A DNA stretch of 64,000 bases from an uncultured Candidatus Saccharibacteria bacterium (GTDB taxonomy: Bacteria > Patescibacteriota > Minisyncoccia > RBG-13-40-8-A), in NCBI GenBank assembly GCA_965231075.1, contig OZ246412.1, positions 91,903 to 155,902 on the forward strand, read 5' to 3'. The position numbers and the translations under genes are program-made. This document shows, one piece after another, positions 1 to 64,000 of the stretch. The notes under the pieces were generated by a model. That model saw only the letters and a program-made list of their open reading frames with translations, was not told the DNA's origin and made no database searches. Position 1 is the stretch's first letter, and the number at the start of each line of letters is the position of its first letter.

Positions 1-639
1 GGAAATCGGCACGAAGTCCGGCTTGATCTGGCTGAGGTCCAGACGCTCGTTTGCGGCGTATGCCGCCGCATCCAAGAGGACATCCCAGCCATTGGCCTTG
101 GCTTTTGCGATCCAGTTGAGGTCGTGCACGGTCCCGGAGTAATTGGATTTCGCCGGATATGCGAACAGCCTCTGTCCCATCGCTCTCGGCCGAGTGAGCA
201 TCTCTTCGAGAGTGCTCGCGTCGATCGAGAGATCCTTTAGGATGGGGGCGTATCTGAACGAACCCCCGTTGCGCTTGGCGGTTTCACGCAGGCCACCCAC
301 TGAGTTGTGGTTGTCCTTTGTAAGGAGCAATTCTCCTCCTTCGAACTTGTAATGTTCGAGGATTCGAATTGCGGCCGTCGCGCCTGAGGTGAAGATCACC
401 TCGTACTCTTCGGGAAAAGCGTGGAAATACTCGAGTATTGCTCTTCGAGTTTCCATCACTTCTTGCATCGCCGCCACGGAAGGCGAATGATGCGAATGAG
501 GATTCCCGAGGATGATTGTCTTCAGGAATTCGCTGTGCGCGTCGATCAGCGAGATCGGCGGCAGGGCTGACCCGGTCCAGTCTGCGTAGACTTGACCTTC
601 TTTGATTTGAGGGAACAAACACCTGGAAATTTTCTCCAT
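1..639 (-). CDS. class V aminotransferase / cysteine desulfurase-like PLP enzyme, N-terminal part (runs off window start)
   Basis: Reverse-strand frame not in ORF track (no stop in window). Translation begins MEKISRCLFPQIKEGQVYADWTGSALPPISLIDAHSEF...IFTSGATAAIRIL...LLDAAAYAANERLDL, typical of the aminotransferase class V fold. Start codon revcomp at 637-639, preceded by AGGAGG. GC ~58% against ~35% elsewhere. Confidence 0.6.
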   Translation of the reverse strand, partial: MEKISRCLFPQIKEGQVYADWTGSALPPISLIDAHSEFLKTIILGNPHSHHSPSVAAMQEVMETRRAILEYFHAFPEEYEVIFTSGATAAIRILEHYKFEGGELLLTKDNHNSVGGLRETAKRNGGSFRYAPILKDLSIDASTLEEMLTRPRAMGQRLFAYPAKSNYSGTVHDLNWIAKAKANGWDVLLDAAAYAANERLDLSQIKPDFVPIS

Positions 640-806
640 CACAACCTCCTTGCAGACACAGATTAGAAACCGATTCGATCAGTTTCTTTATACTATAATG
701 TTAGCACAAATACTAAATTTTGTCAATAGTGGCAGAAATCTTTTTATTTCTATTAAAAAAACAACCCTACGACCATAGGATTGTTTTTTTGTTGGAACAC
801 TTAATA

Positions 807-1961
807 TTATTTTAGTTCTAAGTTAGAATTTGCGATAATTTTAGAATAATTTGCGATCGTCTTGTTTCCACTCAAATATCCCGCGATGGCAATCATTACG
901 CCATTGTCCATACAAAGATTTTTTGGAGGAACCAAAAAATCAATTTTCCCATGCCTATTGGCAGGCAGGAATTTACAATTTTCAATTTTCAATATGAATT
1001 GCTTGCGCAATTCTTCATTGGCGGCGACCCCACCAGAAAGAATAATCGTTTTGGCTTTGTATTTTTCTACTGCTTTAAGGGTTTTGGAAATTAAAACGTC
1101 AATTATTGCTTGTTGAGTTTCAGCACAAAGCGCTGAAATGATATCTGGTTCGAGGTTCGGGGTTCGAAGTTGATTTTTTTTCGAACCTCGAACTTTCAAC
1201 TCTTGAACTAAATACAATACTGCTGTTTTTAGTCCCGAAAAACTAAAATCGAAATTTTGATGGTTAATCATTGGGCGAGGCAAGGCAATTGATGTTTTAC
1301 CAACAAATTTGGTAGCTTCTTGCGAAATAAGGGGACCGCCTGGATATCCTAGCCCAAGCAGTTTGGCCACCTTATCGAAACATTCTCCCGCCGCATCATC
1401 TCTCGTTTCGCCGATAATTTTATAGCTTGCCCAGTTTTTTGCGGGGCTTCCGAATTTTTCCATCAATATTAATTGTGTGTGCCCACCGGAAACAAGTAAC
1501 GCTATGGCTGGCCTGCCCGCAACGCCAGCAAGCTGTCTTGCGTGGCGGGCGGGGAAATTAGAAATTCCGCTGCCAAAGGCAACGGTGATGTGTCCCTCTA
1601 AATGATTGACTGGCACTATTGGAATGTTATATTTATATGCCAATGCTTTTGCGAAATTAACCCCAATTAAAAGTGAGGGGATTAATCCTGGGCCGACAGT
1701 TACGGCGATTAAGTCAATTTTGGTTATTGGAATCCTTGCTTCTTTGAGTGCGGTTTTTAGGCACGGACCAATGTTTTTTAAGTGTTCGCGTGCGGCTAAG
1801 TTTGGCACAACGCCACCAAATGGTGCGTGAACTTTAATTTGTGAAGACACGACATTGGAAAGAATTTTAAAACTTGCCCCGCCTTTTTGCGGGTTCGCTT
1901 CTAAAATCGCAATTCCCGTGTCGTCACAACTTGTTTCAATGCCCAAGATAATCATAACCAA
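807..1961 (-). CDS. tsaD: tRNA N6-adenosine threonylcarbamoyltransferase TsaD (Kae1/YgjD family)
   Basis: MIILGIETSCDDTGIAIL N-terminus, LLVSGGHTQL, GLGYPGG and SGGVAANEELR motifs. 384 aa, longer than usual because of two GC-rich in-frame inserts. Confidence 0.9.
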   Translation of the reverse strand: MVMIILGIETSCDDTGIAILEANPQKGGASFKILSNVVSSQIKVHAPFGGVVPNLAAREHLKNIGPCLKTALKEARIPITKIDLIAVTVGPGLIPSLLIGVNFAKALAYKYNIPIVPVNHLEGHITVAFGSGISNFPARHARQLAGVAGRPAIALLVSGGHTQLILMEKFGSPAKNWASYKIIGETRDDAAGECFDKVAKLLGLGYPGGPLISQEATKFVGKTSIALPRPMINHQNFDFSFSGLKTAVLYLVQELKVRGSKKNQLRTPNLEPDIISALCAETQQAIIDVLISKTLKAVEKYKAKTIILSGGVAANEELRKQFILKIENCKFLPANRHGKIDFLVPPKNLCMDNGVMIAIAGYLSGNKTIANYSKIIANSNLELK

Positions 1962-2010
1962 ACTCTATCAAAAAATCGTCTTTTTGGCAATTTTATGGTA
2001 GGATTTAATT

Positions 2011-2880
2011 ATGAAAATTGGATACCCGTGTATTAATTTAAGTATTGGCTGTACTGCAAATTCAACCTTTCGGTTGAAGTTTTTTTCGCGCGAAAATCTA
2101 ATAAGAAAAGTAAATAACAACCTAGAATGTTTACAAAAAATATTAGAGTTTAACGTTGAAAATAATATTTTATTTTTTCGCATTGGTTCGGGTTTAGTTC
2201 CATTTGCTTCGCACGAAATTTGCGAATTTAATTGGCAAAAACATTTTAAGAAGAAATTATTGCAAATCGGAAAATATATTAAAAAACACGAAATAAGAAT
2301 TTCTATGCATCCGGATCAATTCGTTTTGATTAATGCCAAAGACCCTAAAATAATCGAAAAAAGTTTCCAAGAGTTAAAATATCATTGCGATGTTTTAGAT
2401 TTAATGGGGCTGGATTCGACGGCGAAGATACAAATTCATGTTGGAGGAGCGTACGGGGACAAAAAAACTTCAATGGTTAGATTTGTTGATAATTATAAAA
2501 AACTCCCTAATAATATTAAAAAAAGATTAGTGATTGAAAACGACGATAAATTGTACAATTTAAAGGATTGTTTATCTATTAATAAGCAGACAAAAATACC
2601 AATTCTATTAGATATTTTTCATCATCAGTGTCTAAATAGCGGAGAGTCAACTAAGAGCGCGATTGTTTTTGCCAGTAAGACATGGAAAAAGAAAGACGGA
2701 GTTTTGATGGTTGATTATAGCAATCAAAGAGAAAATGCGCGCAGAGGCACGCATATTGAACATATCGACTTAAGACAATATAAAAACTTTTTGAAACAAT
2801 CTAAAGATTTAAAATTCGATTTGATGTTAGAAATAAAAGATAAAGAAAAAAGTGCGTTAGAGGTTATAAATTTAAAATAA
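2011..2880 (+). CDS. uvdE: UV damage endonuclease UvdE family
   Basis: IGYPCINLSIG, RISMHPDQFVLINA, IHVGGAYGDK and RLVIENDD motifs typical of UVDE. Confidence 0.75.
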   Translation: MKIGYPCINLSIGCTANSTFRLKFFSRENLIRKVNNNLECLQKILEFNVENNILFFRIGSGLVPFASHEICEFNWQKHFKKKLLQIGKYIKKHEIRISMHPDQFVLINAKDPKIIEKSFQELKYHCDVLDLMGLDSTAKIQIHVGGAYGDKKTSMVRFVDNYKKLPNNIKKRLVIENDDKLYNLKDCLSINKQTKIPILLDIFHHQCLNSGESTKSAIVFASKTWKKKDGVLMVDYSNQRENARRGTHIEHIDLRQYKNFLKQSKDLKFDLMLEIKDKEKSALEVINLK

Positions 2881-2949
2881 AAAAATTAAAGTATGGTAAT
2901 ATAAAATATAAGAATTAACTTGCCCCGCCATGGCGGGGTGAATAAAAAT

Positions 2950-3309
2950 ATGAAAAAAATATTCAAAAGATGGTGGTTTTGGGTTATTGTCGTAATAATT
3001 TTAATTTTTGTATTGTACAACTTTTTTATTAAAGGATTGATTGAATTAAATAACGAAAAATTATGCAAAAATGCGGGCGGAAAATGGGGTCTTTGGAGTA
3101 ATCTAAGGTCGCGTGGCTACGAATGTAATTTGCCGACATCCGACGCCGGAAAGGAATGTACCGACTCAAGTCAATGCGAAAATTTTTGTCAGGCGCCAGA
3201 AGAGGCAAAAGAGGGCTCAAAAGTCGTGGGTAAGTGTTATGGATTTCAAAAATCGATTGGAAGGCAAGAAGTAAAGAATGGAATTGTTGGTGGCATAAAG
3301 ATCCAATAA
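2950..3309 (+). CDS. hypothetical membrane-anchored Cys-rich protein
   Basis: One N-terminal TM helix (WWFWVIVVIILIFVLY) then a Cys-rich soluble part. Start taken at the internal Met of ORF 2920..3309. Confidence 0.4.
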   Translation: MKKIFKRWWFWVIVVIILIFVLYNFFIKGLIELNNEKLCKNAGGKWGLWSNLRSRGYECNLPTSDAGKECTDSSQCENFCQAPEEAKEGSKVVGKCYGFQKSIGRQEVKNGIVGGIKIQ

Positions 3310-3384
3310 TGCTCGAGATTTAAATATAATGAAATAAATTTCATCTTTAATGGTATAATAAGATATAATCATTAATCCCAAAAC

Positions 3385-3669
3385 ATGAAAACACAAAAAG
3401 CAAACACAGAAAAGTGTCACGATTGTGGCAAAGAAATAAAAGTTATAAATGATGAACTAAAAAATGGTAAAGTTTTAGTTTACGACGATAATGGCAAAAA
3501 AATAACAATTATCAAATGCGATAGCTGTTATGAAAAAAATCCTGGATTAACAAATTTTAAAGAATGTGAGGTTTATTCAAGAATTGTCGGATATATTCGA
3601 CCGGTACAACAATGGAACAAAGGAAAACAACAAGAGTTTAAAGAAAGAAAAGAATTCGCTTCGTGTTAA
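3385..3669 (+). CDS. stand-alone NrdD C-terminal-like domain (zinc ribbon plus glycyl-radical motif)
   Basis: CHDCGKE...CDSCYE zinc ribbon followed by SRIVGYIRPVQQWNKGKQQEFKERK. This matches the conserved C-terminal Gly-radical segment of class III anaerobic ribonucleotide reductase (RxxGY...WNxGKxxEFKDR). Only 94 aa; no catalytic barrel. Confidence 0.55.
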   Translation: MKTQKANTEKCHDCGKEIKVINDELKNGKVLVYDDNGKKITIIKCDSCYEKNPGLTNFKECEVYSRIVGYIRPVQQWNKGKQQEFKERKEFASC

Positions 3670-3698
3670 AAAATAATTTTTAAAATAAACAAAAAATC

Positions 3699-3724
3699 TC
3701 GTAAATACGAGATTTTTTGTTTAG
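3699..3724 (+). terminator. intrinsic terminator
   Basis: Hairpin atctcgtaaatacgagat followed by tttttg, downstream of the 3385..3669 ORF. Confidence 0.5.
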
Positions 3725-3726
3725 AA

Positions 3727-3798
3727 TAGCGCTACGGGGAATCGAACCCCGATTGACAGATTGAAAATCTGCTGTCCTAACCGTTAGACGATAGCGCC
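3727..3798 (-). tRNA. tRNA-Glu (anticodon TTC)
   Basis: Manual cloverleaf: acceptor GGCGCTA/TAGCGCT, D-stem GTCT/GGAC, anticodon loop TTTTCAA, T-arm CGGGG-TTCGATT-CCCCG. Confidence 0.8.
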
Positions 3799-3867
3799 AT
3801 AAATAATTATTTTAATCATAACAAAAACATTGATTTTAATCAAGAAAAAAGGTAAAATGAGAATGTT

Positions 3868-3938
3868 GCGGGATTAATACAGTGGTAGTATGCGACCTTC
3901 CCAAGGTTGATGCGCCAGTTCGATTCTGGTATCCCGCT
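3868..3938 (+). tRNA. tRNA-Gly (anticodon CCC)
   Basis: Acceptor GCGGGAT/ATCCCGC, anticodon loop TTCCCAA, T-loop TTCGATT. Confidence 0.8.
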
Positions 3939-3940
3939 GT

Positions 3941-4012
3941 GCCGCCTTAGCTTAGTGGTAGAGCAATTGTTTCGTAAACAATAGATCCTCAGTTCGATTC
4001 TGAGAGGCGGCT
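3941..4012 (+). tRNA. tRNA-Thr (anticodon CGT)
   Basis: Acceptor GCCGCCT/AGGCGGC, anticodon stem ATTGT/ACAAT with loop TTCGTAA, short variable arm, T-arm CTCAG-TTCGATT-CTGAG. Confidence 0.8.
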
Positions 4013-4055
4013 CAAAATTAGAATTTCTATTATTTTAGATATATAATGAAAGTAT

Positions 4056-5897
4056 ATGAAAAAAATTATGAACGAAGGCGAACATTTTCTCCACAAAAAA
4101 TATTCTGACCTCCACACTTCTCAACCCGTAGAACACGCACAACAAGAGAAAAAGAAAAAAGGAGAGTCAACATCACAAAAACCAGCAGATAAAATATCTG
4201 ACTTTCTTGAAGTAATTAAAAGAACCCACGGTCATCACGATGATCCACAAGTATTAGAAAGAATCAAAGAATATTATCATAAACAATACGTCATTAATCC
4301 CGAAGACGTCCCCGAATCATATTTTGATAATCAAAAACGTCTAGCCAGAGAACAAGGACACGGAGATATTGAAATCACCGACGAGATGCGAAAACAGGCC
4401 ACAGAGATAATCATTACCGACCAAGAATCAACTTTAGACAATTGGACGGAATATCTTTCTTCCAAAGATGCTGATGTTTATCCGGTCTGGGCAAGATACT
4501 GGGCATTCAGAAGCATGGTTAATCTTTCCACCTACGACAAAGAAAAGAAAGTATTCTCCAAACGAAAAAAAGATACAGTTGCTCCTTTTCCCGATTTAAA
4601 TCGTGAAGCATTGGCCAATGTCGTAGATATTATTACTAAAAAAGCAAAAAAAGAAAAAATATCATTAGCCGAAGATAATCCAGAATTACAAGAACTAATC
4701 AATCAAGAAAACTTCGGCAAGCTTTATGCTTACGCCATAGAAAAGATTACACCCACCGAAGTTAATGAATTAGAGATAACTGAAGGTAAATGGGTAAAAT
4801 ACAAACAAAATTCAGATCATATGCCATTGGTAGAATCTTTACAAGGATTTGGCACTGGTTGGTGCACAGCAGGAGAGTCAACGGCCGAGGCACAACTTAA
4901 AGGAGGTGATTTCTACGTCTATTACTCTAACAACAAACAAGGCAAGCCAATTATTCCCAGAATTGCTATCAGAATGCAGGGAAGCGAAATCGGAGAGGTG
5001 AGAGGCATTGCTCCAGATCAAAACTTAGATCCATACGTTAACGATATCGTTAAACAAAAACTACAACAGTTTCCTGACGGTAAACTTTACGAAAAGAAAC
5101 AAGCGGATATGAGGAAACTTACAGAAATCGATAACAAAAACAAAAAACAACAAGAATTAACCAAAGACGATTTAATTTTTCTTTACGAAATCGATTCTCC
5201 GATTCAAGGCTTCGGTTATCAAACCGATCCAAGAATAGTAGAAATACGAAAAACCAGGAATCCAATACAAGATGCACCAATTGTTTTTGAATGTGAGCCA
5301 AGTCAAATTGCCCACAATCAACAAGAAATCAATGAAAATACCAAAGCATATATTGGTCCGTTATTCGAAAATATTTTTCAATTAAATTTAGAGCACATTT
5401 ATACATCATTTCCGGAAAACAAAATCAGAAAGATGGAGACAACGATTGGAGGAAAAGACAAGACACAACTTTTAAAAGAGTTAAAAAAGAACAAAATCAA
5501 TATTGGTGATAATGCCGAATACATGATTAAGAGTGGTGATTTTACAACCTCCAAAAAACAAGAACAAATACAATTAATACGTTTAACAGTTGGTGACCTC
5601 GGTTTTCCAAATAGTGCCACAACACAACAAATATTCGATAAGGCCGAAAAATTAGGCCTAGAACTGTGTCCGGCGGAAACAGGTCCAAATTTACGACTAA
5701 ATTATTTAGATCAACCATTGGGAGAATGGTTTCGAATTGCGATGAAACAAATTACTGATGCCGATGGCTTCCCTCACGTGTTCAATCTGCATCACGTTGG
5801 CAGTGGTCTGTGGTTGGATGACTATTGGGCCCGTCCTGTCATCATGTGGAATTCTGCCCACAAGTTCGTATTCCGCTTTCGCAAGTTGAAAACTTAG
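4056..5897 (+). CDS. DGR target protein (613 aa) with C-terminal variable region
   Basis: Long ORF with no recognisable signal peptide. Its last ~45 codons (ITDADGFPHVFNLHHVGSGLWLDDYWARPVIMWNSAHKFVFRFRK) are an adenine-mutated copy of the TR. Confidence 0.8.
   Translation: MKKIMNEGEHFLHKKYSDLHTSQPVEHAQQEKKKKGESTSQKPADKISDFLEVIKRTHGHHDDPQVLERIKEYYHKQYVINPEDVPESYFDNQKRLAREQGHGDIEITDEMRKQATEIIITDQESTLDNWTEYLSSKDADVYPVWARYWAFRSMVNLSTYDKEKKVFSKRKKDTVAPFPDLNREALANVVDIITKKAKKEKISLAEDNPELQELINQENFGKLYAYAIEKITPTEVNELEITEGKWVKYKQNSDHMPLVESLQGFGTGWCTAGESTAEAQLKGGDFYVYYSNNKQGKPIIPRIAIRMQGSEIGEVRGIAPDQNLDPYVNDIVKQKLQQFPDGKLYEKKQADMRKLTEIDNKNKKQQELTKDDLIFLYEIDSPIQGFGYQTDPRIVEIRKTRNPIQDAPIVFECEPSQIAHNQQEINENTKAYIGPLFENIFQLNLEHIYTSFPENKIRKMETTIGGKDKTQLLKELKKNKINIGDNAEYMIKSGDFTTSKKQEQIQLIRLTVGDLGFPNSATTQQIFDKAEKLGLELCPAETGPNLRLNYLDQPLGEWFRIAMKQITDADGFPHVFNLHHVGSGLWLDDYWARPVIMWNSAHKFVFRFRKLKT
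5751..5886 (+). repeat. DGR variable region (VR)
   Basis: ~136 bp nearly identical to 6239..6376. Differences in the unambiguous core all fall at positions where the TR has A (VR has T, C or G), mostly in TR AAC codons. The 3' ~35 bp (gtggaattctg...ttccgctttcg) is conserved and IMH-like. Boundary nucleotides at each end are ambiguous. Confidence 0.8.
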
Positions 5898-6008
5898 AAA
5901 CCTTAAAGCTTTATAATTTAGTTTCTTTGATGCTTTGGTTCTTTGACACTTTGAAATTTTGTAGTTTTTTGATAAGATTGAATTGGGTAAATTGCATTGG
6001 ACGGTTGC

Positions 6009-6031
6009 GCCTGCTTTCTGGCAGACAGGGC
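6009..6031 (+). other. hairpin 1 between VR and TR
   Basis: gcctgctttctggcagacagggc, imperfect stem cctg..tctg/caga..cagg, followed by a T-rich run. Confidence 0.4.
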
Positions 6032-6080
6032 TTTTCAAAATTTTCTCAACAAACATAAATTGAGAGCGCAAACGGCTAAG

Positions 6081-6108
6081 CCTGCCTGTCGGCAGACAGG
6101 GTTTTTTG
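6081..6108 (+). terminator. intrinsic terminator-like hairpin 2 (stem shared with hairpin 1)
   Basis: cctgtc-ggca-gacagg stem-loop followed by ttttttg. Confidence 0.5.
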
Positions 6109-6238
6109 CGGAGTAGTTTATGTTTTGTTTCAAAAAAGAAAAAACTTGGTATATCGTGCTGGTTGATTTTAGATCACAAATAAAATACAGCCCAACATCT
6201 TAAAATTATGTGGGCAGTGCTATAGATGGCACGATATA

Positions 6239-6376
6239 TATAACTGATGCCGATGGCAACCCTAACGTGTTCAATCTGAATCACGATGACAATGGTCTGT
6301 GGTTGAATGACAATTGGGCCAATCCTGACAACAAGTGGAATTCTGACAACAAGTTCGTATTCCGCTTTCGAAAGTA
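6239..6376 (+). repeat. DGR template region (TR)
   Basis: Adenine-rich invariant copy of the VR. Sits in spurious ORF 6210..6596, where AAC (Asn) codons replace the varied VR codons. Confidence 0.8.
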
Positions 6377-6391
6377 TTATCTTTTCCGTGC

Positions 6392-6760
6392 TTATAAGGC
6401 ACGGTTTTTCTTTTCTGGATTATTTAAACTTTTTAGCCAACCACCAAATATTTTTCCAATTTCGTCTAACTTTAGTGCGATTTCTTCACATTGTTTGTGT
6501 GATATTAATTTACTCGTCCATGCCACAGAAACGAGAAACTTGAGAGCGTCCAATAAAAGAATACACTTTGGGATATTGGTTATTTTTATTTCTTGATTAG
6601 AAAAATAAGTCGTGTAAGTTAACTCCAAAAAATCCAAAAGCTTATTCTCTATTCTTTCGCCAATAGTATAACGATTGTGTTTCGGCATATGCGGAATAAT
6701 ATTTAGCCATATTAAATACGCTTCTTTGATTCTTTCCAAAATAGAAGTATTATTTGTCAT
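6392..6760 (-). CDS. avd: DGR accessory variability determinant (Avd, four-helix-bundle protein)
   Basis: 122 aa with the pattern ERIKEAYLIWLNIIPHMPKHNRYTIGERIENKLLDFLEL...ALKLDEIGKIFGGWLKSL, typical of bAvd / four-helix-bundle proteins. Lies between TR and RT. Confidence 0.75.
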   Translation of the reverse strand: MTNNTSILERIKEAYLIWLNIIPHMPKHNRYTIGERIENKLLDFLELTYTTYFSNQEIKITNIPKCILLLDALKFLVSVAWTSKLISHKQCEEIALKLDEIGKIFGGWLKSLNNPEKKNRAL

Positions 6761-7765
6761 ATGTATAATAATATCATATCAATTGAAAACTTGCTTTTAT
6801 CGTGGCAAGAATTTTTAAGAGGCAAGCGTAAAAGAAAAGATGTGGCGGAATTCTCTTTGAAGTTTTTTGATAATATTATAAAACTTCATCAAGAATTAAA
6901 ATTAAAAACCTATAAACATGGCGGGTATCAGGCGTTTAAAATAAATGATCCAAAACCACGCGATATCCACAAGGCCAGTGTTCACGATAGATTGGTTCAT
7001 CACGCCATATATCGAATTTTATATCCACATTTTGATAAAAAGTTCATTTTTGACTCCTATTCTTGCCGTTTAGAAAAAGGCACACACAAGGCGATAAATC
7101 GTTTTAGGAGTTATTATCGAAAGGTTAGCAAAAACAACACCAAAACTTGCTGGATTTTAAAATGCGATATTAGAAAATTTTTTGCTAACATAGATCATCA
7201 GGTTCTTAAAGATGTTTTGGCAAGACACATTAAAGATAAAAATGTTTTATGGCTCTTGGCACAAATTATTGACAGCTTTAATACGGAAAAGAAGAATGAC
7301 GTTGGCCTTCCGTTGGGCAATTTGACCAGCCAGCTTTTCGTAAATATTTATATGAACGAATTTGATCAATTCATTAAAAGAAATTTGAAAATCACACATT
7401 ATATTCGTTATGCGGACGATTTTATTGTTTTACACACGAACAAATCATATTTGGAAGCGATAATTATCATAATGTTTAAGTTTTTGAAAGAACAATTAAA
7501 GCTCGACCTGCATCCTGATAAAATTTTTATAAAAACTCTGTTTTCGGGAATTGATTTTTTGGGCTGGGTTAATTTTTATTATCATCGAATATTGCGAACC
7601 GCAACAAAACGTAGAATGTTAAGGAATATTAACAATAAACTTGAACCAGGGAGCATTGCATCGTATTTAGGATTGCTTTCGCACGGAAACACTTATGAGC
7701 TTTCGTCTCTTTTGACTTTATTATTTTTAAGGTATAATGATAAGTACGATGACAATTCAGGATAA
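6761..7765 (+). CDS. DGR reverse transcriptase
   Basis: RT motifs present, including YADDF (YxDD). Motif 4 reads LPLGNLTSQLF, the DGR-type replacement for the group II intron QGxxxSP. N-terminus has the DGR-RT-like IENLLLSWQEFLRGKRKRKDV. Confidence 0.9.
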   Translation: MYNNIISIENLLLSWQEFLRGKRKRKDVAEFSLKFFDNIIKLHQELKLKTYKHGGYQAFKINDPKPRDIHKASVHDRLVHHAIYRILYPHFDKKFIFDSYSCRLEKGTHKAINRFRSYYRKVSKNNTKTCWILKCDIRKFFANIDHQVLKDVLARHIKDKNVLWLLAQIIDSFNTEKKNDVGLPLGNLTSQLFVNIYMNEFDQFIKRNLKITHYIRYADDFIVLHTNKSYLEAIIIIMFKFLKEQLKLDLHPDKIFIKTLFSGIDFLGWVNFYYHRILRTATKRRMLRNINNKLEPGSIASYLGLLSHGNTYELSSLLTLLFLRYNDKYDDNSG

Positions 7766-8793
7766 AATTGAAGATTTAAAAATTAAGACCCGCCAAATGG
7801 CGGACTGTCTTTGATTTAGAAAACAAAAAACAAAGAATTATTCAATTAGAAATTTTAACCCAAGAAGGAAATTTTTGGAAGGACAGTCAAAAGGCAGCAA
7901 AAATAAGCAAGGAATTGGCGGAGCTAAGAGAAGAGGTTGATATTTGGAACGGACTAGAAAAAGACTTAATCGGGATAAAAGATGAATCAATGTTATCTGC
8001 TTGGGAAGAAAGATTTAAAAAAGAAGAATTTAAGGCACTGTTTTCGGGAAAATACGACAGAAAAAATGCAATTGTTTCCATCTATTCTGGTGCCGGCGGG
8101 ACAGAAGCACAGGATTGGGCGAACATGCTACTGCGAATGTATTCGCGTTATGCCGAAAAACACAACTTAAAATACAAATTAATTGATATTAGTTTTGGAC
8201 AGGAAGCGGGAATTAAAAACGCAGTTTTAGAGATTGATGGTGCATATGTGTATGGATATTTAAAAAAAGAAAATGGCGTGCATCGCTTAGTTAGACAGTC
8301 GCCATTCAATTCTGATAATTTAAGACACACATCATTTGCCTTGGTAGAGGTTTTGCCGGAGATTGGCAAAGACGTTGAATCGGAAATCGAAATTAAACCA
8401 GACGACCTAAAAATTGATACTTTTCGTTCTTCGGGTCCGGGTGGACAGAATGTAAATATGCGTTCAACTGCAATTAGAATCACTCACTTACCAACGAAAT
8501 TGGTGGTTGCTTGTCAGGGAGAAAGAAGTCAGGCACAGAATCGAGAAAGGGCAATGAGTATTCTTTACACGAAAATCTATCAAAAAAAACTTCAAGAGGC
8601 AGCTGAAGAAAAGAAAGAAATTCGCGGAGAGCTCCCGTCTGTAGAGTGGGGAAGTCAGATTCGTTCTTATGTTTTACATCCCTATAAAATGGTTAAAGAT
8701 CACAGAACAGAAATAGAAAGTTCTCACCCAGAAGAGGTTTTAGATGGAGATTTAGACGAATTTATAGAAGCAGAGATAAAAATCAAAAATTAA
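7749..8793 (+). CDS. prfB: peptide chain release factor 2 with programmed +1 ribosomal frameshift (frame 0: 7749..7811; frame +1: 7813..8793)
   Basis: The downstream ORF has the SPF tripeptide and GGQ motifs but lacks an N-terminus. The upstream frame MTIQDKIEDLKIKTRQMADCL ends at CTT TGA T (7809-7815), the classic RF2 CUU-UGA shift site. The +1 frame continues DLENKKQRIIQLEIL..., parallel to E. coli RF2. Start could also be ATG 7737. Confidence 0.8.
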
Positions 8794-8798
8794 TTAAA

Positions 8799-9476
8799 AT
8801 GATTGAATTTAAAAACGTTTCAAAATTTTATAACGATTGTTCGGCACTAGACAAGGTAACTTTTAGTATTAAACCAAAAGAATTTGTTTCAATTGTCGGT
8901 CGTTCCGGTGCTGGCAAAACCACGCTTTTGAAAATGCTTTTAAAGGAAGAAGAACCAAGTGAAGGAGAAATTATTGTTGATGGCAGAGATGTTGGTAAAT
9001 TAAAAAAACACGACATACCAATATACCGTAGAAAAATTGGTTCAATTTTCCAGGATTTTAAATTATTACCCAATAAAACTGCCTATGAAAACATCGCCTT
9101 TGCTATGGAGGCGGCAGGAAGAACTGAACAGGAAATCGCGGTTGATGTTCCACAAATTTTAAATTTAGTAGAATTAACCGACAAAGCCAATAACTTTCCT
9201 TGTCAACTTTCTGGCGGAGAAAAACAAAGAGTGGCGATTGGCAGGGCATTGGTTCATAAACCAGACATTTTAATGGCCGACGAACCAACAGGAAACCTTG
9301 ATCCACTACACACCTGGGATATCATTAGATTACTTTGCCGAATTAATGAATTAGGAACTACGGTTATTTTGGCAACACACGATCGAGAAATTATTAATGC
9401 ACTAGGAAAAAGAGTATTAAGTTTTGATAAAGGAAGATTGATTAGGGACGAGGAGGTTGGAAGATATATTGTTTGA
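8799..9476 (+). CDS. ftsE: cell division ATP-binding protein FtsE
   Basis: Walker A GRSGAGKTT, ABC signature LSGGEKQRVAIGRAL, Walker B ILMADEPTGNLD. Position after prfB is conserved. Confidence 0.9.
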   Translation: MIEFKNVSKFYNDCSALDKVTFSIKPKEFVSIVGRSGAGKTTLLKMLLKEEEPSEGEIIVDGRDVGKLKKHDIPIYRRKIGSIFQDFKLLPNKTAYENIAFAMEAAGRTEQEIAVDVPQILNLVELTDKANNFPCQLSGGEKQRVAIGRALVHKPDILMADEPTGNLDPLHTWDIIRLLCRINELGTTVILATHDREIINALGKRVLSFDKGRLIRDEEVGRYIV

Positions 9477-9510
9477 AAATTGAAAATTAAAAATTGTAAA
9501 TTATATTTAT

Positions 9511-10419
9511 ATGATGGAAGCAATAAAAAGAGTATTTAAGTGGGGCCTGAAAAATTTTTGGAGGAATGGTTGGTTGTCGACGGCGACAATCAGTATTATG
9601 GTTCTAACATTATTAGTGATTACGGTTCTATTGATGGTTAATGTGATTGCCAGCGCAACACTGGAAAATCTTGAAGATAAAATTGATATTAGCGTTTATT
9701 TTAAATTGGAAACTCCCGAGGCAGAAATACTAGAAGCCAAGGCTCAATTAGAAAAACTAGCCGAAGTAGAGAGTATCGAATATACCTCACAAAATGATGC
9801 CTTAATTGCGTTTAAAGAGAAACACAAAGACAACCCAGTTTTATTGCAGAGTCTGGATGAACTAGAAAACAATCCTTTAGAGGCAAGTTTGAATATTAAA
9901 GCTAATGAAACGTCGCAATATGCGAGCATAAATCAGTTTTTGGAAAGTGTGCACTACAAGAATATCATCGATAAAGTAAATTATTTACAAAATAAAAGCG
10001 TTATTGAAAAACTGGGCAAAATTATTGTCGACGTTAAAACCTTTGGATTGATTCTTAGTTTAGGTATGGCGTTAATCGTATTCTTGGTAACATTCAATTC
10101 AATTCGGTTAGCGATCTATAGTTCTCGAGAAGAAATTAATGTTATGAAACTAGTTGGGGCTAGTAATTGGTTTATTCGCGGACCGTTTATTATTGAAGGA
10201 TTGATGTATGGATTAATAGCCACAATAGTAACTATGATTTTGTTATACCCAATTTTTTATCTTGTATCTCCAAAATTATCGAATTTCTTGCCGATCGAAA
10301 ATATATTTTCTTATTTTAAATCCAACGCCGCAATGTTGGCACTATTGCTTTTTGCTGTAAGCTCAATTCTGGGGGTGTTTAGTAGTTTCATTGCTGTAAG
10401 AAAATATTTAAAAAGTTAA
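9511..10419 (+). CDS. ftsX: cell division protein FtsX (permease-like)
   Basis: Follows ftsE. One N-terminal TM, a periplasmic loop and three C-terminal TMs; FIRGPFIIEGLMYG motif. Confidence 0.8.
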   Translation: MMEAIKRVFKWGLKNFWRNGWLSTATISIMVLTLLVITVLLMVNVIASATLENLEDKIDISVYFKLETPEAEILEAKAQLEKLAEVESIEYTSQNDALIAFKEKHKDNPVLLQSLDELENNPLEASLNIKANETSQYASINQFLESVHYKNIIDKVNYLQNKSVIEKLGKIIVDVKTFGLILSLGMALIVFLVTFNSIRLAIYSSREEINVMKLVGASNWFIRGPFIIEGLMYGLIATIVTMILLYPIFYLVSPKLSNFLPIENIFSYFKSNAAMLALLLFAVSSILGVFSSFIAVRKYLKS

Positions 10420-10616
10420 AAACAAACAAGTGGACATTAAAAAATCCCGATTAATCCGGGATTTTTTAATTAATCAATAAAATATTACAATTTGTTTGCG
10501 CCCACGACAGAAATTAATGCCTTGCAAAATTATTGATAGTATGTTATAATACAAAATATAATATTTGTTCTTTTCAATAAAATATAAACGTTAAATTTAA
10601 ACCAAAGGGAGGTCAT

Positions 10617-12452
10617 ATGAACATACGGCAGTTTGTCAGGAAGGCGTGGGAGATTTATGCTCCGTTTCGAGGCAAGATGGCAATTGTATTTATTTTTATT
10701 GCCATTTCTCAGGCTCTGATGCTTGTGGCGCCATATTTTCAGGGGATGCTCATTGACTGCCTGATTCAACGGGCGCCGATGAGTAAAACATATCTGATTA
10801 TGGGCTTAGCATTGGCCGCGTTTATACTCCAAAACGTGTTTATAGGGTATTACCGTGAAGTTTTTGAAATTAAAAATCTTGACTTCGCAATCCCCGAACA
10901 CGCCAACAGGAAAACCATGGAAAAAATTCTGAGCCTATCGGTTGGACAGCACATCACCCAAAATAGTGCTATCAAGGAAAGCATTGTCCTAAAGGGGCAG
11001 CATTCTTTAACGGCGCTAGCCTACACATTAATGTACGAAGTGCTTCCAATCGTTGTTCAGGTTGTTTTTATGGTCGGTGCCTTGCTTTGGATGAGTTGGG
11101 CGCTTGGGTTGGTAGTAATTGTTGGTATGGCACTATTCGTAAGCGCTATCATTGTGGGTAATATGAAAATTCAGAAACCACTAAAGAAAGTCGAAAAAAT
11201 GTACCACAATAATTCGCGCCTACGCGGCGAAATTTATCGAAACGTTGAACTCGTTTTGGTTAATAGTCAGGAGAAACGGGCCATTCACGAAAGTGACGCT
11301 GATCTACACAGAGTCCACTTAGAATCCCAGAGCATTTGGCTTAAATTTGTAAAGTGGGCATTTGCCCGCAATATCATCGTTGGGTTAACCCGATTCGCAG
11401 TTATGGCTATCGGGATATACTATGTATATAATGGTGTTTATACGCCTGGGTACTTAGTGATCTTCTGGTCGTGGTCAAGTAATGCACTCGCCCAAGTCGG
11501 GATGGTCAGCAACCTCCAGAGACGTATTGTCGACATGTACGCATACGTCAAAAGATATTTCCGATTACTCGACTTAGAGCCAAGCGTTAAGGTGATCGCC
11601 AACCCGGTTCGCCCAGATAAATTCATGGGACGAATCGAATTCAAAAATGTCACATTTGAATATCCATCGCGCGATAAAGATCCGGACGACAATGACGAGG
11701 AAGAGGAGCCACCGACGAACATAGGCAGACAAATTGGACCAGCGCTAAAGAACGTAAGTTTTACCATAGAGGCCGGGAAAACGATTGCGTTCGTTGGAGA
11801 GTCTGGCGCTGGTAAAACCACTGCCATTCATGCGCTATTACGCGCCGAAGATGTTAAAGAGGGACAAATCACAATTGATGGCAATGATCTTCGGGTGCTT
11901 GATCTCAGTCATCTTCGTGAATCAGTTGGACTTGTCGAACAACACGTTCCACTGTTTGATGAGACGCTACGATATAATATCACTTACGCTCTCGATGCGT
12001 CAGCTGATCAAATCACCAAAGAAAAGTTAGATCAGGTTGCCGAAATGGCCTGCGTAGATCGATTCTATGACAAACTCGAAAAGGGTTACGACACTCTAAT
12101 TGGTGAGCGTGGCGTCAAGCTTTCTGGCGGGGAGCGTCAACGAGTTGGGATTGCTCGAGCACTGATAAAAGATCCCGACATTCTGATACTTGATGAAGCA
12201 ACGAGCAACTTAGATTCCCAAAACGAGGCGCTCATTAAGCTTTCAATCGAAAAAGCATCCAAGGGTCGCACCACAATTATCATCGCGCATCGATTTTCAA
12301 CAATTCGAAACGCTGACAAGATCGTGGTTTTTGAAAGGGGCCAAGTTGTTGGGGAGGGGACACATGACGAGTTGATGCTCTCGTGTTCCGAGTATCAAAG
12401 ATTGATTCATCATCAAATGAACAATTCAACAGAGGAGGAGGTGTTGAATTAA
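10617..12452 (+). CDS. ABC exporter, fused permease and ATPase (MsbA/multidrug type)
   Basis: N-terminal 6-TM domain; C-terminal NBD with GESGAGKTT, LSGGERQRVGIARAL and ILILDEATSNLD. Acidic insert DKDPDDNDEEEEPP. GC content is visibly elevated (~45-48%). Confidence 0.85.
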   Translation: MNIRQFVRKAWEIYAPFRGKMAIVFIFIAISQALMLVAPYFQGMLIDCLIQRAPMSKTYLIMGLALAAFILQNVFIGYYREVFEIKNLDFAIPEHANRKTMEKILSLSVGQHITQNSAIKESIVLKGQHSLTALAYTLMYEVLPIVVQVVFMVGALLWMSWALGLVVIVGMALFVSAIIVGNMKIQKPLKKVEKMYHNNSRLRGEIYRNVELVLVNSQEKRAIHESDADLHRVHLESQSIWLKFVKWAFARNIIVGLTRFAVMAIGIYYVYNGVYTPGYLVIFWSWSSNALAQVGMVSNLQRRIVDMYAYVKRYFRLLDLEPSVKVIANPVRPDKFMGRIEFKNVTFEYPSRDKDPDDNDEEEEPPTNIGRQIGPALKNVSFTIEAGKTIAFVGESGAGKTTAIHALLRAEDVKEGQITIDGNDLRVLDLSHLRESVGLVEQHVPLFDETLRYNITYALDASADQITKEKLDQVAEMACVDRFYDKLEKGYDTLIGERGVKLSGGERQRVGIARALIKDPDILILDEATSNLDSQNEALIKLSIEKASKGRTTIIIAHRFSTIRNADKIVVFERGQVVGEGTHDELMLSCSEYQRLIHHQMNNSTEEEVLN

Positions 12453-12485
12453 CACACAGGAAGGTCGTTAAATAATCGCTAGACA

Positions 12486-12515
12486 GTAAAAGGAGCCTGA
12501 CCAGCTCCTTTTTTA
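12486..12515 (+). terminator. intrinsic terminator
   Basis: aaaggagcctgaccagctcctttttt hairpin with T-run. Confidence 0.5.
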
Positions 12516-12541
12516 ATTAACAAAAATTGATAGAATAAGAC

Positions 12542-13921
12542 CTATAAACTATCGATATCGGCTTGATATTGGTTTGCCATCGAGACGACACTGTCTCCAT
12601 AAAATCGATATTTGGTGTTTGTAGATCCGGAAAAATACAACATTGCCGCTTTCCATTCACCACTAACTGATCCCGCTCCACCGGCTTTTAGTTTTATCGC
12701 TGCCGCAATAAATGCATCGCGAATGTCCCAGGGATTAGCAGTTTTTCCGGTGATAGCGGCTACCTTATCTTTATAACCCATCCAAGTTGAGGGGATGAAT
12801 TGTGCGGGACCCATCGCGCCACCCCAACCAATTTGGTTGCCTTTGCTGTCGCGCATTGGACAGGAAACGGGGGTGGTATCAATGTCTAATCCCAACTCAT
12901 CGGTAATAGTTTTAAATGGCTCGTGATCGCGAGATGGCTTCATAACCACTCTCCAGCTTTTTTCCGGAGGATCGCCAGCACGATTACAGGTACCAACATT
13001 TTTACCTAAATTTGATTCTTGAGTTAAAATTGCCAAAAGGAATGCCGCTCTTACGCCAGTTTGTTCTGATGCCCATTTAGCAATTTCAACTGCCTGACCG
13101 AATGTAATTTGTGTGCTTATGCCTAGCAACTGATAAAGTCGATTACGAATTTCTGTGGCTTTTTTACGATTATCAGTCAAAATTGCTTGGTATGTGCTTT
13201 CTTTGCCCTTGGTTTCTTTAAGTAAACTATTTTGAGTGCTTACAGACCCAGACAATTGTTGTTGTTGCAATGTTTTTATAGACAAAAGATTGCGCGCATC
13301 TTCTTGTTGTTGGGTTAAAGTTTCGGCTTGTTGGTCGAGTTGGGCCTTGGTTTGTTGTATTTTCTCAAGCACGTCTTTTACGCTGGAAAAAATCTGAGAA
13401 TATTGTTCGACACTATTAAATGCGTCCAATAAATTATCTTCGGCAACAACCATATAAATAAATGGATAATCATCATATTCGTTTATCGCACGAATAAATT
13501 GGGCGATTTGTTCTTGAAGTAATTGAATTTTTAAAACATTATCATTGATTGCGGCCTTGGTTTGAGTTAATTGACCACCCAGTCTGGTGATTTGTAAATT
13601 AGTAGCCTTAATCTGTAGACTTAAGGTTGCTTGTTGGCTTTGTAATTGTTTAATTTTGTTTTGGAGAGTATTTTTTTGTCCCGCAATAGTGCTAAGTTGT
13701 TGTTGAAGTTGGATGATTTGTGCCTCGATGTCGTTGAGTTGTTGTTGAAGTTGGACTTTTTCGGCTTCGGTTTGTTGTAATAAAGTGTCTTCGGCAAAAA
13801 TCGGGAACACGGGCAAAATAATCATCATCAAAATGATAGAAATCAAAATCACTTTTTGTTTTGATAATTTTTTATTCATCATACTGACTACCTCGGTTAA
13901 GAACCCAATCTTTGAAGGCAA
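12542..13921 (-). CDS. coiled-coil protein with C-terminal lytic transglycosylase (Slt-like) domain
   Basis: N-terminal TM/signal (ISIILMMIILPVFPIFA), ~250 aa of Q/L-rich coiled coil, then LLAILTQESNLGKN (family-1 LT ES motif) and GWGGAMGPAQFIPSTW (GLMQxMPxT-like). Paralog of 49321..50643. Confidence 0.6.
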   Translation of the reverse strand: MPSKIGFLTEVVSMMNKKLSKQKVILISIILMMIILPVFPIFAEDTLLQQTEAEKVQLQQQLNDIEAQIIQLQQQLSTIAGQKNTLQNKIKQLQSQQATLSLQIKATNLQITRLGGQLTQTKAAINDNVLKIQLLQEQIAQFIRAINEYDDYPFIYMVVAEDNLLDAFNSVEQYSQIFSSVKDVLEKIQQTKAQLDQQAETLTQQQEDARNLLSIKTLQQQQLSGSVSTQNSLLKETKGKESTYQAILTDNRKKATEIRNRLYQLLGISTQITFGQAVEIAKWASEQTGVRAAFLLAILTQESNLGKNVGTCNRAGDPPEKSWRVVMKPSRDHEPFKTITDELGLDIDTTPVSCPMRDSKGNQIGWGGAMGPAQFIPSTWMGYKDKVAAITGKTANPWDIRDAFIAAAIKLKAGGAGSVSGEWKAAMLYFSGSTNTKYRFYGDSVVSMANQYQADIDSL

Positions 13922-14013
13922 ATTAGACTCTTTTCCGGGACCATCCTCGATGCGTCTTGGTCGGAGACTTGTTTATAGATTATAGCACAAAACGGAACAA
14001 ATATTCTCTTTTA

Positions 14014-14949
14014 TTATCTATTCGTCATAAATTCTGCTAACGCAAAAATTAACCAATAGGCAAACAACAAGTATGCCTCTCTTTTTGTGAGAGTGCGTTC
14101 TGTCTTCATAAATCGAAAAAGGATAAGCGACGCCACGACCATAAACAAACCGGTAACATAAATAATTTTTGACGGAAAATAAAACGGCCTCATTAAAGCA
14201 AGGATACCAACGACTATGGTTGCATCTGCAAGAACGGTTCCCAAAACATCTCCAATGGCAAGACATTCATCTTTTTTCTTAACCGATTTTAAAGCAAAGA
14301 ACAATTCTGGTATCGTCGTCCCCAGCCCCACAACCAACATCCCTATAAGAATCGGGTTTATTTTGAGACAATTTGCAATTTCAACAGCAGAAGTCACTAT
14401 GAAATGAGACCCGACCAATAAGATTGCCATGCCAGAAACCAACATTAATAGGTTTTTATATTTATTATCACCGTTATATGGCGAAGTCTTAACGTTGTTT
14501 CCGCGCTTATAAACAATATAGTAAAATGATGTTCCCGCAATTATAAGTGCCAGGCCCTCGAGGCGGGAAAAATGACCGTTTAAGCCCAATACCAACGGCA
14601 AAAACAATATAAACGGATATACAACATGATTTTTTAAAATTTTTCCTTCAACCTTCAAACATCTTCCAGCAAAAAAAATCATTACCGCGAAAACCAATGT
14701 CAGATCGGCGACATTCGAACCGAATAATGTTCCGAGTCCAAAAGAGGGAATTCCCTCAATGGCCGCATTAATCGCAATAAATGTTTCCGGGAGAATGGAA
14801 ATAATGGCAATCATTATAAAGCCAACTGTAAATTTTGATAAATGAAAACTTAACGCTAGGCGTGCAGCATATTTTGTTGCCATGGCCGCTCCCTGAACTA
14901 CCATAAAGAAAGCAGCTATGAAAATAAACAAATCATTAACCATATACAA
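14014..14949 (-). CDS. Na+/Ca2+ exchanger family membrane protein (CaCA, YrbG-like)
   Basis: Two alpha-repeat regions (GLGTLFGSNVADLTL and GLGTTIPELFFAL) and about 10 TM helices. Confidence 0.8.
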   Translation of the reverse strand: MYMVNDLFIFIAAFFMVVQGAAMATKYAARLALSFHLSKFTVGFIMIAIISILPETFIAINAAIEGIPSFGLGTLFGSNVADLTLVFAVMIFFAGRCLKVEGKILKNHVVYPFILFLPLVLGLNGHFSRLEGLALIIAGTSFYYIVYKRGNNVKTSPYNGDNKYKNLLMLVSGMAILLVGSHFIVTSAVEIANCLKINPILIGMLVVGLGTTIPELFFALKSVKKKDECLAIGDVLGTVLADATIVVGILALMRPFYFPSKIIYVTGLFMVVASLILFRFMKTERTLTKREAYLLFAYWLIFALAEFMTNR

Positions 14950-15099
14950 AATTTAATTATTCTTTATAATTAAATTTTATCAGAAATTTATTAAAAACCC
15001 TACCAATTTTATTGATTAGGGTATTTATGCATTATAATTCTCAGTTTCGATTATTGTTTTTCGGCGAGTTTTGATTCTTCTGTAGAAGTTTTGATTGTT

Positions 15100-15194
15100 T
15101 TGGAACCTTTCCCGGTCGCACTGTATGTCTGCGGGACCTGGATTCTCCGCCCGAGGCGGACCAGCCTTGGGCTGGGAACCCTCATTAATTCTCA
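15100..15194. ncRNA. GC-rich structured element of unknown identity
   Basis: ~95 nt at ~60% GC in an AT-rich region. Several nested hairpins (ccgcc-cga-ggcgg; ccagcc-ttgg-gctgg; cccgg...cggg). No credible ORF. Lies directly 3' of tRNA-Gln on the minus strand and ~150 nt upstream of the minus-strand CaCA gene. Confidence 0.3.
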
Positions 15195-15268
15195 TGGCTG
15201 CCGGGCTAGGATTCGAACCTAGATTACCTGATCCAGAGTCAAGCGTGCTACCATTACACCACCCGGCA
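15195..15268 (-). tRNA. tRNA-Gln (anticodon CTG), CCA encoded
   Basis: Acceptor TGCCGGG/CCCGGCA with the U1-A72 typical of bacterial tRNA-Gln, anticodon loop CTCTGGA, T-arm CTAGG-TTCGAAT-CCTAG, discriminator G then CCA. Confidence 0.85.
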
Positions 15269-15722
15269 ATGTATTCTTAATCTTATCAAAAACCCGGGTG
15301 TTTGTAAATTTAATTTATGCTATAATTATCATGTACCCACTGAAAGGAGGATGCCAAAAACAAACAACAACGAATGCTCGAATGTCGAATTCGCTGGTAC
15401 AACTGTATGGTTCTTTGCTCTTTGGTTGCGGGGAGGCGCAACTATTTCAGGTCCAAGGCCTCAAAAAGACGAGGCTATCGCAGATGGTAAAAAACATCCC
15501 GGGGCCCATTGGGTTCCCGGGATTTCAATATTGCCAACGTCCGCGAATCAATATGATTATACCCACCCTGACCAACACCAGCAAGCCGATGACAATAAAC
15601 ACTGAAAAGATGATTTGTAAAATATAAAGAACTTTGTCTATTTTTTTATTCATCGGTTCCTCCTAATTGAAGTATGTATTCATTTTGATTAAAAGTCAAT
15701 TTGGGAGTAAAATTAGATTGTA

Positions 15723-16670
15723 ATGAAAAAAATATTGTTTTTGATAATTTTAATTACAATTGTTATCGGCGGGTTTTTTGTGTTTAAAAATACGCGGAAT
15801 TTTGATTTTAAAAATCAAAATTCCGCTAAAATAATACCACCCAAAATGGATAGGGTCTCAATTTTAGCGTTTGGTGATATGATGTTGGACAGAACTGTGT
15901 TGGCAAAAACCGAAAAAACAGAGAACTATAATTTTCCATTTTTATTAATTGATGAATTTTTAAAAACTGCCGATATCAAATTCGCCAATTTGGAGGGCCC
16001 AATAACTAATTTCGAATCCGTGTCTAACGGTAACACACGCATGCGCTTTACGGTTGCACCAGAATTTTTACCAATTTTAAAACAACGTTTTCAGGTCTTG
16101 GGCTTAGCCAATAATCATATGCTTGATTTTGGCGAAAATGGTTACAATCAAACCAAGAATTATTTGTCTAATGCAGAAATAAATTATTTTGGCAATTATA
16201 ACAATCAATCGGATAATCTTTCTGCGATTATCGAAAAGAACAATATTAAGATTGGCTGGATCGGTTATCATGGCTTGGTTGGTGAGGGTTTCGAAAATAT
16301 CTTAAACGAAATAAAAACGCTTAGACCGCAAGTCGACTTTTTAATCGTTGTGCCACACTGGGGTGCAGAATATAAAAAAGTGCCCGCAGATAGCACCGTG
16401 AAAAAAGCGAAACAATTCGTTGATGCCGGCGCAGATTTAGTTTTGGGTGGTCATCCGCATGTAGTGCAACCGAGCGAAGATTATAAGGGTAAAAAAATTT
16501 ATTATTCTTTAGGGAATTTTATTTTCGATCAATACTGGTCCGAGGACACCATGGAGGGTCTGGCAGTTGAAATTTTAATCGAAAAAAGCGATAATCAAAT
16601 CAAAGCGGGATACAAACAACACAAGATTTTAATTAATAACAATAGCCAACCGAGTTTGGTTGAACAATAA
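15723..16670 (+). CDS. CapA/PgsA-family metallophosphoesterase
   Basis: N-terminal TM, then ILAFGDMMLDR...ANLEGPIT...GNFIFDQ metallophosphatase pattern. Confidence 0.7.
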   Translation: MKKILFLIILITIVIGGFFVFKNTRNFDFKNQNSAKIIPPKMDRVSILAFGDMMLDRTVLAKTEKTENYNFPFLLIDEFLKTADIKFANLEGPITNFESVSNGNTRMRFTVAPEFLPILKQRFQVLGLANNHMLDFGENGYNQTKNYLSNAEINYFGNYNNQSDNLSAIIEKNNIKIGWIGYHGLVGEGFENILNEIKTLRPQVDFLIVVPHWGAEYKKVPADSTVKKAKQFVDAGADLVLGGHPHVVQPSEDYKGKKIYYSLGNFIFDQYWSEDTMEGLAVEILIEKSDNQIKAGYKQHKILINNNSQPSLVEQ

Positions 16671-16675
16671 ACAAT

Positions 16676-17098
16676 ATGGACGACTGTATTTTTTGTAAAA
16701 TTGTAAAAGGGGAGGTTCCGAGTTTTAGAGTTTTTGAAAATGACAAGGTTTTTTGTTTTTTAGATATTAATCCCTTAACGAAGGGACACGCGTTGGTAAT
16801 TCCCAAAAAACACGCAGAAAATGTTTTTAATGTTTCCGAAGAAGATCTAAAAGAAATAATTTCTGTTGCTAAAAATTTGTCAGAAAAAATGAAAAAGGCT
16901 TGGGGAGTTGATAGCGTAAATATAATGAATGCGAGCGGAAAATCATCAGAGCAAAGTGTTTTTCATCTTCATTTTCATATTGTTCCTAGGCGTGTGGATG
17001 ATGGACTGGAAATGAATAAATGGTGGGGATCCAAAAATTATAAAGCCGATTTTGATGAGCTAAAACAATTAGCAGAAAGCTTGCGTAATTCTAAATAA
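16676..17098 (+). CDS. HIT family (histidine triad) protein
   Basis: CIFCKIV, GHALVIPKKH and HxHxHxx (HLHFHIVPR) motifs. Confidence 0.85.
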   Translation: MDDCIFCKIVKGEVPSFRVFENDKVFCFLDINPLTKGHALVIPKKHAENVFNVSEEDLKEIISVAKNLSEKMKKAWGVDSVNIMNASGKSSEQSVFHLHFHIVPRRVDDGLEMNKWWGSKNYKADFDELKQLAESLRNSK

Positions 17099-17130
17099 TG
17101 CGCTAATATTCTAATCCAGGGAGGTGACCT

Positions 17131-17502
17131 TTGAATAAAACAAAAAATCGTAAATACGAAACCATCCGCAGTAGGCTGGCAAATCTTAAGGGATCTAAGG
17201 AATATGAAAATATTCTGAAGATTACGAGATCCCAGCCCAGGATCGACAATCCCTCGACCACGACGATCGACTTTACCAAAAACGCAGAGACTGTATTTGC
17301 GGTAAAGATTCGTGATTCCGTAATTGATATTTTAAAAAAAAGGATGTGGAGGTCGTCAGACGCAGACAGGGAAATGGAGAGATTTATTAAAAGTTTACAA
17401 AAATGGATTAAGATTATTCTTCCGGCCTGCGATATTTCGTCGGAAGATTGGGGGAAGAAATTCCGAGACCAATTTTATCTAGACCAAGCCTGTAAGGACT
17501 GA
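17131..17502 (+). CDS. hypothetical protein (TTG start)
   Basis: ORF with GGAGGT RBS 6 nt upstream of TTG. No recognisable motif. Confidence 0.4.
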   Translation: MNKTKNRKYETIRSRLANLKGSKEYENILKITRSQPRIDNPSTTTIDFTKNAETVFAVKIRDSVIDILKKRMWRSSDADREMERFIKSLQKWIKIILPACDISSEDWGKKFRDQFYLDQACKD

Positions 17503-17610
17503 CGATGACGATTTAGTGACGATTGCCGTACAGCATTCGTCACTTTTATGTTATAATGAAATTATAATAATTAATCTATTTCGCCCTAGTGGGGCAAGTA
17601 CAAATAATAT

Positions 17611-18009
17611 ATGAAAGGTTTTCACGCAAACATTGGCGAAGCGTCAAAAAATAATGAAAATTTTCGCAAAGTGCTTTATACCGGAAAGCACTCACAATTA
17701 GTTTTAATGACCTTAAAACCAAGCGAAGAGATTGGCATGGAGACGCACACCGACAACGATCAATTTTTTAGATTTGAAGAGGGTAATGGCAAGGCAATTA
17801 TTGATGGAAACGAATATATTTTAAGCGCCGAAGATGTAATTGTTGTGCCGGCTGGCGCAGAACACAACATTATCAACACTTCGGATTCAGCACCATTAAA
17901 ATTATACACGATTTATTCGCCAGCCCACCATAAAGACGGAATTGTCCGTGCGACCAAAGAAGATGCAATAGCACAAGAAGCTGAATTCGACGGGCAAACA
18001 ACAGAATAA
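17611..18009 (+). CDS. cupin domain protein
   Basis: Two-His cupin motifs (GMETHTDNDQFFRFEEGNG; VVPAGAEHNIIN). Confidence 0.6.
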   Translation: MKGFHANIGEASKNNENFRKVLYTGKHSQLVLMTLKPSEEIGMETHTDNDQFFRFEEGNGKAIIDGNEYILSAEDVIVVPAGAEHNIINTSDSAPLKLYTIYSPAHHKDGIVRATKEDAIAQEAEFDGQTTE

Positions 18010-18055
18010 AATAATTAAGCATAAAAAATTCTGCAATTAAAGCAGAATTTTTTAA

Positions 18056-18084
18056 TTGACAAAAAGCATTAGAATGGTATTATG
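18056..18084 (+). promoter_or_regulatory. sigma70-like promoter (TTGACA-N16-TATTAT)
   Basis: Consensus -35 and near-consensus -10, 18 nt upstream of RBS tagggaggatg and the 18103 start. Confidence 0.5.
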
Positions 18085-18102
18085 TCTTATAGGGAGGATG
18101 CA

Positions 18103-18240
18103 ATGAAAATTGAAGATGTAACTTGTGATCTTTGTACTCGCAATGGGAGATGCGCAAGGCAAGCAGAAGCGAAAGAGGTCGGGATTAAGAATCCCGCCAG
18201 CGACTGTGAGCATCTCGAAACCTGGGAGGATGTGGAATGA
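18103..18240 (+). CDS. small Cys-rich protein (45 aa), GC-rich
   Basis: MKIEDVTCDLCTRNGRCARQAEAKEVGIKNPASDCEHLETWEDVE. Strong RBS, atypical codon usage (GC3-rich). Below the ORF-track length cut-off. Confidence 0.4.
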   Translation: MKIEDVTCDLCTRNGRCARQAEAKEVGIKNPASDCEHLETWEDVE

Positions 18241-18449
18241 AAAATAGAAATTTTTCTCCCGAACCAAGAGTCTGTCCGAAATGTGGACACGGCGACTTCG
18301 TTATGTACGATAAAGTTGCAGGACGGTGGCGGTGCAATGTATTTTCCTGTGACTGGATCAGTGAGCCGTGTGACGAGAACGACTTAAGACAGCTCGTCAA
18401 AAAAACCGATTTCGAACGAGGAATGCTCGACCCTAGTTCTACGTGCTGA
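18237..18449 (+). CDS. small zinc-ribbon protein (70 aa), GC-rich
   Basis: CPKCGHGDF...RWRCNVFSCDW. ATGA overlap with the preceding small ORF; terminator follows. Confidence 0.45.
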   Translation: MKNRNFSPEPRVCPKCGHGDFVMYDKVAGRWRCNVFSCDWISEPCDENDLRQLVKKTDFERGMLDPSSTC

Positions 18450-18463
18450 CGATCTTTTAACGG

Positions 18464-18492
18464 CGGTGGTCCGGAAACGGACCACTTTTTTT
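18464..18492 (+). terminator. intrinsic terminator
   Basis: ggtggtccggaaacggaccac followed by ttttttt. Confidence 0.55.
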
Positions 18493-18542
18493 ATTTAAAT
18501 GCTATAATTAAATTGTAAGTTAATTATTAACCTTTCGAAATT

Positions 18543-19304
18543 ATGAACAAACTCATCACAAGAATATCAACATTAATAGCGTATGTTGTCATGGTGGTAG
18601 TTAATTATTTGGCGGTAACTCTTCCATTAGGAGGTAGGGGAACCGGAGAAATATCTGACAACTATCCTAATTTATTTGCCCCGGCAGGTTACGCGTTTTC
18701 CATTTGGGGATTGATTTACGTGCTTTTGGGAATTTATGTTATTTATCAGTTAGGCAAGAAGGGAAGTGATTTGTTGGGAAAAGTGAATCGTTTATTTATC
18801 GTTAATGCCCTATTGAACGCTTCATGGATTTTTGCTTGGCACTACGATTTAATTTGGTTATCAGTTATTTTAATGTTGGGATTATTGTTTACGCTTATTC
18901 GTATTGCTGATATCTTTCGGGTTAGTAATCTGGAAAAAAAGAAGCGCTGGTTGGCGCGCTTGCCGTTTAGAGTTTATTTTGGCTGGATTACCGTTGCAAC
19001 GATTGCTAATATTGCAGTTTTTCTGGTTTATTTGGGGTGGAACAAATTTAATTTGTCTGATAGTTTTTGGACAGTTCTGATTCTTTTAATCGGAGCATTA
19101 ATTGGTTCGTGGCGCATACTTAAAGACAGGGCCATTTCTTATGGATTAGTATTGATCTGGGCATATGGCGCCATCCTTGCCAAACATCTTTCGGCTGACG
19201 AATTTTCCGGAAAATATCCTGGAGTTATTGGTGTGGTGATTTTGTGTTTATTGGTGTTTTTGGGAACAATAATTTCTATAAGCATTAAGAGAAAAGAAAA
19301 ATAG
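18543..19304 (+). CDS. TspO/MBR-like tryptophan-rich membrane protein (extended)
   Basis: Multi-TM protein with the pattern NYLAVTLPLGG..TGEIS..YPNLFAPAGYAFSIWGLIY. 253 aa is longer than canonical TspO. Confidence 0.45.
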   Translation: MNKLITRISTLIAYVVMVVVNYLAVTLPLGGRGTGEISDNYPNLFAPAGYAFSIWGLIYVLLGIYVIYQLGKKGSDLLGKVNRLFIVNALLNASWIFAWHYDLIWLSVILMLGLLFTLIRIADIFRVSNLEKKKRWLARLPFRVYFGWITVATIANIAVFLVYLGWNKFNLSDSFWTVLILLIGALIGSWRILKDRAISYGLVLIWAYGAILAKHLSADEFSGKYPGVIGVVILCLLVFLGTIISISIKRKEK

Positions 19305-19306
19305 TT

Positions 19307-19705
19307 ATGTTTATTAGACTTTATTTTATCGCTTTGCCGGTCTTCTTCTTGATTGATATGATTTGGTTGGGGTTGATTTCAAAAAATTTTTATGCCAAAC
19401 AAATTGGTGATTTAATGAAACCAAACATTAATTGGATTGCAGCAATAATTTTTTATCTCATTTTTATCGCTGGTTTAGTTGTGTTTGTTATTTCTCCGGC
19501 TGTAGCCAAAAATTCTTGGATACACGCCTTGTTATCGGGAGCACTATTGGGATTGGTTTGTTATGCTACTTACGATCTTACAAACTTGGCCGTAGCTAAG
19601 AATTGGCCACTTTTGATCACAATTATTGATTTGTTGTGGGGAACAGTATTGGCCGCTTCGGTTTCTATTATCACTTATTTTATCGCCAAGAAGATTGGAT
19701 TATAA
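19307..19705 (+). CDS. small integral membrane protein (DUF2177-like)
   Basis: Four predicted TM helices. Translationally coupled to the upstream membrane protein. Confidence 0.4.
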   Translation: MFIRLYFIALPVFFLIDMIWLGLISKNFYAKQIGDLMKPNINWIAAIIFYLIFIAGLVVFVISPAVAKNSWIHALLSGALLGLVCYATYDLTNLAVAKNWPLLITIIDLLWGTVLAASVSIITYFIAKKIGL

Positions 19706-19927
19706 ATTATAAGCAAAACACACAACAGAAGAACTTATATAATTTAAGAGGTTTTTATTTTCCGCGAAAATGTTAAAATAAAAGAGAGATAAAAATTAAC
19801 CAACGATGATGAAATAATGACTGGCAAAATTGCCTTGGCCCATCTCAAAGAAATCCCTGACTATTATACAAGATTAGATGAAATGGAAAAAAGAGCAGAT
19901 AATAAATAAAAAGTAAAAAACAAACAC

Positions 19928-20248
19928 ATGAAACAACTTAAACCATCATTAGTTGGATTAATACAAGCAATAGGCGTAATTGTGTATTGTGTGTTAATCG
20001 CAATGTTTATTAATTTTATGGGCAAAAACGCAGAACCGGTGGGATTTTTGGGTGCGGCTGCAATGCTTGTTCTCTTGGTTTTCTCGGCAGGAGCAACAGG
20101 TTCCATGGTTTTTGGCTATCCGGCATATTTATTGTTTAAAGAAAAAGAAATTAAGAGGCCGTTGTTAGTCTTGGCATTTACTTCGTTGTTTTGTTTAATC
20201 ATTTTAGCAATTAGTGCAATTATCTATCTAATAAGTCTAGGGTGCTAA
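19928..20248 (+). CDS. hypothetical membrane protein
   Basis: Three hydrophobic helices; no motif. Confidence 0.35.
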   Translation: MKQLKPSLVGLIQAIGVIVYCVLIAMFINFMGKNAEPVGFLGAAAMLVLLVFSAGATGSMVFGYPAYLLFKEKEIKRPLLVLAFTSLFCLIILAISAIIYLISLGC

Positions 20249-20263
20249 AACAGATCAGTTTCT

Positions 20264-20467
20264 ATGAAAATATTCATAAAGGTCAGGGCGAATGCTGGAA
20301 ATGATAAAGTCGATCTGCCACAGGTTTACGTTAAACAGCTCGCAAGAGAAGGGAAAGCCAATGAGGCCGTGATTAAATTGTTGGCAAAACATTTTAATGT
20401 CAGTAAATCAGCAATCAAAATTGTTTCAGGATTAAAATCAAAAAACAAAATAGTGGAAATAAAATAA
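20264..20467 (+). CDS. DUF167 / YggU-like small protein
   Basis: IKVRANAGNDKV...LAKHFNVSKSAIKIVSG pattern of the UPF0235 family. Confidence 0.55.
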   Translation: MKIFIKVRANAGNDKVDLPQVYVKQLAREGKANEAVIKLLAKHFNVSKSAIKIVSGLKSKNKIVEIK

Positions 20468-20516
20468 ATTTAATAAGCATTACAATCGGAAGGTATGTTT
20501 TGGCTTATTAAAATCT

Positions 20517-21416
20517 ATGACCGAGAAAAAAGAATACAATATTATTGGGAAAAACATAACCCTTGAAACAAAAAAATACGCAACTGCCTACTTAAACGGT
20601 AGAAAAGATGGTGCAGCAATTTTTTTTGAAGGAGAATATATCAAAACCCCTGGAGATTTGATGTTTATTAACATAGCGAGAAACTATTTTAAAAAATATT
20701 TTTCGGAAATTGGACTAGATAATGAATTTGAATTCTCTGACAATCAAATACATTTTTTACCTGCAGACATTTTTAGATCATATTTTTCTGAACAACATAT
20801 GGAAAATAGTGGCATTTACGTTACCACCAATCAAGGAATTTATATAAACAAAGACATTTTTCGCGGAGATTGGATGATGATGTATAAGACACTGTTTCAC
20901 GAAATCACACACATGGCATCATTCTTAAAATTTGAAATACAAGACAACGTTCCTGATCATATCGGTTCGATTAGGAGTGGATACGCATTTGTTTCGCGTG
21001 ACAAGCAAACGATGAGCATGAAACATTTCAATGAAATTATTGTCGAACGATTTGTTTATGAATTCTTTGATTCGCATCGTAGGGAATTATTAAAAAAATT
21101 TAAAATTAATTTAAACAAAAATGAAGAACTTTATTTGGGTTATTATCCTCTAGAAATTTTGGACGCCATAATTGAAGGTGTTGCTAGGGCAAAAGGAGAA
21201 AAAGAATATGCGGTTTGGAAGAGATTTGAAAAAGGGTTATTTACGGGCACTATGATGCATTTACGAGAAGTTGAAAGAGTTTTTGGTCCAGAATCCTTAA
21301 GAATGTTATCGCGTTTAGAGTTGGTTCGTAATAGTGAAATAGGCGGAGAGAAAGAGGAAGAGTACAACAAAATTCTAAATTATTTTCAAAATCATAATTA
21401 TCATAATAATAAGTAA
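20517..21416 (+). CDS. hypothetical protein with HExxH zinc-metallopeptidase-like motif
   Basis: LFHEITHMASF motif. Otherwise unrecognised. Confidence 0.4.
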   Translation: MTEKKEYNIIGKNITLETKKYATAYLNGRKDGAAIFFEGEYIKTPGDLMFINIARNYFKKYFSEIGLDNEFEFSDNQIHFLPADIFRSYFSEQHMENSGIYVTTNQGIYINKDIFRGDWMMMYKTLFHEITHMASFLKFEIQDNVPDHIGSIRSGYAFVSRDKQTMSMKHFNEIIVERFVYEFFDSHRRELLKKFKINLNKNEELYLGYYPLEILDAIIEGVARAKGEKEYAVWKRFEKGLFTGTMMHLREVERVFGPESLRMLSRLELVRNSEIGGEKEEEYNKILNYFQNHNYHNNK

Positions 21417-21558
21417 AAAATCAAAACATATGAGCATGGGATGGGCAAATCAAAAAAGACGTGATCGAAAAGCCAAACGAAGACATAGGGGCTCGGTTAA
21501 AATGAAAATCAAGGCAAGAAAAAGATAATTTAAAAAAACAATTTAAGTAAAATTAAAA

Positions 21559-22449
21559 ATGAAAAAAATAAACATAGTTATACTTGCGATTTGTTTGGTC
21601 TTAATTATTGGTGCGGTCTATTTTAGTTTAATCAAAAAAGACAATTCAGGGGCCAACAACAATCAGATTGTTGGTGGAGACAAAGATGAGCATGGGTGTC
21701 TTGGTTCTGCGGGTTATGGTTGGTGTGAAGCAACTCAAAAATGTTTTCGTGCATTTGAAGAATTCTGTTCCAGTGATGTGAAAAAATTAGCGGACGATAT
21801 AAAACAAGCAACTAATATAGAATTATTATCAAAGGGGGAAACAACCTTTAATTGGATTGTCTCCAATAATAAAGTCTCCACAGATAAAACGATTTCTGGT
21901 GTCTTGTATCAAATTGAAGATGTAAAATTTGCCGAATATCGTAAAATCGAAGAATTTTTAACCGACACCTACGGGATAAACATAAATAATGTTGCTGATG
22001 GAGTGGTGGCTGGTTTGCGGGGTTATCAAATTGGATATACTGCCTGCGTTTTAAATTACAGGCATAATCAATTAAAAGAGAATGAAAATGCGCCTACAGA
22101 AGCGATTGGAGACAGCGTTAAAGTTAAACTCGAATGTGGATATTTTAATCCTAATGATATCGATAAAATTTTAATCGAACAGACAATTAGAGAACTTTTA
22201 GCTACGAAATATAAAAAAACCATTTCAGACATTAGAGTGAATATCACAAAATCTGATGAAACGCATGTTGCCGGAAATACAGCGATAGCAATGAACGGAC
22301 AATTCGGCGAAGGGGGATTATTTTTAGCAGTTAAAGAAAGCGATAATTGGAAAATCATCTTTGATGGGAATGGATCGATTGATTGTTCGGCAATGAAATC
22401 ACAATACGGATTCTCAGACGAAATACTAAAACCCAACTTCTGCGATTAA
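21559..22449 (+). CDS. hypothetical secreted/anchored protein
   Basis: N-terminal TM/signal (IVILAICLVLIIGAVYF), Cys pairs. Confidence 0.4.
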   Translation: MKKINIVILAICLVLIIGAVYFSLIKKDNSGANNNQIVGGDKDEHGCLGSAGYGWCEATQKCFRAFEEFCSSDVKKLADDIKQATNIELLSKGETTFNWIVSNNKVSTDKTISGVLYQIEDVKFAEYRKIEEFLTDTYGININNVADGVVAGLRGYQIGYTACVLNYRHNQLKENENAPTEAIGDSVKVKLECGYFNPNDIDKILIEQTIRELLATKYKKTISDIRVNITKSDETHVAGNTAIAMNGQFGEGGLFLAVKESDNWKIIFDGNGSIDCSAMKSQYGFSDEILKPNFCD

Positions 22450-22547
22450 CCCATTTGTCTAATTGATTTATTTGTGGTATCGTAATCTTAGGCTAAATTG
22501 AAAGAATTACGCCGCAAGCGTGGTTCTTTTATTTAAAGACAAATTTT

Positions 22548-24332
22548 ATGGAAACGAGAAACATTGCAATTATTGCCCACGTTGATCATGGTAAGACCAC
22601 CCTTACCAACGCTTTAATGCATCAAACGGGGATGGCCGACGAAAATGTGAATATGGATTCTGATGCGTTGGAATTGGAACGAGGAATTACGATCTATTCA
22701 AAAAATACGTCGGTTTTTTATCGTGACTCCAAAATAAACATTGTTGATACTCCTGGTCATGCCGATTTTAGTTCAGAAGTAGAACGAATCTTAAGATCAA
22801 TTGATAGTGTTTTGTTGTTAGTTGATGCTCAAGAGGGACCAATGCCACAAACAAAATTTGTTTTAAAAAAATCATTAGAACTGGGACTAAAACCAATTGT
22901 TGTAATTAATAAAATTGACAAACCCGCCGCTAGACCAGAAGAAGTTCACGAAATGGTTTATGAATTATTTTTGGACTTGGGTGCAAATGACGAACAATTA
23001 AATTTTAAAACTGTTTATGCTTCATCAAGAGAGGGAACCGCGAAACTACATTTAAACGACGAATCGAAAAATTTAAACCCATTATTAGACATAATTTTAA
23101 ATAATGTTTCTCCGGCATCGACCCCGGAAATGGAAGAAAGGCCACTGACTGCCCAACCATTCAATTTGGCTTATGACAATTTTTTAGGTCGTTGTGCAAT
23201 TTGTAGGATTTATTCAGGAAAAATAAAGAACAATCAAGAAGTGATTATCAAAAATTCAAGCAAAGAACCAAGGAAATTTAAAATTATAAAACTTTTTACT
23301 TTTAATGGTTTAAATCGACAAGAAGTAAACGAAGCCGTTGCTGGAGATATCGTGATGATTGCCGGACTCACGGACATTGAAATAGGGGAGACAATTGTTG
23401 AAAACGTAAACCAAGAATTGCTTCCGGCTATTAAAATTGATGAACCCACAATTTCTTTAAATTTTTTAGTGAACAATTCTCCCTTTGCCGGGAAAGAAGG
23501 AAAATTTGTAACCAGCAGACAAATCAAAGAGAGGCTCAAAAAAGAATTAGAGGTCAACGTAGGGCTAAAAATAGATTTTTCAAACGTGCATTATTCAAAA
23601 GTTTTTGGGAGAGGGGAATTACACATTGCAATTTTACTTGAGAATTTGAGACGCGAGGGATATGAACTACAAGTTTCAAAACCGCAAGCAATTATCAGAG
23701 AAGAAAATGGTAAAAAACTAGAACCATTCGAAGAGGTTTTGATTGATGTTCCAGAAAGTTTATCGGGAACGGTAATTGAAAAATTGTCCAAAAGAAGAGG
23801 TCAGCTCACAGACATAAAAACAAAAAACAAGCAGACAAGATTAACGTTTAAAATTCCTACACGTGGACTTTTAGGTTATCGTAGCGAATTTGTTGTCGAT
23901 ACAAAAGGAATGGGAATCTTGTGTGCTCATTTTCTTGGTTTTGATGATTATGCTGGTGATATTTCTAGAAAAGAAATTGGTTCAATGATTTCAATGATAA
24001 CCGGTAAAGCGGCGGGATTCGCCCTTTGGAATCTACAAGAACGCGGAGTGATTTATATCGGACACGGAGATGATGTTTATGAGGGAATGATTATTGGTAA
24101 TACGCCAACCGGTTTTGACATGGAAGTTAATCCCACCAAGGGAAAACAATTAACCAATATGCGTGCTTCTGGTTCAGACGAGGCAATTTGTTTGATTCCG
24201 CCATGGGAAATAACATTAGAAAGGGGATTGAGCATTATTAATGACGACGAGTATATGGAAGTAACCCCCAAAAATATTCGCCTAAGAAAACAACATTTAA
24301 CCGAAAACGAGAGAAAAAAAGCAAAGCGATAA
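22548..24332 (+). CDS. typA: translational GTPase TypA/BipA
   Basis: RNIAIIAHVDHGKTTL G1 motif, DTPGHADF, NKIDK. Length and domain order match BipA. Confidence 0.9.
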   Translation: METRNIAIIAHVDHGKTTLTNALMHQTGMADENVNMDSDALELERGITIYSKNTSVFYRDSKINIVDTPGHADFSSEVERILRSIDSVLLLVDAQEGPMPQTKFVLKKSLELGLKPIVVINKIDKPAARPEEVHEMVYELFLDLGANDEQLNFKTVYASSREGTAKLHLNDESKNLNPLLDIILNNVSPASTPEMEERPLTAQPFNLAYDNFLGRCAICRIYSGKIKNNQEVIIKNSSKEPRKFKIIKLFTFNGLNRQEVNEAVAGDIVMIAGLTDIEIGETIVENVNQELLPAIKIDEPTISLNFLVNNSPFAGKEGKFVTSRQIKERLKKELEVNVGLKIDFSNVHYSKVFGRGELHIAILLENLRREGYELQVSKPQAIIREENGKKLEPFEEVLIDVPESLSGTVIEKLSKRRGQLTDIKTKNKQTRLTFKIPTRGLLGYRSEFVVDTKGMGILCAHFLGFDDYAGDISRKEIGSMISMITGKAAGFALWNLQERGVIYIGHGDDVYEGMIIGNTPTGFDMEVNPTKGKQLTNMRASGSDEAICLIPPWEITLERGLSIINDDEYMEVTPKNIRLRKQHLTENERKKAKR

Positions 24333-24341
24333 ATATAACTC

Positions 24342-24370
24342 TTGACAGAACAATATATAATTGTTATTAT
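24342..24370 (+). promoter_or_regulatory. sigma70-like promoter (TTGACA-N17-TATTAT)
   Basis: cttgacagaacaatatataattgttattat upstream of RBS aaggagg. Confidence 0.5.
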
Positions 24371-24402
24371 TAAACTTCGAATTTTTTAAGGAGGTTCTTT
24401 AG

Positions 24403-24606
24403 ATGAACGAAATGATTACGGCTCAAGACGAACAAACAGTTCTCTATGCCCTTGACATGGAAGTCATGGGCAAAACATTCAGCGAGCTCAAGCAGGACAC
24501 GAACATGGAGACGGCCAAGCTGGTGGCGATTCTCGAAGCGCTTCAGCGGAAAGATTCCGTCGGATACGACGGCAATCGGTATTTCATCAAGAGCAAGAAT
24601 ACTTAA
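24403..24606 (+). CDS. small winged-helix-like protein (67 aa), GC-rich foreign-looking gene
   Basis: AAGGAGG RBS. GC ~50% with CTC/AAG/CTG/GCG codons unlike neighbours. LYALD...TAKLVAILEALQRKDSV...NRYFI resembles a wHTH. Terminator hairpin gccgcgggaatcaaatcctgcggcgttttt follows. Confidence 0.45.
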   Translation: MNEMITAQDEQTVLYALDMEVMGKTFSELKQDTNMETAKLVAILEALQRKDSVGYDGNRYFIKSKNT

Positions 24607-24692
24607 AAGAGGGAGGGCGTTGCAGTGCCGCGGGAATCAAATCCTGCGGCGTTTTTATTGCTTTTAAGGACAATACGGGCTATTATGACAAT

Positions 24693-25394
24693 ATGAAGCC
24701 GAACAAGATAAAAGCTGAAATTAGGAAACAAGCCGACCCAAAGAGAGCCGAAAGTTCCCTCTGGTTTTTTAAAACCGGAAAAGGTGAATATGGCGAAGGG
24801 GATAAATTCTTAGGAATTAATAATCCCAAAACGCGTAAGATTGCAAAAGATTTTTTTGTTGATTTGAAATTGATCGATTTAGACGGGCTCATTAAAAGTA
24901 AATTTCACGAAGAGAGACAAATTGCTCTTTTTATTTTAACTCTGAAATTTCAGAGAGCCGATTTAAGCGAACAGAAAAGTATTTTTAATTTTTATTTAAA
25001 ACACACAGAATGCATTAATAATTGGGATTTAGTAGACTGCTCTGCCCACAAAATTGTTGGCCCATATTTAGAAAATAAAGACAGAAAAATTTTATACAAA
25101 CTCGCCAAATCTAAAAGTTTGTGGGAGCGCCGAATTGCTATAATTTCTACTTTTTGTTTTATTGCCCAAAACGACTTTAAAGATTCACTAAAAATCGCTG
25201 CAGTTTTAATAAACGACAAACACGATTTAATACACAAGGCGGTCGGTTGGATGTTGCGGGAAATAGGAAAGCGTGATCAAGAAGTTGAGGAAAAATTTTT
25301 AAAGAAACATTACAAGACGATGCCTCGAACAATGTTGCGTTATGCGATTGAAAAATTTAACGATAAAAAAAGAAAATTTTATTTAAACAAATAA
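24693..25394 (+). CDS. DNA alkylation repair enzyme (AlkC/AlkD HEAT-like repeat family)
   Basis: HEAT-like repeats; WDLVDCSA...WERRIAIIST...HKAVGWMLRE pattern. Confidence 0.65.
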   Translation: MKPNKIKAEIRKQADPKRAESSLWFFKTGKGEYGEGDKFLGINNPKTRKIAKDFFVDLKLIDLDGLIKSKFHEERQIALFILTLKFQRADLSEQKSIFNFYLKHTECINNWDLVDCSAHKIVGPYLENKDRKILYKLAKSKSLWERRIAIISTFCFIAQNDFKDSLKIAAVLINDKHDLIHKAVGWMLREIGKRDQEVEEKFLKKHYKTMPRTMLRYAIEKFNDKKRKFYLNK

Positions 25395-25398
25395 ACAT

Positions 25399-26112
25399 AT
25401 GAGATTAAATAGATTTTTAATGAAATTCAATTTAAATCAAGACAACTTAAAAATTGATGATTTTGAAATTTATAATCAAATTAGAAATGTATTGAGACTA
25501 AAGCCCGGCGAACAAATTATTTTGTTCGATGGCGAATCCAATGAAGCGAAAACAGAAATTTTGAATATTAATCACGAAGACAAAACTATTGATTTGCTTG
25601 TTTTGGAAACAGGAAGAAATCAACAAGAATCAGAAAAAGAAATAACTCTATATTGTTCGATTTTAAAACGTGAAAATTTCGAATTAGTCGCACAAAAAGT
25701 AACAGAAATTGGAATTTCTAAAATCGTACCAATAATTTGTGAACGAACGGTAAAAACAGGAATTCGAAAAGAAAGATTAAAAAAGATAATAAAAGAAGCA
25801 AGTGAGCAGTCGGGCAGGGGGATAATTCTTGAAATTTCAGAACCAATTAATTTTGAACAGGCGATTGAACAAGCAAAGGAAAATAATCTAAATCTATTTT
25901 TCGACATTTCCGGCAAACCATTAAAATCCTGCGAAGTTAAATCTCGTAAGGTCGGTTTGTTTATTGGGCCAGAGGGTGGTTGGAGTGATGAGGAATTGGA
26001 ATTAGCCCAAAACAATAATTTTGAAGTTATAAAGTTGTCCGAACTAAATTTTCGCGCAGAAACGGCAGCAATTGTTGCTAGCTACTTAGTTTGTTATAAT
26101 GAAAACATATGA
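25399..26112 (+). CDS. rsmE: 16S rRNA (uracil1498-N3)-methyltransferase RsmE
   Basis: PUA-like N-terminus and C-terminal SPOUT motifs (LFIGPEGGWSDEEL). Confidence 0.7.
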   Translation: MRLNRFLMKFNLNQDNLKIDDFEIYNQIRNVLRLKPGEQIILFDGESNEAKTEILNINHEDKTIDLLVLETGRNQQESEKEITLYCSILKRENFELVAQKVTEIGISKIVPIICERTVKTGIRKERLKKIIKEASEQSGRGIILEISEPINFEQAIEQAKENNLNLFFDISGKPLKSCEVKSRKVGLFIGPEGGWSDEELELAQNNNFEVIKLSELNFRAETAAIVASYLVCYNENI

Positions 26113-26345
26113 AAAAAATCATTAAAGCACAATTTGTGGTGTTGTTAATAGGATTTTTATTTGCCTGGACTAATTTTACGGTTGAATTAATAAGCTGGCT
26201 AAACCAAAAAACTTGTACTTTGGGATGCACGAAACTAGGAACAATCCCATTTTTGACTCCCTGTTTTGGCGGAGCAATATTTTTTACAATTGCCTTTGTT
26301 TTAAGCATGTTGCTTTTGAAGAGATCCAAAAAAATTGTTAATTAG
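26109..26345 (+). CDS. small membrane protein
   Basis: Two TM helices. Overlaps the rsmE stop (ATGA). Confidence 0.3.
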   Translation: MKKIIKAQFVVLLIGFLFAWTNFTVELISWLNQKTCTLGCTKLGTIPFLTPCFGGAIFFTIAFVLSMLLLKRSKKIVN

Positions 26346-26349
26346 TGCA

Positions 26350-27225
26350 ATGAATAAAAAAAGATTAATTGTTATTATTTTAATCGGCGCAATTTTTTTA
26401 GTTGCGTTTTTTTTATTAAAGAATCAATTATTTAAGATTTATTCTGACGTTTCCAATGTATCTAATTATGAAAAAATGGGAGATTTGTTATTGGAGCAAA
26501 TTGAAAAAACGATTTCTACGCCCACACCCCTAAAAAGAGTCATCGAAAACCAACAAGGGTTTTTAACGGAATCGGGGATTTTAAAATATACTAACGAGCA
26601 GAGGACAAAAAATGGCCTAGAACCATTAATGGAAAATTTAAAACTAAACGCAAGCGCGAGATTAAAAGTTGAAGAAATGTTTAAAAATCAATACTTTGAA
26701 CATGTTTCACCAACAGGAATCGGGGTTGGTGAATTAGCACAGCAGATAAACTATGAATATATTGTTATTGGAGAAAATTTAGCAATGGGAAATTTTAAAA
26801 ATAGTGAAGAATTAGTACAAGCGTGGATGGATAGTCCTGGACACAGAGAAAATATTTTAAATTCTAAATACGTAGAAATCGGAATTGCGGTAATGGAAGA
26901 TAATTATCAAGGACAAAAAGTTTGGATGGCGGTTCAACACTTTGCTAAACCGATAGCAGACTGCATGAAGCCTAACGAAAATTTAAAAATTGAAATTAAA
27001 GCCGAAGAAGAACAAGTTAGACAACTAAACGATGCTCTAAATTTGATGCACGATCAATTAGATGGCCTTAGGCCCAAAACGCAAAAAGAAATAGATTTAT
27101 ATAATCAACAAGTCGAAAAATACAATTCTTTGTTAAACCAGTATAATTTCTTAGTAGACGAGGTTAAAAAGCTGATTAATGATTATAATGGGCAAGTTGA
27201 AGCATTTAACGAGTGCTTGAAATAG
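26350..27225 (+). CDS. CAP/SCP/PR1-like domain protein with C-terminal coiled coil
   Basis: N-terminal TM, then YFEHVSPTG...GENLAMG...LVQAWMDSPGHRENIL...YVEIGIAV CAP-domain motifs. Confidence 0.7.
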   Translation: MNKKRLIVIILIGAIFLVAFFLLKNQLFKIYSDVSNVSNYEKMGDLLLEQIEKTISTPTPLKRVIENQQGFLTESGILKYTNEQRTKNGLEPLMENLKLNASARLKVEEMFKNQYFEHVSPTGIGVGELAQQINYEYIVIGENLAMGNFKNSEELVQAWMDSPGHRENILNSKYVEIGIAVMEDNYQGQKVWMAVQHFAKPIADCMKPNENLKIEIKAEEEQVRQLNDALNLMHDQLDGLRPKTQKEIDLYNQQVEKYNSLLNQYNFLVDEVKKLINDYNGQVEAFNECLK

Positions 27226-27297
27226 AAAAACTCTGCCCCGACCTTGCGTCGGGGTTGACAACAGATTATTATAATGTTAGTATTAGCGCAGCTATAT

Positions 27298-28107
27298 ATG
27301 AAGAAGAAGGTTATAATTTTGGTAGCGGTTTTGATTTTAGTTTTCGTCGGTGGAGTGATGGCGACAAAAATAATTCAAAAAAACAAGATAAACGCCTTAG
27401 GGATAGTTGTTTATGATCCCAAGGCGAATTCTGTTATACAAAGCCCTCTTTTAATTGAGGGCAAGGCAAAAGGCAATTGGTTTTTCGAGGGATCGTTTTC
27501 GGTTGAACTCACGGATGAGAGCAGAAAGCATTTTGCGACTGGCATAGTTCAAACTCGAGACGACTGGATGACAGAAGATTTTGTTTCCTTTGACGCCAAA
27601 TTAGAATTTATTTCTAACACCGAGATTAAGGGGCTTTTAATTTTTAGGAATGCCAATCCTTCCGGCTTGCCGGAAAATTCTCAAGAATTTATTGTGCCGG
27701 TGATTATTCCTAAATCCGAAACTTCTACAATAAAAGTTTATTTTAATAATAACCAAATGGATCCAGAGATTTCTTGTAACAAAGTTTTTCCTGTAGAGCG
27801 AACCATAAAAAAGACAGAAGCGGTTGGCAGAGCAGCGATTGAAGAACTGTTAAAGGGTCCTACCGAACAGGAAAGAAAGCAAGGATTTTTCACAAGTATT
27901 AATTCTGGCGTAAAAATTCAACAACTGACAATCGAAAACGGTATTGCTAAAATTGATTTCAACGAAACCTTACAGGCACAAGTCGGTGGCTCTTGTATGG
28001 TTTCAGCAATTCGCGCCGAAATAATCGAAACCTTAAAACAATTTTCCACAGTTCAAAACGTAATAATTTCTATAGATGGTAAAACTGAAGATATTCTTCA
28101 GCCATAA
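27298..28107 (+). CDS. GerMN domain-containing lipoprotein-like protein
   Basis: Signal/TM N-terminus. C-terminal AVGRAAIEELLKGPTEQERKQGFFTSI...IENGIAKIDFNE matches GerMN. Confidence 0.6.
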   Translation: MKKKVIILVAVLILVFVGGVMATKIIQKNKINALGIVVYDPKANSVIQSPLLIEGKAKGNWFFEGSFSVELTDESRKHFATGIVQTRDDWMTEDFVSFDAKLEFISNTEIKGLLIFRNANPSGLPENSQEFIVPVIIPKSETSTIKVYFNNNQMDPEISCNKVFPVERTIKKTEAVGRAAIEELLKGPTEQERKQGFFTSINSGVKIQQLTIENGIAKIDFNETLQAQVGGSCMVSAIRAEIIETLKQFSTVQNVIISIDGKTEDILQP

Positions 28108-28208
28108 AGTGAAAAGGTCGTTTAATTAAAATTAAAAAAGTTTCTATTCGCAATTTACGTTAAAATATAGTTTATTTTAGAATAAATTGTTCGTGAAATT
28201 TAATTTTC

Positions 28209-28526
28209 GTGATGTTTAGAAAAAGAGATGATTCTCCAAGAAAAATGGTACAAGGAAACTGGAAGTGTTCAAAATGTAATGCCGATATAAACGAGTTACC
28301 ATTTGAACCATCAGGTGATTTGCCAATCTATTGCAGTGCTTGCCACAGAGAAAGAATGGGCGAAAGACGAGGCAATATGGGTGGTAGAAATTTCCAAAGA
28401 CAAATGGTTCAAGGAGACTGGAAATGTGCTAAATGTGGAGTTGATATAAATCAACTTCCATTTCAACCCAAAGAAGGTCAAGAAATTCTTTGCCGAGATT
28501 GCTACAAAGCACAAAAAGGATACTAA
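28209..28526 (+). CDS. tandem zinc-ribbon small protein
   Basis: Internal duplication: MVQGNWKCSKCNADINELPFEPSGDLPIYCSAC and MVQGDWKCAKCGVDINQLPFQPKEGQEILCRDC. Confidence 0.5.
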   Translation: MMFRKRDDSPRKMVQGNWKCSKCNADINELPFEPSGDLPIYCSACHRERMGERRGNMGGRNFQRQMVQGDWKCAKCGVDINQLPFQPKEGQEILCRDCYKAQKGY

Positions 28527-28663
28527 TATCTTTTATAGTTTAAAACAACCCTCCTCGCATTACGGGGGGGGTTGTTTTGTTTCGGTATTGAACATAAATA
28601 AAATATATGCTACTGTAAAAACAAGGAGCGAAAGCACCTTGGAATTTATGAAGGGAGGTTCCC

Positions 28664-28882
28664 ATGTGCGAAGAAGTGCGTTTTTTAATGAAGAAGCTGG
28701 AGGCATTGCGCGCTTCGGGCGTGCAGGACGAAAAAACGGTGGAAATGGAAAGGACGCTGGTCATGGAAATCGGCAAGCGAATCAAAAGCGATCCGAGGGT
28801 GCATAAAGCCCTCGAACACGATCCAACCATCGCCAGTCTGATTAATCCTTCCGACATCGAGAAGCACCCCGTACTCACCTGA
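28664..28882 (+). CDS. small hypothetical protein (72 aa), GC-rich foreign-looking gene
   Basis: GGGAGG RBS, GC ~52%, GC3-rich codons. Terminator gtgcggggtatttttttattt follows. The antisense ORF 28540..28911 was rejected. Confidence 0.45.
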   Translation: MCEEVRFLMKKLEALRASGVQDEKTVEMERTLVMEIGKRIKSDPRVHKALEHDPTIASLINPSDIEKHPVLT

Positions 28883-28925
28883 GTGCGGGGTATTTTTTTA
28901 TTTAAAAACAAGATATAATTAAAAC

Positions 28926-29366
28926 ATGAGCACAGAGTTATTAAAATACGAATCTTATCTGAAAATGATTAAAAATTCAGTGGGAACGAAGATGTTTAGA
29001 AATTTATACCTAAGGGCCGACGGTAAAAAAAATGATGCAACCCACGACGGAATTCTATCTTGTTCTTATTTTGTGTCTAACGTTTTGTTGATTTGGGGGT
29101 TAATTAAAGAGGGGCATGCCAATGTTGAGAGCACAATTAATGATATGCTTAAAAATGGGTGGGTGGAAATTTCTAATGACAAAATTAAACCGGGAGATGT
29201 AATTGTTTGGGAAAAGAAAAAAAGACATTTACATATTGGGTTTTATATTGGTAAGAATAAAGCAGTAAGCAATAGAGAAGAAAAAAAGTTTCCAATTATG
29301 CATAGTTGGGATTATAACGGCAAGAGAAAAATAATTGCAGCATATAGATGCCCACTAAATATATGA
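28926..29366 (+). CDS. hypothetical protein, possible papain-like (NlpC/P60-type) fold
   Basis: Candidate Cys (GILSCSYFVSNV) and His (RHLHIGFYIG) catalytic dyad spacing. Confidence 0.35.
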   Translation: MSTELLKYESYLKMIKNSVGTKMFRNLYLRADGKKNDATHDGILSCSYFVSNVLLIWGLIKEGHANVESTINDMLKNGWVEISNDKIKPGDVIVWEKKKRHLHIGFYIGKNKAVSNREEKKFPIMHSWDYNGKRKIIAAYRCPLNI

Positions 29367-30352
29367 AAATTTTAAAAAAAATTATATTAATTTTAATAAT
29401 AATCGTTGTTGGACTATTTTTATATTTATTTGTTGGGACAACTAAGCCAGCAGAAAATATTAAGTGGGGGATAACTTTTAGCAGGGGATATGCCAGCGAT
29501 TTCGAATCCGATTGGCATAAAATGTTTTTATCAATTTTAAATGATTTGGGTGTTAGAAATTTTAGATTAGTCGCTTATTGGGACGAGATCGAAAAAGAAA
29601 AAGGAAAATACGATTTTTCCGATTTAGATTGGCAGGTAAATGAAGTTTCTAAAAAGGGAGGAGAAATAGTTTTGGCGGTAGGCAAAAGATTACCGAGATG
29701 GCCAGAATGTCACGAGCCTGAATGGCTGAAAAGCGAAAACCAAGAGACACAAAATCAAAAATTGTTTGATTATATCAAAACCACAATTAATCGTTATAAA
29801 AACAATCAGAACATAAAAATCTGGCAAATTGAAAACGAACCGTTTTTAAGAACTTTTGGAATTTGTCCAAAATTAGACAAAAAAGTTTTAGATAAAGAAA
29901 TTGCATTAATTGAAGAGCTAGATGCGTCGAAAAAGATTATGATTACCGAGAGTGGAGAATTTAGCACTTGGATCGGTGGTGCGAGAAGAGCCGATATTGT
30001 GGGGACATCAATTTATCGAACAATTTATGGAAAATTGGGCTATATAACCTATCCAATTCCAGCAGTTTTTTATCACCGCAAAACGAATTTAATAAAATTG
30101 TTTTTTAAGAACCTGGAAATTATTAGTAGTGAAGTGCAAGCCGAACCATGGGGGAGTGTGCCGGTAATTCAAATGACCAACGAACAACGCGACAAATCAA
30201 TGAGTTTTGAAAAATTTAATAAAAATATTGAATACGCGAAGAGAACCGGATTAAATGAATTATATTTATGGGGTGTGGAATGGTGGTATTGGCAAAAAAT
30301 GCAAGGAGATGATAGATATTGGCAAAAAGCCAAAGAATTATTTAATAAATAG
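29348..30352 (+). CDS. glycoside hydrolase, TIM-barrel (GH5/GH42-like)
   Basis: N-terminal TM. IENEPF catalytic acid/base motif of clan GH-A, W-rich barrel. Confidence 0.5.
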   Translation: MPTKYMKILKKIILILIIIVVGLFLYLFVGTTKPAENIKWGITFSRGYASDFESDWHKMFLSILNDLGVRNFRLVAYWDEIEKEKGKYDFSDLDWQVNEVSKKGGEIVLAVGKRLPRWPECHEPEWLKSENQETQNQKLFDYIKTTINRYKNNQNIKIWQIENEPFLRTFGICPKLDKKVLDKEIALIEELDASKKIMITESGEFSTWIGGARRADIVGTSIYRTIYGKLGYITYPIPAVFYHRKTNLIKLFFKNLEIISSEVQAEPWGSVPVIQMTNEQRDKSMSFEKFNKNIEYAKRTGLNELYLWGVEWWYWQKMQGDDRYWQKAKELFNK

Positions 30353-30355
30353 TTT

Positions 30356-31264
30356 ATGATAATAGGCGTTGATATTGGCGGGACAAATATTAAAGGAATC
30401 ATTTTAGATGGTGCGAAAATTCGCTCCAAGGTTCAGTTTGCAACAAAATCTAAAACCAATAAAAAAATTCTTTTAAATCAAGTTTTCAAAATTATTAAAA
30501 CTTTAATTAAAAAAGGAAAAAAGATTAATGGAGTCGGAGTGGGGGTAGCTGGACCGGTTGATTTTGAAAACCAAAAAGTACTAGACCCACCAAACGTAAT
30601 TGCCCTAAAAAACCTGGAACTCGGTAAATTAATTGAAAAAGAATTCAAGATTAAAACCCTAATTGAAAATGATGGACATTTAATGACTCTAGCCGAGGCG
30701 ATTAAGGGAGCGGGGAAAAATAAAAAAAATATTGTTGGCATAACTCTTGGCACGGGCGTGGGCGGGGGAATTGTAATAGATAAAAAGATAGTTCACGGAA
30801 AAACCGGTACTGCCGGAGAGATTGGACACATGAGCATTAATAAATACGGTCGAAAATGTAATTGTGGCAGCAGGGGATGTTTGGAGGCGTATGTTTGTGA
30901 AAACGGAATTCGTAAAACCGCTTATGATTTTTTCAAAAAAAGAATCAAAAGTTACGATTTACATCAAATGGGCAAGAAAGGCAACAAGCAGGCAATCGAA
31001 GCTTGGAACGAAATTGGAAAATCTTTGGGCCTAGGACTAGCGAACATTGTAGATATTTTTAATCCAGAAATAATTATTATTGGTGGTGGAATTGCGCGTG
31101 GAGCGGGGGAACTTTTAATAAACCCCACAAAAAAAGAAATGCGCAAAAATGTTTTATCGGAATCAGCGAAAAGAACACCAGTGGTTTTAGCAAAATTAAA
31201 CGAATATGCTGGTGCAATTGGCGCAAGTTTGTTATTTGATCAATTAAATAAAAAACATGAATAA
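30356..31264 (+). CDS. ROK family glucokinase
   Basis: IIGVDIGGTNIK at the N-terminus, GxGxGGG, CNCGSRGCLEAY zinc motif. Confidence 0.8.
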   Translation: MIIGVDIGGTNIKGIILDGAKIRSKVQFATKSKTNKKILLNQVFKIIKTLIKKGKKINGVGVGVAGPVDFENQKVLDPPNVIALKNLELGKLIEKEFKIKTLIENDGHLMTLAEAIKGAGKNKKNIVGITLGTGVGGGIVIDKKIVHGKTGTAGEIGHMSINKYGRKCNCGSRGCLEAYVCENGIRKTAYDFFKKRIKSYDLHQMGKKGNKQAIEAWNEIGKSLGLGLANIVDIFNPEIIIIGGGIARGAGELLINPTKKEMRKNVLSESAKRTPVVLAKLNEYAGAIGASLLFDQLNKKHE

Positions 31265-31892
31265 TCAAAAAATATATATTATAGTAATTTTAGTTTTATT
31301 ATTGGTTGTGGCGTTTTTGATCTATAATCAATTTTTCAAAACAGACAGGATAAACAATACACCTCAAGGAGCTCCAGGAGAAGAGTTGGTTATTGGTAAC
31401 CAAAAAGCACCGGTTACAATTATAGAATATTACAGTTATTTATGTGGGTATTGTAAAATATTCGAAAATCAAACCATGCCCAAATTGATGAAAAACTATA
31501 TCACTACAGGAAAAGCGAAATTAATTTTAAGACCATTCCCGCCGTATGAACTGGTTGAAGCGGTTTTTTGTGCCAATGATCAAGGCAAGTTTTCTGAATA
31601 TCACAATTATCTTTTTGCTAACAACGACCAGATAAATAGCATAGATATTTTAAAAGCTTTTGCCAATAACCTAGGGTTAAACAAGGACGAATTTGGCGAC
31701 TGTATAGATTCACGAAAATACAAATCTCGCGCCGAAGGAACATATAATCAGGGCAATAATGATTTTAAAAAAGCCAACATTCCCACCGACAAACAAGGCA
31801 CGCCAACATTCTTTATTAACGGCGAAGCAATTATTGGCGCTGTTCCGTATGATGACTTTGTGGAATTAATTGAAAAAAAACTGGCCAATTAA
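31257..31892 (+). CDS. DsbA-family thiol:disulfide oxidoreductase
   Basis: N-terminal TM, thioredoxin fold with CGYC active site. Confidence 0.7.
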   Translation: MNNQKIYIIVILVLLLVVAFLIYNQFFKTDRINNTPQGAPGEELVIGNQKAPVTIIEYYSYLCGYCKIFENQTMPKLMKNYITTGKAKLILRPFPPYELVEAVFCANDQGKFSEYHNYLFANNDQINSIDILKAFANNLGLNKDEFGDCIDSRKYKSRAEGTYNQGNNDFKKANIPTDKQGTPTFFINGEAIIGAVPYDDFVELIEKKLAN

Positions 31893-31894
31893 TC

Positions 31895-33898
31895 ATGGAC
31901 AAAAAGCAAGCCAAAGAAAGAATTGGGAAACTAAAAAAAGAAATTTGGAAGCACAGTTATGCTTATCATGTTTTGGATATGCCAGAAATTTCTGACGCCG
32001 CTTTTGATTCATTAAAAAATGAACTAGAAGAATTAGAGTATAAATTTCCCGAATTAATTACTTCTGACTCGCCAACTCAACGCGTTAGTGGGGAACCGTT
32101 GGATAAATTTCAAAAATTTCATCATGCCGCACCCATGCTTTCTTTTAATGACGCATTTAACAAACAAGAAATGCTTGATTGGCAAAATCGAAATAACAAG
32201 ATCGTTAAAAATTATGACAAAAATGGATATTATTGTGAATTAAAAATCGACGGCTTGGCAATAGAATTAATTTATGAAAAAGGAATTTTAAAAACCGGCT
32301 CAACCCGCGGAGATGGAATAATTGGTGAAGACATAACGCAAAACTTAAGGACCATTGCAAGCATTCCTTTAAAATTAATGAGCCAAGCCCCCGACAAATT
32401 AATTGTGCGTGGAGAAGTTTATTTAAAGACTAAAGAATTCGAAAGAATCAACAGGGAACTTGCACAGAAAAAAGAAAAAACCTATGCTAACCCCAGAAAT
32501 CTGGCTGCTGGTTCGGTTAGACAACTGGACGCCAGAATAACCGCACAACGCAAATTAGATTTTTTTGCCTATGCCCTGATCACTGACATGGGTCAAGAAA
32601 AACACCAACAAGAACATAAAATTTTAAAAGAAATTGGTTTTAAAACCGTACAATATAATAAGTTTTGTCTCAATCTCGAGGAAGTGGAAAAACTGAAGGA
32701 TTATTGGGAAATTGCTAGAGAAAAACTGGATTACGAAATTGATGGATTGGTTGTAATCACTGACGAAAATTCAATGTTTAAAAAATTGGGTGCGGTAGGT
32801 AAGGCGCCTCGAGGAGCAATCGCGTATAAATTTTCCGCTAAAGAAGGAACGACGATTATCGAAGACGTGATTTGGCAGGTTGGCAGAACGGGAGTTTTAA
32901 CTCCGGTAGCAGTATTAAAACCAGTAGATATTGGCGGAGCGACAATTTCACGAGCAACACTTCACAATTTAGATGAAATTAAAAGATTAGAGATAAAAAT
33001 AGGGGACACGGTAATTGTTGGTCGGGCAGGTGACGTGATACCCGATATTATTAAACCACTAAAAGAATTGCGGAACGGAAAAGAAAAAAACATAAAAGTT
33101 CCCTTAACTTGTCCAATTTGTGGTTCGAAAGTGACAAAAATTGGCGATGAAGTTGCTTATCGGTGTGCAGACAAAAATTGTGGTGCGATTCAAAGAGAAA
33201 AAATTTATCATTTCGTATCCAAAAAAGCATTTAATATAATGGGTCTCGGACCCAAGATTGTTGACAGATTTTTAGACGAAGGGTTGATCAAGGATTCTGC
33301 AGATTTGTTTTCATTAAAGGAAGAGGACATAAAACACTTAGAACGTTTTGCTGAAAAATCCGCTGAAAACATTATTAGATCGATTCAATCAAAGAAGGAG
33401 ATTAAATTAGAAAAGTTTTTGTTCGGTTTGGGGATTTTGCAAGTAGGGGAAGAGACGGCGTTTGATTTGGCAAGGGTTTTTGGAGACATAGAAAAAATTA
33501 AAAATTCTTCGATAGAAGAATTAGAAAAAATAAACGATGTCGGACCAAAGGTTGCAGAATCAATACATGCTTGGTTTAGAGAAAAAAAGAACTTAGAATT
33601 TTTGCAAAAACTTAATAAAGCTGGTATAACTATAATAAATCCCCCCATCACGCCAAGGCTTCGCGGGGCAAGTAAAATTCAAAACAAAGTATTTGTTCTA
33701 ACTGGGGAATTAGAATCAATGACCAGGGACGAAGCTAAAGAGAAGATTCGTGATTTAGGTGGCGATGTTTCCGGATCAGTTTCCAAGAATACAAGTTTCG
33801 TAGTCGCCGGATCGGAGCCGGGAAGTAAGCTTGAAAAAGCGCAGAAATTGGGCGTTAAAATAATAAGCGAAAACGAATTTTTAAAGTTAATAAAATGA
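31895..33898 (+). CDS. ligA: NAD-dependent DNA ligase LigA
   Basis: KxDG adenylation motif (ELKIDGLA), Zn finger CPICGS...C..C, HhH and C-terminal BRCT. Confidence 0.9.
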   Translation: MDKKQAKERIGKLKKEIWKHSYAYHVLDMPEISDAAFDSLKNELEELEYKFPELITSDSPTQRVSGEPLDKFQKFHHAAPMLSFNDAFNKQEMLDWQNRNNKIVKNYDKNGYYCELKIDGLAIELIYEKGILKTGSTRGDGIIGEDITQNLRTIASIPLKLMSQAPDKLIVRGEVYLKTKEFERINRELAQKKEKTYANPRNLAAGSVRQLDARITAQRKLDFFAYALITDMGQEKHQQEHKILKEIGFKTVQYNKFCLNLEEVEKLKDYWEIAREKLDYEIDGLVVITDENSMFKKLGAVGKAPRGAIAYKFSAKEGTTIIEDVIWQVGRTGVLTPVAVLKPVDIGGATISRATLHNLDEIKRLEIKIGDTVIVGRAGDVIPDIIKPLKELRNGKEKNIKVPLTCPICGSKVTKIGDEVAYRCADKNCGAIQREKIYHFVSKKAFNIMGLGPKIVDRFLDEGLIKDSADLFSLKEEDIKHLERFAEKSAENIIRSIQSKKEIKLEKFLFGLGILQVGEETAFDLARVFGDIEKIKNSSIEELEKINDVGPKVAESIHAWFREKKNLEFLQKLNKAGITIINPPITPRLRGASKIQNKVFVLTGELESMTRDEAKEKIRDLGGDVSGSVSKNTSFVVAGSEPGSKLEKAQKLGVKIISENEFLKLIK

Positions 33899-34185
33899 TA
33901 AGCAAAGAACAAATTGAACATATTGCCAAACTGGCAAGAATAAAATTGACGGACAAAGAAGAGGAAAAATTTTCTAATGACCTTTCCTCGATTTTAAGTT
34001 ATATCGATAAATTAAACGAGGTTGATACAGAAAACATTAAACCGATTAAACAAATTACCGGACTAGAGACGATAACACGAAAAGATGAAACAACGAACAA
34101 GGATGCTGAAATCGCGAAAAAGACATTAGAACAAGCGCCAGAAAAACAAAATAATTATTTTAAAGTGCCAAAGATACTGGAATGA
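33895..34185 (+). CDS. gatC: Asp-tRNA(Asn)/Glu-tRNA(Gln) amidotransferase subunit C
   Basis: Small protein, IEHIAKLARIKLTDKE...LNEVDT pattern. Translationally coupled to gatA. Confidence 0.8.
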   Translation: MISKEQIEHIAKLARIKLTDKEEEKFSNDLSSILSYIDKLNEVDTENIKPIKQITGLETITRKDETTNKDAEIAKKTLEQAPEKQNNYFKVPKILE

Positions 34186-35618
34186 ACCTAAAAAACCTAA
34201 CAATTGAATCTGCGAGAAGGGGAATGATTAAAAAAGAATTTACTTGTACGGAGTTAGCACAAGCGTGTTTAGATAATATCAAAAAAGACAACAAAGAAAT
34301 AAATGACTTTTTGGAAATTACCGAAAAATTAGCACTAAAACAGGCAAAAAAGATTGACGACAAAATTGAAAGAGGAGAGAAAATAGAAGGATTAGAAGGA
34401 ATTCCAATTGCAATTAAGGACAATATTTTGGTGGAAGGATATAATTGTACCGCTGGCTCAAAAATATTAGAAAACCATAAAGCCGTTTATGATGCAACCG
34501 TGATTAAGAAACTAAAAGATGCGGGGGCGATAATTGTTGGTAAAACAAACCTAGATGAATTTGCCATGGGTTCTTCGACTGAAAATTCGGCATTTGGCGT
34601 TGTAAAAAATCCGCTTGATAAAAAAAGAGTTCCGGGTGGTTCTTCTGGTGGCTCGGCGGCAGCGGTTGTAGTGGGTCATTGTTTGGGAGCATTGGGATCT
34701 GACACAGGTGGATCTGTTCGCCAACCAGCGAGTTTTTGTGGAGTTGTAGGATATAAACCGAGCTATGGCACGGTTTCTCGATATGGATTAATTGCTATGT
34801 CTTCGTCCTTAGATCAAATTGGAACGTTTGCAAAAACAGTAGAAGACGCAAAATTAATTTTTGATACCATAAAAGGGAAAGACGAAATGGATTCCACAAC
34901 AATAGACGAGACAAGATACAAGATACAAGAGATAAGAGACAAACATTTAAGAATAGGAATTCCGAAGGAATATTTTGCGGAAGGCATTGATTTGAACGTT
35001 AAAGATAAAATTCAAAAAGCCATCAACGTTTTCCAAAACATGGGAGCCGAAATAAAAGAAATTAGCTTGCCATTAACCGATTATGCCTTGGCGGTTTATT
35101 ATATTATTATGCCAGCCGAAGTCAGTGCTAATTTGGCGAGGTTCGACGGAATTAAATACGGATATTCAGAAACTAAAAATCAAAAGTCAAAAGTTAAAAA
35201 TTTACTGGAACATTATCTAGAAACCAGGGCGAAAGGATTCGGTGATGAATCTAGAAGAAGGATAATTCTTGGCACTTATGTTTTATCGGCGGGTTATCGT
35301 GATGCTTATTATAATAAAGCTCAAAAAGTTCGAACTCTAGTTAAAAAAGAATTTGAAGACGCATTTAAAGAGGTTGATGTCATTATTACGCCGACCGCAC
35401 CAACTCCGGCGTTTGAAATTGGTGCGAAAAAAGATCCACTTTCAATGTATCTTTCAGATATTTACACTACACCAGCATCATTAGCTGGCCTTCCAGCAAT
35501 TTCTGTGCCTTGTGGCGAAATAAATAATTTACCAATTGGTCTGCAAATCATTGGACCACAATTTTATGATGAATTTGTTTTTGAAATCGCTCAAATTTTC
35601 AGGCAACTTTACCAATAA
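34182..35618 (+). CDS. gatA: Asp-tRNA(Asn)/Glu-tRNA(Gln) amidotransferase subunit A
   Basis: Amidase signature GGSSGGSAAAV, Ser-cisSer-Lys triad region. Confidence 0.9.
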   Translation: MNLKNLTIESARRGMIKKEFTCTELAQACLDNIKKDNKEINDFLEITEKLALKQAKKIDDKIERGEKIEGLEGIPIAIKDNILVEGYNCTAGSKILENHKAVYDATVIKKLKDAGAIIVGKTNLDEFAMGSSTENSAFGVVKNPLDKKRVPGGSSGGSAAAVVVGHCLGALGSDTGGSVRQPASFCGVVGYKPSYGTVSRYGLIAMSSSLDQIGTFAKTVEDAKLIFDTIKGKDEMDSTTIDETRYKIQEIRDKHLRIGIPKEYFAEGIDLNVKDKIQKAINVFQNMGAEIKEISLPLTDYALAVYYIIMPAEVSANLARFDGIKYGYSETKNQKSKVKNLLEHYLETRAKGFGDESRRRIILGTYVLSAGYRDAYYNKAQKVRTLVKKEFEDAFKEVDVIITPTAPTPAFEIGAKKDPLSMYLSDIYTTPASLAGLPAISVPCGEINNLPIGLQIIGPQFYDEFVFEIAQIFRQLYQ

Positions 35619-35673
35619 TCCTCAATATATTGATAACGCTGCTAACAATAATCTGGCCGACAATGTTGGCAAG

Positions 35674-36234
35674 ATGGTCGCCAACACTAATGGTAATTAC
35701 GATCAGGTTATGAGGCAGGGGATTGTAAGGTTTATGGCCCAGGCTCGAACGGTTTGGACCGATTTTGGTGCCAGTGTTTTCGATTTTTTTAAGTCCTACA
35801 AATTTAAAGAAATTGTTTTCACGCTAAAGACAATTTCATTAATTTTGTCTTTAATTTTGTTGGCAATAATCATTTATGTTTTTATTAAATCTAATTCTCT
35901 GGGCAAGGCCAAAGTCACAACTATTAATCCGAAGGCTGTCTTTAAAAAGAAAAAAACTCAAAAAAAATGGGCTAAAATTGAAAAAAGATTTAATTCGGGG
36001 AACGAAGCAAATTATAAGTTGGCAATTATCGAGGCAGATAATTTTTACGATGAATGTTTAAAAATCCTGGGTTATGAATCAGAAAAAAATCTTAGCAATG
36101 CGGACGAAGTAAAAAAAGCAAGAAAAATCAAGGGAAAAATAATCGAAGATTCTGATTTTGTGTTGACAACAGGGGACACAAAAAATAGCTTGGATGCTTA
36201 TAAAAAAGGACTGGAAGAATTAAATGTGATTTAA
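35674..36234 (+). CDS. hypothetical membrane protein
   Basis: One TM (ISLILSLILLAIIIYVFI). Start moved to an internal Met to avoid overlapping gatA; uncertain. Confidence 0.35.
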   Translation: MVANTNGNYDQVMRQGIVRFMAQARTVWTDFGASVFDFFKSYKFKEIVFTLKTISLILSLILLAIIIYVFIKSNSLGKAKVTTINPKAVFKKKKTQKKWAKIEKRFNSGNEANYKLAIIEADNFYDECLKILGYESEKNLSNADEVKKARKIKGKIIEDSDFVLTTGDTKNSLDAYKKGLEELNVI

Positions 36235-36294
36235 TTTGCGTTTTTTAAATTTCGTGTTATTATTTATAAATCCCGAAAATACGGGATAAGTTAT

Positions 36295-36366
36295 AGCGGG
36301 GTAGAGAAGCAGTATCTCGCCTGGCCCATAACCAGGAAATCGTTGGTGCAATTCCAACCCCCGCAA
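36295..36366 (+). tRNA. tRNA with CAT anticodon (Met/initiator/Ile2-type), atypical
   Basis: Cloverleaf: D-stem GAGA/TCTC, anticodon stem CCTGG/CCAGG with loop CCCATAA (C33), T-arm GTTGG-TGCAATT-CCAAC, acceptor AGCGGGG/CCCCGCA leaving an A1-A72 mismatch. Confidence 0.45.
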
Positions 36367-36379
36367 CCTTTTATGGTTC

Positions 36380-36452
36380 GACAGGGTAGCTCAGTTGGTA
36401 GAGCGTGGGACTCATAAGCCCGAGGTCGTGGGTTCAATCCCCACCCCTGTCA
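36380..36452 (+). tRNA. tRNA-Met (anticodon CAT)
   Basis: Acceptor GACAGGG/CCCTGTC, anticodon loop CTCATAA flanked by a GGG/CCC stem, T-arm GTGGG-TTCAATC-CCCAC. Confidence 0.75.
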
Positions 36453-36481
36453 TACTTCGACTTGCTCAGTATAAATCTTAT

Positions 36482-36559
36482 GCAGCTGTAGCTTAGATGG
36501 CTTAAAGCGCTTCCCTGTCACGGAAGAGATCGAGGGTTCGAATCCCTTCAGCTGCGCCA
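36482..36559 (+). tRNA. tRNA-Asp (anticodon GTC), CCA encoded
   Basis: Acceptor GCAGCTG/CAGCTGC, anticodon stem CTTCC/GGAAG with loop CTGTCAC, T-arm GAGGG-TTCGAAT-CCCTT, GCCA 3' end. Confidence 0.8.
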
Positions 36560-36563
36560 AATA

Positions 36564-36590
36564 ATTTCACCCCGTAAAGCGGGGTTTAAT
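36564..36590 (+). terminator. intrinsic terminator after tRNA cluster
   Basis: caccccgtaaagcggggt followed by ttaattattt. Confidence 0.45.
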
Positions 36591-36656
36591 TATTTGCATC
36601 GATTGTAAAAATTTGCTAAAATTAATATGTAACCAAGTATAGCTTGGCACAACAAC

Positions 36657-36926
36657 ATGCAAATCAAACCTATTAAAAAAAGGCTGTTTATTAAATTAGA
36701 TTTGATTTGGACGCTTGTATTTTTTGTTGGATTTGTTATTATTTTATATTCAGTAAATCCGTTCGAAACCAGTGTCTGGGGGTTAATATTGTTTTATTTG
36801 GTTTTGTTTTGTTTGCTGTTGGGAATATTAAATTTAATAAAAATACTTTTCAGAATTCCGTTTAAATTTATTTTAATAATTGATGTTATAATTATAATTA
36901 TTTTGCTGATAAAAAGTTTATCTTAA
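36657..36926 (+). CDS. small membrane protein
   Basis: Three hydrophobic helices. Confidence 0.3.
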   Translation: MQIKPIKKRLFIKLDLIWTLVFFVGFVIILYSVNPFETSVWGLILFYLVLFCLLLGILNLIKILFRIPFKFILIIDVIIIIILLIKSLS

Positions 36927-36964
36927 ATTGATTAAGTAAAAACCGCTGGAGGGCGGGAAAAAAC

Positions 36965-39294
<2,330 letters not shown>

Positions 39295-39328
39295 TTTTTA
39301 AAAAGCTATCTTTAATTAAGATGGCCCT

Positions 39329-39538
39329 GTGGCCATTTTAAAAACCATGAATATTTTAAATAAGTTAACCAACTATTTAAAAGAGGTTAAGGTGGAGATT
39401 AAGAAAGTAAATATGCCCACCAAACAAGAAACCATCAAATACACCCTAATTGTTATTGGGTTGAGTTTGGTTATTGCGATTTTCTTGGGTGGTTTAGATT
39501 TTTTGTTTACATTTTTGGTTAGTAAATTTTTACTTTAA
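39329..39538 (+). CDS. secE: preprotein translocase subunit SecE
   Basis: Small single-TM protein directly upstream of nusG-rplK (conserved secE-nusG-rplK order). May start at the internal Met at 39347. Confidence 0.65.
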   Translation: MAILKTMNILNKLTNYLKEVKVEIKKVNMPTKQETIKYTLIVIGLSLVIAIFLGGLDFLFTFLVSKFLL

Positions 39539-39541
39539 AAT

Positions 39542-40087
39542 ATGCCCAAACAAGAAACCACAGGCGAAAGACACTGGTACGCGATTCATACTTATCCTGC
39601 ATCCGAAGATACGGTGGCTTTTAATTTAAAACAGAGAATTGAATCTTTGGGAATGGGTGATAAGATTTTTAATGTTGTTGTTCCTAAAGAGAAAAAAATA
39701 AAAATCAAAGGCGGAAAAAGACAGGTGATTGAAGAGAAATTTTTTCCTAATTATGTTTTTGTCGACATGATTGTAACCGATGATTCTTGGTATGTGGTTA
39801 GAAACACGCCTCGAGTTACAGGTTTTATTGGTTCGGGGATTACTCCTGTTCCGGTTTCTGATGAAGAAATTACCAAAATCTTGAAGGCTGAAGTTAAAGA
39901 AGAGCCAACCTATAAAATTGATGTGGAGATCGGCGATATCGTTAAAATTTCTGACGGACCATTTAAAGACATGGAAGGAAAAATTAATGACGTTGACCAA
40001 GGTAAGGGGAAAATTAAAGTTTTAGTAAATATGTTCGGCCGGGAAACACCAGTCGAATTAGACTTCTTACAAGTAAAGAAAATATAA
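39542..40087 (+). CDS. nusG: transcription termination/antitermination factor NusG
   Basis: NGN domain ([12 protein letters not shown]) and C-terminal KOW ([18 protein letters not shown]). Confidence 0.85.
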
Positions 40088-40088
40088 A

Positions 40089-40514
40089 ATGGCAAAAGAA
40101 ATAAAGACAATAATTAAAATACAACTTCCAGCCGGGGGAGCAACACCTGCTCCGCCAGTGGGTACGGTTTTGGGTCCGCACGGATTAAACTTACAAGATT
40201 TCTGTTCGAAATTTAATGAAGCAACCAAAGCCAAAATGGGCAATGTTATTCCTGCAGAAATTACGATTTATACCGACAGAAGTTTTACATTCGTATTAAA
40301 AACTCCACCCGCAGCTGATTTATTAAAAAAAGCAGCGGGAATTGAGAAGGGTTCAGGAGTTCCCCAAAAAGATAAAGTGGGAAAAGTTACCAAGGCTCAA
40401 GTCAGAGAAATCGCCGAAACAAAAATGCCAGACTTGAACGCGGATGACATTGAAGCAGCCATGAAAATCATCGAAGGCACAGCGAAGAACATGGGAATTG
40501 AAGTGAAAGATTAG
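40089..40514 (+). CDS. rplK: 50S ribosomal protein L11
   Basis: [17 protein letters not shown]...LG and FTF...KTPPA motifs. Confidence 0.9.
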
Positions 40515-40545
40515 CCCTGCGTTAAATTTAAATTTAAACAAATAA

Positions 40546-40576
40546 AATCGTCTTTTCATTAAGACGATTTTTTTGA
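40546..40576 (+). terminator. intrinsic terminator after rplK
   Basis: aaatcgtcttttcattaagacgattt followed by ttttg. Confidence 0.55.
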
Positions 40577-40697
40577 TTATAGAAAGGCGCAATATGATTA
40601 TTAAGCCCTTGATTTTTTCAAAGGCTTTTGGTACGATGTGGTTGTTAAGCCAAATTTACGGAGGGCTTGATAAATGTTCTTAAAAGAGGAGGACGGC

Positions 40698-41072
40698 ATG
40701 ATAAGCGATACGGTTCGTTTCGAATTGTGGAAAACGCTACTACAAAACCCTAAAGACTTGAATGATTCGGTCATCGAGACACTGCTTCAAGAAGAGAATG
40801 CGAAATGGATAAAAGAAAAGATAAGTTTTCTTTATTATTCATTTCCAAATTATCTCAAACGCATTCAGTCGTATCGTGCCAAAAAGCAGGAAATGAAAAA
40901 ACTTTCCAATGAGGAGCTTCTGGCGATCAGGGCAAAAATAGCAGATCGCAGGGCACATATTTTAAGAACGGTGCCCGATGAAGACCTTGGCGATAGCTTT
41001 TTTGAATTGCCGTCAATGGATTCCGACGAAAACATCGTATACGAGATTCTCGAAGAAAGAGGGATTAGCTGA
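40698..41072 (+). CDS. hypothetical protein (124 aa), moderately GC-rich foreign-looking gene
   Basis: Strong RBS AGAGGAGGA. GC ~45% with atypical codons. Bracketed by terminators (40546-40576 and 41084-41118). Confidence 0.45.
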   Translation: MISDTVRFELWKTLLQNPKDLNDSVIETLLQEENAKWIKEKISFLYYSFPNYLKRIQSYRAKKQEMKKLSNEELLAIRAKIADRRAHILRTVPDEDLGDSFFELPSMDSDENIVYEILEERGIS

Positions 41073-41083
41073 GCATCGAAATC

Positions 41084-41118
41084 TCCCGTCAATTAGCGAA
41101 AGCGGTTGACGGGTTTTT
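41084..41118 (+). terminator. intrinsic terminator
   Basis: cccgtcaattagcgaaagcggttgacggg followed by tttttatttt. Confidence 0.55.
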
Positions 41119-41178
41119 ATTTTGCGCCACAGAAAAAAAGCGGTTGGAAAAGACCGCTTTTTATGTTATGATAAAAAC

Positions 41179-42087
41179 ATGAAAAATTATGATTTGATTA
41201 TTATTGGTGCTGGACCGGCGGGGGTTTCGGCGGGAGTTTATGCTAAGAATTTTGGCATAAATTGTTTAGTTATTGGCGAAACGTCAGGAGGAACAATCAA
41301 CACCGCATACAAGGTAGAAAATTATCCGGGAATTTTTAACGTTACCGGCAAAGAACTAGGCGAAAAAATGGAAGAACATCTCAATCACTTAGAAGTGCCA
41401 ATCGCCAAAGAAAGAGTAAACAAGATTTTAAAAGACAAGGATCAATTTAAAGTTGTTACCGAACAAAATGAATATCAGGCCAAAACAATTATCTTGGCAC
41501 TAGGCACAGAAGCCAAAAAAATTGAAATTAAAAATATAAATAAATTTGAACAAAAAGGCGTGAGTTATTGTTCAAAAAATTGTGTTTCATTGTTTAAACA
41601 AAAAAATATTGTAATTGTTGGGGGCGCAAATGCGGCAGTGATGGGGGCGGTGATGCTCGCCGAAGAAGCAGAAAAGATTTACTTGGTTTATAGAAAAGAC
41701 AAATTAAGAGCCGATGATTTGTGGGTTAAGAGAGTTGAAGAATTAAAAAATATCGAAACGATTTATAATGCCAATGTTGTTGAAGCGAACGGTAAAGATT
41801 GGCTAGAGGAAGTGGTTTTAGATAATGGTAAAAAATTAGAAGTGAGCGGTTTAATTATTGAAGCGGGTTCAGTGCCGAACACGGTTTTATTGCAGGATCT
41901 GGGTGTGGAAACGAATGAATTTGGTTTCATCAAAGTAGACGAAGCCCAAAAAACAAATATTGTTGGCGTGTTTGCTGCTGGCGATATAACCACTGGTTCT
42001 AATAATTTCCGCCAAGTGGTTACCGCTGTTTCCGAGGGTGCAATCGCCACATTAGAAGCGTTTAAATTTTTAAATAACAAGAAATAA
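41179..42087 (+). CDS. thioredoxin reductase-like FAD/NAD(P)-dependent oxidoreductase
   Basis: DLIIIGAGPAG Rossmann, second GG motif IVIVGGANAAV, FAAGD. Atypical CSKNC in place of the CAxC redox motif. The ORF-track start 41122 would read through a terminator, so a later start was used. Confidence 0.65.
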   Translation: MKNYDLIIIGAGPAGVSAGVYAKNFGINCLVIGETSGGTINTAYKVENYPGIFNVTGKELGEKMEEHLNHLEVPIAKERVNKILKDKDQFKVVTEQNEYQAKTIILALGTEAKKIEIKNINKFEQKGVSYCSKNCVSLFKQKNIVIVGGANAAVMGAVMLAEEAEKIYLVYRKDKLRADDLWVKRVEELKNIETIYNANVVEANGKDWLEEVVLDNGKKLEVSGLIIEAGSVPNTVLLQDLGVETNEFGFIKVDEAQKTNIVGVFAAGDITTGSNNFRQVVTAVSEGAIATLEAFKFLNNKK

Positions 42088-42089
42088 TT

Positions 42090-43166
42090 ATGAGTCATAA
42101 AATCACATTAATCCCTGGTGATGGAACGGGACCAGAAATTGTTTACGCGGTAAAGAAATGTCTTGATGCTGCTGGTGCCAACATTGAGTGGGAAGAAATG
42201 GACGCAGGGCTATCGGCAATTGAAAAATATGGCACACCATTGCCACCCAAAACTCTGGATTCAATTAAGAAAAATAAGATTGCCCTAAAGGGGCCAATCA
42301 CAACTCCGATTGGTACAGGTTTTCGCTCTGTGAATGTGTCCTTAAGGCAAGAATTGGGCCTGTACGCGTGTTTAAGGCCGTGCCGGTCATACACAGGGAT
42401 AAATTCTAAATATAACAACGTCGACATTGTAATTGTCAGAGAAAATAGTGAAGATTTGTATGCGGGGATTGAATTTGAAAAAGACAAACCCGAAACCAAG
42501 GAATTGTTAAAATGGATCAAAGAAAAAACAGGGAAGAATCTTGATTCCAGTACAGCGTTGGGCGTAAAACCAATTTCTGAAAAAGCTTCCCGAAAAATAA
42601 TTGAATTCGCGTTTAAATATGCCAAAGAGAATAATCGTAAAAAAGTCAGCTGTATTCATAAAGCCAATATTATGAAATTTACAGATGGCTTATTTTTAAA
42701 AACGGCCAGAGAAATTGCTGAAAAATATAAAGAAATCGAATTTGAAGAGGTGATTGTCGACAATTTAACCATGCAACTTGTTTTGAGACCAAACAATTTT
42801 GATGTTTTAGTTTTACCAAATTTGTACGGCGATATAATCTCGGATTTATGTGCAGGACTGGTTGGCGGATTAGGAGTAGCGCCGGGAGCGAATATCGGTG
42901 AGGGGATTGCGGTTTTCGAGCCCACACACGGTTCAGCCCCGAAATATACTGGCATGAATAAGGTTAATCCATCAGCAACGCTTTTATCGGCAATTATGAT
43001 GTTGCGACACATTAGTGAAGATAAAATTGCTTTAAAAATCGAAAACGCCTGGAAAGAAGTGATTAAAGATGGGAAAGACGTAACTTATGATTTAAAGTCA
43101 GATAGAAACGACCCCAGTGCTGTGGGGACAATTGAAATGATTGATGCGATTATAAAAAAGCTTTAA
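42090..43166 (+). CDS. isocitrate/isopropylmalate dehydrogenase family protein
   Basis: ITLIPGDGTGPEI, NLYGDIISDLCAGLVGGLGVAPGANIG signature. Confidence 0.8.
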   Translation: MSHKITLIPGDGTGPEIVYAVKKCLDAAGANIEWEEMDAGLSAIEKYGTPLPPKTLDSIKKNKIALKGPITTPIGTGFRSVNVSLRQELGLYACLRPCRSYTGINSKYNNVDIVIVRENSEDLYAGIEFEKDKPETKELLKWIKEKTGKNLDSSTALGVKPISEKASRKIIEFAFKYAKENNRKKVSCIHKANIMKFTDGLFLKTAREIAEKYKEIEFEEVIVDNLTMQLVLRPNNFDVLVLPNLYGDIISDLCAGLVGGLGVAPGANIGEGIAVFEPTHGSAPKYTGMNKVNPSATLLSAIMMLRHISEDKIALKIENAWKEVIKDGKDVTYDLKSDRNDPSAVGTIEMIDAIIKKL

Positions 43167-43209
43167 AAGTGATATAATTAAAATATAACATTTAATATAG
43201 TAAAAATTT

Positions 43210-44241
43210 ATGTTCACAAAAGTAGCAATAAATGGCTTTGGGAGAATTGGTCGAAGTTTTTTAAGATTGGCCCACGAACGAAACGACTTGAGAATTGTGG
43301 CAATAAATGATCTGGCCGATCTAGAAAATCTGGCCTATCTTTTAAAACACGACAGTGTTTACGGCGCATACGATCACAAAGTTAGCGTTGATTTAAAGCA
43401 GAAAAAATTAATTATTGATAACCAAAAAATCGACTTCTTTCAAGAGAAAGACCCAGCGAAATTACCTTGGGCGAGACTGGGGGTGGACGTGGTTGTTGAA
43501 GCAACGGGATTTTTTGATTCCTTTGAAGGAAGTTCTGCACACATTAAAGCCGGAGCGAAAAGAGTGGTGATTACTGCGCCATCAAAAGATGATGATGAAA
43601 GTTTCAAGTTTGGCGGGACCGTGCTTTTGGGAATTAACGAAAAAGACATGTCGAAGGTAAATATCACTTCCAATGGTTCTTGTACAACCAATGCAGTTGC
43701 ACCAGTAATGGCAGTTTTGTCAGAAAATCCCGGAATTAAAAAAGCAGTTTTAAATACCACTCATGCCTACACGGCAACACAAAAAATTGTTGACGGTCCA
43801 GATACCAAAGATTGGCGCAGAGGCAGGGCAGGAGCAATTAGTTTGGTGCCGTCTTCTACGGGAGCAGCGATTACAGTTACAAAAGTTGTGAAAAATTTAA
43901 AAGGCGTATTTGATGGTTTGGCAATCAGGACTCCGGTCCCAACAGTTTCTTTGGCGGACATGACGTTTGTTGCTAATCGAAAAACTTCAGTCGAAGAAAT
44001 TAATAATATTTTAATTGAAGCGTCAAAAAAACCACACTGGAAAGGGATTTTAAGTGTCACTAACGAACAATTGGTTTCTTCAGATTTGATTGGTATTACT
44101 ACCGCAGCGGTTGTGGATTTAGGATTTACAAAAGTTATTGATGGGGACTTGGTGAAGGTTATGGCATGGTACGATAACGAATGGGGTTATTCTTCAACTT
44201 TAGTTGAACACGTAATTAAGGCGGGAAAGTTAATCAAATAA
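43210..44241 (+). CDS. gap: glyceraldehyde-3-phosphate dehydrogenase (type I)
   Basis: INGFGRIGR NAD motif, SNGSCTTNAVAP active-site Cys, WYDNEWGYS. Confidence 0.9.
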   Translation: MFTKVAINGFGRIGRSFLRLAHERNDLRIVAINDLADLENLAYLLKHDSVYGAYDHKVSVDLKQKKLIIDNQKIDFFQEKDPAKLPWARLGVDVVVEATGFFDSFEGSSAHIKAGAKRVVITAPSKDDDESFKFGGTVLLGINEKDMSKVNITSNGSCTTNAVAPVMAVLSENPGIKKAVLNTTHAYTATQKIVDGPDTKDWRRGRAGAISLVPSSTGAAITVTKVVKNLKGVFDGLAIRTPVPTVSLADMTFVANRKTSVEEINNILIEASKKPHWKGILSVTNEQLVSSDLIGITTAAVVDLGFTKVIDGDLVKVMAWYDNEWGYSSTLVEHVIKAGKLIK

Positions 44242-44260
44242 TTTTTAATTTATAAAATTT

Positions 44261-44704
44261 ATGATTTACTTAGGTGCCGATCATGGAGGGTTTAGTTTCA
44301 AAGAAAAAATCAAAGAATATTTAAAAGAACTAAAAACAGATTTTGTTGATTTGGGAAACTTAAAACTTGAACCACAAGACGATTTTGTGGATTATGCTGA
44401 AGCAGTGGCAAATAAAGTTGCTGAAACCAAACAAAAGGGGATATTGATTTGTACTACTGGCGAGGGAATGTGTATGGCGGCCAACAAGATTAAGGGGGTC
44501 AGAGCGGCGTCTCCAACTAATAAAAAAGCCGCACAACAAACCCGAGAACATCTTGATGCTAATATTTTATGTTTAGGTGAACATACAATGTCGTTTCGGG
44601 AAGCAAAAAAAATTATTAAAATTTGGCTGGAAACCGATTTCTTTAACGCTGAAAGATATATCAGAAGAATAAATAAAATTAAAAAACTAGAAAATGAAAA
44701 CTGA
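44261..44704 (+). CDS. rpiB: ribose-5-phosphate isomerase B (RpiB/LacAB family)
   Basis: LGADHGGF, ILICTTGEGMCMAANK motifs. Confidence 0.85.
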   Translation: MIYLGADHGGFSFKEKIKEYLKELKTDFVDLGNLKLEPQDDFVDYAEAVANKVAETKQKGILICTTGEGMCMAANKIKGVRAASPTNKKAAQQTREHLDANILCLGEHTMSFREAKKIIKIWLETDFFNAERYIRRINKIKKLENEN

Positions 44705-45392
44705 AATAATCCCCACAATTTTGGTTAAAACTTTCGAAGAGGTGAAAGAAAGAATAAAGTTAGTTGAAGGACTGGTAGAGTGGGTGCAAATTGATGTCAT
44801 GGACGGCGTTTTTGTTTATAATGAAACCTGGCCACACACTGCTGTGCCTGGAAAAGCAAAAAAGGGTAAAGTATATTTTAAAGAAATTGAAAAATTAAAA
44901 AAAATAGATATTAAGCCAAAACTAGAAATTCATTTAATGGTTGAAAGACCCGAAGAAGAATTTGATAAGTGGCTAGAAGTTGCAGAAAGAATTTTTGTTC
45001 CTTTTGAATCCAAAATTACTAATCGCGAACTAGGAATTCAAGCAATGATCGAAAAAGCACACGCACAAAATAAAGAGTTTGGACTGGTTTTAAACCCAGA
45101 AACGCATTTTGCCGCTGCCTTACCATTTATTAAAGACTTGGATTTGGTTTTATTTATGACTGTTCAACCAGGTTGGGGTGGGCAAGAATTTAAAAATTGG
45201 GTGCTTGATAAAATTAGAGAACTGAGAAAACGATGGCCCAAAGGAAATATCGAGGTTGATGGCGGAGTGAACGACGAAAACATTAAAAGCATTTATGATG
45301 CCGGAGCAAATTTATTCGGCGTGGGCACGCATATTTATCGTAGTAAGGATATTAAAAAAGCAATCGAAAAATTAAATAAAATAATCAAATAA
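44694..45392 (+). CDS. rpe: ribulose-phosphate 3-epimerase
   Basis: IDVMDGVFV, HLMV, QPGWGGQ, EVDGGVN motifs. Confidence 0.85.
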   Translation: MKTEIIPTILVKTFEEVKERIKLVEGLVEWVQIDVMDGVFVYNETWPHTAVPGKAKKGKVYFKEIEKLKKIDIKPKLEIHLMVERPEEEFDKWLEVAERIFVPFESKITNRELGIQAMIEKAHAQNKEFGLVLNPETHFAAALPFIKDLDLVLFMTVQPGWGGQEFKNWVLDKIRELRKRWPKGNIEVDGGVNDENIKSIYDAGANLFGVGTHIYRSKDIKKAIEKLNKIIK

Positions 45393-45400
45393 AACAAATT

Positions 45401-46393
45401 ATGTTTGATGTTATTGCATTCGGTTCAGCGACTCGAGATTTCTTTTTAAGAAGTAAAAATTTTAAAGTTGTAAAAAGCGATGATTTTACCACCGGACAGG
45501 GGATATGTTTTGATTTGGGATCAAAAAATCAAATTGATGATATCTTTTTTGCTTCGGGCGGGGGAGCGACTAATGTTTCAGCAACTTTTGCCTATCAAGG
45601 ATTTAAGGTTGGATGTGTGGGCAAGGTAGGACAAGATCTTGGTGGTGAATCAATTAAAAAAGAATTAAAACAATTAAAAATCAAAGACTTGCTTGTGACC
45701 GATAAAAACAAAATTACCGGACATTCGATCATTCTTTCGGTTTCTGACAAAGAAAGGACAATTTTAAATTATCCGGGAGCCTGTTATGATTTAACTTCTG
45801 AAGACGTTCCGTTCAACAAAATAAAAGCTAAATGGTTTTATATTGCACCTCTGGCAGGAAATTCAGCTAAATCTCTTTTGCCAATCATAAATTATGCCAA
45901 GAAAAATAAAATTAAAGTTGCTTTAAATCCCGGCAAAGATCAATTATCTTTGGGATTGGAAGGATTAAAGGACGTTCTGGAAAGTGTTGACATTTTAAAT
46001 TTAAATCAAGAAGAAGGAGCAAAATTAGCTGAACTGCCATTCGAACAAGAAAATGAAATTTTTAAGAAACTAGATGAATATGTAAAAGGCGTTGTAATTA
46101 TGACTAAAGGGAAAGACGGAGTTGTTGTTTCTGATGGAGAATATATTTACAGCGCGGGAACGTTTCAAGAAGAAAAGTTTGTTGACCGAACTGGGGCCGG
46201 AGATGCATTTGGTTCGGGTTTTGTTTCGGGAATGATGCGTTATGGTACCGTCGAAGAGGCAATAAGATTGGGAACTGCCAACGGCACTGCGGTTGTGGAA
46301 GTTATGGGTGCAAAAAATGGATTATTAACAAGAAAACGTTTTGAAACAGAATCACGTTGGAATAATTTAGAAATTAATAAAGTAAAATTGTAG
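45401..46393 (+). CDS. PfkB-family carbohydrate kinase
   Basis: GGGATN N-terminal motif, DRTGAGDAFGSGFVSG C-terminal signature. Confidence 0.75.
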   Translation: MFDVIAFGSATRDFFLRSKNFKVVKSDDFTTGQGICFDLGSKNQIDDIFFASGGGATNVSATFAYQGFKVGCVGKVGQDLGGESIKKELKQLKIKDLLVTDKNKITGHSIILSVSDKERTILNYPGACYDLTSEDVPFNKIKAKWFYIAPLAGNSAKSLLPIINYAKKNKIKVALNPGKDQLSLGLEGLKDVLESVDILNLNQEEGAKLAELPFEQENEIFKKLDEYVKGVVIMTKGKDGVVVSDGEYIYSAGTFQEEKFVDRTGAGDAFGSGFVSGMMRYGTVEEAIRLGTANGTAVVEVMGAKNGLLTRKRFETESRWNNLEINKVKL

Positions 46394-46519
46394 GCTCAAA
46401 TTATTTATACAAAGACACGTGTTGATTTTTTTAATAAAAAAATCACACTCTATCTCAGCCCCGCGCGGCGGGGCTTCCGATGCGGTCTTTTTAATAAATA
46501 ATTCTCGCTTAGTTTATAT

Positions 46520-47758
46520 ATGAATAGTTACGAATATATAGCAAAAATATTTAGAACCAAACCAGAGGTTGTGAAAGAAATGGAAGAAAAAATGAATAAA
46601 GTTACTGGTAAAACAGGGGTGCTTGATAAAATAGTTAAAGAAAACGAGCGTCGTATTGGCAAAACGTTGTCTGATTTGAATTGTCACGACTATTCTGCAG
46701 AAAACATTGCTCTGGCGCTGATTACTAAATTACAAAAGGATGATCGCGCTGTACATGAATTATTTCGTAAGCCCGATGGAGCAAGCATTGAGGGTTATGA
46801 AACATTATTTAATTTTGCACTGGAGTTAGCTAACACCGAACCCTTGTTTGTGCTTAAAGAAGAGATTGCTAAAGACATTTTAAGAAAAAATCCACCACCA
46901 AATATTATGAAAGTGTTGGGATATAAAGACGTAGAAGAACTTCTAGAAAAAGAAAATCTTTATGAAATTTTTGCTGCCTTTAGATTTGTTGAAGACAAAG
47001 AGTGGATGCATAAAGCATTTGACGAAACCTATAAGAAATTAATTCCCGATGATTTTGAAGAAAGGAAAACTAAATTAATTGTTTTATCAGAAAAGTGGTT
47101 GAAAATCGCCGAAGGATTTGTAAAGAAAAAATATCATAATGTTAGTCATTTAAAAGAATTAGGCGTAGTGTTTGTGATCCCCTTAAAAATTAACACTCCC
47201 GGAGAAACACTAAGAGTGTTTTCAATGGTTTTACACTATTTGCACGAAACAGAATTTTATTCGAAATTGTTTAGAAAAGCAAGTTTATCAGAAAATTTTG
47301 GCAAAAAGGTTATTTCTTTACTGAAGGGGGAAATTTTAGAACAACCCAAAGACGAGCAAAAAATGATTTGGCCAATTATTCAAAGATATTTAGCCAAAGA
47401 TAATCCCAATGATCCATATCTGTTTATTCCTCACGTTAATCCTGAAGCACTGCATTGGAAAAAAACTGAAAAGAATATCAGTGATTTAGGAAAAAGATTC
47501 GAAAACATTGATTTAGAGATGTGGTTTGATTTGGATTGGGCAGGAGGATTTTTTAAGAACAAAAAACAAGAAGAAGAATTAATAAGTTTTGATCTGATTG
47601 ATAACTGGATGGGCCTGGTAAACAAAGAACAAAGCTTAAAGTATCTTTATCACCACCAAGAAGCGCTGTGGAACGAAATTTTTTCTCAATACATGGGCTC
47701 AGAGAATCTAGAAAAATTAATGGTGGATAATTTTGACAAAGGTTATATTGAATTATGA
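46520..47758 (+). CDS. hypothetical protein
   Basis: 412-aa soluble ORF, no motif recognised. Translationally coupled to fba (ATGA overlap). Confidence 0.45.
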   Translation: MNSYEYIAKIFRTKPEVVKEMEEKMNKVTGKTGVLDKIVKENERRIGKTLSDLNCHDYSAENIALALITKLQKDDRAVHELFRKPDGASIEGYETLFNFALELANTEPLFVLKEEIAKDILRKNPPPNIMKVLGYKDVEELLEKENLYEIFAAFRFVEDKEWMHKAFDETYKKLIPDDFEERKTKLIVLSEKWLKIAEGFVKKKYHNVSHLKELGVVFVIPLKINTPGETLRVFSMVLHYLHETEFYSKLFRKASLSENFGKKVISLLKGEILEQPKDEQKMIWPIIQRYLAKDNPNDPYLFIPHVNPEALHWKKTEKNISDLGKRFENIDLEMWFDLDWAGGFFKNKKQEEELISFDLIDNWMGLVNKEQSLKYLYHHQEALWNEIFSQYMGSENLEKLMVDNFDKGYIEL

Positions 47759-48621
47759 AAACGATAGAAATTTTTGAAAAAGCGCAAATACATGGATATG
47801 CAATCGGACAATTTAATGTTTCCACTGACGAACAAATAACAGCAGTAGTTGAGGCGGCCAAAGAATTAAATGCACCAGTGATTATTGGAACATCAGAAGG
47901 GGAGAGAGAATTTATTGGTGTCGATCAAATTGTTGCACTAGTTAGGTCTTGGCAGAAAGAAACTGGATTGCCAATTATCTTGAATGCTGATCACTGCAAA
48001 ACATTCGAAAGCATTAAAGAAGTTGTTGATGCTGGTTACGACAGCGTTCATTTTGACGGATCTAAATTATCGTTTGACGAAAACGTGGCAATCACAAAAC
48101 GAGTCATTGAATATGCAAAAAGTGTAAATCCGGATATTGTTGTAGAAGCGGAAATCGGCTGTTTGCCAGGAGGTTCAGATATTCACGGAGATGTAAAAAT
48201 AAAATTTTCTGATTTAACTCAACCCGAAGAAGCAAAAGAGTTTATTAAACAAACGAAAGTTGATTTGTTGGCAGTTGCCATTGGCAATGTTCATGGCATG
48301 AAGGAAGGAGGCGACGATGATCCACATTTATATATTGATCGCTTAGAAGAAATTAGACGAGCTGTGCCCAGCACGATGTTGGTTTTGCACGGTGGGTCAG
48401 GAACACCAAGAAACGATATGCAGCAAGCAATAAAAAACGGGATAGTGAAAATCAACATCAATACCGAAATCAGGGTGGCCTACAAAAACGCGTTAAAGAA
48501 ATTTTTAGAAGAAAATTTAGACGAAGTTAAGCCATATAAAATTTTATCTCCCGCCATGGAAGCGGTCAAGGAAGTAGTTAAAGATAAAATAATATTATTC
48601 GGAAGTCAGAACAAAGCTTGA
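47755..48621 (+). CDS. fba: class II fructose/tagatose-bisphosphate aldolase
   Basis: YAIGQFNV, IIGTSEGE, DHC, LVLHGGSG motifs. Confidence 0.85.
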   Translation: MKTIEIFEKAQIHGYAIGQFNVSTDEQITAVVEAAKELNAPVIIGTSEGEREFIGVDQIVALVRSWQKETGLPIILNADHCKTFESIKEVVDAGYDSVHFDGSKLSFDENVAITKRVIEYAKSVNPDIVVEAEIGCLPGGSDIHGDVKIKFSDLTQPEEAKEFIKQTKVDLLAVAIGNVHGMKEGGDDDPHLYIDRLEEIRRAVPSTMLVLHGGSGTPRNDMQQAIKNGIVKININTEIRVAYKNALKKFLEENLDEVKPYKILSPAMEAVKEVVKDKIILFGSQNKA

Positions 48622-48655
48622 TTTTTAAATTAAGTTCTGATAGTATAAAAATACT

Positions 48656-49312
48656 ATGGAATTAGAATTGAAAGCCGAAAAAAGAGAAGATGTAGGAAAA
48701 AAATTAGAAACCCTTAGAGAAAAGGGAATCATTCCTGCTGTGGTTTATGGCTCGGGTCATAAGCCAGTTTCGGTTCAAGTCAATTATGAAGAATTCCGAA
48801 AAGTTTTTGAACAATCCGGAGAAAACACGCTTGTTAAATTAAAAGTTGGAAATGAATCCAAAAATGTTTTAATTAACGAAATTGCCAAAGATCCGATGAG
48901 CGACAGATTTATTCATGTTGATTTTTATCAAGTAAGAATGGATCAAGTGATTAAGGCAGAAGTGCCGTTAGTTTTTGAAGGCGAAGCACCGGCAGTTAAG
49001 AACTTAGAGGGTGTTTTAGTTAAGAACATGAATCATATCGAAGTGGAATCGTTACCAAAAGATTTGCCACACGAGATTAAAATTGATATTTCAATACTAG
49101 ATTCTTTTGATAAAAACATTAGAATTAAAGATATTAAATTACCGACCGGAGTGAAAACAGACATTAATTTAGAAGAAGTAATTGTTTCTGTAATACCTCC
49201 AAGAACTGAAGAAGAAATTAAATCTACTGAAGAGGTCAAAGAAACTGTTGAGCCAGAATTAGTTAAGGACGAAAAGAAAACTGACGAAGAGGAGGGAGGA
49301 GCAGAATCATAA
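48656..49312 (+). CDS. rplY: 50S ribosomal protein L25/general stress protein Ctc
   Basis: RE..GK.....R..G.IPAVVYG N-terminal pattern; acidic C-terminal tail. Confidence 0.8.
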   Translation: MELELKAEKREDVGKKLETLREKGIIPAVVYGSGHKPVSVQVNYEEFRKVFEQSGENTLVKLKVGNESKNVLINEIAKDPMSDRFIHVDFYQVRMDQVIKAEVPLVFEGEAPAVKNLEGVLVKNMNHIEVESLPKDLPHEIKIDISILDSFDKNIRIKDIKLPTGVKTDINLEEVIVSVIPPRTEEEIKSTEEVKETVEPELVKDEKKTDEEEGGAES

Positions 49313-49320
49313 TTTTAGTA

Positions 49321-50643
49321 ATGATTAAGCTCAAAAAGTTTAATAAAATTTGTATTTCAGTAGTGATTACTGCCATTTTATGTGCTATTCCGCCTACGGC
49401 GGATTTTGTTTTTGCTGAACCCTCTTTTGATCTTGACGTTCAAGAACAAGAAGCCGAGGCACGATTGAAGGAGTTGGAGTCAAAAATTGGTCAATACAAG
49501 CAGGCGATAACCGAGAATCAGCAACAAGCAAAATCATTAAAAACCGAAATCACGATTTTGGACGCACAAATCGACTCTACGGAATTAGAAATTCAAAGAA
49601 CCGATTTGCTGATCAAAAAACTAGACAAACAAATTAATCAAAAAGAAAAATCAATTCGCGAGATAGAACGCGAAGTTGACTTGGAGAAAACCACAATTGC
49701 TGAACTGTTAAGGGAGGTAAGAAAATATGACGACACTTCTCTGGTAGAGGTAGTTTTAACCGAAGGCAATTTATCAGACTTTCTTTTAGAGATGAGGTCT
49801 TTAGAAAATTTTCATCAACAAGTTCAAGAACAACTTAAAAAAATTTCTAATGCTAAACTAGCGCTAGAAAAAGAAAAAACCGATCTCACCAACGAAAAAG
49901 AAGAACAAGCATCTTTAAAGTATATACAAAACGAACAAAGAATCTCACTGGAATCCAAGAAGAAACAAAGAAACAATTTATTGGTACAAACCAAAGGACA
50001 AGAAAATTTATTTAATCAGTTAATGAAAAAAACTCAAGCCGATATTGAGACGATAAAAAATAAACTTTATTTTTTACAAGGAATATCAACTGATGGCTCA
50101 TTGAGATTCGAAGATGCTTATAAATATGCAAAATTTGCCGGAATTCATACCGGAATAAGGCCGGCGTTTCTGTTGGCAATTTTAAGTAGAGAATCAGAGC
50201 TAGGAAAAAATATCGGTAAGGGAACCTGGCGAGTAGACATGAAACCCAGTCAAAGAACATATTATTTACAAATTTGTGAAGAATTGGGAATTGATCCGGA
50301 CAAATACCCCGTATCAAAAAAGGTTTGGTATGGTTGGGGTGGAGCAATGGGGCCAGCACAAATGATGCCAGCAACCTGGTTGGGATATAAAGCTAAAATC
50401 TCCGAAATAACAGGAAACGATCCACCGTCGCCATGGAACATTAAAGACGCATTTGTCGCTTCGGCGCTTTACCTAGTAAATAAAGGAGCGGCCGAAAAAA
50501 CAGAAAAGGCCGAATGGAAGGCGGCAATGATGTATTTGGCTGGTGCGAATTGGCAAAAATCATCTCTACGCTTTTACGGTGATCAAGTAATGGATCGAGC
50601 CGAAAACTTCCAAGAACAGATTGATATTTTGGAAAAAGGATAA
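49321..50643 (+). CDS. coiled-coil protein with C-terminal lytic transglycosylase (Slt-like) domain (paralog of 12542..13921)
   Basis: Signal/TM N-terminus, long coiled coil, then LLAILSRESELGKN and GWGGAMGPAQMMPATW, near-identical motifs to the 12.5-13.9 kb paralog. Confidence 0.6.
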   Translation: MIKLKKFNKICISVVITAILCAIPPTADFVFAEPSFDLDVQEQEAEARLKELESKIGQYKQAITENQQQAKSLKTEITILDAQIDSTELEIQRTDLLIKKLDKQINQKEKSIREIEREVDLEKTTIAELLREVRKYDDTSLVEVVLTEGNLSDFLLEMRSLENFHQQVQEQLKKISNAKLALEKEKTDLTNEKEEQASLKYIQNEQRISLESKKKQRNNLLVQTKGQENLFNQLMKKTQADIETIKNKLYFLQGISTDGSLRFEDAYKYAKFAGIHTGIRPAFLLAILSRESELGKNIGKGTWRVDMKPSQRTYYLQICEELGIDPDKYPVSKKVWYGWGGAMGPAQMMPATWLGYKAKISEITGNDPPSPWNIKDAFVASALYLVNKGAAEKTEKAEWKAAMMYLAGANWQKSSLRFYGDQVMDRAENFQEQIDILEKG

Positions 50644-50691
50644 AAAATAACGACTTACGAAGTCGTTATTTTAAAATTTAATTTCTGTCTT

Positions 50692-51426
50692 TTATTCTCC
50701 CTTCTGGAATTTTTTGATAACCGGATAAAAATTACCGTTGATAATGTCTTCAATGTTATGCCATTCTTTTTTGATGCGATGGTCGGTGATGCGATCTTGG
50801 GGGAAGTTATAAGTGCGAATTTTTTCTGATCTATCAGCGGTGCCAATTTGTGCGTTTCTTTCTTGTCCCAACTTTTGAATATCTTTCTGTGCCAAGAATG
50901 CGAAAAGCCGTGAACGCAATAAGTTCATGGCTGTTTCTTTATTTGCGGCTTGACTGCGTTCGCGTTGAGAGGCAACGACAAACCCCGATGGAATATGTGT
51001 AATTCTGATTGCAGATTCAGTTTTGTTTACATATTGTCCGCCTGGTCCCGAAGAACGAAAAGTATCAATTTTTAAATCACTGGGCTTAATTTCAAATTCC
51101 TTGGGCTCGACATAGGGGAGTACGGCTACTGATGCGGTAGAAGTATGGATTCTGCCATTCTTTTCTGTTTCAGGAATTCTTTGTACGCGATGAACTCCGC
51201 CTTCTTGTTTTAGTAAATTATAGACATCAGTGCCAGAAATTTGAAAACTAATTTCTTTAATTCCTCTGGGCCCGGATTCGCTAGACTCCAAAACTCTTAC
51301 TTTCCAGCCTTGTTTTTCAGCAAAACGAGAATACATTCGATATAAATCAGCAGCAAAAATGGCGGCTTCATCGCCACCAGCCCCAGCTCTAATCTCTATA
51401 ATTATGCTGTTAGGATTAGCACTCAT
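50692..51426 (-). CDS. prfA: peptide chain release factor 1 lacking N-terminal domain 1
   Basis: PxT-type tripeptide (RIPETE, PET), GGQ (SGPGGQYVNKTESAIRITHIP) and C-terminal domain present. Only 244 aa, beginning at domain 2 (MSANPNSIIIEIRAGAGGDEAA). rpmE lies immediately upstream, so there is no room for the missing ~110 aa. Confidence 0.7.
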   Translation of the reverse strand: MSANPNSIIIEIRAGAGGDEAAIFAADLYRMYSRFAEKQGWKVRVLESSESGPRGIKEISFQISGTDVYNLLKQEGGVHRVQRIPETEKNGRIHTSTASVAVLPYVEPKEFEIKPSDLKIDTFRSSGPGGQYVNKTESAIRITHIPSGFVVASQRERSQAANKETAMNLLRSRLFAFLAQKDIQKLGQERNAQIGTADRSEKIRTYNFPQDRITDHRIKKEWHNIEDIINGNFYPVIKKFQKGE

Positions 51427-51439
51427 AAATTAATAAAAT

Positions 51440-51649
51440 TTATTTTGTTTTCTTGGCTAATCGCTTCTTGAATTTATCAACACGTCCAGCAGCGTCAACG
51501 ATTTTGTCTTGGCCAGTGTAAAAGGGGTGACAAGCACTACAAACCTCGACATTGATTTCGGGCTTGGTTGCGCCCATCTTAAAGATTTTGCCACAACCAC
51601 AACGCACTGTTGCGTCGCTGTAATACTTTGGGTGAATATCTTTTTTCAT
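51440..51649 (-). CDS. rpmE: 50S ribosomal protein L31
   Basis: MKKDIHPKY...C.C...C..CHPFYTG zinc-ribbon pattern. Confidence 0.85.
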
Positions 51650-51691
51650 AAATTATTTTTACTTATTGAATCTTTCCCGACGTGTGAGTCG

Positions 51692-51731
51692 GGACCCCGA
51701 CCAATGCGTCGGGGTTTTCATATAATTTATG
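51692..51731. repeat. two tandem GC-rich hairpin repeats (CCCGAC-N6-GTCGGG family)
   Basis: cccgacgtgtgagtcggg and accccgaccaatgcgtcgggg, between divergent rpmE and rpsB. Confidence 0.6.
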
Positions 51732-51787
51732 ATATAATATATTTATATGGCAGTCAACCTTGCCCCGTCTTGGCGGGGTAAATGTTG

Positions 51788-51816
51788 ATTTATTTAAATT
51801 CTTATGATAGTATAAA
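51788..51816 (+). promoter_or_regulatory. candidate rpsB promoter (TTGATT-N17-TAGTAT)
   Basis: tgttgatttatttaaattcttatgatagtat, 7 nt upstream of the rpsB start region. Preceded by hairpin ccccgtcttggcgggg. Confidence 0.4.
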
Positions 51817-51822
51817 CTCCAT

Positions 51823-52524
51823 ATGACAAATGAAAATAAAAAAACAATAGTTTCCGAAACATTAGCTAAAGAGATGTTTAGTGCTGGTGTTCATTTTGGA
51901 CACAAAAAAGGTAATCATCATCCCAAGATGGAACAATATATACATGGAATTAAGAACAATATCCAGATTATAAATCTTGAAGAAACAATGAAAGGATTGG
52001 AGAGGGCGCTTAATTTCATTAAAGAAATAGTCGATAAAGGCGGAAAAATTCTTTTTGTCGGCATTAGACCACAGGCTCAGTTAATTTTAAAGGAAACTGC
52101 GGAAAAATGTAAAATGCCGTATGTTTCGCTAAGATGGATAGGCGGACTTTTAACAAATTTTAGAACAGTGAGAAAAAGAATCGATCATTTTATTGGTTTG
52201 GAAAAAAAGAGGGAAGAAGGTGATTTAAAGAAATACACCAAGAAAGAACAGAAGGCGTTTGATAAAGAAATCGATAAGCTAAACAAAAATTTCGGAGGAT
52301 TAAAATCGTTAGACAAGTTGCCAGATGCCGTTTTTATCTTGGGAGTAAAAGATCATTTAACAGCAATTAAAGAAGCGAAAATAAAGAAAATTCCCGTCAT
52401 TTCGCTGGTTGACACAGACAGTAATCCAGAATTAGTTGACTATGTTATTCCCGCTAACGATGAAGCGGTGAGTTCATTGCAATTTATACTTAATCAAGTA
52501 GAAAAAGTAATTATCCCTGAATAA
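51823..52524 (+). CDS. rpsB: 30S ribosomal protein S2
   Basis: GVHFGH, LFVGTK-like, and IDTNS-like (VDTDSNP) motifs. Confidence 0.9.
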   Translation: MTNENKKTIVSETLAKEMFSAGVHFGHKKGNHHPKMEQYIHGIKNNIQIINLEETMKGLERALNFIKEIVDKGGKILFVGIRPQAQLILKETAEKCKMPYVSLRWIGGLLTNFRTVRKRIDHFIGLEKKREEGDLKKYTKKEQKAFDKEIDKLNKNFGGLKSLDKLPDAVFILGVKDHLTAIKEAKIKKIPVISLVDTDSNPELVDYVIPANDEAVSSLQFILNQVEKVIIPE

Positions 52525-52545
52525 GTACGGGGCAATTATAATAAT

Positions 52546-52995
52546 ATGATATCAGCAGATATAGTTAAACAATTAAGAGAAAAAACAGGCGCATCAATGA
52601 TGGATTGTAAAAAGGCCCTCGAAGAAGCCAGTGGTGACGAAGCAAAGGCGATGGAAATTTTGAAAGGAAACAATAAGCTCACAGCAATGAAAAAAGCCGA
52701 AAGAGTTGCCAATCAAGGCTTAATAGAGGCATATATTCATGCTAATGGCAAGATTGGTGTTTTGCTAGAAATAAAATGTGAAACTGATTTTGTCGCCAAA
52801 AACGAAGAATTTAAAGAATTGGCACACGAAATCGCCATGCATATTGCGGGAATGGACTCAAAAGACCCAGATTCATTATTGTCTGAACCATTTATCAAAA
52901 ATCCTTCAATTACCGTTAAAGATTTAATCGAAGCAAAAATTGGTAAATTAGGAGAGAACATGAGGGTAGAAAAATTTATAAGATACGAATTATAA
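52546..52995 (+). CDS. tsf: elongation factor Ts (short form)
   Basis: UBA-like N-terminus (VKQLREKTGASMMDCKKALEEA), then the dimerisation core. 149 aa. Confidence 0.8.
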   Translation: MISADIVKQLREKTGASMMDCKKALEEASGDEAKAMEILKGNNKLTAMKKAERVANQGLIEAYIHANGKIGVLLEIKCETDFVAKNEEFKELAHEIAMHIAGMDSKDPDSLLSEPFIKNPSITVKDLIEAKIGKLGENMRVEKFIRYEL

Positions 52996-53008
52996 TTTCT
53001 GTCTAAGT

Positions 53009-53356
53009 ATGGTTATTATTTTTCAGATTCTTTTGGGGTTAGGTATTGCAGGGCTTCTTGTTTTAATTTTTAAAAAGATCCCTGTTATTTTAAATTATCC
53101 GCGCAAGCCATACGAAAACACTTCTCTGAAAGATAGAATCAAGGAAAGGGTAGGAGCGTTAAAAGAAAAAACAGGAGAAAGCGATTTTTTGCACAAATCA
53201 ATTATTCCTAATTTGGAAAAATTCTTAAGGAAATTCAATGTTTTTGTTTTAAGGCTTCATAATTTTTCTGCGAAAATAGTTAATCATTTACGCAAAAAGA
53301 AACAAGAAAAGATAGAGCAAAACGAAGAGAATAATGACCTAGATTTGCCATCTTAG
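53009..53356 (+). CDS. hypothetical membrane protein
   Basis: One N-terminal TM, K/E-rich tail. The 3' end overlaps tRNA-Thr by 10 nt, so the end is uncertain. Confidence 0.3.
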   Translation: MVIIFQILLGLGIAGLLVLIFKKIPVILNYPRKPYENTSLKDRIKERVGALKEKTGESDFLHKSIIPNLEKFLRKFNVFVLRLHNFSAKIVNHLRKKKQEKIEQNEENNDLDLPS

Positions 53357-53418
53357 CTCAGCGGCAGAGCAACTGTTTTGTAAACAGTAGGTCCTCGGTT
53401 CAAATCCGAGAGATGGCT
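53347..53418 (+). tRNA. tRNA-Thr (anticodon TGT)
   Basis: Acceptor GCCATCT/AGATGGC, anticodon stem ACTGT/ACAGT with loop TTTGTAA, short variable arm (so not Tyr), T-arm CTCGG-TTCAAAT-CCGAG. Confidence 0.8.
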
Positions 53419-53423
53419 TTTGG

Positions 53424-53505
53424 GGGAGCGTCGCATAGCGGCTATTGCAACAGACTGTAAATCTGTCGCCTCACGGCTTCGGTGGTTCGAGTCCACCCGC
53501 TCCCA
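53424..53505 (+). tRNA. tRNA-Tyr (anticodon GTA)
   Basis: Acceptor GGGAGCG/CGCTCCC, anticodon stem ACAGA/TCTGT with loop CTGTAAA, long variable arm, T-arm GGTGG-TTCGAGT-CCACC. Confidence 0.75.
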
Positions 53506-53513
53506 TTCGACTT

Positions 53514-53584
53514 GCCGACGTAGCTCAGTGGTAGAGCGCCTCCATGGTAAGGAGTAGGTCGTGAGTCCAATTCTCACCGTCGGC
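53514..53584 (+). tRNA. tRNA-Thr (anticodon GGT)
   Basis: Acceptor GCCGACG/CGTCGGC, anticodon loop ATGGTAA, T-arm GTGAG-TCCAATT-CTCAC. Confidence 0.75.
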
Positions 53585-53595
53585 TTATAATAAGC

Positions 53596-53636
53596 CCCGA
53601 CGTATAAGTCGGGGTCCCGACCAAAGCGTCGGGATA
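53596..53636. repeat. two tandem GC-rich hairpin repeats (CCCCGAC-N6-GTCGGGG family)
   Basis: gccccgacgtataagtcgggg and tcccgaccaaagcgtcggga, between the tRNA array and rpmG. Confidence 0.6.
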
Positions 53637-53648
53637 AATAAAATATAT

Positions 53649-53807
53649 ATGAAAAAAGACTTTACCGTAAAATTAGCTTGTGAAAAGTGTAAGCGCGTCA
53701 ATCATTTTACTCGCAGAAATAAAAAAACTGTTGAGAAAAAATTAGAGCTTTCAAAGTTTTGCAAGTGGTGTAGAAAAAACACCAAACATAAGGAAGCGAA
53801 AAAATAA
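53649..53807 (+). CDS. rpmG: 50S ribosomal protein L33
   Basis: 52 aa: MKKDFTVKLACEKCKRVNHFTRRNKKTVEKKLELSKFCKWCRKNTKHKEAKK. Four-Cys zinc ribbon typical of L33. Below the ORF-track cut-off. Confidence 0.85.
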   Translation: MKKDFTVKLACEKCKRVNHFTRRNKKTVEKKLELSKFCKWCRKNTKHKEAKK

Positions 53808-53812
53808 TTCGC

Positions 53813-53882
53813 GAGGGGGTGTAGTTTAGTGGTAAAACGATGGTCTCCAACCCCGCAGCTGCGGGGCGATTCCTTCCGGGAC
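53813..53882 (+). other. degenerate tRNA-Trp-like element with embedded CCCCGC-AGCT-GCGGGG palindrome
   Basis: Shares the D-arm and anticodon 5' half (tgtagtttagtggtaaaacgatggtctccaa) with tRNA-Trp at 54148. The anticodon 3' stem and T-arm 5' part are replaced by ccccgcagctgcgggg. The acceptor strands are not complementary, so it cannot fold as a tRNA. Confidence 0.5.
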
Positions 53883-53896
53883 ATAATATTATTATT

Positions 53897-54157
53897 ATGA
53901 TGTATTATGTTTATATTCTTAGAAGTTTAAAAGATAAAAGATTGTATATTGGATATACTTCTGATTTAAAATTACGATACAAAGAACATTGCGATGGCAT
54001 GGTTAAATCCACTGCGAACAGAAGACCGCTAGAGTTAATCTATTATGAGGCCTATAAAAACGAAAAAGACGCGAGAAATAGAGAAAAATACTTAAAAGGC
54101 GGTGGCAAGGCACATAATAATTTAAAACAACAAATCGAAAATAGTATGGGCCTGTAG
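53897..54157 (+). CDS. GIY-YIG nuclease family protein (~86 aa)
   Basis: MMYYVYILRSLKDKRLYIGYTSDLKLRYKEH...NRRPLELIYYEAYKNEKDARNREKYLKGGG carries the GIY...YIG, Arg and Glu/Asn core. The ORF-track N-terminal extension reads through the tRNA-like element and was trimmed. Stop overlaps the first nucleotides of tRNA-Trp. Confidence 0.7.
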   Translation: MMYYVYILRSLKDKRLYIGYTSDLKLRYKEHCDGMVKSTANRRPLELIYYEAYKNEKDARNREKYLKGGGKAHNNLKQQIENSMGL

Positions 54158-54218
54158 TTTAGTGGTAGAACGATGGTCTCCAAAACCATTGGTGGGAGTC
54201 CGATTCTCTCCAGGCCCG
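54148..54218 (+). tRNA. tRNA-Trp (anticodon CCA)
   Basis: Acceptor GGGCCTG/CAGGCCC, anticodon stem ATGGT/ACCAT with loop CTCCAAA, T-arm GGGAG-TCCGATT-CTCTC, discriminator G. Confidence 0.8.
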
Positions 54219-54227
54219 ATTGCTTGA

Positions 54228-54274
54228 GATGGGTCTCCAACCCCGCAGCTGCGGGGCGATTCTCTCCAGGCCCG
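54228..54274 (+). repeat. partial tRNA-Trp-derived repeat (second copy of the palindrome-bearing element)
   Basis: agatgggtctccaa + ccccgcagctgcgggg + cgattctctccaggcccg. The last 18 nt are identical to the 3' end of tRNA-Trp; the middle carries the same 16-nt palindrome as 53851-53866. Confidence 0.55.
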
Positions 54275-54281
54275 AACGAAT

Positions 54282-55256
54282 ATGTCCATAAAACAAATAT
54301 TCGAAAAAATAATAAAATTATTTGGCAATAGAAAAGCAGTAATAATATTTTTTGCTGTTTTGTTTTTTTTAATCTTGGCCCTGGGATTAGTACAGCCCAA
54401 ATGTAGTGGAGAAGACAAAATAATAGTTATTGAAAGGGGGTTGGGATCTGATGAAACCGCACAACTTTTAAAAGACAATGGGATTATAAACAATAAGTGG
54501 GGATTCGTATTTTATTTATGGATAAGTGGCGGGGTCAATCACATTAAAGCAGGAGAATATTTATTAAATTCGAACATGACAATGTCAAAAATTGCTAAGA
54601 TTATTGTCAACGGTGAAATCAACAAGAATTACGTGAAAATTACCATCCCCGAAGGATGGGATATTAAAAAAATCGAAGCACGACTAAAAGACAACGATGT
54701 AATTGCCCAAGATGCAAAAATTCCGCTAGAGAACGAAGGCTATTTATTTCCCGATACGTATTATTTTTACACAAATTCTAGCGTTGATTTGGTAGTAAAA
54801 AAAATGCGCGATAATTTCATGCAAAAAATAAGTGAAATTTCTCCAGAACTTTTAATTGATTCAAGTATGAAATTACGCGATACAATTATTATGGCTAGTA
54901 TTGTGGAAAAGGAAACAAAAACTTATGCCGATAAAAAAATTGTTGCAGGAATTTTTTGGAAAAGGATTAAGAAAAACATGGCATTGCAGTCCTGTGCAAC
55001 AATATCGTATATTTTAGGCGTTGATAAGGCGCAATATACTTATAAAGACACGCGCATAGAATCGCCTTATAATACTTATTTACATGTCGGTCTTCCTCCG
55101 GGACCAATAAACAATCCGGGACTGTGGGCGATTAAGGCAACTTTAAATCCAGAAACAACAGATTATCTGTATTTTTTAAGCGCTCCAGACGGAACAATGA
55201 TTTATTCTCGCACAGCCGAAGAACATAATGAAAACAAGGTAAAATATTTAAATTAA
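54282..55256 (+). CDS. mltG: endolytic murein transglycosylase MltG (YceG family)
   Basis: N-terminal TM, then YceG-like pattern (ITIPEGWDIKKI...LFPDTYYF...GLPPGPINNPG). Confidence 0.8.
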   Translation: MSIKQIFEKIIKLFGNRKAVIIFFAVLFFLILALGLVQPKCSGEDKIIVIERGLGSDETAQLLKDNGIINNKWGFVFYLWISGGVNHIKAGEYLLNSNMTMSKIAKIIVNGEINKNYVKITIPEGWDIKKIEARLKDNDVIAQDAKIPLENEGYLFPDTYYFYTNSSVDLVVKKMRDNFMQKISEISPELLIDSSMKLRDTIIMASIVEKETKTYADKKIVAGIFWKRIKKNMALQSCATISYILGVDKAQYTYKDTRIESPYNTYLHVGLPPGPINNPGLWAIKATLNPETTDYLYFLSAPDGTMIYSRTAEEHNENKVKYLN

Positions 55257-55299
55257 ATGGGCCCCGACGCAAGGTCGGGGTAAACTTGACACAACAATT

Positions 55300-55450
55300 T
55301 AAATATAATAGTATAACAACATAATTAAATGGTCGTAGACAACAGGTTGCGAAAGCTTAAATCCTGTCGAGACTGAAAAGTTTGCGAGTCGAGTACTCAC
55401 GAATTTAGAGGTTTGTCTGCGGAAAGGTCGCAGATTTTTAATTTAAAAAC
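55300..55450 (+). promoter_or_regulatory. rplJ (L10) leader with attenuator hairpin
   Basis: Structured untranslated region ending in gtctgcggaaaggtcgcagattttt (stem tctgcg/cgcaga plus T-run) 10 nt before the rplJ start. Consistent with the autoregulatory L10 leader. Confidence 0.45.
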
Positions 55451-55966
55451 ATGTTAACAAAAAAACAAAAACAGGAAATTGTCGAAGAATTGGCTGGCAA
55501 GATTAAGCGCCAAAAATCTTTGATTTTTACCGATGCCAAGGGAGTCAAGGTTAAAGACGTTCAGGCGGTAAGAAAAGAGTTGAAAAAATTAGATGCCGAA
55601 TATAAAGTCGCAAAAAAAACTTTAATTGATTTGGCTCTAAAAAAAGAGGGCAAAGAAATAAATCTATCTGAATTTAGTGGATCTTTGGCCTCGAGTTTTG
55701 GATACAACGATCCAATATCTTTAATCAAGGTTCTTACCAAACTAGCTAAAACCAATGATAAGTTTAAAATCTTGGGTGGTATGGTTGAGGGCAGAGTTCT
55801 GTCGGCGTCAGAAATCAAAGAATTATCAAAAATTCCTTCTAAAGAAATTTTATTGGCCAAGTTGGTTGGTTCAATAAAAAGTCCAATCAGTGGTTTTGCA
55901 AATGTGTTGCAAGGAAATCTAAGGAATTTAGTGGGCGTGTTAAACGCAATTAAGGATAATAAATAA
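55451..55966 (+). CDS. rplJ: 50S ribosomal protein L10
   Basis: MLTKKQKQEIVEEL...TDAKGVKV...R pattern. Followed by rplL. Confidence 0.85.
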   Translation: MLTKKQKQEIVEELAGKIKRQKSLIFTDAKGVKVKDVQAVRKELKKLDAEYKVAKKTLIDLALKKEGKEINLSEFSGSLASSFGYNDPISLIKVLTKLAKTNDKFKILGGMVEGRVLSASEIKELSKIPSKEILLAKLVGSIKSPISGFANVLQGNLRNLVGVLNAIKDNK

Positions 55967-55984
55967 TTAACATTAAACAAACAC

Positions 55985-56395
55985 ATGACTGAAGAAAAAA
56001 AAGATGTTCAAGTTCCCGAAAAATTCAAAAAATTAGTCGATGAAATTGAAAAAATGACTGTTATGGATTTATCGGAACTTGTAAAAGTTTTAGAAGAAAA
56101 ATTTGGAGTTAGCGCGATGGCTGCTATGCCAATGATGGCTGGTGGTGCCGCTGGCGGTGGTGAACCCGCAGAGAAAGCCGAAAAAACAGCTTTTAATGTT
56201 GAATTAAAAGCGGCTGGAGATCAAAAAATTCAAGTAATTAAAATTGTCGGTGAAATTACCGGACTTGGGTTAAAAGAATCGAAGGCAATTGTTGACGGCG
56301 CTCCAAAGATTATTAAAGAAAACGTAAAGAAAGAAGAAGCCGAAGAAATGAAGACCAAATTGGAAGGCGTCGGCGCAACCGTGGAATTAAAATAA
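55985..56395 (+). CDS. rplL: 50S ribosomal protein L7/L12
   Basis: Ala/Gly-rich hinge ([15 protein letters not shown]), C-terminal [29 protein letters not shown]...[10 protein letters not shown]. Confidence 0.9.
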
Positions 56396-56418
56396 TTTCA
56401 TAGAGCTTTAAATAAAAA

Positions 56419-56446
56419 CACCCCGCAACCGCGGGGTGTTTTTATT
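56419..56446. terminator. bidirectional intrinsic terminator
   Basis: acaccccgcaaccgcggggtgt flanked by A-run and T-run, between convergent rplL and the 56455..58449 gene. Confidence 0.6.
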
Positions 56447-56454
56447 TGTTTGTA

Positions 56455-58449
56455 TTAGATTTCGATTTTATAAACTTCGGACCCATTCAATAAATAAATT
56501 ACACTTTCATCGTAATCAACCCAGAAGTCCTTAAGATTGTTAAGTTCCGATATGAAATATTGTTTTATTAATCCATCTTTTTTGTTGTAAGAAATAATTC
56601 GGGTATTGGTTTTGTCTAAAATGTAAAGATTTTTAAAATCAGAATGGGTAAATAATTTTTCTACACTAAATAGGGCGGGGGAGATGTCTATTTTAAGTTC
56701 TTTATTTTTCTTGCCCTGAGAATATTGAATAATTTTTCCGTTTGACAACGCTACATACACATCGCCATCCACGGCCAGAGAGACGGCATCCTTTAGTTCG
56801 TCGGTTGGGCCTTGCATGATCCATTGCGAACCATTTAAAATATCTTCCGTTTTCGAGTATTTAAAAACATTTAGTTTTTGTGTGTCCAGAAAAAATAGAT
56901 TATCGCCATAAGTCGCCATGCTTTTAATGTTTAGGGTATTCTCTAGATTTGGTTTTAATAAATAAATATTATAATTTTCGTTATAATTGTAAACAGCAAT
57001 TTTTTCTGGATTAGCCAACAGTAACACCTCGTTATTTGTTGCGGTTCCCAATTTAAACGTATCTTTTGACGAAAGAAATATAAGCTTCGACGAATTATCG
57101 ATTAAGTCGATTCTGTGCAAAAATCCAGAGCTTAATTCGTAAAGATAAACAATATTTTCTAATTTAATTAGTCCTTGAGGATTAAACGGATAAACGCTTT
57201 GTGATAAGTCAGCGATTTTTTCGGGTGATTCAATATTAATGACATTGTTAAGGCTATTTTTTTGTTGATCGAATAATTCTTGAGCAGATTGTAGGCTTTG
57301 AGAAACTTTATTTTTTGCACCCAAGGGAAGACTGATAAACAACAAATTCACATTCTCTAATAATGTGGTTGCCTGTTTTAAAAAGGCCTTTGCTTCTGAC
57401 TGGTTTTGATAAATTAAGGACAACTTGCTTCGGTCGACATTTTCTTGGGTGCGCTGTATAAGGTTGTTGATTTGTCTAATTTTAATGTCGTAATTTATCT
57501 TTAATATAAAATAAGGTGCAATAAGAATATTTAACATTACGAACAAAACCAGAAGATATTTTATAATTTGATATCGGAAAAAGAACATTGTTGTTTTGCC
57601 GGGAAGGGTGATTTGGTCTTTGATAATTTTATCAATTTTATCTATTTTAAAATCTATTGTTTTTTTAAAATTAAATTTAATTTCCGTTGATTGATCCGCG
57701 TTGTTATTGGTTTCGATTTGAGTTAAATGAGAAATCTCGTGTTTTTCTAGTTTTTGAATCGACGCGTCTAATAACAAACAGGCTAATGAGTTTGATTCTG
57801 ATAAACTATTTTTAACGTGATGATAAAACTTATCGGTCGTAAAGCCAGAGATCATTTCTTTTATTTTGGAAGCGGTAACGATTTTTAAAATATTAACAGT
57901 GCTAATTAGAATTTTATCGCCATGTTCAATTTCTCCGCTAGCAATATTAGAAAATGTTCTAGTTGGTTCGGGGGCATCTGGAGATTCAAATTTCTTGCTG
58001 ATATTGGACGCGGTGTCGTTACGGAACAATTGTACGATCATTTTACCGGTTTGTCCCACATGAATTTTGCCTCCAGAAAAAGACAAACAAACAAAATTTA
58101 AGTTATCGATCCACTCATTGTGTCCTTTCTTTGCAAAATCAGCTAAATAGATATTAGCACTTTGTAATGCCGATTCTAATGCTTCCAACGAACTTCTTTG
58201 TGGGTTAGAATAAAAATCTCTACGAATTGCCGAACTTAAAAGATTTAAAATAAAATCAGAATTTTTATATTTCTTTTTCGGAATATTGGTAATTTCTCCA
58301 ACAATATAAAGATTGCCAAGTTTCAAATCCTGTTCGTCAATAGCTTCATACGAAAAAACCCCACAAATTGAATCTTTTTTCTTTTTGGGGTCTTGATAGA
58401 CGATTTCTCGGTAATACAAATTAAGATTTTCTGAATCCATTAATATCAT
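56455..58449 (-). CDS. large hypothetical protein with internal TM helix and PP2C/SpoIIE-like segment
   Basis: 665 aa from MILMDSENLNLYY. A segment resembling PP2C/SpoIIE phosphatase (GDKILISTVNI), one TM (YLLVLFVMLNILIAPYFIL), then a repeat-rich C-terminal half. The ORF-track N-terminus 58450..58683 is the antisense of a Lys-rich gene and was trimmed. Confidence 0.5.
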   Translation of the reverse strand: MILMDSENLNLYYREIVYQDPKKKKDSICGVFSYEAIDEQDLKLGNLYIVGEITNIPKKKYKNSDFILNLLSSAIRRDFYSNPQRSSLEALESALQSANIYLADFAKKGHNEWIDNLNFVCLSFSGGKIHVGQTGKMIVQLFRNDTASNISKKFESPDAPEPTRTFSNIASGEIEHGDKILISTVNILKIVTASKIKEMISGFTTDKFYHHVKNSLSESNSLACLLLDASIQKLEKHEISHLTQIETNNNADQSTEIKFNFKKTIDFKIDKIDKIIKDQITLPGKTTMFFFRYQIIKYLLVLFVMLNILIAPYFILKINYDIKIRQINNLIQRTQENVDRSKLSLIYQNQSEAKAFLKQATTLLENVNLLFISLPLGAKNKVSQSLQSAQELFDQQKNSLNNVINIESPEKIADLSQSVYPFNPQGLIKLENIVYLYELSSGFLHRIDLIDNSSKLIFLSSKDTFKLGTATNNEVLLLANPEKIAVYNYNENYNIYLLKPNLENTLNIKSMATYGDNLFFLDTQKLNVFKYSKTEDILNGSQWIMQGPTDELKDAVSLAVDGDVYVALSNGKIIQYSQGKKNKELKIDISPALFSVEKLFTHSDFKNLYILDKTNTRIISYNKKDGLIKQYFISELNNLKDFWVDYDESVIYLLNGSEVYKIEI

Positions 58450-58504
58450 TTTAACATTAAAAAAACCTTTACAAAAGGGGAATTTAGAGGTAGGATGGTG
58501 ATAT

Positions 58505-59290
58505 ATGAAAAAGAAGATGAAGAAAACCAAGAAGATAGCCAAAAAGTCCGTTAAAAAGACGCGGAAACGAATTTTAAAGCACAAAAAAACGATAAAAAGG
58601 ACCCACAAGAAAACCAATAAGACCCGCAAGGTTAAAACAATTAAGAGGGCCAATAAGAAAGTTAAAAAGATTAAGAAGAACAAGGTTAGAGCGTCTAAAC
58701 CTAAGAATGTAGTTGGGAGGGGAACACTTGAACAATTATTTGAGTCATTGGCGAAGGTTAAGTTGATGAAATTCTTTTTTAGAAACCCGGTAGATGCGTT
58801 TCAAATTAGAGAAATTTTAAAAATGGTAAGAACAAATAATTCTGCTGTAAAACAAGAAATCAAAAAATTAGAGAAAATTGGTTTAATCGAAAGTCGCAAA
58901 AGACAAGGAAGAATAGTTTATTCTTTGAACAACAATTTTGACTTCCTAAAAGAATTAAAAGATTTAATTTTAAAATCAACCATCTCTTCAAAAAGTGAAC
59001 TAATTAACAATGTGCGCAAAATAGGCAATGTAAAACTATTGGTTTTGGCAGGAATTTTTAGAAATAGCGAAATTGATGGAGCAGACATATTAATTGTAGG
59101 AGATAAAATTAACACCAGAAAATTAATTACATTCACCAAAGATTTAGAGGCAGAGGTGGGCAAAGAATTAAATTGTGCAACTATGTCAGCAAAAGAATTT
59201 AATTATCGTTATGATATGTATGACCGTTTCGTTAGAGATTTAATTAACGAAAACAAAGACATTTTGATTAACAAGTTGAATTTGTGGTAA
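58505..59290 (+). CDS. DNA-binding protein: Lys-rich histone-H1-like N-terminal tail fused to winged helix
   Basis: First ~65 aa are about 50% K/R (KKKMKKTKKIAKKSVKKTRKRILKHKKTIKRTHKKTNKTRKVK...). Then a wHTH (IREILKMVRTNNSAVKQEIKKLEKIGLIESRKRQGRIVYSL) and a C-terminal domain. Confidence 0.5.
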   Translation: MKKKMKKTKKIAKKSVKKTRKRILKHKKTIKRTHKKTNKTRKVKTIKRANKKVKKIKKNKVRASKPKNVVGRGTLEQLFESLAKVKLMKFFFRNPVDAFQIREILKMVRTNNSAVKQEIKKLEKIGLIESRKRQGRIVYSLNNNFDFLKELKDLILKSTISSKSELINNVRKIGNVKLLVLAGIFRNSEIDGADILIVGDKINTRKLITFTKDLEAEVGKELNCATMSAKEFNYRYDMYDRFVRDLINENKDILINKLNLW

Positions 59291-59307
59291 AATATGGGCT
59301 AGAACCG

Positions 59308-59378
59308 GGGCGTGTAGTTCAGTGGTAGAACGTTGCATTCACATTGCAAAGATCCATGGTTCGAGTCCATGCACGCCC
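59308..59378 (+). tRNA. tRNA-Val (anticodon CAC)
   Basis: Acceptor GGGCGTG/CACGCCC, anticodon stem TTGCA/TGCAA with loop TTCACAT, T-arm CATGG-TTCGAGT-CCATG. Confidence 0.7.
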
Positions 59379-59447
59379 AAAAAAGAAATAAATCGATTTT
59401 TGTCGGTTTATTTTTTTATTTCCTAAAATATTGTATAATGTATAAGT

Positions 59448-59822
59448 ATGATAGTTTTGATATTTTGGAGATGGTATTATGGGGAAGCGCTGAAAAATGT
59501 TTTAACTGCATGGCGAAATTTTATTATTTTTGCTATCAATTATTTTTCCATTCCTTTATTGTTAAAAACTTTAATTTCTCCGTGGAGGAGAGATATTACT
59601 AAAAGACCGCGCGGGCTTGATTTGAAAAAGTTTTTTGAGTATTTGGCGTTTAATGCTATTTCTCGTGGAATAGGTTTTTTGATTAGATTTTTCACGATTA
59701 TTGTAGGGATTGTATATTTATTGCTTACCATTGTTTTTGGGGCAATATTTTTTGTTTTGTGGATCGTTTTACCCTTATTAATATTAGGGTTATTAATTTT
59801 TGCCATAACACTATTAGTTTAA
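59448..59822 (+). CDS. hypothetical membrane protein
   Basis: Three or four TM helices. Immediately upstream of, and coupled to, the Clp-like ATPase. Confidence 0.35.
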   Translation: MIVLIFWRWYYGEALKNVLTAWRNFIIFAINYFSIPLLLKTLISPWRRDITKRPRGLDLKKFFEYLAFNAISRGIGFLIRFFTIIVGIVYLLLTIVFGAIFFVLWIVLPLLILGLLIFAITLLV

Positions 59823-59823
59823 T

Positions 59824-62361
59824 ATGTTTGATTTAGAAAAAAACAATTTTGTTTATAGGTCGGTGCAACTAGAAAGGGTTTTTCCTCTTAGAATTATGCG
59901 AATTTGGGGGATCGTGCTCATATTAATTGCATTAATATTTTTTCTGGGAATTTTTAAACCGGGATTTTTAAATCTAAATTCGCAACAAAATTTTGCCTTA
60001 TTTATAATTTTCGTTTGTTGTTTTGTGATTTGCATTATTTATGTTGCCTTCATTGATGCTTTGCGTCAGAATTTTTTAATTAAAACATCCTTATCAGAGC
60101 GTTTATCGCAAGAAAAAATTAAAGACGTGAACTTGGCCGAATATTTGGACTTTAGGGTTGCACGAGCGATTATTAAATCAATAAAATTTTGTCAAAGAAA
60201 AAAGAGGGGACTAAATGTTTTCATGGTTGTTTATAATCTTTGGAGCGATTCACGAGGCAGAGACATTTTTACTAAACTAGGACTAGAAGAGAATTTGTTT
60301 AAAGAAAAATTAACAACAGAAATCAAGAAAAATGTTGAGGCAATCGTTGATGAGCAGAAATTTATTGTTACGCTAAAAAGAGCCACGGCCTTGGCAATAT
60401 CCCATTTTCACAGAAATATTGATATTCGAGATTTTCTAATTGCTGCCGCGGAAGAAGATGAAAATTTTCTTGATATTTTATCTAAAAACGAGATGAATTC
60501 TGAAGACGTTGATCGCGTAGCAGTTTGGGAGGACTATATTGAAAATGAGATTAGAAGAAAAAGTCAGTTTTGGAAGCTAGATAACTTATTGCGCAAAAGG
60601 GGAGTTGGTAAACGATGGGCTGCGGGCTACACTGTGAATTTGGACAACTACAGTGTTGAAATTAATGATATTTTCAAAAAACAAGATCTTTCAATTCATT
60701 TAATGGGTCATCAAAAAGAAATCTATGCAATCGAAAGAATTTTGTCGCGTAGTGGAGAAAATAACGTTTTGTTGGTTGGGGAATCGGGATCCGGTAGATC
60801 GACGGTTGCATATGGCTTTGCCAAAAAAGCCATCGAAGGAAGATCGTTTTCGAATTTAAACGATAAAAGAATTTTAGAATTAGACATGCAGGCAGTTCTT
60901 TCGGGAATCAGCGATCCCGGAAAAATATTGGAAAGATTAAGAATAATTTTTTCCGAAGCCGTGAGTGCGGGAAACATAATTTTAATCATCGACGAAATAC
61001 ACAACTACTTAGGAGTTGATAAGGGTCCAGGGACAGTAGATATCACTTCGGTTTTATTGCCATATTTAAGTTCTTCAAATTTTCAAATTATTGGTTTAAC
61101 GACTTTTGACGGTTGGCACAGATATATTGAAAACAACGCATCAGTAAAAAATCTTTTTGTTAAGGTAGAAATGAATGTTTTGACTCAGGAACAAATAATT
61201 TTCATTCTTCAGGACATGTTGCCCAAATTTGAGAAACAATATGGCGTTTTTGTAAGTTATAAAATTCTAAGAAACATAGTTCAGCTAACAGATCGTTACA
61301 TTCAAGACAAGCCATTTCCCCAAAAAGCAATTGATATTTTAACGGAGGTATTAATTTATGCTAAACAGAAAGGCGAAAAAGTTATTCCGCCAGAATATGT
61401 TAATCGTATTGTTTCCGAAAGAGTAGAAATCCCCATTGGTGTAATCAAGGAAGATGAAAAGAAAAAACTTTTAGAATTAGAGCAAAGAATACATCAACGA
61501 GTAGTTGATCAAGAGGAGGCAGTAAAAAGTATTGCTCAGGCAATGCGTAGGGCGAGAGTGGGGATTAAATCTCGCAAAAGACCGATTGGGAGCTTCTTAT
61601 TTCTTGGTCCTACCGGCGTAGGTAAAACCGAAACCTCTAAGGCTCTAGCGGAAGCATATTTTGGTTCGGAGACAAAAATGATTAGGTTTGATATGTCGGA
61701 ATATCAGGAAATTTCTAATATTAGTCGTTTAATTGGTTCCATGGAAAAAGACGAACCGGGACTTTTGGCCAAGGCCGTTTTAGATGATCCCTTTTCGGTT
61801 GTTTTATTAGATGAAATCGAAAAAGCTCATCCCAATATCTTAAATCTATTTTTACAGGTTCTTGACGAAGGATTTTTGACTGATGCTTTTGGCAGAAAAA
61901 TAAATTTTTCGGAATCGATTATTATCGGCACATCTAATGCCGGAGCAGAACTAATCAGACAATGTGTGAGACAGGGAAGAGATCTTCAGTCATTTAAAGA
62001 CGATTTAGTTGATTATTTAATGAAAGAGGGAATATTTAGAGCTGAATTTTTGAACCGCTTCGATGCAACGGTAGTATTTAAACCGTTGGCTCATGAACAC
62101 TTAATTAAGATTGCAATTTTGATGATGAACGATTTATCAAAAAGATTATTAGAGGGGACGGGAGTAAGACTGGTGGTTACCCCCGACCTAATTGAAAAAA
62201 TTGTTAAAATCGGATATAAACCAGAGTTTGGCGCAAGACCAATGAGAAGGGCAATTCAAGATGAAATCGAAAGTCGGGTCGCAAAAATAATTTTAGAGCA
62301 AGACTTAAAACGTGGTGATTTTGTAAAAATCGAAGCAAGTGAAATTGGCGGTGGAGTGTAA
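59824..62361 (+). CDS. membrane-anchored ClpB/ClpC-like double AAA+ ATPase
   Basis: Two N-terminal TM helices. D1 has an atypical Walker A GESGSGRST (Arg in place of Lys) and Walker B ILIIDEIH. D2 is canonical (GPTGVGKTETSKALA; VVLLDEIEKAHP) with a C-terminal small domain. Confidence 0.75.
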   Translation: MFDLEKNNFVYRSVQLERVFPLRIMRIWGIVLILIALIFFLGIFKPGFLNLNSQQNFALFIIFVCCFVICIIYVAFIDALRQNFLIKTSLSERLSQEKIKDVNLAEYLDFRVARAIIKSIKFCQRKKRGLNVFMVVYNLWSDSRGRDIFTKLGLEENLFKEKLTTEIKKNVEAIVDEQKFIVTLKRATALAISHFHRNIDIRDFLIAAAEEDENFLDILSKNEMNSEDVDRVAVWEDYIENEIRRKSQFWKLDNLLRKRGVGKRWAAGYTVNLDNYSVEINDIFKKQDLSIHLMGHQKEIYAIERILSRSGENNVLLVGESGSGRSTVAYGFAKKAIEGRSFSNLNDKRILELDMQAVLSGISDPGKILERLRIIFSEAVSAGNIILIIDEIHNYLGVDKGPGTVDITSVLLPYLSSSNFQIIGLTTFDGWHRYIENNASVKNLFVKVEMNVLTQEQIIFILQDMLPKFEKQYGVFVSYKILRNIVQLTDRYIQDKPFPQKAIDILTEVLIYAKQKGEKVIPPEYVNRIVSERVEIPIGVIKEDEKKKLLELEQRIHQRVVDQEEAVKSIAQAMRRARVGIKSRKRPIGSFLFLGPTGVGKTETSKALAEAYFGSETKMIRFDMSEYQEISNISRLIGSMEKDEPGLLAKAVLDDPFSVVLLDEIEKAHPNILNLFLQVLDEGFLTDAFGRKINFSESIIIGTSNAGAELIRQCVRQGRDLQSFKDDLVDYLMKEGIFRAEFLNRFDATVVFKPLAHEHLIKIAILMMNDLSKRLLEGTGVRLVVTPDLIEKIVKIGYKPEFGARPMRRAIQDEIESRVAKIILEQDLKRGDFVKIEASEIGGGV

Positions 62362-62442
62362 AAGCTGTGCATAACTTTTTGGTGGTTTTGTAAAATTTCC
62401 CTCTACATAGAGGGAAATTTTTGTTTTGGCGAAGAGGGCTCG

Positions 62443-62490
62443 CTCCGACCTTGCGTCGGGGTTGACACGTGTATTTTAGTGGATTAAAAT
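62443..62490 (+). promoter_or_regulatory. GC-rich hairpin repeat fused to mraZ promoter (TTGACA-N17-TAAAAT)
   Basis: ctccgaccttgcgtcgggg hairpin directly abutting TTGACA (62462-62467); 17-nt spacer; TAAAAT (62485-62490). ~85 nt upstream of mraZ. Confidence 0.55.
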
Positions 62491-62576
62491 GTAATCAAGG
62501 TGGTGATATGTGGATAAAAGTGTTAATAAGTAACCGTATTTGTGGACAAAGGTCCTAAGAGGAACAAGACAAATAA

Positions 62577-63008
62577 ATGTTAATTGGCGAATATACACAC
62601 ACAATTGATGATAAAAAACGACTAGCGATTCCTGCAAAAATCAGGAAGGAGCTTGGCGCTAAGGCGGTTATTACCAGGGGACTGGATAACTGTCTTTTTA
62701 TTTATCCATCTAAAGAGTGGCAAAAATTAGTAGAAAAATTGAGCAATTTGCCAATTGGTCAGCGCGATACTAGGGGATTTAGTCGTTTAATGCTTGCGGG
62801 CGCAAGTGAGGTTGACTTAGACACATTGGGTAGGGTGCTTGTTCCTGATTATTTAAAAGAATACGCTCAACTTAAAAAGAATGTTGTGATTGCAGGAGTT
62901 TATAATCGTTTAGAAATTTGGGACGAAACCAAATGGAACACATTCAAGAATCAAAGCGAGAAAGAAGTCGACAATATTGCTGAACGCTTGGGTAATTTGG
63001 GCGTTTAA
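62577..63008 (+). CDS. mraZ: transcriptional regulator MraZ
   Basis: Duplicated SpoVT/AbrB-like halves with DxxxR motifs (IDDKKRLAIP; LDTLGRVLVP). First gene of the dcw cluster. Confidence 0.85.
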   Translation: MLIGEYTHTIDDKKRLAIPAKIRKELGAKAVITRGLDNCLFIYPSKEWQKLVEKLSNLPIGQRDTRGFSRLMLAGASEVDLDTLGRVLVPDYLKEYAQLKKNVVIAGVYNRLEIWDETKWNTFKNQSEKEVDNIAERLGNLGV

Positions 63009-63014
63009 CGTCCT

Positions 63015-63878
63015 ATGCACAAATCCGTACTTTTAAACGAAGTAATTGAATATCTAAATCCACAACCCCACGAAAATTTTATCGATTGTACAATTGGAGA
63101 GGCTGGTCACAGTTTAAAAATATTAGAAAAAACGGCTCCCGATGGAAAAATTTTAGGAATTGACGCAGACAGAGAATCCTTAAAAAGAATTCAACCAATA
63201 TCAAGATTAATTTTGGTAAGCGGGAATTTCAAAGATCTCAAAACAATTGCAGAGGAAAATAATTTTATTAAAGTAGATGGCGTCTTATTTGACTTAGGAT
63301 TATCGAGTTGGCAACTTGATGAAAGCGAGAAGGGATTCTCGTACAAAAAAGACGAACCTCTGACAATGATTTTTAATAGCAGCCAGGTAGTCACGGCTCA
63401 AGAAATAATTAATACCTGGCCAGAAGAAGAATTAGTTAAGATCTTTCGGGACTACGGCGAAGAAAGATTCTCTAGAAAAATTGTACAAAAAATTGTGCAA
63501 CGTAGGGGATTGAGTCCTATTCAAACAACTTCACAACTATTTGAGATTATTAAAAAAAGTGTTTTTTACAAACCTGACCGAACAGCAGCAAGAATATTTC
63601 AGGCCTTAAGAATTGTTGTAAATGATGAATTAGAGAATTTAAAAAAGGGACTAGATCAGGCTTTTCAAATTTTAAATCAAGGAGGTAGAGTAGTGGTTAT
63701 TTCGTTTCATTCATTGGAAGATCGTATCGTAAAATGGTTCTTTAAAGATTTAGAAAAACAGGGGAAGATAAAAATTTTAACCAAGAAACCAATTACCGCT
63801 GAAGAATCAGAACTTATTACTAATTCTCGTAGCCGTAGTGCAAAACTACGAGCCGCGATGTATATTGGGGAGATCTAA
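63015..63878 (+). CDS. rsmH: 16S rRNA (cytosine1402-N4)-methyltransferase RsmH (MraW)
   Basis: HKSVLLNE, DCTIGEAGHS, FDLGLSSWQLD, SFHSLEDR motifs. Confidence 0.9.
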   Translation: MHKSVLLNEVIEYLNPQPHENFIDCTIGEAGHSLKILEKTAPDGKILGIDADRESLKRIQPISRLILVSGNFKDLKTIAEENNFIKVDGVLFDLGLSSWQLDESEKGFSYKKDEPLTMIFNSSQVVTAQEIINTWPEEELVKIFRDYGEERFSRKIVQKIVQRRGLSPIQTTSQLFEIIKKSVFYKPDRTAARIFQALRIVVNDELENLKKGLDQAFQILNQGGRVVVISFHSLEDRIVKWFFKDLEKQGKIKILTKKPITAEESELITNSRSRSAKLRAAMYIGEI

Positions 63879-64000
63879 GTTTTCACTTGGATCCTTAGGT
63901 GGGGTAGACCCCCACCCAAGAAAAGCCTAAATACTAAATTCTAAAATCATGACAGTAGCGTCGTTAACACATATGAACGTTGTTCGTTCTCGTCGATCTG

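Follow-up and report, generated by a model that had tools for sequence, protein, structure and literature searches.

Nucleic-acid-level repeats as the probable shapers of surface loops in the essential tsaD gene of a CPR bacterium

In a small-genome CPR bacterium, the surface loops encoded by the essential tRNA-modification gene tsaD have probably been reshaped by nucleic-acid-level repeats, since most of the in-frame inserts of the gene consist of hairpin or 7-base repeat DNA resembling that of its intergenic spacers and of a handful of further genes. The reading that we favour sees these inserts as translated, lineage-specific passenger loops derived from a fast-turnover population of hairpins and microsatellites at the DNA level. 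The window referred to throughout is the whole 64-kb stretch of DNA that was analysed.

Host gene and position of the inserts

The tsaD gene of the window (Table 1) encodes an apparently complete enzyme. The product on record starts from the ATG at 1955 and has 382 aa; it matches PF00814 over its full length (E=2e-82) and is matched by solved TsaDs at E=3e-70, and the metal-binding residues H120/H124 (NHLEGH) and the C-terminal D352 (CMDNG) are intact and invariant in the TsaD alignment. Relative to solved TsaDs, the protein holds approximately 45 extra residues, and the gene contains five in-frame inserts in addition to one covarying 6-bp coding hairpin (hp0). The first-pass annotation had ascribed the 384-aa length to two palindromic inserts, here inserts 1 and 2; as five inserts exist, that pair accounts for only about half of the extra residues. 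Both are indeed in frame and, like the other inserts, correspond in the alignment to gaps in the TsaDs of known structure from Aquifex, Salmonella/E. coli and Thermotoga. Distant TsaDs do not carry these segments, contrary to the condition under which the first-pass annotation would have been refuted. The surface-loop position that had been anticipated is borne out by the AF2 prediction, in which low-confidence loops hold all five inserts, with pLDDT <50 at 132-147, 171-176, 263-266 and 333-337, segments between secondary-structure elements.

Table 1. Features of tsaD and related elements in the window
Feature	Position	Strand	Detail
tsaD CDS	807..1961	minus	384 aa from TTG at 1961
N-terminal insert hairpin	1878..1893	minus	CCCGC-aaaaag-GCGGG, within NPQKGGAS, aa 23-30
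hp0, 6-bp coding hairpin	1569..1583	minus	GTTGCC-ttt-GGCAGC, aa 127-131, VAFGS
Insert 2	1512..1553	minus	aa 137-150, peptide PARHARQLAGVAGR
Insert SPAKNWA	1428..1448	minus	aa 172-178
Insert 1	1146..1193	minus	aa 257-272, peptide VRGSKKNQLRTPNLEP
7-nt tandem array	970..993	minus	TTGAAAA/GAAAATT, peptide LKIENCK; flanks tsaD family-A hairpin
Insert FLPANRHG	949..969	minus	aa 331-338, decayed family-A hairpin CCTGCCTGCCaatAGGCATGG inside heptamer array
ftsE-ftsX heptamer array	9473..9502	.	intergenic, empty site
Double hairpin	15146..15175	.	TCCGCCcgaGGCGGA CCAGCCttggGCTGG, intergenic
Family-B element in NAD-dependent DNA ligase gene	33640..33685	+	peptide PPITPRLRGASKIQ, HhH-BRCT linker
Family-D double hairpin	51676..51715	.	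CCCGAC..GTCGGG CCCCGAC..GTCGGGG, intergenic
Family-D triple hairpin	53578..53633	.	intergenic, directly after tRNA-Thr gene

Anatomy of the tsaD elements

Insert 1, 46-48 nt long, contains the perfect 12-nt inverted repeat that the first-pass annotation had located correctly, with arms at 1148-1159 and 1182-1193; they are separated by 22 nt, and within this spacer positions 1161-1171 hold a third, partial arm copy, GGTTCGAAGTT. The insert resolves into arrays of a GTTCGAR heptamer arranged as an inverted pair, with GTTCGAG GTTCGAA on one side of aaaaaatcaac and TTCGAAC CCCGAAC CTCGAAC on the other; inverted duplication of such an array is its most likely origin. Its DNA folds with z = -4.5 for the coding strand and z = -4.9 for the plus strand (0/200 shuffles as good). 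Among perfect stems of at least 9 bp whose GC content reaches 55%, a threshold too strict to show the hairpin family, it is the sole one in the 64 kb. An orthologous, partly decayed insert 1 is found only in L002/L003, which belong to a distant clade, and not in nearer relatives. Either it is ancestral and other lineages have replaced it time and again, or it has been exchanged laterally; the balance between these two histories is about even.

Insert 2 (42 nt) forms a 15-bp imperfect hairpin at 1516-1553 (5 bp + 5 bp + 5 bp, bulged) with a fold energy of -16.4 kcal/mol and z = -3.2; for the two inserts, 0-3/200 shuffles fold as well. The palindrome annotated previously at 1523-1547 (10/11 nt) is real, if imperfect, and represents just the inner part of this larger hairpin. 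The description of both inserts as GC-rich applies to insert 2 (0.74 over 1512-1553 vs 0.39 in the remainder of tsaD) but not to insert 1 as a whole, with 0.46 overall and 0.58 in its arms against 0.42 for the whole gene. The ends of insert 2, CCCCGCCCGCC and GCGGGCAGGC, are common to the same-site element of L092/P0083 and its centre is unique; a derivative of the same-site hairpin family of the relatives, with the ends kept and the centre replaced, is the somewhat likelier origin.

Further copies of GTTCGAGGTTCG, for which a search had been proposed, do not occur in the window: 4 matches at no more than 2 mismatches were obtained in the 64 kb, 3 of them the element itself, against a chance expectation of 2.6. 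Each of the two inserts occurs just once in the 73 kb (64 + 9) covered of the 626-kb genome, and no other copy was found in approximately 2.1 Mb of related loci; blastn-short with all five window inserts against 2.17 Mb likewise gave no paralogous copies. As no other copy was found, we infer the mobility of inserts 1 and 2 from their neighbours, and on sequence grounds their membership in dispersed families is suggested by the shared ends for insert 2 and by the shared 7-mer unit for insert 1.

The remaining elements of the gene are of similar kind with one exception. The N-terminal hairpin lies in a beta-hairpin turn (fold z = -2.0), and at its position relatives carry CCCCGAC-N4-10-GTCGGGG. 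The tandem array that flanks the decayed family-A hairpin recurs almost unchanged in the ftsE-ftsX spacer. The insert SPAKNWA, missing in 12/12 close relatives compared, has no significant hairpin (z = 0.3); its nearest likeness, a weak one, is to GISPAKNGAS of an L090 glycosyltransferase. The hairpin hp0 lies directly 5' of the hot spot that holds insert 2. Around one in three CPR tsaD genes has it, and its stem exists in several distinct sequences, among them GCTGCT/AGCAGC, GCCGCT/AGCGGC and GCCAAC/GTTGGC; its covariation score is 0.316 vs 0.201 +/- 0.025 (0/500 shuffles) in controls that ignore phylogeny.

Turnover among relatives

In a codon alignment of tsaD from 13 close relatives (62-79% identity), each of the indel sites is filled with GC-rich hairpins or A/T-rich 7-nt tandem arrays. 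The ortholog alignment, by which lineage specificity was to be checked, shows the segments to be hypervariable among relatives. Sister genomes carry different hairpin families at the same site, such as A, B or G at site 294 and B, E, J, K or heptamers at site 127; some relatives are devoid of an insert (L089/L092 at site 235, L002/L003/L085 at site 294), and the core-protein tree is discordant with insert type. Stems are preserved by compensatory changes in both arms, as in ATGTTGGAC/GTCCAACAT vs ATGTGGGAC/GTCCCACAT and CCGCC/GGCGG vs CCTCC/GGAGG. 

A broader CPR survey consisted of a TsaD-alignment search of genome contigs, and among the matches listed, which exclude the window's genome and its closest relatives, the inserts of 83 CPR/bacterial TsaDs gather at a small number of hot spots. 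The DNA of these inserts folds beyond shuffled DNA with a mean z of -1.37 and z < -2 in 36%, compared with a mean of -0.18 and 7% below -2 for core segments (Mann-Whitney p = 2e-5). Inserts of the tsaD type are seen across dozens of independent metagenomes. Nine other ortholog pairs compared between the window and sister genome L001 (82-95% identity) show zero indels, and the process must therefore be strongly filtered or else site-selective.

Dispersal in genes and spacers

Sister families of the tsaD hairpins are dispersed. Families A, B, D and G are present in spacers as well as in LeuRS, LigA and glycosyltransferase genes. The 41 nt of family B are identical at all positions between tsaD site 127 of L001 and site 294 of L089/L090, the proteins of which are approximately 67% identical, and the family recurs in LeuRS, in glycosyltransferases and in the LigA of the window, where the DNA family that reads FAKASAGK in L001 tsaD is used in another frame. 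Since this family is read in three frames (FAKASAGK, RLRQGFGGQAK, TPRLRGASK) and in reverse (LPRRSLGEGGK), there is no conserved peptide. Nesting is seen in LeuRS, with a family-A hairpin within a family-B hairpin. At the ftsE-ftsX spacer, L001 has a family-A palindrome of 19-20 nt inserted, forming a clean filled/empty pair with the window.

Within the window, 6-bp GC-rich hairpins occur at 25 places vs 2.5 +/- 1.6 in shuffles. The double hairpin at 15146-15175 is kin to the family-G double hairpin that stands in frame in tsaD of L091/L024. A hairpin at 35388-35412 was left out of the insert count, as it belongs to the coding sequence of GatA (amidase), where it specifies the peptide IITPTAPTPAFEI. 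Target-site duplication is absent at the ftsE-ftsX spacer and at tsaD site 294, where the palindrome makes up the entire insert, and no terminal inverted repeats past the stem were found; because of the absent duplication, a MITE was ruled out. No candidate mobilising enzyme was found, with no RAYT gene seen in an unsystematic look through the 73 kb. A DNA-uptake sequence was dropped as an explanation, the stems having several unrelated sequences rather than one over-represented motif. Equally, a link to the neighbouring DGR was dropped; its VR/TR pair lies at 5744-6375 and nothing ties it to tsaD.

Comparison with known systems

The Rickettsia palindromic elements (RPEs) are palindromic repeat DNA of about 150 bp in spacers and coding regions with a conserved peptide per family, inserted in frame at fold-compatible positions of unrelated housekeeping genes (PMC10969869). 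The likeness drawn in the first-pass annotation holds for the class of phenomenon: in this clade, short palindromic families lie in spacers and also in frame in the surface loops of ORFs, where one close relative may have an element that the next lacks or has replaced. The tsaD inserts themselves are palindromes with a stable hairpin and stand in frame at structurally tolerated positions of a functional ORF; in genes as well as spacers, dispersal is seen for the sister families A, B, D and G. The likeness does not hold in the particulars. The CPR elements measure 20-46 nt (sister families 20-41) instead of the 100-150 bp of RPEs; family B, with its several readings, differs from the one conserved peptide of an RPE family; the two flagged sequences are without other copies in the 73 kb and the approximately 2.1 Mb searched; several families compete for one site, and a single gene holds five inserts. 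The host lineage is unrelated, and by their length, their want of a conserved peptide and the absence of a target-site duplication the tsaD elements are not RPEs.

The GC clusters of fungal mitochondria are short GC-rich hairpins, mainly intergenic in an AT-rich genome, with stems better conserved than loops and with elements that merge and shuffle together (PMC4478555); a double-hairpin architecture is known there as well (Paquin et al. 2000, as quoted in PMC4478555). While GC42 has an AG target dinucleotide (PMC4478555), no target duplication is seen for the CPR elements. The AT-rich genome, the short, GC-rich and mostly intergenic hairpins, the stems kept better than loops, the merging of elements and the double-hairpin form are shared; the fungal clusters are, however, organellar and not bacterial. 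In coding genes such as yeast var1, GC clusters occasionally stand in frame. We know of no association of fungal mitochondrial GC clusters with heptamer arrays.

The REPs are extragenic by definition, and REP/BIME elements are mobilised by RAYT (Y1) transposases. They resemble the CPR elements in measuring 20-40 nt, in forming imperfect palindromes that occur alone or in clusters, and in lying after genes. Copies of the CPR elements, in contrast, lie also inside the tsaD, leuS, ligA and glycosyltransferase ORFs, and a conserved GTAG-type head is not visible in families A, B, D, E and G. Many intergenic copies in the window, including members of the same families, consist of a GC-rich stem followed by a T-run and thus resemble SPRITE of S. 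pneumoniae or intrinsic terminators, whereas the tsaD inserts lack a T-tail and reside inside an intact ORF. The terminator reading was rejected on account of this missing T-tail; neither insert is among the terminator-like sites in 650-2100. Searches of Rfam at gathering and E-value thresholds identified no family, with weak matches only at the tsaD terminator at 748-797.

Origin of the inserts

The population from which we consider the passenger loops probably to derive would have two parts. One consists of GC-rich stem-loops of approximately 15-45 nt, which come singly, in pairs or nested; the other consists of tandem arrays of A/T-rich 7-nt units. Intergenic spacers would be their usual home, with coding DNA gaining copies too, and the coding copies that survive would be those free of stops, with a length that is a multiple of 3 nt, in tolerant surface loops. 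At six or seven tolerant sites of tsaD, elements would be inserted, nested, replaced and lost at a rapid pace, while stems stay paired via changes in both arms. Candidate processes may be inter-locus copying, arm-to-arm template switching, gene conversion or selection for the fold. The maintenance of paired stems argues for a process at the DNA or RNA level and not for peptide selection. Such compensatory upkeep is unexpected for junk DNA in mere decay and, in this respect, counts against the passenger reading. The copying mechanism and the neutrality of the peptides are presumed in this scheme, and judging from the open frame, stretches such as ARHARQLAGVAGR and VRGSKKNQLRTPNLEP would be translated and not removed.

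A purely local origin, with palindromes made in situ in unstable loop-coding DNA without inter-locus copying, appears unlikely. On this view the 7-nt units would grow by slippage, and the inverted repeats would arise and be perfected through intra-strand template switching (quasi-palindrome correction). Such mutagenesis yields compensatory arm changes, and those observed here, together with the hp0 covariation, would match its products; furthermore, tsaD is the only gene in which inserts 1 and 2, as well as the site-235 palindrome (family H, L001 group), are found, and the GTTCGAR units that are tandem in the insert 1 arms form simple direct arrays at other tsaD loops of relatives. It fits poorly with families A, B, D and G being identical or nearly so across sites, genes and spacers while the TsaDs differ by about one third, with nested hairpins, with the clean ftsE-ftsX site and with an insert 1 common to the window and the distant L002/L003 that bypasses nearer relatives. 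A selected function is less probable still, be it stem-loops acting as tsaD cis elements (translation pausing, RNase processing or stability, intragenic attenuation) or peptides acting as adaptive CPR surface features, for example in partner binding. Stems kept through two-sided changes, the frequency of hp0 and hairpins at the same positions in many lineages would agree with it; sequence, length and family at a site, however, vary among close relatives, some of which have no insert, the two inserts have neither a T-tail nor a terminator score nor an Rfam match, the insert regions are of low confidence in the predicted structure, and the peptides are not conserved, one and the same DNA being translated in three different frames.

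Chance composition or an assembly or annotation artefact, such as a chimera or a pseudogene open by luck, is hardly credible. The window is admittedly rich in inverted repeats, with 28 perfect 12-mers vs 0.8 in shuffles, so that one extra is not astonishing per se. Against this stand the fold z-scores with so few equal shuffles, the intact ORF with all catalytic motifs invariant, the occurrence of the same phenomenon in dozens of metagenomes and the identical TsaD protein encoded by three contigs, including an independent Logan assembly in which the DNA is identical across all five inserts.

Beyond the passenger-loop reading, CPR/Patescibacteria may possess an undescribed system of mobile or self-renewing mini-hairpins and 7-nt arrays with an enzyme or a structural hairpin role behind it, a tentative and rather doubtful proposal. 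Insertion would favour heptamer arrays and the loops of existing hairpins, with stems kept paired, and surface loops of the essential TsaD, LeuRS and LigA would be rewritten continually. Pairing would then dictate covarying residues, as in A-N-F-V-G / A-A-F-S-S / V-A-F-G-N at hp0, and what drives the process might be an enzyme dedicated to it, such as a HUH nuclease specific for ssDNA hairpins, or else some structural role of the hairpins. In the literature searched, nothing relevant was found on in-frame palindromic elements in CPR.

Implications

If confirmed, the colonisation of reading frames by palindromes, classically a feature of Rickettsia, would extend to the vast uncultivated CPR radiation, in a form that is much smaller, multi-family and quickly turning over. 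CPR proteins contain puzzling low-complexity peptides and insertions specific to single lineages, part of which this would explain, and such inserts matter for annotation, alignment, phylogeny and structure prediction. Filled and empty sites can serve as markers with which to look for mobility that is still active in metagenomic populations, and to look for the responsible enzyme, and hp0 would provide a concrete case of DNA or RNA pairing limiting protein sequence.

Inserts in the tsaD gene

The tsaD product matches PF00814 (E=2e-82) as well as solved bacterial TsaDs (E=3e-70 to 7e-65), with the catalytic residues H120, H124 and D352 invariant in an alignment of 34 homologs. Solved TsaD chains comprise 327-343 aa, and the first-pass annotation had explained the 384 aa of the window protein by two GC-rich palindromic inserts, which, however, cover only roughly half of the extra residues, since three more inserts, NPQKGGAS near the N-terminus, SPAKNWA and FLPANRHG, are present in the alignment with the solved structures. 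Both flagged inserts are in frame and positioned at gaps in the solved TsaDs, as had been proposed. Insert 1 (1146-1193) contains the described perfect 12-nt inverted repeat (1148-1159/1182-1193), whose arms are 22 nt apart, and a third partial copy lies at 1161-1171; folded as single-stranded DNA, z is -4.5 for the coding strand and -4.9 for the plus strand, equalled by 0/200 shuffles. The imperfect palindrome of insert 2 (1512-1553) is real, but is the inner part of a larger hairpin of 15 bp (1516-1553; z = -3.2), while GC-richness applies to insert 2 (0.74 vs 0.39 in the rest of the gene), but not to insert 1 (0.46 overall). In an AlphaFold2 model (mean pLDDT 77.6), the segments with pLDDT below 50 (132-147, 171-176, 263-266 and 333-337) coincide with insert sites, all of which are predicted to lie between secondary-structure elements. 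An assembly artefact as source of the two inserts can be rejected, because both are identical in an independent Logan assembly. Equally, neither is terminator-like, and no Rfam family was matched by either insert.

Lineage specificity was upheld upon comparison with orthologs. The best 120 homologs (55-100% identity; labelled, where labels are given, Patescibacteria/Candidatus) have lengths of 332 to 419 aa, and when 34 of them are aligned, the differences gather at the same few sites with odd recurring peptides. Among the matches listed, 83 TsaDs from GTDB genomes have inserts of at least 5 aa clustered at a handful of core positions, with the insert-2 site occupied in 24 and the insert-1 site in 14 of the 83. 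Folded against its own shuffles, insert DNA of these 83 listed genes has a mean z of -1.37 vs -0.18 for core segments, with z < -2 in 36% of insert vs 7% of core segments (Mann-Whitney p = 2e-5). At core site 71, many distant CPR TsaDs (loci L010-L054) carry a conserved AT-rich helical insertion of 30-49 aa (consensus LKK...ILERE..LF..LK.FL..Y), absent from the window's protein, which has the appearance of a true structural addition and not of repeat DNA.

Hairpin and heptamer families

In a codon alignment of 13 close relatives (62-79% identity), every indel site consists of GC-rich hairpins, assigned to families by sequence (Table), or of A/T-rich 7-nt tandem arrays with the units GAAATTC, GAAAATT, GTTCGAA and AAAAGTC. 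One site can harbour different families depending on the genome: site 294 carries family A in the window, its sister genome L001, L084 and L088, family B in L089/L090 and family G in L091, and is empty in L002/L003/L085. Insert type is discordant with the core-protein tree.

Features of the window and hairpin families found at tsaD indel sites
Feature	Position or sequence	Strand	Remarks
tsaD ORF	807..1961	minus	384 aa from TTG; 382 aa from ATG at 1955
hp0	1569-1583	minus	6-bp hairpin, tsaD codons 127-131, immediately 5' of insert-2 hot spot
Family-B element, ligase gene	33640-33685	plus	in frame; linker between HhH and BRCT domains
Family-D double hairpin	51676-51715
Family-D triple hairpin	53578-53633
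Class-V aminotransferase gene	1-639, on into L163 (same genome) 11317-12621	minus	PF00266
DGR target ORF	4056..5897		613 aa; no Pfam match
VR of DGR	5744-5886		143 nt, 85% identical to TR
TR of DGR	6233-6375		143 nt
bAvd of DGR	6392..6760	minus	PF22296
Reverse transcriptase of DGR	6761..7765	plus	PF00078
Repeat of ~30 nt, GGTCTCCAACCCCGCAGCTGCGGGGCGATTC	53840-53870; 54230-54260		flanks tRNA-Trp (54147-54219); contains hairpin CCCCGC-agct-GCGGGG
Family A	ACCTGCCTGCCGGCAGGCAGGT		LPAGRHG, TCLTGRQV, LPRRQAGQ
Family B	CCCGCCTTCGCCAAGGCTTCGGCGGGCAAGCAAAATTCAAA		FAKASAGK and others
Family D	CCCCGAC-N4-10-GTCGGGG		PTKVGV, DPDFGRG
Family E	CCCCGCCCGCC...GCGGGCAGGC		PARLASQREAGRQ
Family G	TCCGCCcgaGGCGGATCCGCCtttGGCGGA		double hairpin; SARGGSAFGG
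Family H	ATGTTGGACGTCGGACGTCCAACAT		25-nt perfect palindrome; site 235 of L001 group
Family K	TCCCGCgtaGCGGGATCCCGCcttGCGGGA		double hairpin; VAGSRLAG

No second copy of either flagged insert was found in the 64-kb window, 9 kb of L163 or ~2.1 Mb of related loci. Both ends of insert 2 (CCCCGCCCGCC/GCGGGCAGGC) recur in the family-E element that L092/P0083 carry at this site, and its 5' end recurs in the family-B copy of L001/L091, likewise at this site, while its centre is unique in the codon alignment; replacement or nesting in the loop of a resident hairpin would fit. Insert 1 consists of two GTTCGAR heptamer arrays in inverted orientation, with two units on one side and three on the other, and this 7-mer also occurs as simple tandem arrays at further tsaD loops in relatives. 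Orthologous, partly decayed versions occur only in L002/L003, which belong to a clade distant from the window (tree of 264 ungapped core columns), and at this site the nearest relatives either have palindrome H, which is unrelated, or lack an insert; this distribution points either to an old insert that has been repeatedly replaced, or to lateral exchange.

Dispersal beyond tsaD

Family B is identical at 41/41 positions between site 127 of L001 tsaD and site 294 of L089/L090 tsaD, with proteins only ~67% identical, and is also found in LeuRS and glycosyltransferase genes, one intergenic spacer and the NAD-dependent DNA ligase gene of the window, between HhH (up to aa 568) and BRCT (from aa 596), where the reading frame differs from that of copies in relatives' tsaD. 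Family B appears with three forward reading frames (FAKASAGK, RLRQGFGGQAK, TPRLRGASK) and also reversed (LPRRSLGEGGK), so that conservation concerns the DNA and not a peptide. In leuS of L089 (2415-4523) and L090 (1465-3597), a family-A hairpin is nested within a family-B hairpin (KPSAFA[NPPTGEAR]ASADK and KPSAFAD[LPAGRQG]ASA), and other parts of the gene contain heptamer arrays of the AATCCTA type (SQTLNPK). The ftsE-ftsX spacer provides an empty site in the window (9473-9502), a heptamer array alone that is nearly identical to the tsaD array at 970-993, and a filled site in L001 (5604-5660), where a 19-20-nt family-A palindrome is inserted in the array with no target duplication relative to the window.

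The window has 25 places with GC-rich 6-bp hairpins vs 2.5 +/- 1.6 in shuffles, mostly intergenic and many followed by T-runs. No indels were found in other window/L001 orthologs (RF, FtsE, FtsX, BipA and others; 82-95% identity), which makes coding insertions a rare event and tsaD an unusually permissive or targeted gene. A composite of family-D hairpin and TTGACA hexamer, CCGACCTTGCGTCGGGGTTGACA, occurs twice (27236-27262 and 62445-62470) and may be a terminator-plus-promoter module. Besides, the window harbours a diversity-generating retroelement (DGR; 4056-7765), with two 35-nt hairpin-containing copies downstream of VR (6001-6035 and 6072-6106). The aminotransferase gene, with a GC content of ~0.63 in 40-nt windows vs 0.36 for the genome, is located between tsaD and leuS in this genome only, and is probably a recent horizontal acquisition, because L001 and L002 are devoid of it.

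Relation to known repeats and potential mechanism

The first-pass observation was largely confirmed, with its comparison to Rickettsia palindromic elements (RPEs) holding as an analogy for the class, but not as family membership, and unproven for the two specific sequences. The behaviour is alike, but RPEs measure ~150 bp and have a conserved peptide for each family (PMC10969869), neither of which applies here. REP/BIME elements have a comparable length, but are extragenic, while MITEs, defined by terminal inverted repeats together with target-site duplication, are rejected from the ftsE-ftsX comparison. Functionally, the closest parallel may be found in AT-rich mitochondrial genomes of fungi, where GC clusters and double-hairpin elements have conserved stems and palindromes that merge or shuffle (PMC4478555). 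For CPR bacteria, no comparable elements were encountered in a literature search with most subscription journals outside its coverage. The repeats would spread or be renewed as DNA, potentially by copying from one locus to another, by template switching in hairpins or by gene conversion among copies, and coding copies would survive only if in frame and in tolerant loops.

Paired arm changes and the coding hairpin hp0

Stems are preserved as hairpin arms change together, at site 235 (ATGTTGGAC/GTCCAACAT vs ATGTGGGAC/GTCCCACAT) and equally in family B (CCGCC/GGCGG vs CCTCC/GGAGG). The stem of hp0 reads GTTGCC/GGCAAC, GCTGCT/AGCAGC, GCCGCT/AGCGGC or GCCAAC/GTTGGC by lineage in CPR tsaD genes. Across all 50 distinct sequences with identity of 45% or more, 54.3% of cells are paired vs 45.0 +/- 2.0 in shuffles (0/500) and the covariation score is 0.316 vs 0.201 (0/500), with controls that ignore phylogeny; slid partners score at most 0.194, and a 30-sequence subset gives 0.472 vs 0.234. 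As the controls are not phylogeny-aware, covariation of the hp0 stem across CPR tsaD genes can be regarded as suggestive, but not as conclusive. Such covariation, if real, would mean that nucleic-acid pairing dictates the covarying amino-acid pairs A/G, N/V and A/S.

Follow-up and report, generated by a model that had tools for sequence, protein, structure and literature searches.

A 94-aa ORF of an uncultured Candidatus Saccharibacteria bacterium quite probably encodes an autonomous glycyl-radical cofactor protein for the class III ribonucleotide reductase (RNR) NrdD, one that would act in this genome as a spare part; no biochemistry stands behind this assignment. The gene lies in the window, that is, the whole stretch of 64,000 nucleotides of DNA that was analyzed, and its features are collected in Table 1. 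The evidence also leans, on balance, toward a broader proposal, in which the ORF belongs to a widespread autonomous family of glycyl-radical cofactors for class III RNR that serve, depending on the lineage, as a spare part, as the obligatory subunit of an NrdD without a loop of its own, or as a phage module re-arming the host's enzyme.

For the NrdDs of E. coli and T4, it has been documented that oxygen cleaves the activated enzyme at its radical glycine. Glycyl radical enzymes are irreversibly destroyed by oxygen, with the backbone being cut at the radical glycine (PMC13450708, PMC8683613), and the only known repair strategy is GrcA/YfiD, a spare part for pyruvate formate-lyase (PFL) (PMC13450708, PMC8683613). 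According to a review of June 2026, formate lyases alone among the glycyl radical enzymes have spare parts, and the situation elsewhere is undetermined (PMC13450708); a rescue study of 2021 had made the same statement on spare parts (PMC8683613). Full-text literature searches returned no description of an NrdD spare part, of a split or truncated NrdD radical domain, or of NrdD in Parcubacteria or the CPR. What is new here, and supported by the analysis, is the spare-part concept on a different glycyl radical enzyme and with a non-homologous module, together with a two-subunit NrdD in some lineages.

Table 1. Features of the small gene and its flanks (coordinates are those of the window).
Feature	Position	Strand	Basis
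NrdD-type glycyl-radical module of 94 aa: zinc ribbon, radical loop, C-terminal helix, terminal Cys	3385..3669	+	ORF list; Pfam NRDD
Zinc ribbon: C11-x2-C14, beta-hairpin insert of ~30 aa, C45-x2-C48	3415..3528	+	Alignment; AF2
Glycyl-radical loop and following helix, C61-EVYSRIVGYIRPVQQWNKGKQQEFKERKEF	3565..3657	+	Comparison with resident NrdD; AF2
Gly69 codon, predicted radical glycine (RIVG*Y, asterisk after the glycine)	3589..3591	+	Invariant alignment column; same position as the Gly of R-x-x-G-Y in NrdD
C-terminal Cys94	3664..3666	+	Cys tail absent from resident NrdD, enriched in the small family
Putative own promoter: perfect palindrome ATGAAAT-AA-ATTTCAT (3330-3345) overlapping the -35 area; extended -10 TGGTATAAT (3351-3359)	3330..3359	+	Read from sequence; palindrome by script
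Terminator-like hairpin AAAATCTCG-TAAATA-CGAGATTTT followed by a T-run, between the gene and tRNA-Glu (-)	3693..3722	+	Read from sequence

A stand-alone NrdD-type module

The ORF, which opens with ATG and closes with TAA in the ORF list of the window, resembles NrdD at one end only. In Pfam, residues 9–91 align with positions 509–562 of the 562-position NRDD profile (PF13597; E=3.4e-12, 46 bits against a gathering score of 26.2), and in NCBIfam the model TIGR02487 aligns solely at its own C-terminal end (positions 541–580 of 581, E=5e-11). Membership in NrdD proper, which entails the full ten-stranded alpha/beta barrel with its thiyl-cysteine finger loop, can be excluded, as the TIGR02487 score is 41.8 bits against a cutoff of 326, and the NCBIfam NrdD models as a whole align by their C-terminal ends with scores far under the whole-protein cutoffs. 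The preliminary description, which had read the ORF as the C-terminal signature of NrdD without its catalytic barrel, was borne out in that the significant profile matches are confined to the NrdD C-terminus. No match to Gly_radical (PF01228) or to the GrcA models (IPR011140) was obtained at E≤1 in Pfam or NCBIfam, where the only significant matches were to NrdD models.

The residues that would be needed for a radical domain are in place. Four cysteines (C11, C14, C45, and C48) form a predicted zinc site for which there are no metal-binding data, so the Cys4 feature of NrdD is met with metal binding inferred and with a spacing unlike that of the resident NrdD. Downstream, C61 precedes the sequence EVYSRIVGY, in which the glycyl-radical motif R-x-x-G-Y near the C-terminus is met as RIVGY and Gly69 is the predicted radical glycine. 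With 94 aa and its own start, stop, and terminator, the protein also meets the GrcA-type feature of a small, stand-alone protein made up essentially of a glycyl-radical domain.

Structural modeling adds to this picture at moderate confidence. An AF2 model computed from a 40-sequence alignment (pLDDT 64.7) places a beta-hairpin at residues 28–35/38–45 in the ribbon, then a strand (62–64), the Gly69 loop, a second strand (71–73), and a helix (74–87), a predicted layout that is the one expected of a "finger with the glycine at the tip, then a helix". A Foldseek search of the model against the PDB gave only weak matches to zinc fingers and ribosomal proteins, an uninformative outcome that probably reflects a domain that folds on docking. 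Searches of PDB sequences were equally sparse, as the family profile had no match at E≤0.01 and the 94-aa protein itself had only a marginal match to the LysW zinc ribbon.

Surroundings of the small gene

The gene order around the ORF is TsaD (-), UvdE (+), a 129-aa Cys-rich ORF, the small gene, tRNA-Glu (-), tRNA-Gly, and tRNA-Thr. It had been claimed at the outset that neither nrdD nor nrdG is present in the window, and this holds: tblastn with seven NrdD, three NrdG, and one NrdR query, as well as class I NrdA and NrdB queries, matched only positions 3490–3660, and Pfam scans of the window's largest ORFs found no RNR. One candidate for a nearby RNR, cluster 23, was rejected as a P-type ATPase. 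The terminator-like hairpin suggests that the small gene is monocistronic, and the promoter function of the palindrome and extended -10 is putative and inferred only; a consensus scan for promoters and terminators called neither of these elements, although both can be seen by eye.

Homology solely to the 3′ end of nrdD could raise the suspicion of a gene remnant, a pseudogene fragment, or the last exon of an interrupted nrdD, and loop-only ORFs near NrdD bodies on some phage contigs might seem to add to it. Such an origin, which the preliminary description had left standing as an alternative, is nevertheless refuted and retains virtually no probability. By tblastn, no degraded NrdD body flanks the ORF and no NrdD body occurs anywhere in the 64 kb. 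Moreover, the ORF has its own start and terminator and a zinc ribbon not derived from that of the resident NrdD, a separate intact nrdD is assigned to the genome, and the family to which it belongs, with its hundreds to thousands of members, is under strong purifying selection.

A family of small proteins

The small protein is far from unique. A search of 5.8 billion clustered proteins yielded 1231 matches, and the best 120 of these 1231 were all 86–131 aa long, with Portnoy-, Staskawicz-, and Nealsonbacteria as the sources wherever an organism was named. An exhaustive HMMER search of 1.84 billion representatives (50% identity) with the family profile gave 453 matches at E≤1e-10, the best 150 of the 453 being 42–211 aa in length; stand-alone family proteins generally measure 80–170 aa. 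The family thus numbers in the hundreds to thousands, and with the alignment described below it is seen to be under strong purifying selection. In databases, its members are labelled either "anaerobic ribonucleoside-triphosphate reductase" or "hypothetical". Taxonomically, stand-alone genes of 81–166 aa were found in CPR lineages, Desulfobacterales, Syntrophales, Thermodesulfobacteriota, MAGs labelled "Bdellovibrionales", and one Methanophagales (ANME-1) archaeon, in a scan that used one genome per GTDB species and in which the shared loop motif also drew in ordinary full-length NrdDs.

Conservation within the family centers on the presumed zinc site and the radical loop. Across 40 aligned members, the four zinc cysteines, E62-V-Y-S-R, V68-G-Y, R72-P, W77, K81, E84, and R88 are invariant, and the key residues of the small protein, including C61, are invariant or nearly so; the CxxC...CxxC pattern is present in 201 of the 210 family members examined. 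A cysteine-bearing tail is a further hallmark, with at least one tail Cys in 41% of 210 small proteins vs 16% of 281 full-length NrdDs, and at least two in 31% vs 4%, respectively. The local synteny of the small gene is kept in close relatives, so that the ORF, for which synteny in relatives had been an early question, proves to belong to a conserved family with the same local gene order.

The resident NrdD and its activase

Full-length nrdD and nrdG, which the preliminary description had proposed to look for elsewhere in the genome, could be assigned to it indirectly. A protein identical to the 94-aa product, P0391, has entries from NCBI and Logan, its longest contig measuring 626,281 bp; it is also found on Logan contig SRR12133403_5450 (L091), where the gene order is that of the window. 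A search with L049, a full-length NrdD whose loop is closest to that of the window protein, returned Portnoybacteria NrdDs and, among the members of its top cluster, P0534, an intact NrdD of 699 aa. This protein scores 1100 bits on NF006126 (cutoff 548); its source is likewise given as "NCBI, Logan", its longest contig also measures 626,281 bp, and it, too, is present in run SRR12133403. Five nucleotides after it lies a 232-aa NrdG2 equivalog (228 bits, cutoff 131), the pair being embedded in a canonical FtsA-FtsZ-NrdD-NrdG-ComEC block. That the window genome encodes an intact NrdD and NrdG is indirect evidence, resting on the identical protein, the same figure of 626,281 bp, and the same run, as the contig itself remains unread.

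Relatives allow the two loci to be placed on single contigs. The small protein of the closest relative (P0003) is 87% identical and has the same local synteny, and its gene shares one record (ERZ795059 NODE_103_length_123465) with an intact NrdD-NrdG pair (P0521) located upstream, ~40 kb away. In the window genome, nrdDG would accordingly fall outside the window, because the window starts only 3.4 kb upstream of the small gene. A Portnoybacteria NrdD, P0496, was also considered as the partner of P0003 and was rejected, as it came from other samples with no link. In another example, a Staskawiczbacteria genome carries the small gene and an intact NrdD on one contig of 737,971 bp, ~310 kb apart. 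Altogether, intact NrdD and NrdG were present in all three of the detached-type genomes that could be checked, and the GrcA-type feature of a full-length client with a near-identical loop plus its activase in the same genome is met for the window genome and, on single contigs, for two relatives.

Comparison of the loops points to selection. From C61 on, the window protein and P0534 agree at 30 of 31 residues, and 11 of the 30 shared codons differ synonymously (79 of 93 nt identical); the Staskawiczbacteria pair agrees at 28 of 31 residues with 12 synonymous differences. Because the synonymous codons differ, the loops owe their identity to selection and not to a recent duplication. In ten genomes with both genes, the 33-aa loop of the small protein was 0.79–0.91 identical to that of its own NrdD vs a median of 0.67–0.70 to 48 other NrdDs, and the own NrdD ranked 0–3 of 48, that is, as the best or nearly best match. 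Such tracking is as expected if one barrel socket and one activase have to accommodate both loops. The zinc ribbons, by contrast, are unrelated in build: the small protein has CHDC, a hairpin of ~30 aa, and KCxxC, vs CPxHGY, ~10 aa, and CPxC in the resident NrdD, whose ribbon reads CPTHGY...CPKC. A related NrdD, resident in another genome, aligns with a solved NrdD (8p23) through the Zn site and the RITGYL radical loop.

Association with loop-less and intact NrdDs

Three kinds of genomic arrangement were distinguished. In the first (A1), comprising nine species genomes (L016, L023, L024, L028, L030, L034, L037, L062, L084), the small gene is next to an NrdD that stops soon after its own zinc ribbon (CPxHGY...CPKC) and is without the Gly motif, so that the RVVGY of these operons is carried solely by the small protein. 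A gene for NrdR stands ahead of NrdD in most of these loci, and an NrdG-type activase directly follows the small gene in L016, L028, L030, L037, L062, and L084. For example, the NrdD of L016, which like L030 is a Moranbacteria locus, consists of an ATP-cone and positions 1–536 of the 562-position NRDD profile (Pfam), and the downstream protein of ~235 aa has Radical_SAM and Fer4_12 domains and is an NrdG2 equivalog (TIGR02495, 215 bits, cutoff 131).

The truncated enzymes are well conserved apart from the missing loop. When eight of them were aligned with eight intact NrdDs, they retained 235–250 of the 267 columns invariant in the intact enzymes, including the motifs MCCRLRL (the thiyl-cysteine finger loop), TLQGE, NLEATPGE, YYTNSSQLP, KYTGGTV, and PTFSICP, and degenerate relics (TVYLKVV, EVFLKVG, EVVRKVCC) occupy the place of the glycyl loop. 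Because a conserved barrel with a decayed loop is always paired with a small protein whose loop is perfect, it is implied, in the absence of biochemistry, that the small protein would supply these NrdDs with their radical in trans. The loop-less, conserved NrdDs are the strongest comparative evidence for the mechanism proposed below, and where NrdD has lost its own loop, the small protein is, as far as sequence can tell, an obligatory radical subunit and not a spare.

In the second arrangement (A2), also found in nine genomes (L018, L020, L031, L032, L038, L039, L041, L043, L045), the small gene adjoins an intact NrdD with a loop of its own, and an NrdG-type activase follows in at least six of the loci (L018, L038, L039, L041, L043, L045). 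In the third (B/C), to which the window belongs, the small gene is detached, with neither nrdD nor nrdG within ±10 kb. The split arrangement with an adjacent loop-less NrdD is not met in the window genome, as the loop of the resident P0534 is intact and the gene lies outside the window. Because the NrdD of this genome is intact, a spare-part role is the most likely one here.

It is conceivable that the small protein is instead a routine radical subunit, that is, the substrate on which NrdG normally or preferentially acts, and the normal radical donor, even where NrdD is intact, which would make the enzyme a two-component class III RNR. The nine genomes whose NrdDs are without a Gly loop must rely on the small protein, and in the nine others its gene adjoins that of an intact NrdD and, where this can be seen, separates nrdD from nrdG, which makes co-expression probable. 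Indeed, the presence of the small gene within the nrdD-nrdG cluster in nine genomes is as compatible with routine use as with an emergency function, which counts against the spare-part reading. As an account of the window gene, however, routine use is unlikely, though not to be dismissed. In three detached-type genomes, that of the window included, the resident NrdD has a perfectly conserved loop under purifying selection, which would make no sense for a loop that is never used, and the detached genes are found in operons with PerR-like regulators, SOD, or rubrerythrin, away from nrdDG.

Oxidative-stress operons and viral copies

A scan of the 89 genes immediately adjoining 25 detached loci most often gave the Pfam families FUR (7), Rubrerythrin (4), Fe/Mn-SOD (3), and Desulfoferrodoxin (2). 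These neighbour statistics carry no phylogenetic correction; at least four distinct operon layouts with oxidative-stress genes were seen. One type consists of a Fur-family gene, the small gene, an ORF of 52–85 aa, and SOD (L001, L007, L011), another of a Fur-family gene, the small gene, a rubrerythrin or EncFtn-like gene, and desulfoferrodoxin (L009, L014), and a third simply of the small gene and rubrerythrin (L010, L044). The Fur-family neighbours scored best on PerR models (86–100 bits, vs 53–59 for Fur and ~30 for Zur), all under the curated cutoffs, and a 7-1-7 palindrome near TTTRTTA-N-TAATAAA recurs upstream of several of the operons in which a Fur-family gene precedes the small gene.

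None of this extends directly to the window. No PerR or oxidative-stress gene stands next to its small gene, whose neighbours are UvdE and tRNA genes, and the Fur-type 7-1-7 palindrome of the other lineages is absent from the window. PerR control of the window gene cannot be claimed, because the palindrome found upstream of it has a different sequence from that operator. A link of the window gene to oxygen stress would rest on homology only.

Adjacency to Fur-family regulators could also indicate that a zinc-ribbon protein was co-opted for something else, e.g., zinc or redox sensing in a PerR regulon, in which case the NrdD-like tail would serve for binding only and no radical would form on Gly69. 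The Cys or Cys-Cys tail, enriched in the family and without counterpart in the resident NrdD, would agree with such a function. Very little credence is given to it, however, since the radical-loop motif is invariant throughout, glycine included, and keeps pace with that of the resident NrdD, and since NrdG comes directly after the small gene in six of the in-operon loci.

Viruses appear to carry the module as well. On IMG/VR contigs, ~35 stand-alone family genes were found without NrdD, NrdG, Fur, or SOD within ±6 kb, and some of these copies are flanked by PHROGs for endolysin, endonuclease VII, large terminase, and head morphogenesis or protease; such neighbouring PHROG matches were the only check on whether an individual contig is viral. 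Separately, short loop-only ORFs were noted near NrdD bodies on some phage contigs, and these may be intron- or intein-split genes.

Proposed mechanism

The domain identity of the small protein, its conservation as a family, its co-occurrence with NrdD and NrdG, selection on the loop, the existence of module-dependent NrdDs, and, in other lineages, linkage to stress genes have all been demonstrated by the present analysis. That NrdG activates the module, that the module docks, and that it rescues oxygen-damaged NrdD is inferred, with no biochemical evidence for any step. In the inferred sequence of events, the radical SAM enzyme NrdG would act on Gly69 of the small protein in the way it acts on the NrdD glycine, by hydrogen abstraction. 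The activated module would then dock on NrdD, with its radical loop reaching into the barrel close to the thiyl-cysteine finger loop (MCCRL), and so give NrdD its radical in trans; how a second ribbon-bearing module might dock is unknown. In the window genome, the module would most likely re-arm NrdD barrels whose own loop has been cleaved off by oxygen, which would save the re-synthesis of a 699-aa enzyme.

The suggestion, made in the preliminary description by analogy with GrcA/YfiD, that the ORF could be a replacement radical domain for NrdD has gained support from the profile, genome, and synteny checks, with the rescue of an oxygen-cleaved NrdD remaining an inference. The spare-part reading is supported by comparative genomics and biochemically untested. 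Against it counts the fact that oxygen cleavage would leave NrdD with its own zinc ribbon and with the strand that precedes the glycine. Further points against it are that the window gene has neither stress-related neighbours nor the Fur-type palindrome, that the AF2 model is of moderate confidence and gave no informative fold match, and that the resident NrdD is assigned to the genome indirectly.

A loop nearly identical to that of NrdD would be recognized by NrdG, and it might be supposed that the module does not restore activity at all and is instead a regulator or decoy, competing for NrdG or capping the barrel in order to throttle dNTP synthesis or to park NrdG's radical chemistry during oxidative stress. 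The linkage to oxidative-stress operons would also suit a protective shut-down of this kind. A decoy is nonetheless distinctly improbable, as it cannot account for the conserved, catalytically intact loop-less NrdDs that are paired with the small gene and need a radical donor.

Relation to known systems

The spare part that the module most resembles is GrcA/YfiD of E. coli, likewise a small, stand-alone copy of only the C-terminal glycyl-radical domain of a large enzyme (PMC8683613, PMC13450708). Both genes lie away from an intact client enzyme and its activase in the same genome, and the predicted logic is shared, in that the client's activase would activate the small protein, which would then replace the oxygen-cleaved loop. 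The module is, however, not homologous to GrcA but NrdD-derived, and a Cys4 zinc ribbon stands where GrcA has a disordered N-terminal half. Moreover, its client is a ribonucleotide reductase and not PFL, and the client's loop has been lost in some lineages, which is not known for PFL.

Closer in descent is the C-terminal domain of NrdD itself (1H7A, 4COI/4U3E, 8P23), with which the module shares the order of zinc site, C-E-V-Y-S-R-x-V-G-Y, and W-N-x-G-K-x-x-E-F. In contrast to NrdD, it has neither the catalytic barrel nor the ATP-cone, its zinc ribbon is built differently, and it bears an extra C-terminal Cys. Bacteriophage T4 encodes Y06I, a GrcA-like spare part for PFL. The modules on viral contigs are similar in that genes for terminase, head, and endolysin adjoin them and neither a client enzyme nor an activase is encoded in the vicinity, and they differ from Y06I in that their domain lineage is of the NrdD type and not the PFL type. 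Finally, a truncated NrdD with a separate radical-bearing polypeptide is conceptually a two-subunit RNR, as is the class I enzyme (NrdB and NrdA), although the module has no homology to NrdB and would rely on a post-translational glycyl radical and not on a metallo-cofactor/tyrosyl system.

Implications

If the proposal is true, pyruvate formate-lyase would no longer be the only glycyl radical enzyme with a spare-part system. The anaerobic RNR, which makes DNA precursors, is of all glycyl radical enzymes the most universally important, and the finding provides a concrete candidate for it, defined by its sequence. The loop-less NrdDs are natural "experiments", and the hypothesis is directly testable with three recombinant proteins. 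The finding also corrects a systematic mis-annotation that affects hundreds to thousands of database entries. Moreover, it may help explain how DNA synthesis continues through transient oxygen in ultra-small CPR bacteria, sulfate reducers, and ANME archaea.

Genomic context of the small gene

The small gene, encoding the stand-alone NrdD-type glycyl-radical module, is separated from UvdE by an ORF of 129 aa that has a hydrophobic segment at its N-terminus and a C-terminal half rich in Cys. This ORF matched no Pfam family and is missing from the same position in relatives (L003–L006, the loci of the 87% identical protein P0003). On its other side, the small gene is followed by a hairpin at which transcription could terminate bidirectionally, then by a tRNA cluster and, shortly downstream, by a complete diversity-generating retroelement. 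Of the 21 differences between the variable and template repeats, 18 fall at template adenines, and comparison with the same P0003 loci identifies the cassette as an insertion in the window.

Features of the window and of the compared loci
Locus	Feature	Position	Strand	Remark
Window	ORF	2920–3309		129 aa
Window	Small-protein Cys codon	3664–3666		C-terminal
Window	Hairpin	3693–3716
Window	tRNA cluster	3726–4013		Directly 3′ of small gene
Window	tRNA-Glu	Within 3726–4013	minus
Window	tRNA-Gly-CCC, tRNA-Thr-CGT	Within 3726–4013	plus
Window	Retroelement	4056–7765		Complete
Window	Target gene	4056–5897		613 aa
Window	Variable repeat	5744–5886		3′ end of target gene
Window	Template repeat	6233–6375
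Window	bAvd	6392–6760	minus
Window	Reverse transcriptase	6761–7765
L001	Class I RNR	3746–7319
L001	7-1-7 palindrome	Within 9325–9445		Upstream of Fur-family gene
L007, L009, L011, L014	7-1-7 palindrome			Upstream of Fur-family genes
L013	7-1-7 palindrome			Upstream of small gene
L001	52–85-aa ORF	10301–10492
L007	52–85-aa ORF	10337–10495
L011	52–85-aa ORF	5219–5476
L062	Mini radical module	1665–1856		63 aa
L084	Mini radical module	9887–10114		75 aa

C-terminal cysteines

Across the family, a C-terminal tail of Cys or Cys-Cys is enriched in the small proteins relative to full-length NrdDs; at least one Cys is present in the tails of 41% versus 16%, and at least two in 31% versus 4%. The window's small protein possesses such a C-terminal Cys, and the resident NrdD of the same genome has no C-terminal Cys tail.

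Fur/PerR-like operons in other lineages

A 7-1-7 palindrome close to TTTRTTA-N-TAATAAA recurs 5′ of operons pairing a Fur-family gene with the small gene. Its layout is that of a Fur/PerR box, with the caveat that chance matches are possible because the genomes are AT-rich; no such palindrome was found in the window. Three PerR-like operons share a conserved ORF of 52–85 aa, with no Pfam family, which is flanked by the small gene on one side and SOD on the other. In the Staskawiczbacteria locus (L001), the operon of PerR-like gene, small gene, and SOD lies 2.7 kb from a class I RNR, comprising NrdA with an ATP-cone and NrdB, and this organism therefore has class I and class III RNRs together with the small module.

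Viral contigs and mobile insertions

IMG/VR contigs (L092–L137) carry ~35 stand-alone NrdD-type radical modules with no NrdD or NrdG nearby, some of them adjoined by terminase, head, and endolysin genes. This contig set also includes many loop-only ORFs of 40–90 aa, some adjoined by NrdD bodies and perhaps representing intron- or intein-split genes. Several CPR and archaeal NrdDs reach 1030–1260 aa (P0374, P0471; L055, L059, L079, L086). P0374 and P0471 bear intein/LAGLIDADG Pfam marks, so mobile insertions frequently target nrdD in these lineages.

NrdDs lacking the glycyl-radical loop

In nine GTDB genomes (L016, L023, L024, L028, L030, L034, L037, L062, and L084), NrdD has lost its glycyl-radical loop, the gene stopping directly past the zinc ribbon, and relics of the loop remain (e.g., EVFLKVG).

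As a separate observation, the truncated NrdDs of L062 and L084 are directly followed by ribbon-less mini radical modules. In L084, only 2 nt separate the NrdD stop from the start of the small ORF, and a frameshift or insertion is therefore possible.

All catalytic motifs are retained in the loop-less NrdDs, and the small gene comes after NrdD in each of the nine genomes. The loop-less NrdD and the small protein are, in effect, a two-subunit class III RNR.

Follow-up and report, generated by a model that had tools for sequence, protein, structure and literature searches.

The locus at positions 4056-7765 of the analysed DNA (a stretch of 64 kb, called the window below) is a real and intact diversity-generating retroelement (DGR), in which a target gene, a VR/TR pair, an avd gene and a reverse transcriptase (RT) gene are all present. 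Taken as a whole, we read it as a complete, structurally intact CPR/Patescibacteria DGR of architecture B3, with the order target-VR, TR, (avd), RT, operating by the mechanism proposed below, and we put the probability of this reading at roughly 0.9. Among natural devices for protein diversification, DGRs are the most powerful, and CPR bacteria are where they occur most often. The initial annotation had claimed that all DGR hallmarks occur together within 3.7 kb, including a cognate VR at the 3' end of the target with a TR about 350 bp downstream, and an RT with the DGR motifs LGNLTSQ and YADDF; every hallmark that could be tested agreed with this. Its Avd gene is likewise present by Pfam and PHROG, although it lies on the minus strand, which had gone unmentioned. 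The protein-coding parts and repeats are as follows:

4056..5897, plus strand: DGR target gene, 613 aa
5752-5886, plus strand: VR, target codons 566-611 of 613
6241-6375, plus strand: TR, 135 nt, 40 adenines
6392..6760, minus strand: avd (accessory variability determinant), 122 aa
6761..7765, plus strand: DGR RT, 334 aa, with GLPLGNLTSQ and YADDF in its translation

The same cassette, target-TR-(avd)-RT, is also found in relatives, and at 26 related loci a TR/VR pair with an A-bias of at least 80% sits at the 3' end of a homologous target.

VR and TR differ only at template adenines

The two repeats are offset by 489 and separated by a gap of 354 bp. All 18 mismatches between them lie at adenines of the TR (18/40), while none of its 95 non-adenine positions differs; if the mismatches were scattered randomly across the 135 positions, all of them would fall on an A with a probability of about (40/135)^18 = 3e-10. 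The mismatches lead to 14 amino-acid substitutions. Within the TR, 37 of the 40 adenines occupy codon positions 1 or 2, 11 codons are of the type AAY, and the theoretical repertoire amounts to about 10^22 proteins. A further VR was not found within the window. Directly after the VR, whose 3' end is AT-rich, there is no GC-rich IMH, cruciform or GC-rich inverted repeat; the first hairpin past the VR lies about 115 nt downstream, and a single A-to-C change is the sole difference between IMH and IMH*. As Wu et al. 2018 (PMC5758913) found GC-rich inverted repeats past the VR in no more than 34% of DGRs, a repeat at this place is not obligatory.

The target belongs to a Patescibacteria-wide protein family

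The target consists of a conserved N-terminal module (aa ~1-440) and a C-terminal part (aa ~469-613) that, judging by weak fold matches, may be a C-type-lectin-like domain carrying the VR. The fold of the protein is confidently predicted, and the matches to C-type lectins (at the C-terminus) and to GNAT-like folds are only weak. No signal peptide, lipobox or TM segment was found, and there is no hydrophobic segment, the maximum Kyte-Doolittle mean over 19 residues being 0.64 and the N-terminus hydrophilic. The earlier statement that the target has no recognisable signal peptide or TM segment thus holds. The suggestion of an uncharacterised target family also proved real; neither Pfam nor the PDB sequences gave a match to the family. 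It falls, however, under an open problem that was already recognised: CPR DGR targets are typically without signal peptide, TM segment or known domain, and what CPR cells diversify, and why proteins lacking export signals are targeted, has been posed explicitly as an open question (Roux et al. 2021, PMC8144416). Since such CPR targets were already reported there, an uncharacterised family at this locus is unsurprising.

The family extends throughout the Patescibacteria, with more than 5,600 clusters at 50% identity and members in 228 species genomes, and its homologues carry names such as Patescibacteria, Parcubacteria and Falkowbacteria. Only 3 IMG/VR contigs hold relatives, against the 228 species genomes, which marks the family as chromosomal and cellular and not as phage-borne. 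Its recurrent neighbours are only RT and Avd. An adjacent DGR is present at about one third of the family loci and missing from about two thirds of those with full flanks, so that diversification is not obligatory for the function of the family.

From these properties we infer that the target is a soluble protein, probably located in the cytoplasm, in which a conserved enzymatic or effector module would be joined to a hypervariable tip for ligand binding; it might, for instance, act inside the cell to sense or modify foreign or partner molecules that change rapidly. An unlikely alternative is that the target is exported by a non-classical route and serves the episymbiotic CPR cell as a hypervariable adhesin or effector with which to bind or act on its host. 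CPR bacteria do depend on partner cells, the characterised cellular DGR targets are mostly surface proteins (Roux et al. 2021, PMC8144416), and the variable domain may be lectin-like, all of which would suit export. Against it stand the missing signal peptide, lipobox and TM segment, the finding that no secretion genes are linked to the family loci, and the character of the N-terminal 440 residues, which are 55-65% identical across CPR classes and contain invariant polar residues (Cys270, Asp285, Arg302 and Glu314), and so look enzyme-like rather than stalk-like.

For the N-terminal module of this probably cytoplasmic protein, no STAND/NTPase, protease or other recognised effector domain was found. 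A PcfJ-like fold (PF14284) and a GNAT acetyltransferase fold are candidates, with membership of either not established. A PcfJ-like motif occurs in some CPR targets (Wu et al. 2018, PMC5758913), and in a Foldseek search of BFVD with our target the top three matches, and 6 of the top 15, were PcfJ-like phage proteins (E 0.04-0.1). Foldseek probabilities for the PcfJ and GNAT candidates were at most 0.44, hhalign against a small PcfJ profile gave a probability of about 1%, and none of 138 family members (58 + 80) matched the Pfam entries for PcfJ (PF14284) or acetyltransferases.

A conserved structured leader precedes the TR

Between the target stop and the end of the TR tail, the following elements were delineated:

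6001..6035, plus strand: hairpin and T-run 3' of the target stop (repeat and fold prediction), likely the terminator of the target transcript
6067..6239, plus strand: structured leader RNA, about 175 nt, directly 5' of the TR (covariation)
6067-6077/6100-6110: leader helix P1
6149-6160/6228-6239: leader helix P2
6164-6167/6173-6176: leader helix P3
6186-6192/6213-6219 plus 6196-6198/6208-6210: leader helix P4
6386..6415 (stem-loop 6386-6404), plus strand: GC stem-loop and T-tract, TTTTTCTTTTC, 11 nt past the TR

Across 21 aligned DGR loci, RNAalifold gave a leader structure of 35 pairs, of which 26 show double-sided (compensatory) changes. Paired cells made up 94.6%, compared with 34-47% in slid controls, and none of 500 shuffles matched the observed values. 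The sequence signature of the leader was found at 20 related loci, all of which have a DGR, and was absent from DGR-less loci; within the window it occurs once, where 0 would be expected by chance. Upstream of the leader, the related loci also have a hairpin and T-tract at the place that corresponds to 6001..6035.

No Rfam family matched the leader at threshold. A weak match to RT-16 (RF03019) covers 6118-6246 with 29.7 bits, against a GA of 50, and RT-16 gave no match at E<=1 in four related loci (L061, L019, L001 and L003). RT-16 is an orphan RT-associated motif (Weinberg et al. 2017, PMC5737381) and resembles the leader in that both adjoin an RT gene and in that a hairpin precedes, in each of them, a long-range helix enclosing a stem with conserved AUAAAAUACAGCC...GGCAGUG. 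At best, the leader may therefore be a divergent relative of RT-16 that falls outside the coverage of the Rfam model.

The stem-loop and T-tract after the TR overlap the last codons of avd, which is read from the opposite strand. A hairpin and T-tract are found at this place in 21/21 related loci, with stem sequences that vary while complementarity is kept. We regard this element as probably marking, as a terminator, where the TR RNA ends on its 3' side, and/or as a candidate Avd-binding stem-loop; stem-loops of the latter kind just downstream of the TR were predicted in 207/278 Avd-containing DGRs (Handa et al.).

Proposed mechanism and diversification in nature

In the mechanism that we propose, a separate RNA, about 350 nt long (roughly 6065-6415, the ends being approximate), would be transcribed, made up of the structured leader of about 175 nt, the 135-nt TR and a short tail that ends in the conserved stem-loop and U-tract. 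The RT-Avd complex would bind this leader-TR RNA and copy the TR into cDNA, with misincorporation opposite the TR adenines during synthesis. The mutagenised cDNA would then replace the VR at the 3' end of the target, so that up to about 26 target codons, 11 of them AAY, could be re-randomised within the putative C-terminal C-type-lectin-like binding domain, allowing at most about 10^22 protein variants.

Evidence that such diversification takes place comes from relatives. Apart from the cluster of this organism, four family clusters of at least 90% identity have their variation concentrated in the VR; in clusters at that identity level, the C-terminal ~55 residues hold, for example, 19/22 and 20/21 of the variable columns. 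As the population variants of these relatives differ almost only in the VR, the target family is diversified in nature. In this organism no VR variation was seen, its two or three assemblies having an identical target protein, and activity here is for that reason only inferred.

It is conceivable, if improbable, that we are dealing with a fossil DGR, inactivated not long ago, whose parts look intact while the target is no longer diversified. The identity of the target protein, VR included, between the NCBI genome and a Logan assembly of another run would fit such a state, as would the missing GC-rich IMH or hairpin next to the VR and the many family members without an adjacent DGR. On the other side, all DGR ORFs are full length with their catalytic motifs, the lack of any difference at the 95 non-A positions speaks against drift after the most recent retrohoming, all conserved pairs are retained both in the leader RNA and in the stem-loop after the TR, and close relatives show VR-restricted population diversity.

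Among solved RTs, that of Bordetella phage is the best match

The RT matches Pfam RVT_1 (E 5e-24) and the PHROG RT (E 3.5e-105). Among PDB chains its best match is 8ub7_A, the Bordetella phage bRT of the bRT-Avd complex (E 8.9e-41), followed by chains that are retron-type RTs by deposited name (1e-20) and, as the best named group II intron RT, one at 5e-20; as the best solved relative, bRT agrees with the DGR motifs read from the translation, which fit the patterns of the DGR lineage, [I/L]GxxxSQ (motif 4) and YxDD. That the RT instead belongs to a group II intron, a retron or a defence system, with TR and VR an unrelated duplication, has next to no probability: a group II RT/maturase model (TIGR04416) is the highest-scoring one in NCBIfam (144 bits, where the cut-off is 300), and there are matches to Drt and retron models as well (the latter with 50 bits against 235), but all of these lie far under their cut-offs, bRT is about 20 orders of magnitude ahead of every other solved RT, an Rfam search found neither a group II intron nor a retron RNA family, the adenine-only mismatch pattern (p ~3e-10) argues against an unrelated duplication, and an avd gene adjoins the RT. 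An identity as group II intron or retron RT is ruled out by these results.

The avd product matches Pfam bAvd (E 5.3e-16; 59.5 bits, cut-off 40) and the PHROG entry 'Avd protein of DGR' (E 6.5e-20). The NCBIfam model DivGenRetAVD scores 67.9 bits, under its cut-off of 80, and PDB sequence matches to Bbp7/Avd are weak (E 0.12-0.7). The gene is divergent from that of the RT, with start codons back to back (6760/6761) and no space for an intergenic promoter.

Comparison with known systems

Architecture B3, TR-(avd)-RT, makes up 90% of CPR DGRs (Wu et al. 2018, PMC5758913), and these B3 elements are DGR clade 2 of Roux et al. 2021 (PMC8144416). They have the TR upstream, avd on the reverse strand and the RT on the strand of the TR, as here; they also share with our locus a Patescibacteria host, a chromosomal, cellular and not phage-borne setting, and a target without TM segment or known domain, so that we see no essential difference. 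Because this layout and signal-less, domain-less CPR targets were already reported, the locus represents a known kind of DGR that is common in CPR bacteria, and it is ordinary for its kind.

With the DGR of Bordetella phage BPP-1, which has the order mtd-avd-TR-brt, the element shares an RT homologous to bRT (E 9e-41), a homologue of Avd, and transfer from TR to VR that is specific to adenines; the VR also lies at the C-terminal end of a domain, which in our target may be lectin-like as it is in BPP-1. Unlike BPP-1, where the large structured RNA domain (the Sp region, Rfam RT-10) lies 3' of the TR, it has such a domain 5' of the TR and a 3' flank of only about 40 nt before the U-tract. It also lacks a GC-rich IMH or cruciform by the VR, and its target is cellular and probably cytoplasmic, whereas that of BPP-1 is a phage tail fibre.

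A third comparison concerns the intracellular conflict/sensor proteins that DGRs diversify in multicellular bacteria (Kaur et al. 2020, PMC7159879; Dore et al. 2024, PMC10907252). These are alike in concept: they are cytoplasmic, their N-terminal module is conserved, and their C-terminus is a lectin-type sensor diversified by a DGR. In contrast to these, our target has no recognised effector domain and occurs in a CPR cell with a small genome; an analogy in function is no more than a possibility.

The locus leaves the general picture of CPR DGRs as it was. Two wider readings can be proposed, which we consider rather unlikely. The first is that the N-terminal module has an undescribed enzymatic or effector fold; if so, the family would comprise Patescibacteria-wide cytoplasmic proteins with exchangeable recognition tips (DGR-diversified lectin-like, LRR or pentapeptide), and would point to a CPR-specific intracellular recognition or immunity system. 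The second is that the RNA architecture of CPR B3 DGRs differs from the Bordetella paradigm; if so, the place of the 3' Sp domain would be taken by a structured 5' domain of ~175 nt together with a minimal 3' tail resembling a terminator, and the primer would have to be positioned differently. Irrespective of these readings, the locus is a clean, fully resolved example of an apparently major CPR target family, which offers thousands of members, a confidently predicted structure, a conserved putative catalytic core and VR microdiversity in relatives. As the accompanying template RNA is also defined (leader, TR and terminal stem-loop), biochemical tests of target function and of CPR-type reverse transcription become practical.

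Genomic surroundings

The flanking genes were as initially annotated, with three tRNA genes upstream of the target and the start of prfB overlapping the end of the RT gene:

3726-3799, minus strand: tRNA-Glu
3868-3938, plus strand: tRNA-Gly
3941-4013, plus strand: tRNA-Thr
7749..8793, plus strand: prfB (release factor 2), a neighbour outside the DGR

The ATG of prfB at 7749 gives an overlap of 17 nt with the 3' end of the RT gene (stop 7763-7765). The gene begins with an ORF0 (7749-7811), has the canonical +1 frameshift site CTT TGA at 7809-7814, and continues in its main frame at 7813-8793.

Components of the retroelement

The diversity-generating retroelement (DGR) at 4056-7765 has the order target(+), template repeat (TR, +), avd(-), reverse transcriptase (RT, +), with the following parts.

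Components of the DGR
4056..5897, + strand: target ORF, 613 aa (ORF map)
5752-5886: variable repeat (VR), informative core (alignment and counting)
6241-6375: TR, informative core (alignment and counting)
6392..6760, - strand: avd ORF, 122 aa (ORF map)
6761..7765, + strand: RT ORF, 334 aa (ORF map)

The repeat finder returned a single long direct repeat, pairing 5744-5886 with 6233-6375. Over the 135 nt of the core, TR and VR differ at 18 positions, all of them adenines in the TR (18/40 A), and at none of the 95 non-A positions; if mismatches were random, the chance of all 18 falling on adenines would be about (40/135)^18 = 3e-10. The TR/VR pattern is adenine-specific. In the target frame, 37 of the 40 TR adenines occupy codon positions 1 or 2, and the TR holds 11 AAY codons; the 18 changes cause 14 amino-acid substitutions, and the theoretical ceiling of the repertoire is ~10^22 protein variants. 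A search of both strands of the entire window, ignoring A positions, found no TR-like copies beyond the VR and the TR.

The RT matches Pfam RVT_1, and its translation contains the motifs GLPLGNLTSQ and YADDF. Compared with all solved structures, its best match is 8ub7 chain A, an RT deposited together with Avd (E 8.9e-41), which leads the other solved RTs by ~20 orders of magnitude: the runner-up chains, deposited as retron-type RTs, reach 1e-20, and the best chain named as a group II intron RT reaches 5e-20. Its scores with the group II RT/maturase, Drt and retron RT models of NCBIfam all fall far short of the cut-offs. Profile matches identify the 122-aa minus-strand ORF as Avd (Pfam bAvd, 59.5 bits against a cut-off of 40; PHROG "Avd protein of DGR", 6.5e-20), although it falls under the cut-off of the NCBIfam Avd equivalog and its PDB sequence matches to Bbp7/Avd are weak. 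With RT, Avd and the adenine pattern in place, all DGR parts are present, and the complete element called in the initial annotation is confirmed.

The layout is that of architecture B3, TR-(avd)-RT, described as typical of CPR DGRs by Wu et al. 2018 (PMC5758913). Roux et al. 2021 (PMC8144416) report that DGRs are significantly enriched in CPR, and that CPR targets are usually without TM segments or known domains. Considering that CPR enrichment, B3 layout and domain-less targets are already published, the window DGR is correctly called and not surprising. What is new here is the size, conservation and modularity of the target family, the confidently predicted but unmatched fold of the target, the DGR-less majority of the family, and a covariation-supported leader RNA and terminal stem-loop that define a CPR-type template RNA. 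We put the probability of a new effector fold or CPR recognition system, together with a 5'-leader-based RNA architecture, at roughly one in four.

Structure and probable extent of the template RNA

The ~200 nt upstream of the TR were aligned across 21 DGR loci (alignment A5), revealing strongly conserved blocks. RNAalifold predicted 35 base pairs in five helices, 26 of them with compensatory double changes. In the pair-count test, 94.6% of cells held standard pairs, compared with 34-47% when partners were slid by 1-3 columns; the covariation score was 0.627 against at most 0.163, and none of 500 shuffles matched the observed values. The template RNA structure is conserved. This leader was not mentioned in the initial annotation.

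Elements of the template RNA
6067-6239, + strand: structured leader RNA, ~175 nt, directly upstream of the TR, conserved in 21 CPR DGR loci
6067-6077 and 6100-6110: helix P1, 5' and 3' arms
6149-6160 and 6228-6239: helix P2, 5' and 3' arms
6164-6167 and 6173-6176: helix P3, 5' and 3' arms
6186-6192 and 6213-6219: helix P4a, 5' and 3' arms
6196-6198 and 6208-6210: helix P4b, 5' and 3' arms
6386-6404, T-tract to 6415, + strand: post-TR stem-loop and T-tract, 11 nt after the TR

The long-range helix P2 stops 1 base short of the TR, and the P1 loop of the window has an extra GC hairpin (6085-6100). A 35-nt direct repeat (77% identity, 6001-6035 and 6072-6106) carries a GC hairpin in each copy; the first copy looks like the terminator of the target gene, and the second is an insertion in the P1 loop, absent from the 20 other aligned loci.

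The window has a single occurrence of the leader sequence signature, where chance would give 0. Among 86 loci the signature is present in 20, all of them DGR-bearing, and in no DGR-less locus. No Rfam family reached threshold over the leader, the sole match being RT-16 (29.7 bits against a GA of 50), and four related loci gave no Rfam match. RT-16, an orphan RT-associated motif in Rfam, has a similar layout and shares the AUAAAAUACAGCC...GGCAGUG block. A hypothetical pairing of the leader A-block with the TR 3' flank or U-tract (a "cPRT stop" duplex) would have 10-12 bp of complementarity in the window; it showed no convincing covariation, and we do not propose it.

On the other side of the TR, 21/21 loci have CGAAAGT..TCTTTTCC, then a 6-9-bp GC stem-loop, then TTTTTCTTTT. 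The stem arms differ among loci yet remain complementary. RNAalifold predicted nothing on the MAFFT alignment of this region (A4) because the 5' arms were misaligned; folding each sequence separately gave the hairpin in 21/21 loci. The stem-loop and T-tract look like an intrinsic terminator. The element overlaps the last avd codons on the opposite strand (6392-6415, -), where these bases also code for Avd's Lys-rich C-terminal tail (...PEKKNRAL), so that this stretch would be under dual constraint. It is positioned where Avd-binding stem-loops were predicted in 207 of 278 Avd-containing DGRs by Handa et al. (bioRxiv 10.1101/2023.10.23.563531). In related loci, the leader is preceded by a hairpin with T-run (the target terminator; 6001-6035 in the window) and a promoter-like TTGAxA...TATAAAT, from which we infer an independent TR RNA of ~350 nt, from about 6065 to 6415. 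The large structured domain lies 5' of the TR, in contrast to the Bordetella BPP-1 element, whose large structured Sp region (Rfam RT-10) is 3' of the TR.

On viral contigs, the leader pattern gave at least 120 matches; 119 were chance matches, and only one came with the cassette. This locus (L140, IMGVR_UViG_3300020195_001307, 5240-8224), on an IMG/VR contig classed as viral, has a target relative (39% identity), the leader signature, avd and RT, and may belong to a CPR phage or be a CPR contig that was wrongly classed.

A large family of target proteins in Patescibacteria

The target matched nothing in Pfam, NCBIfam or PADLOC, and its family profile found nothing among PDB sequences at E<=10. 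A word-indexed search gave more than 3,400 matches; the top 120, hypothetical proteins of ~610 aa without exception, have 54-83% identity and come from the Patescibacteria group, Parcubacteria, Magasanikbacteria and Liptonbacteria. Exhaustive phmmer over 1.84 billion representatives found 5,653 clusters (50% identity) at E<=1e-3 and 1,306 at E<=1e-30. The family has members in 228 species-representative genomes spread over Patescibacteria, among them Falkow-, Andersen-, Davies-, Roizman-, Levy-, Woese-, Berkel-, Kerfeld-, Doudna-, Moran-, Kuenen- and Harrisonbacteria. Among 2.9 million viral contigs of IMG/VR, just 3 code for a relative, and the target family is therefore cellular.

Many of the phmmer representatives share residues ~1-435 alone and differ in their C-termini, and a few family members have LRR-type, pentapeptide and Lcl_C domains according to Pfam. 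These varied C-termini on a common N-terminus suggest a conserved core with exchangeable recognition domains. Many of the members P0121-P0270 join the N-terminal ~435 residues to other C-terminal modules (LRR-like, pentapeptide repeats, Lcl_C, an HTH), and family members reach 1,411 aa. Across 80 divergent members, F220, G244, C270, A277, P301, R302, E314 and G317 are invariant, and W269, G284, D285, R316 and Q322, among others, are near-invariant.

The fold of the target was predicted confidently, yet is unmatched. A C-type lectin or other known VR scaffold had been expected; the Foldseek matches in the PDB are indeed C-type lectin domains only, but the best, the Mincle CRD, reaches just E 0.1 (probability 0.8). 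The last ~145 residues probably form the lectin-type variable scaffold that was expected, and the N-terminal ~440 residues are a conserved module that may include a GNAT-like sub-domain. In BFVD, ranks 1-3 are PcfJ-like phage proteins with weak scores (E 0.04-0.1), the candidate segment being the central GTGWCTAG...GDFYVYYS...PRxAIRM...EVRG domain. Sequence-profile and profile-profile hhalign comparisons of the target with pCF10 PcfJ gave no signal, with a PcfJ profile that is poor because its homologue search returned just 21 near-identical fragments, and a Pfam scan of 138 family members found no PF14284.

Diversification within the family

Other genomes carry the same cassette after their target homologue. 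When each collected locus was compared with itself, 26 loci yielded a TR/VR pair whose adenine bias was 80% or more; the VR always sat at the 3' terminus of the target homologue, with the TR 430-520 nt away. Five clusters at >=90% identity were examined, and the members of four vary mainly in the last ~55 residues (19/22, 16/35, 22/36 and 20/21 of the variable columns), at positions that are Asn or Asp codons in the TR of the window. Relatives of the target are thus diversified in nature. The VR microdiversity that the initial annotation proposed to look for is therefore seen in clusters of relatives, but the window protein's own cluster holds identical sequences only, from an NCBI genome (626-kb contig) and Logan run SRR12133403, in the same gene context. 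Based on the intact parts, the zero non-A drift and the behaviour of relatives, we infer that the DGR is active in the window organism.

Most of the family is without a linked DGR: of the loci whose 6-kb flanks are complete, 9 carry RT/Avd beside the target and 17 do not, 13 of these 17 having full-length homologues. ORF clustering over 85 loci gave RT and Avd as the only recurrent neighbours of the target. In one related locus (L015), a 3.1-kb tandem duplication (5421-8546 and 8527-11652, 99.8% identity) spans target, leader and TR, so that two target-TR modules precede one avd-RT; it could be recent or an assembly artefact.

Proposed mechanism and function of the target

The established DGR pathway is covered by Wu et al. 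2018 (PMC5758913) and reportedly by Handa and colleagues in 2018. Following that pathway, RT-Avd would bind the TR RNA and make cDNA with misincorporation opposite A. This cDNA would take the place of the VR, so that the binding surface of the C-terminal domain is randomised anew.

The view that the target lacks a signal peptide or TM segment held up: no 19-residue stretch exceeds a Kyte-Doolittle mean of 0.64, the protein starts with a strongly hydrophilic N-terminus, and the analysis showed no apparent hydrophobic segment, Sec/Tat signal or TM helix. We suggest, with low confidence, that the target is soluble and probably cytoplasmic, combining a hypervariable binding tip with a conserved, possibly enzymatic module. 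It resembles in concept the DGR-diversified intracellular sensors of multicellular bacteria, but differs in having no recognised effector domain. A serious rival is that the target is exported by an unknown route and acts in host attachment; whether CPR targets are truly non-membrane "remains to be established" according to Roux et al. 2021 (PMC8144416).

Genomic neighbourhood

As initially annotated, the element lies beside a tRNA-Glu/Gly/Thr cluster (3726-4013), and the end of the RT gene overlaps the start of prfB, by 17 nt (prfB ATG at 7749, RT stop at 7763-7765).

Genes downstream of the DGR
7749-8793, + strand: prfB, with canonical programmed +1 frameshift, CTT TGA at 7809-7814
8799-10419: ftsE and ftsX, after prfB

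This overlap suggests that RT and prfB may be co-transcribed. The divergent avd and RT genes have abutting start codons at 6760/6761 with zero intergenic DNA, as in the 83% relative L085 (6435/6436), whereas in other relatives the gap is 25-60 nt. Promoters would therefore lie inside neighbouring coding sequences, or transcription from the TR RNA promoter would run antisense through avd into RT.

The genomic site varies even among close relatives: the cassette is at tRNA-prfB in the window and after secY-adk-map in the 83% relative, and a 66% relative has a target homologue between grpE and dnaK without a DGR. Two such DGR-less full-length homologues (L086, 7001-8833; L004, 6001-7824; 65-66% identity) lie between grpE and dnaK-dnaJ, directly after the ribosomal-protein/rpoA cluster. 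Family-wide, this grpE-dnaK context does not hold.

Upstream of the tRNA cluster, a stand-alone 94-aa ORF (3385-3669, +) matches only the far C-terminal end of NrdD, the anaerobic ribonucleotide reductase (PF13597 positions 509-562), and no large nrdD gene adjoins it. It contains a Cys-rich stretch and an RIVGY glycyl-radical-like motif, and may be either a split gene or a glycyl-radical protein of the "spare-part" type.
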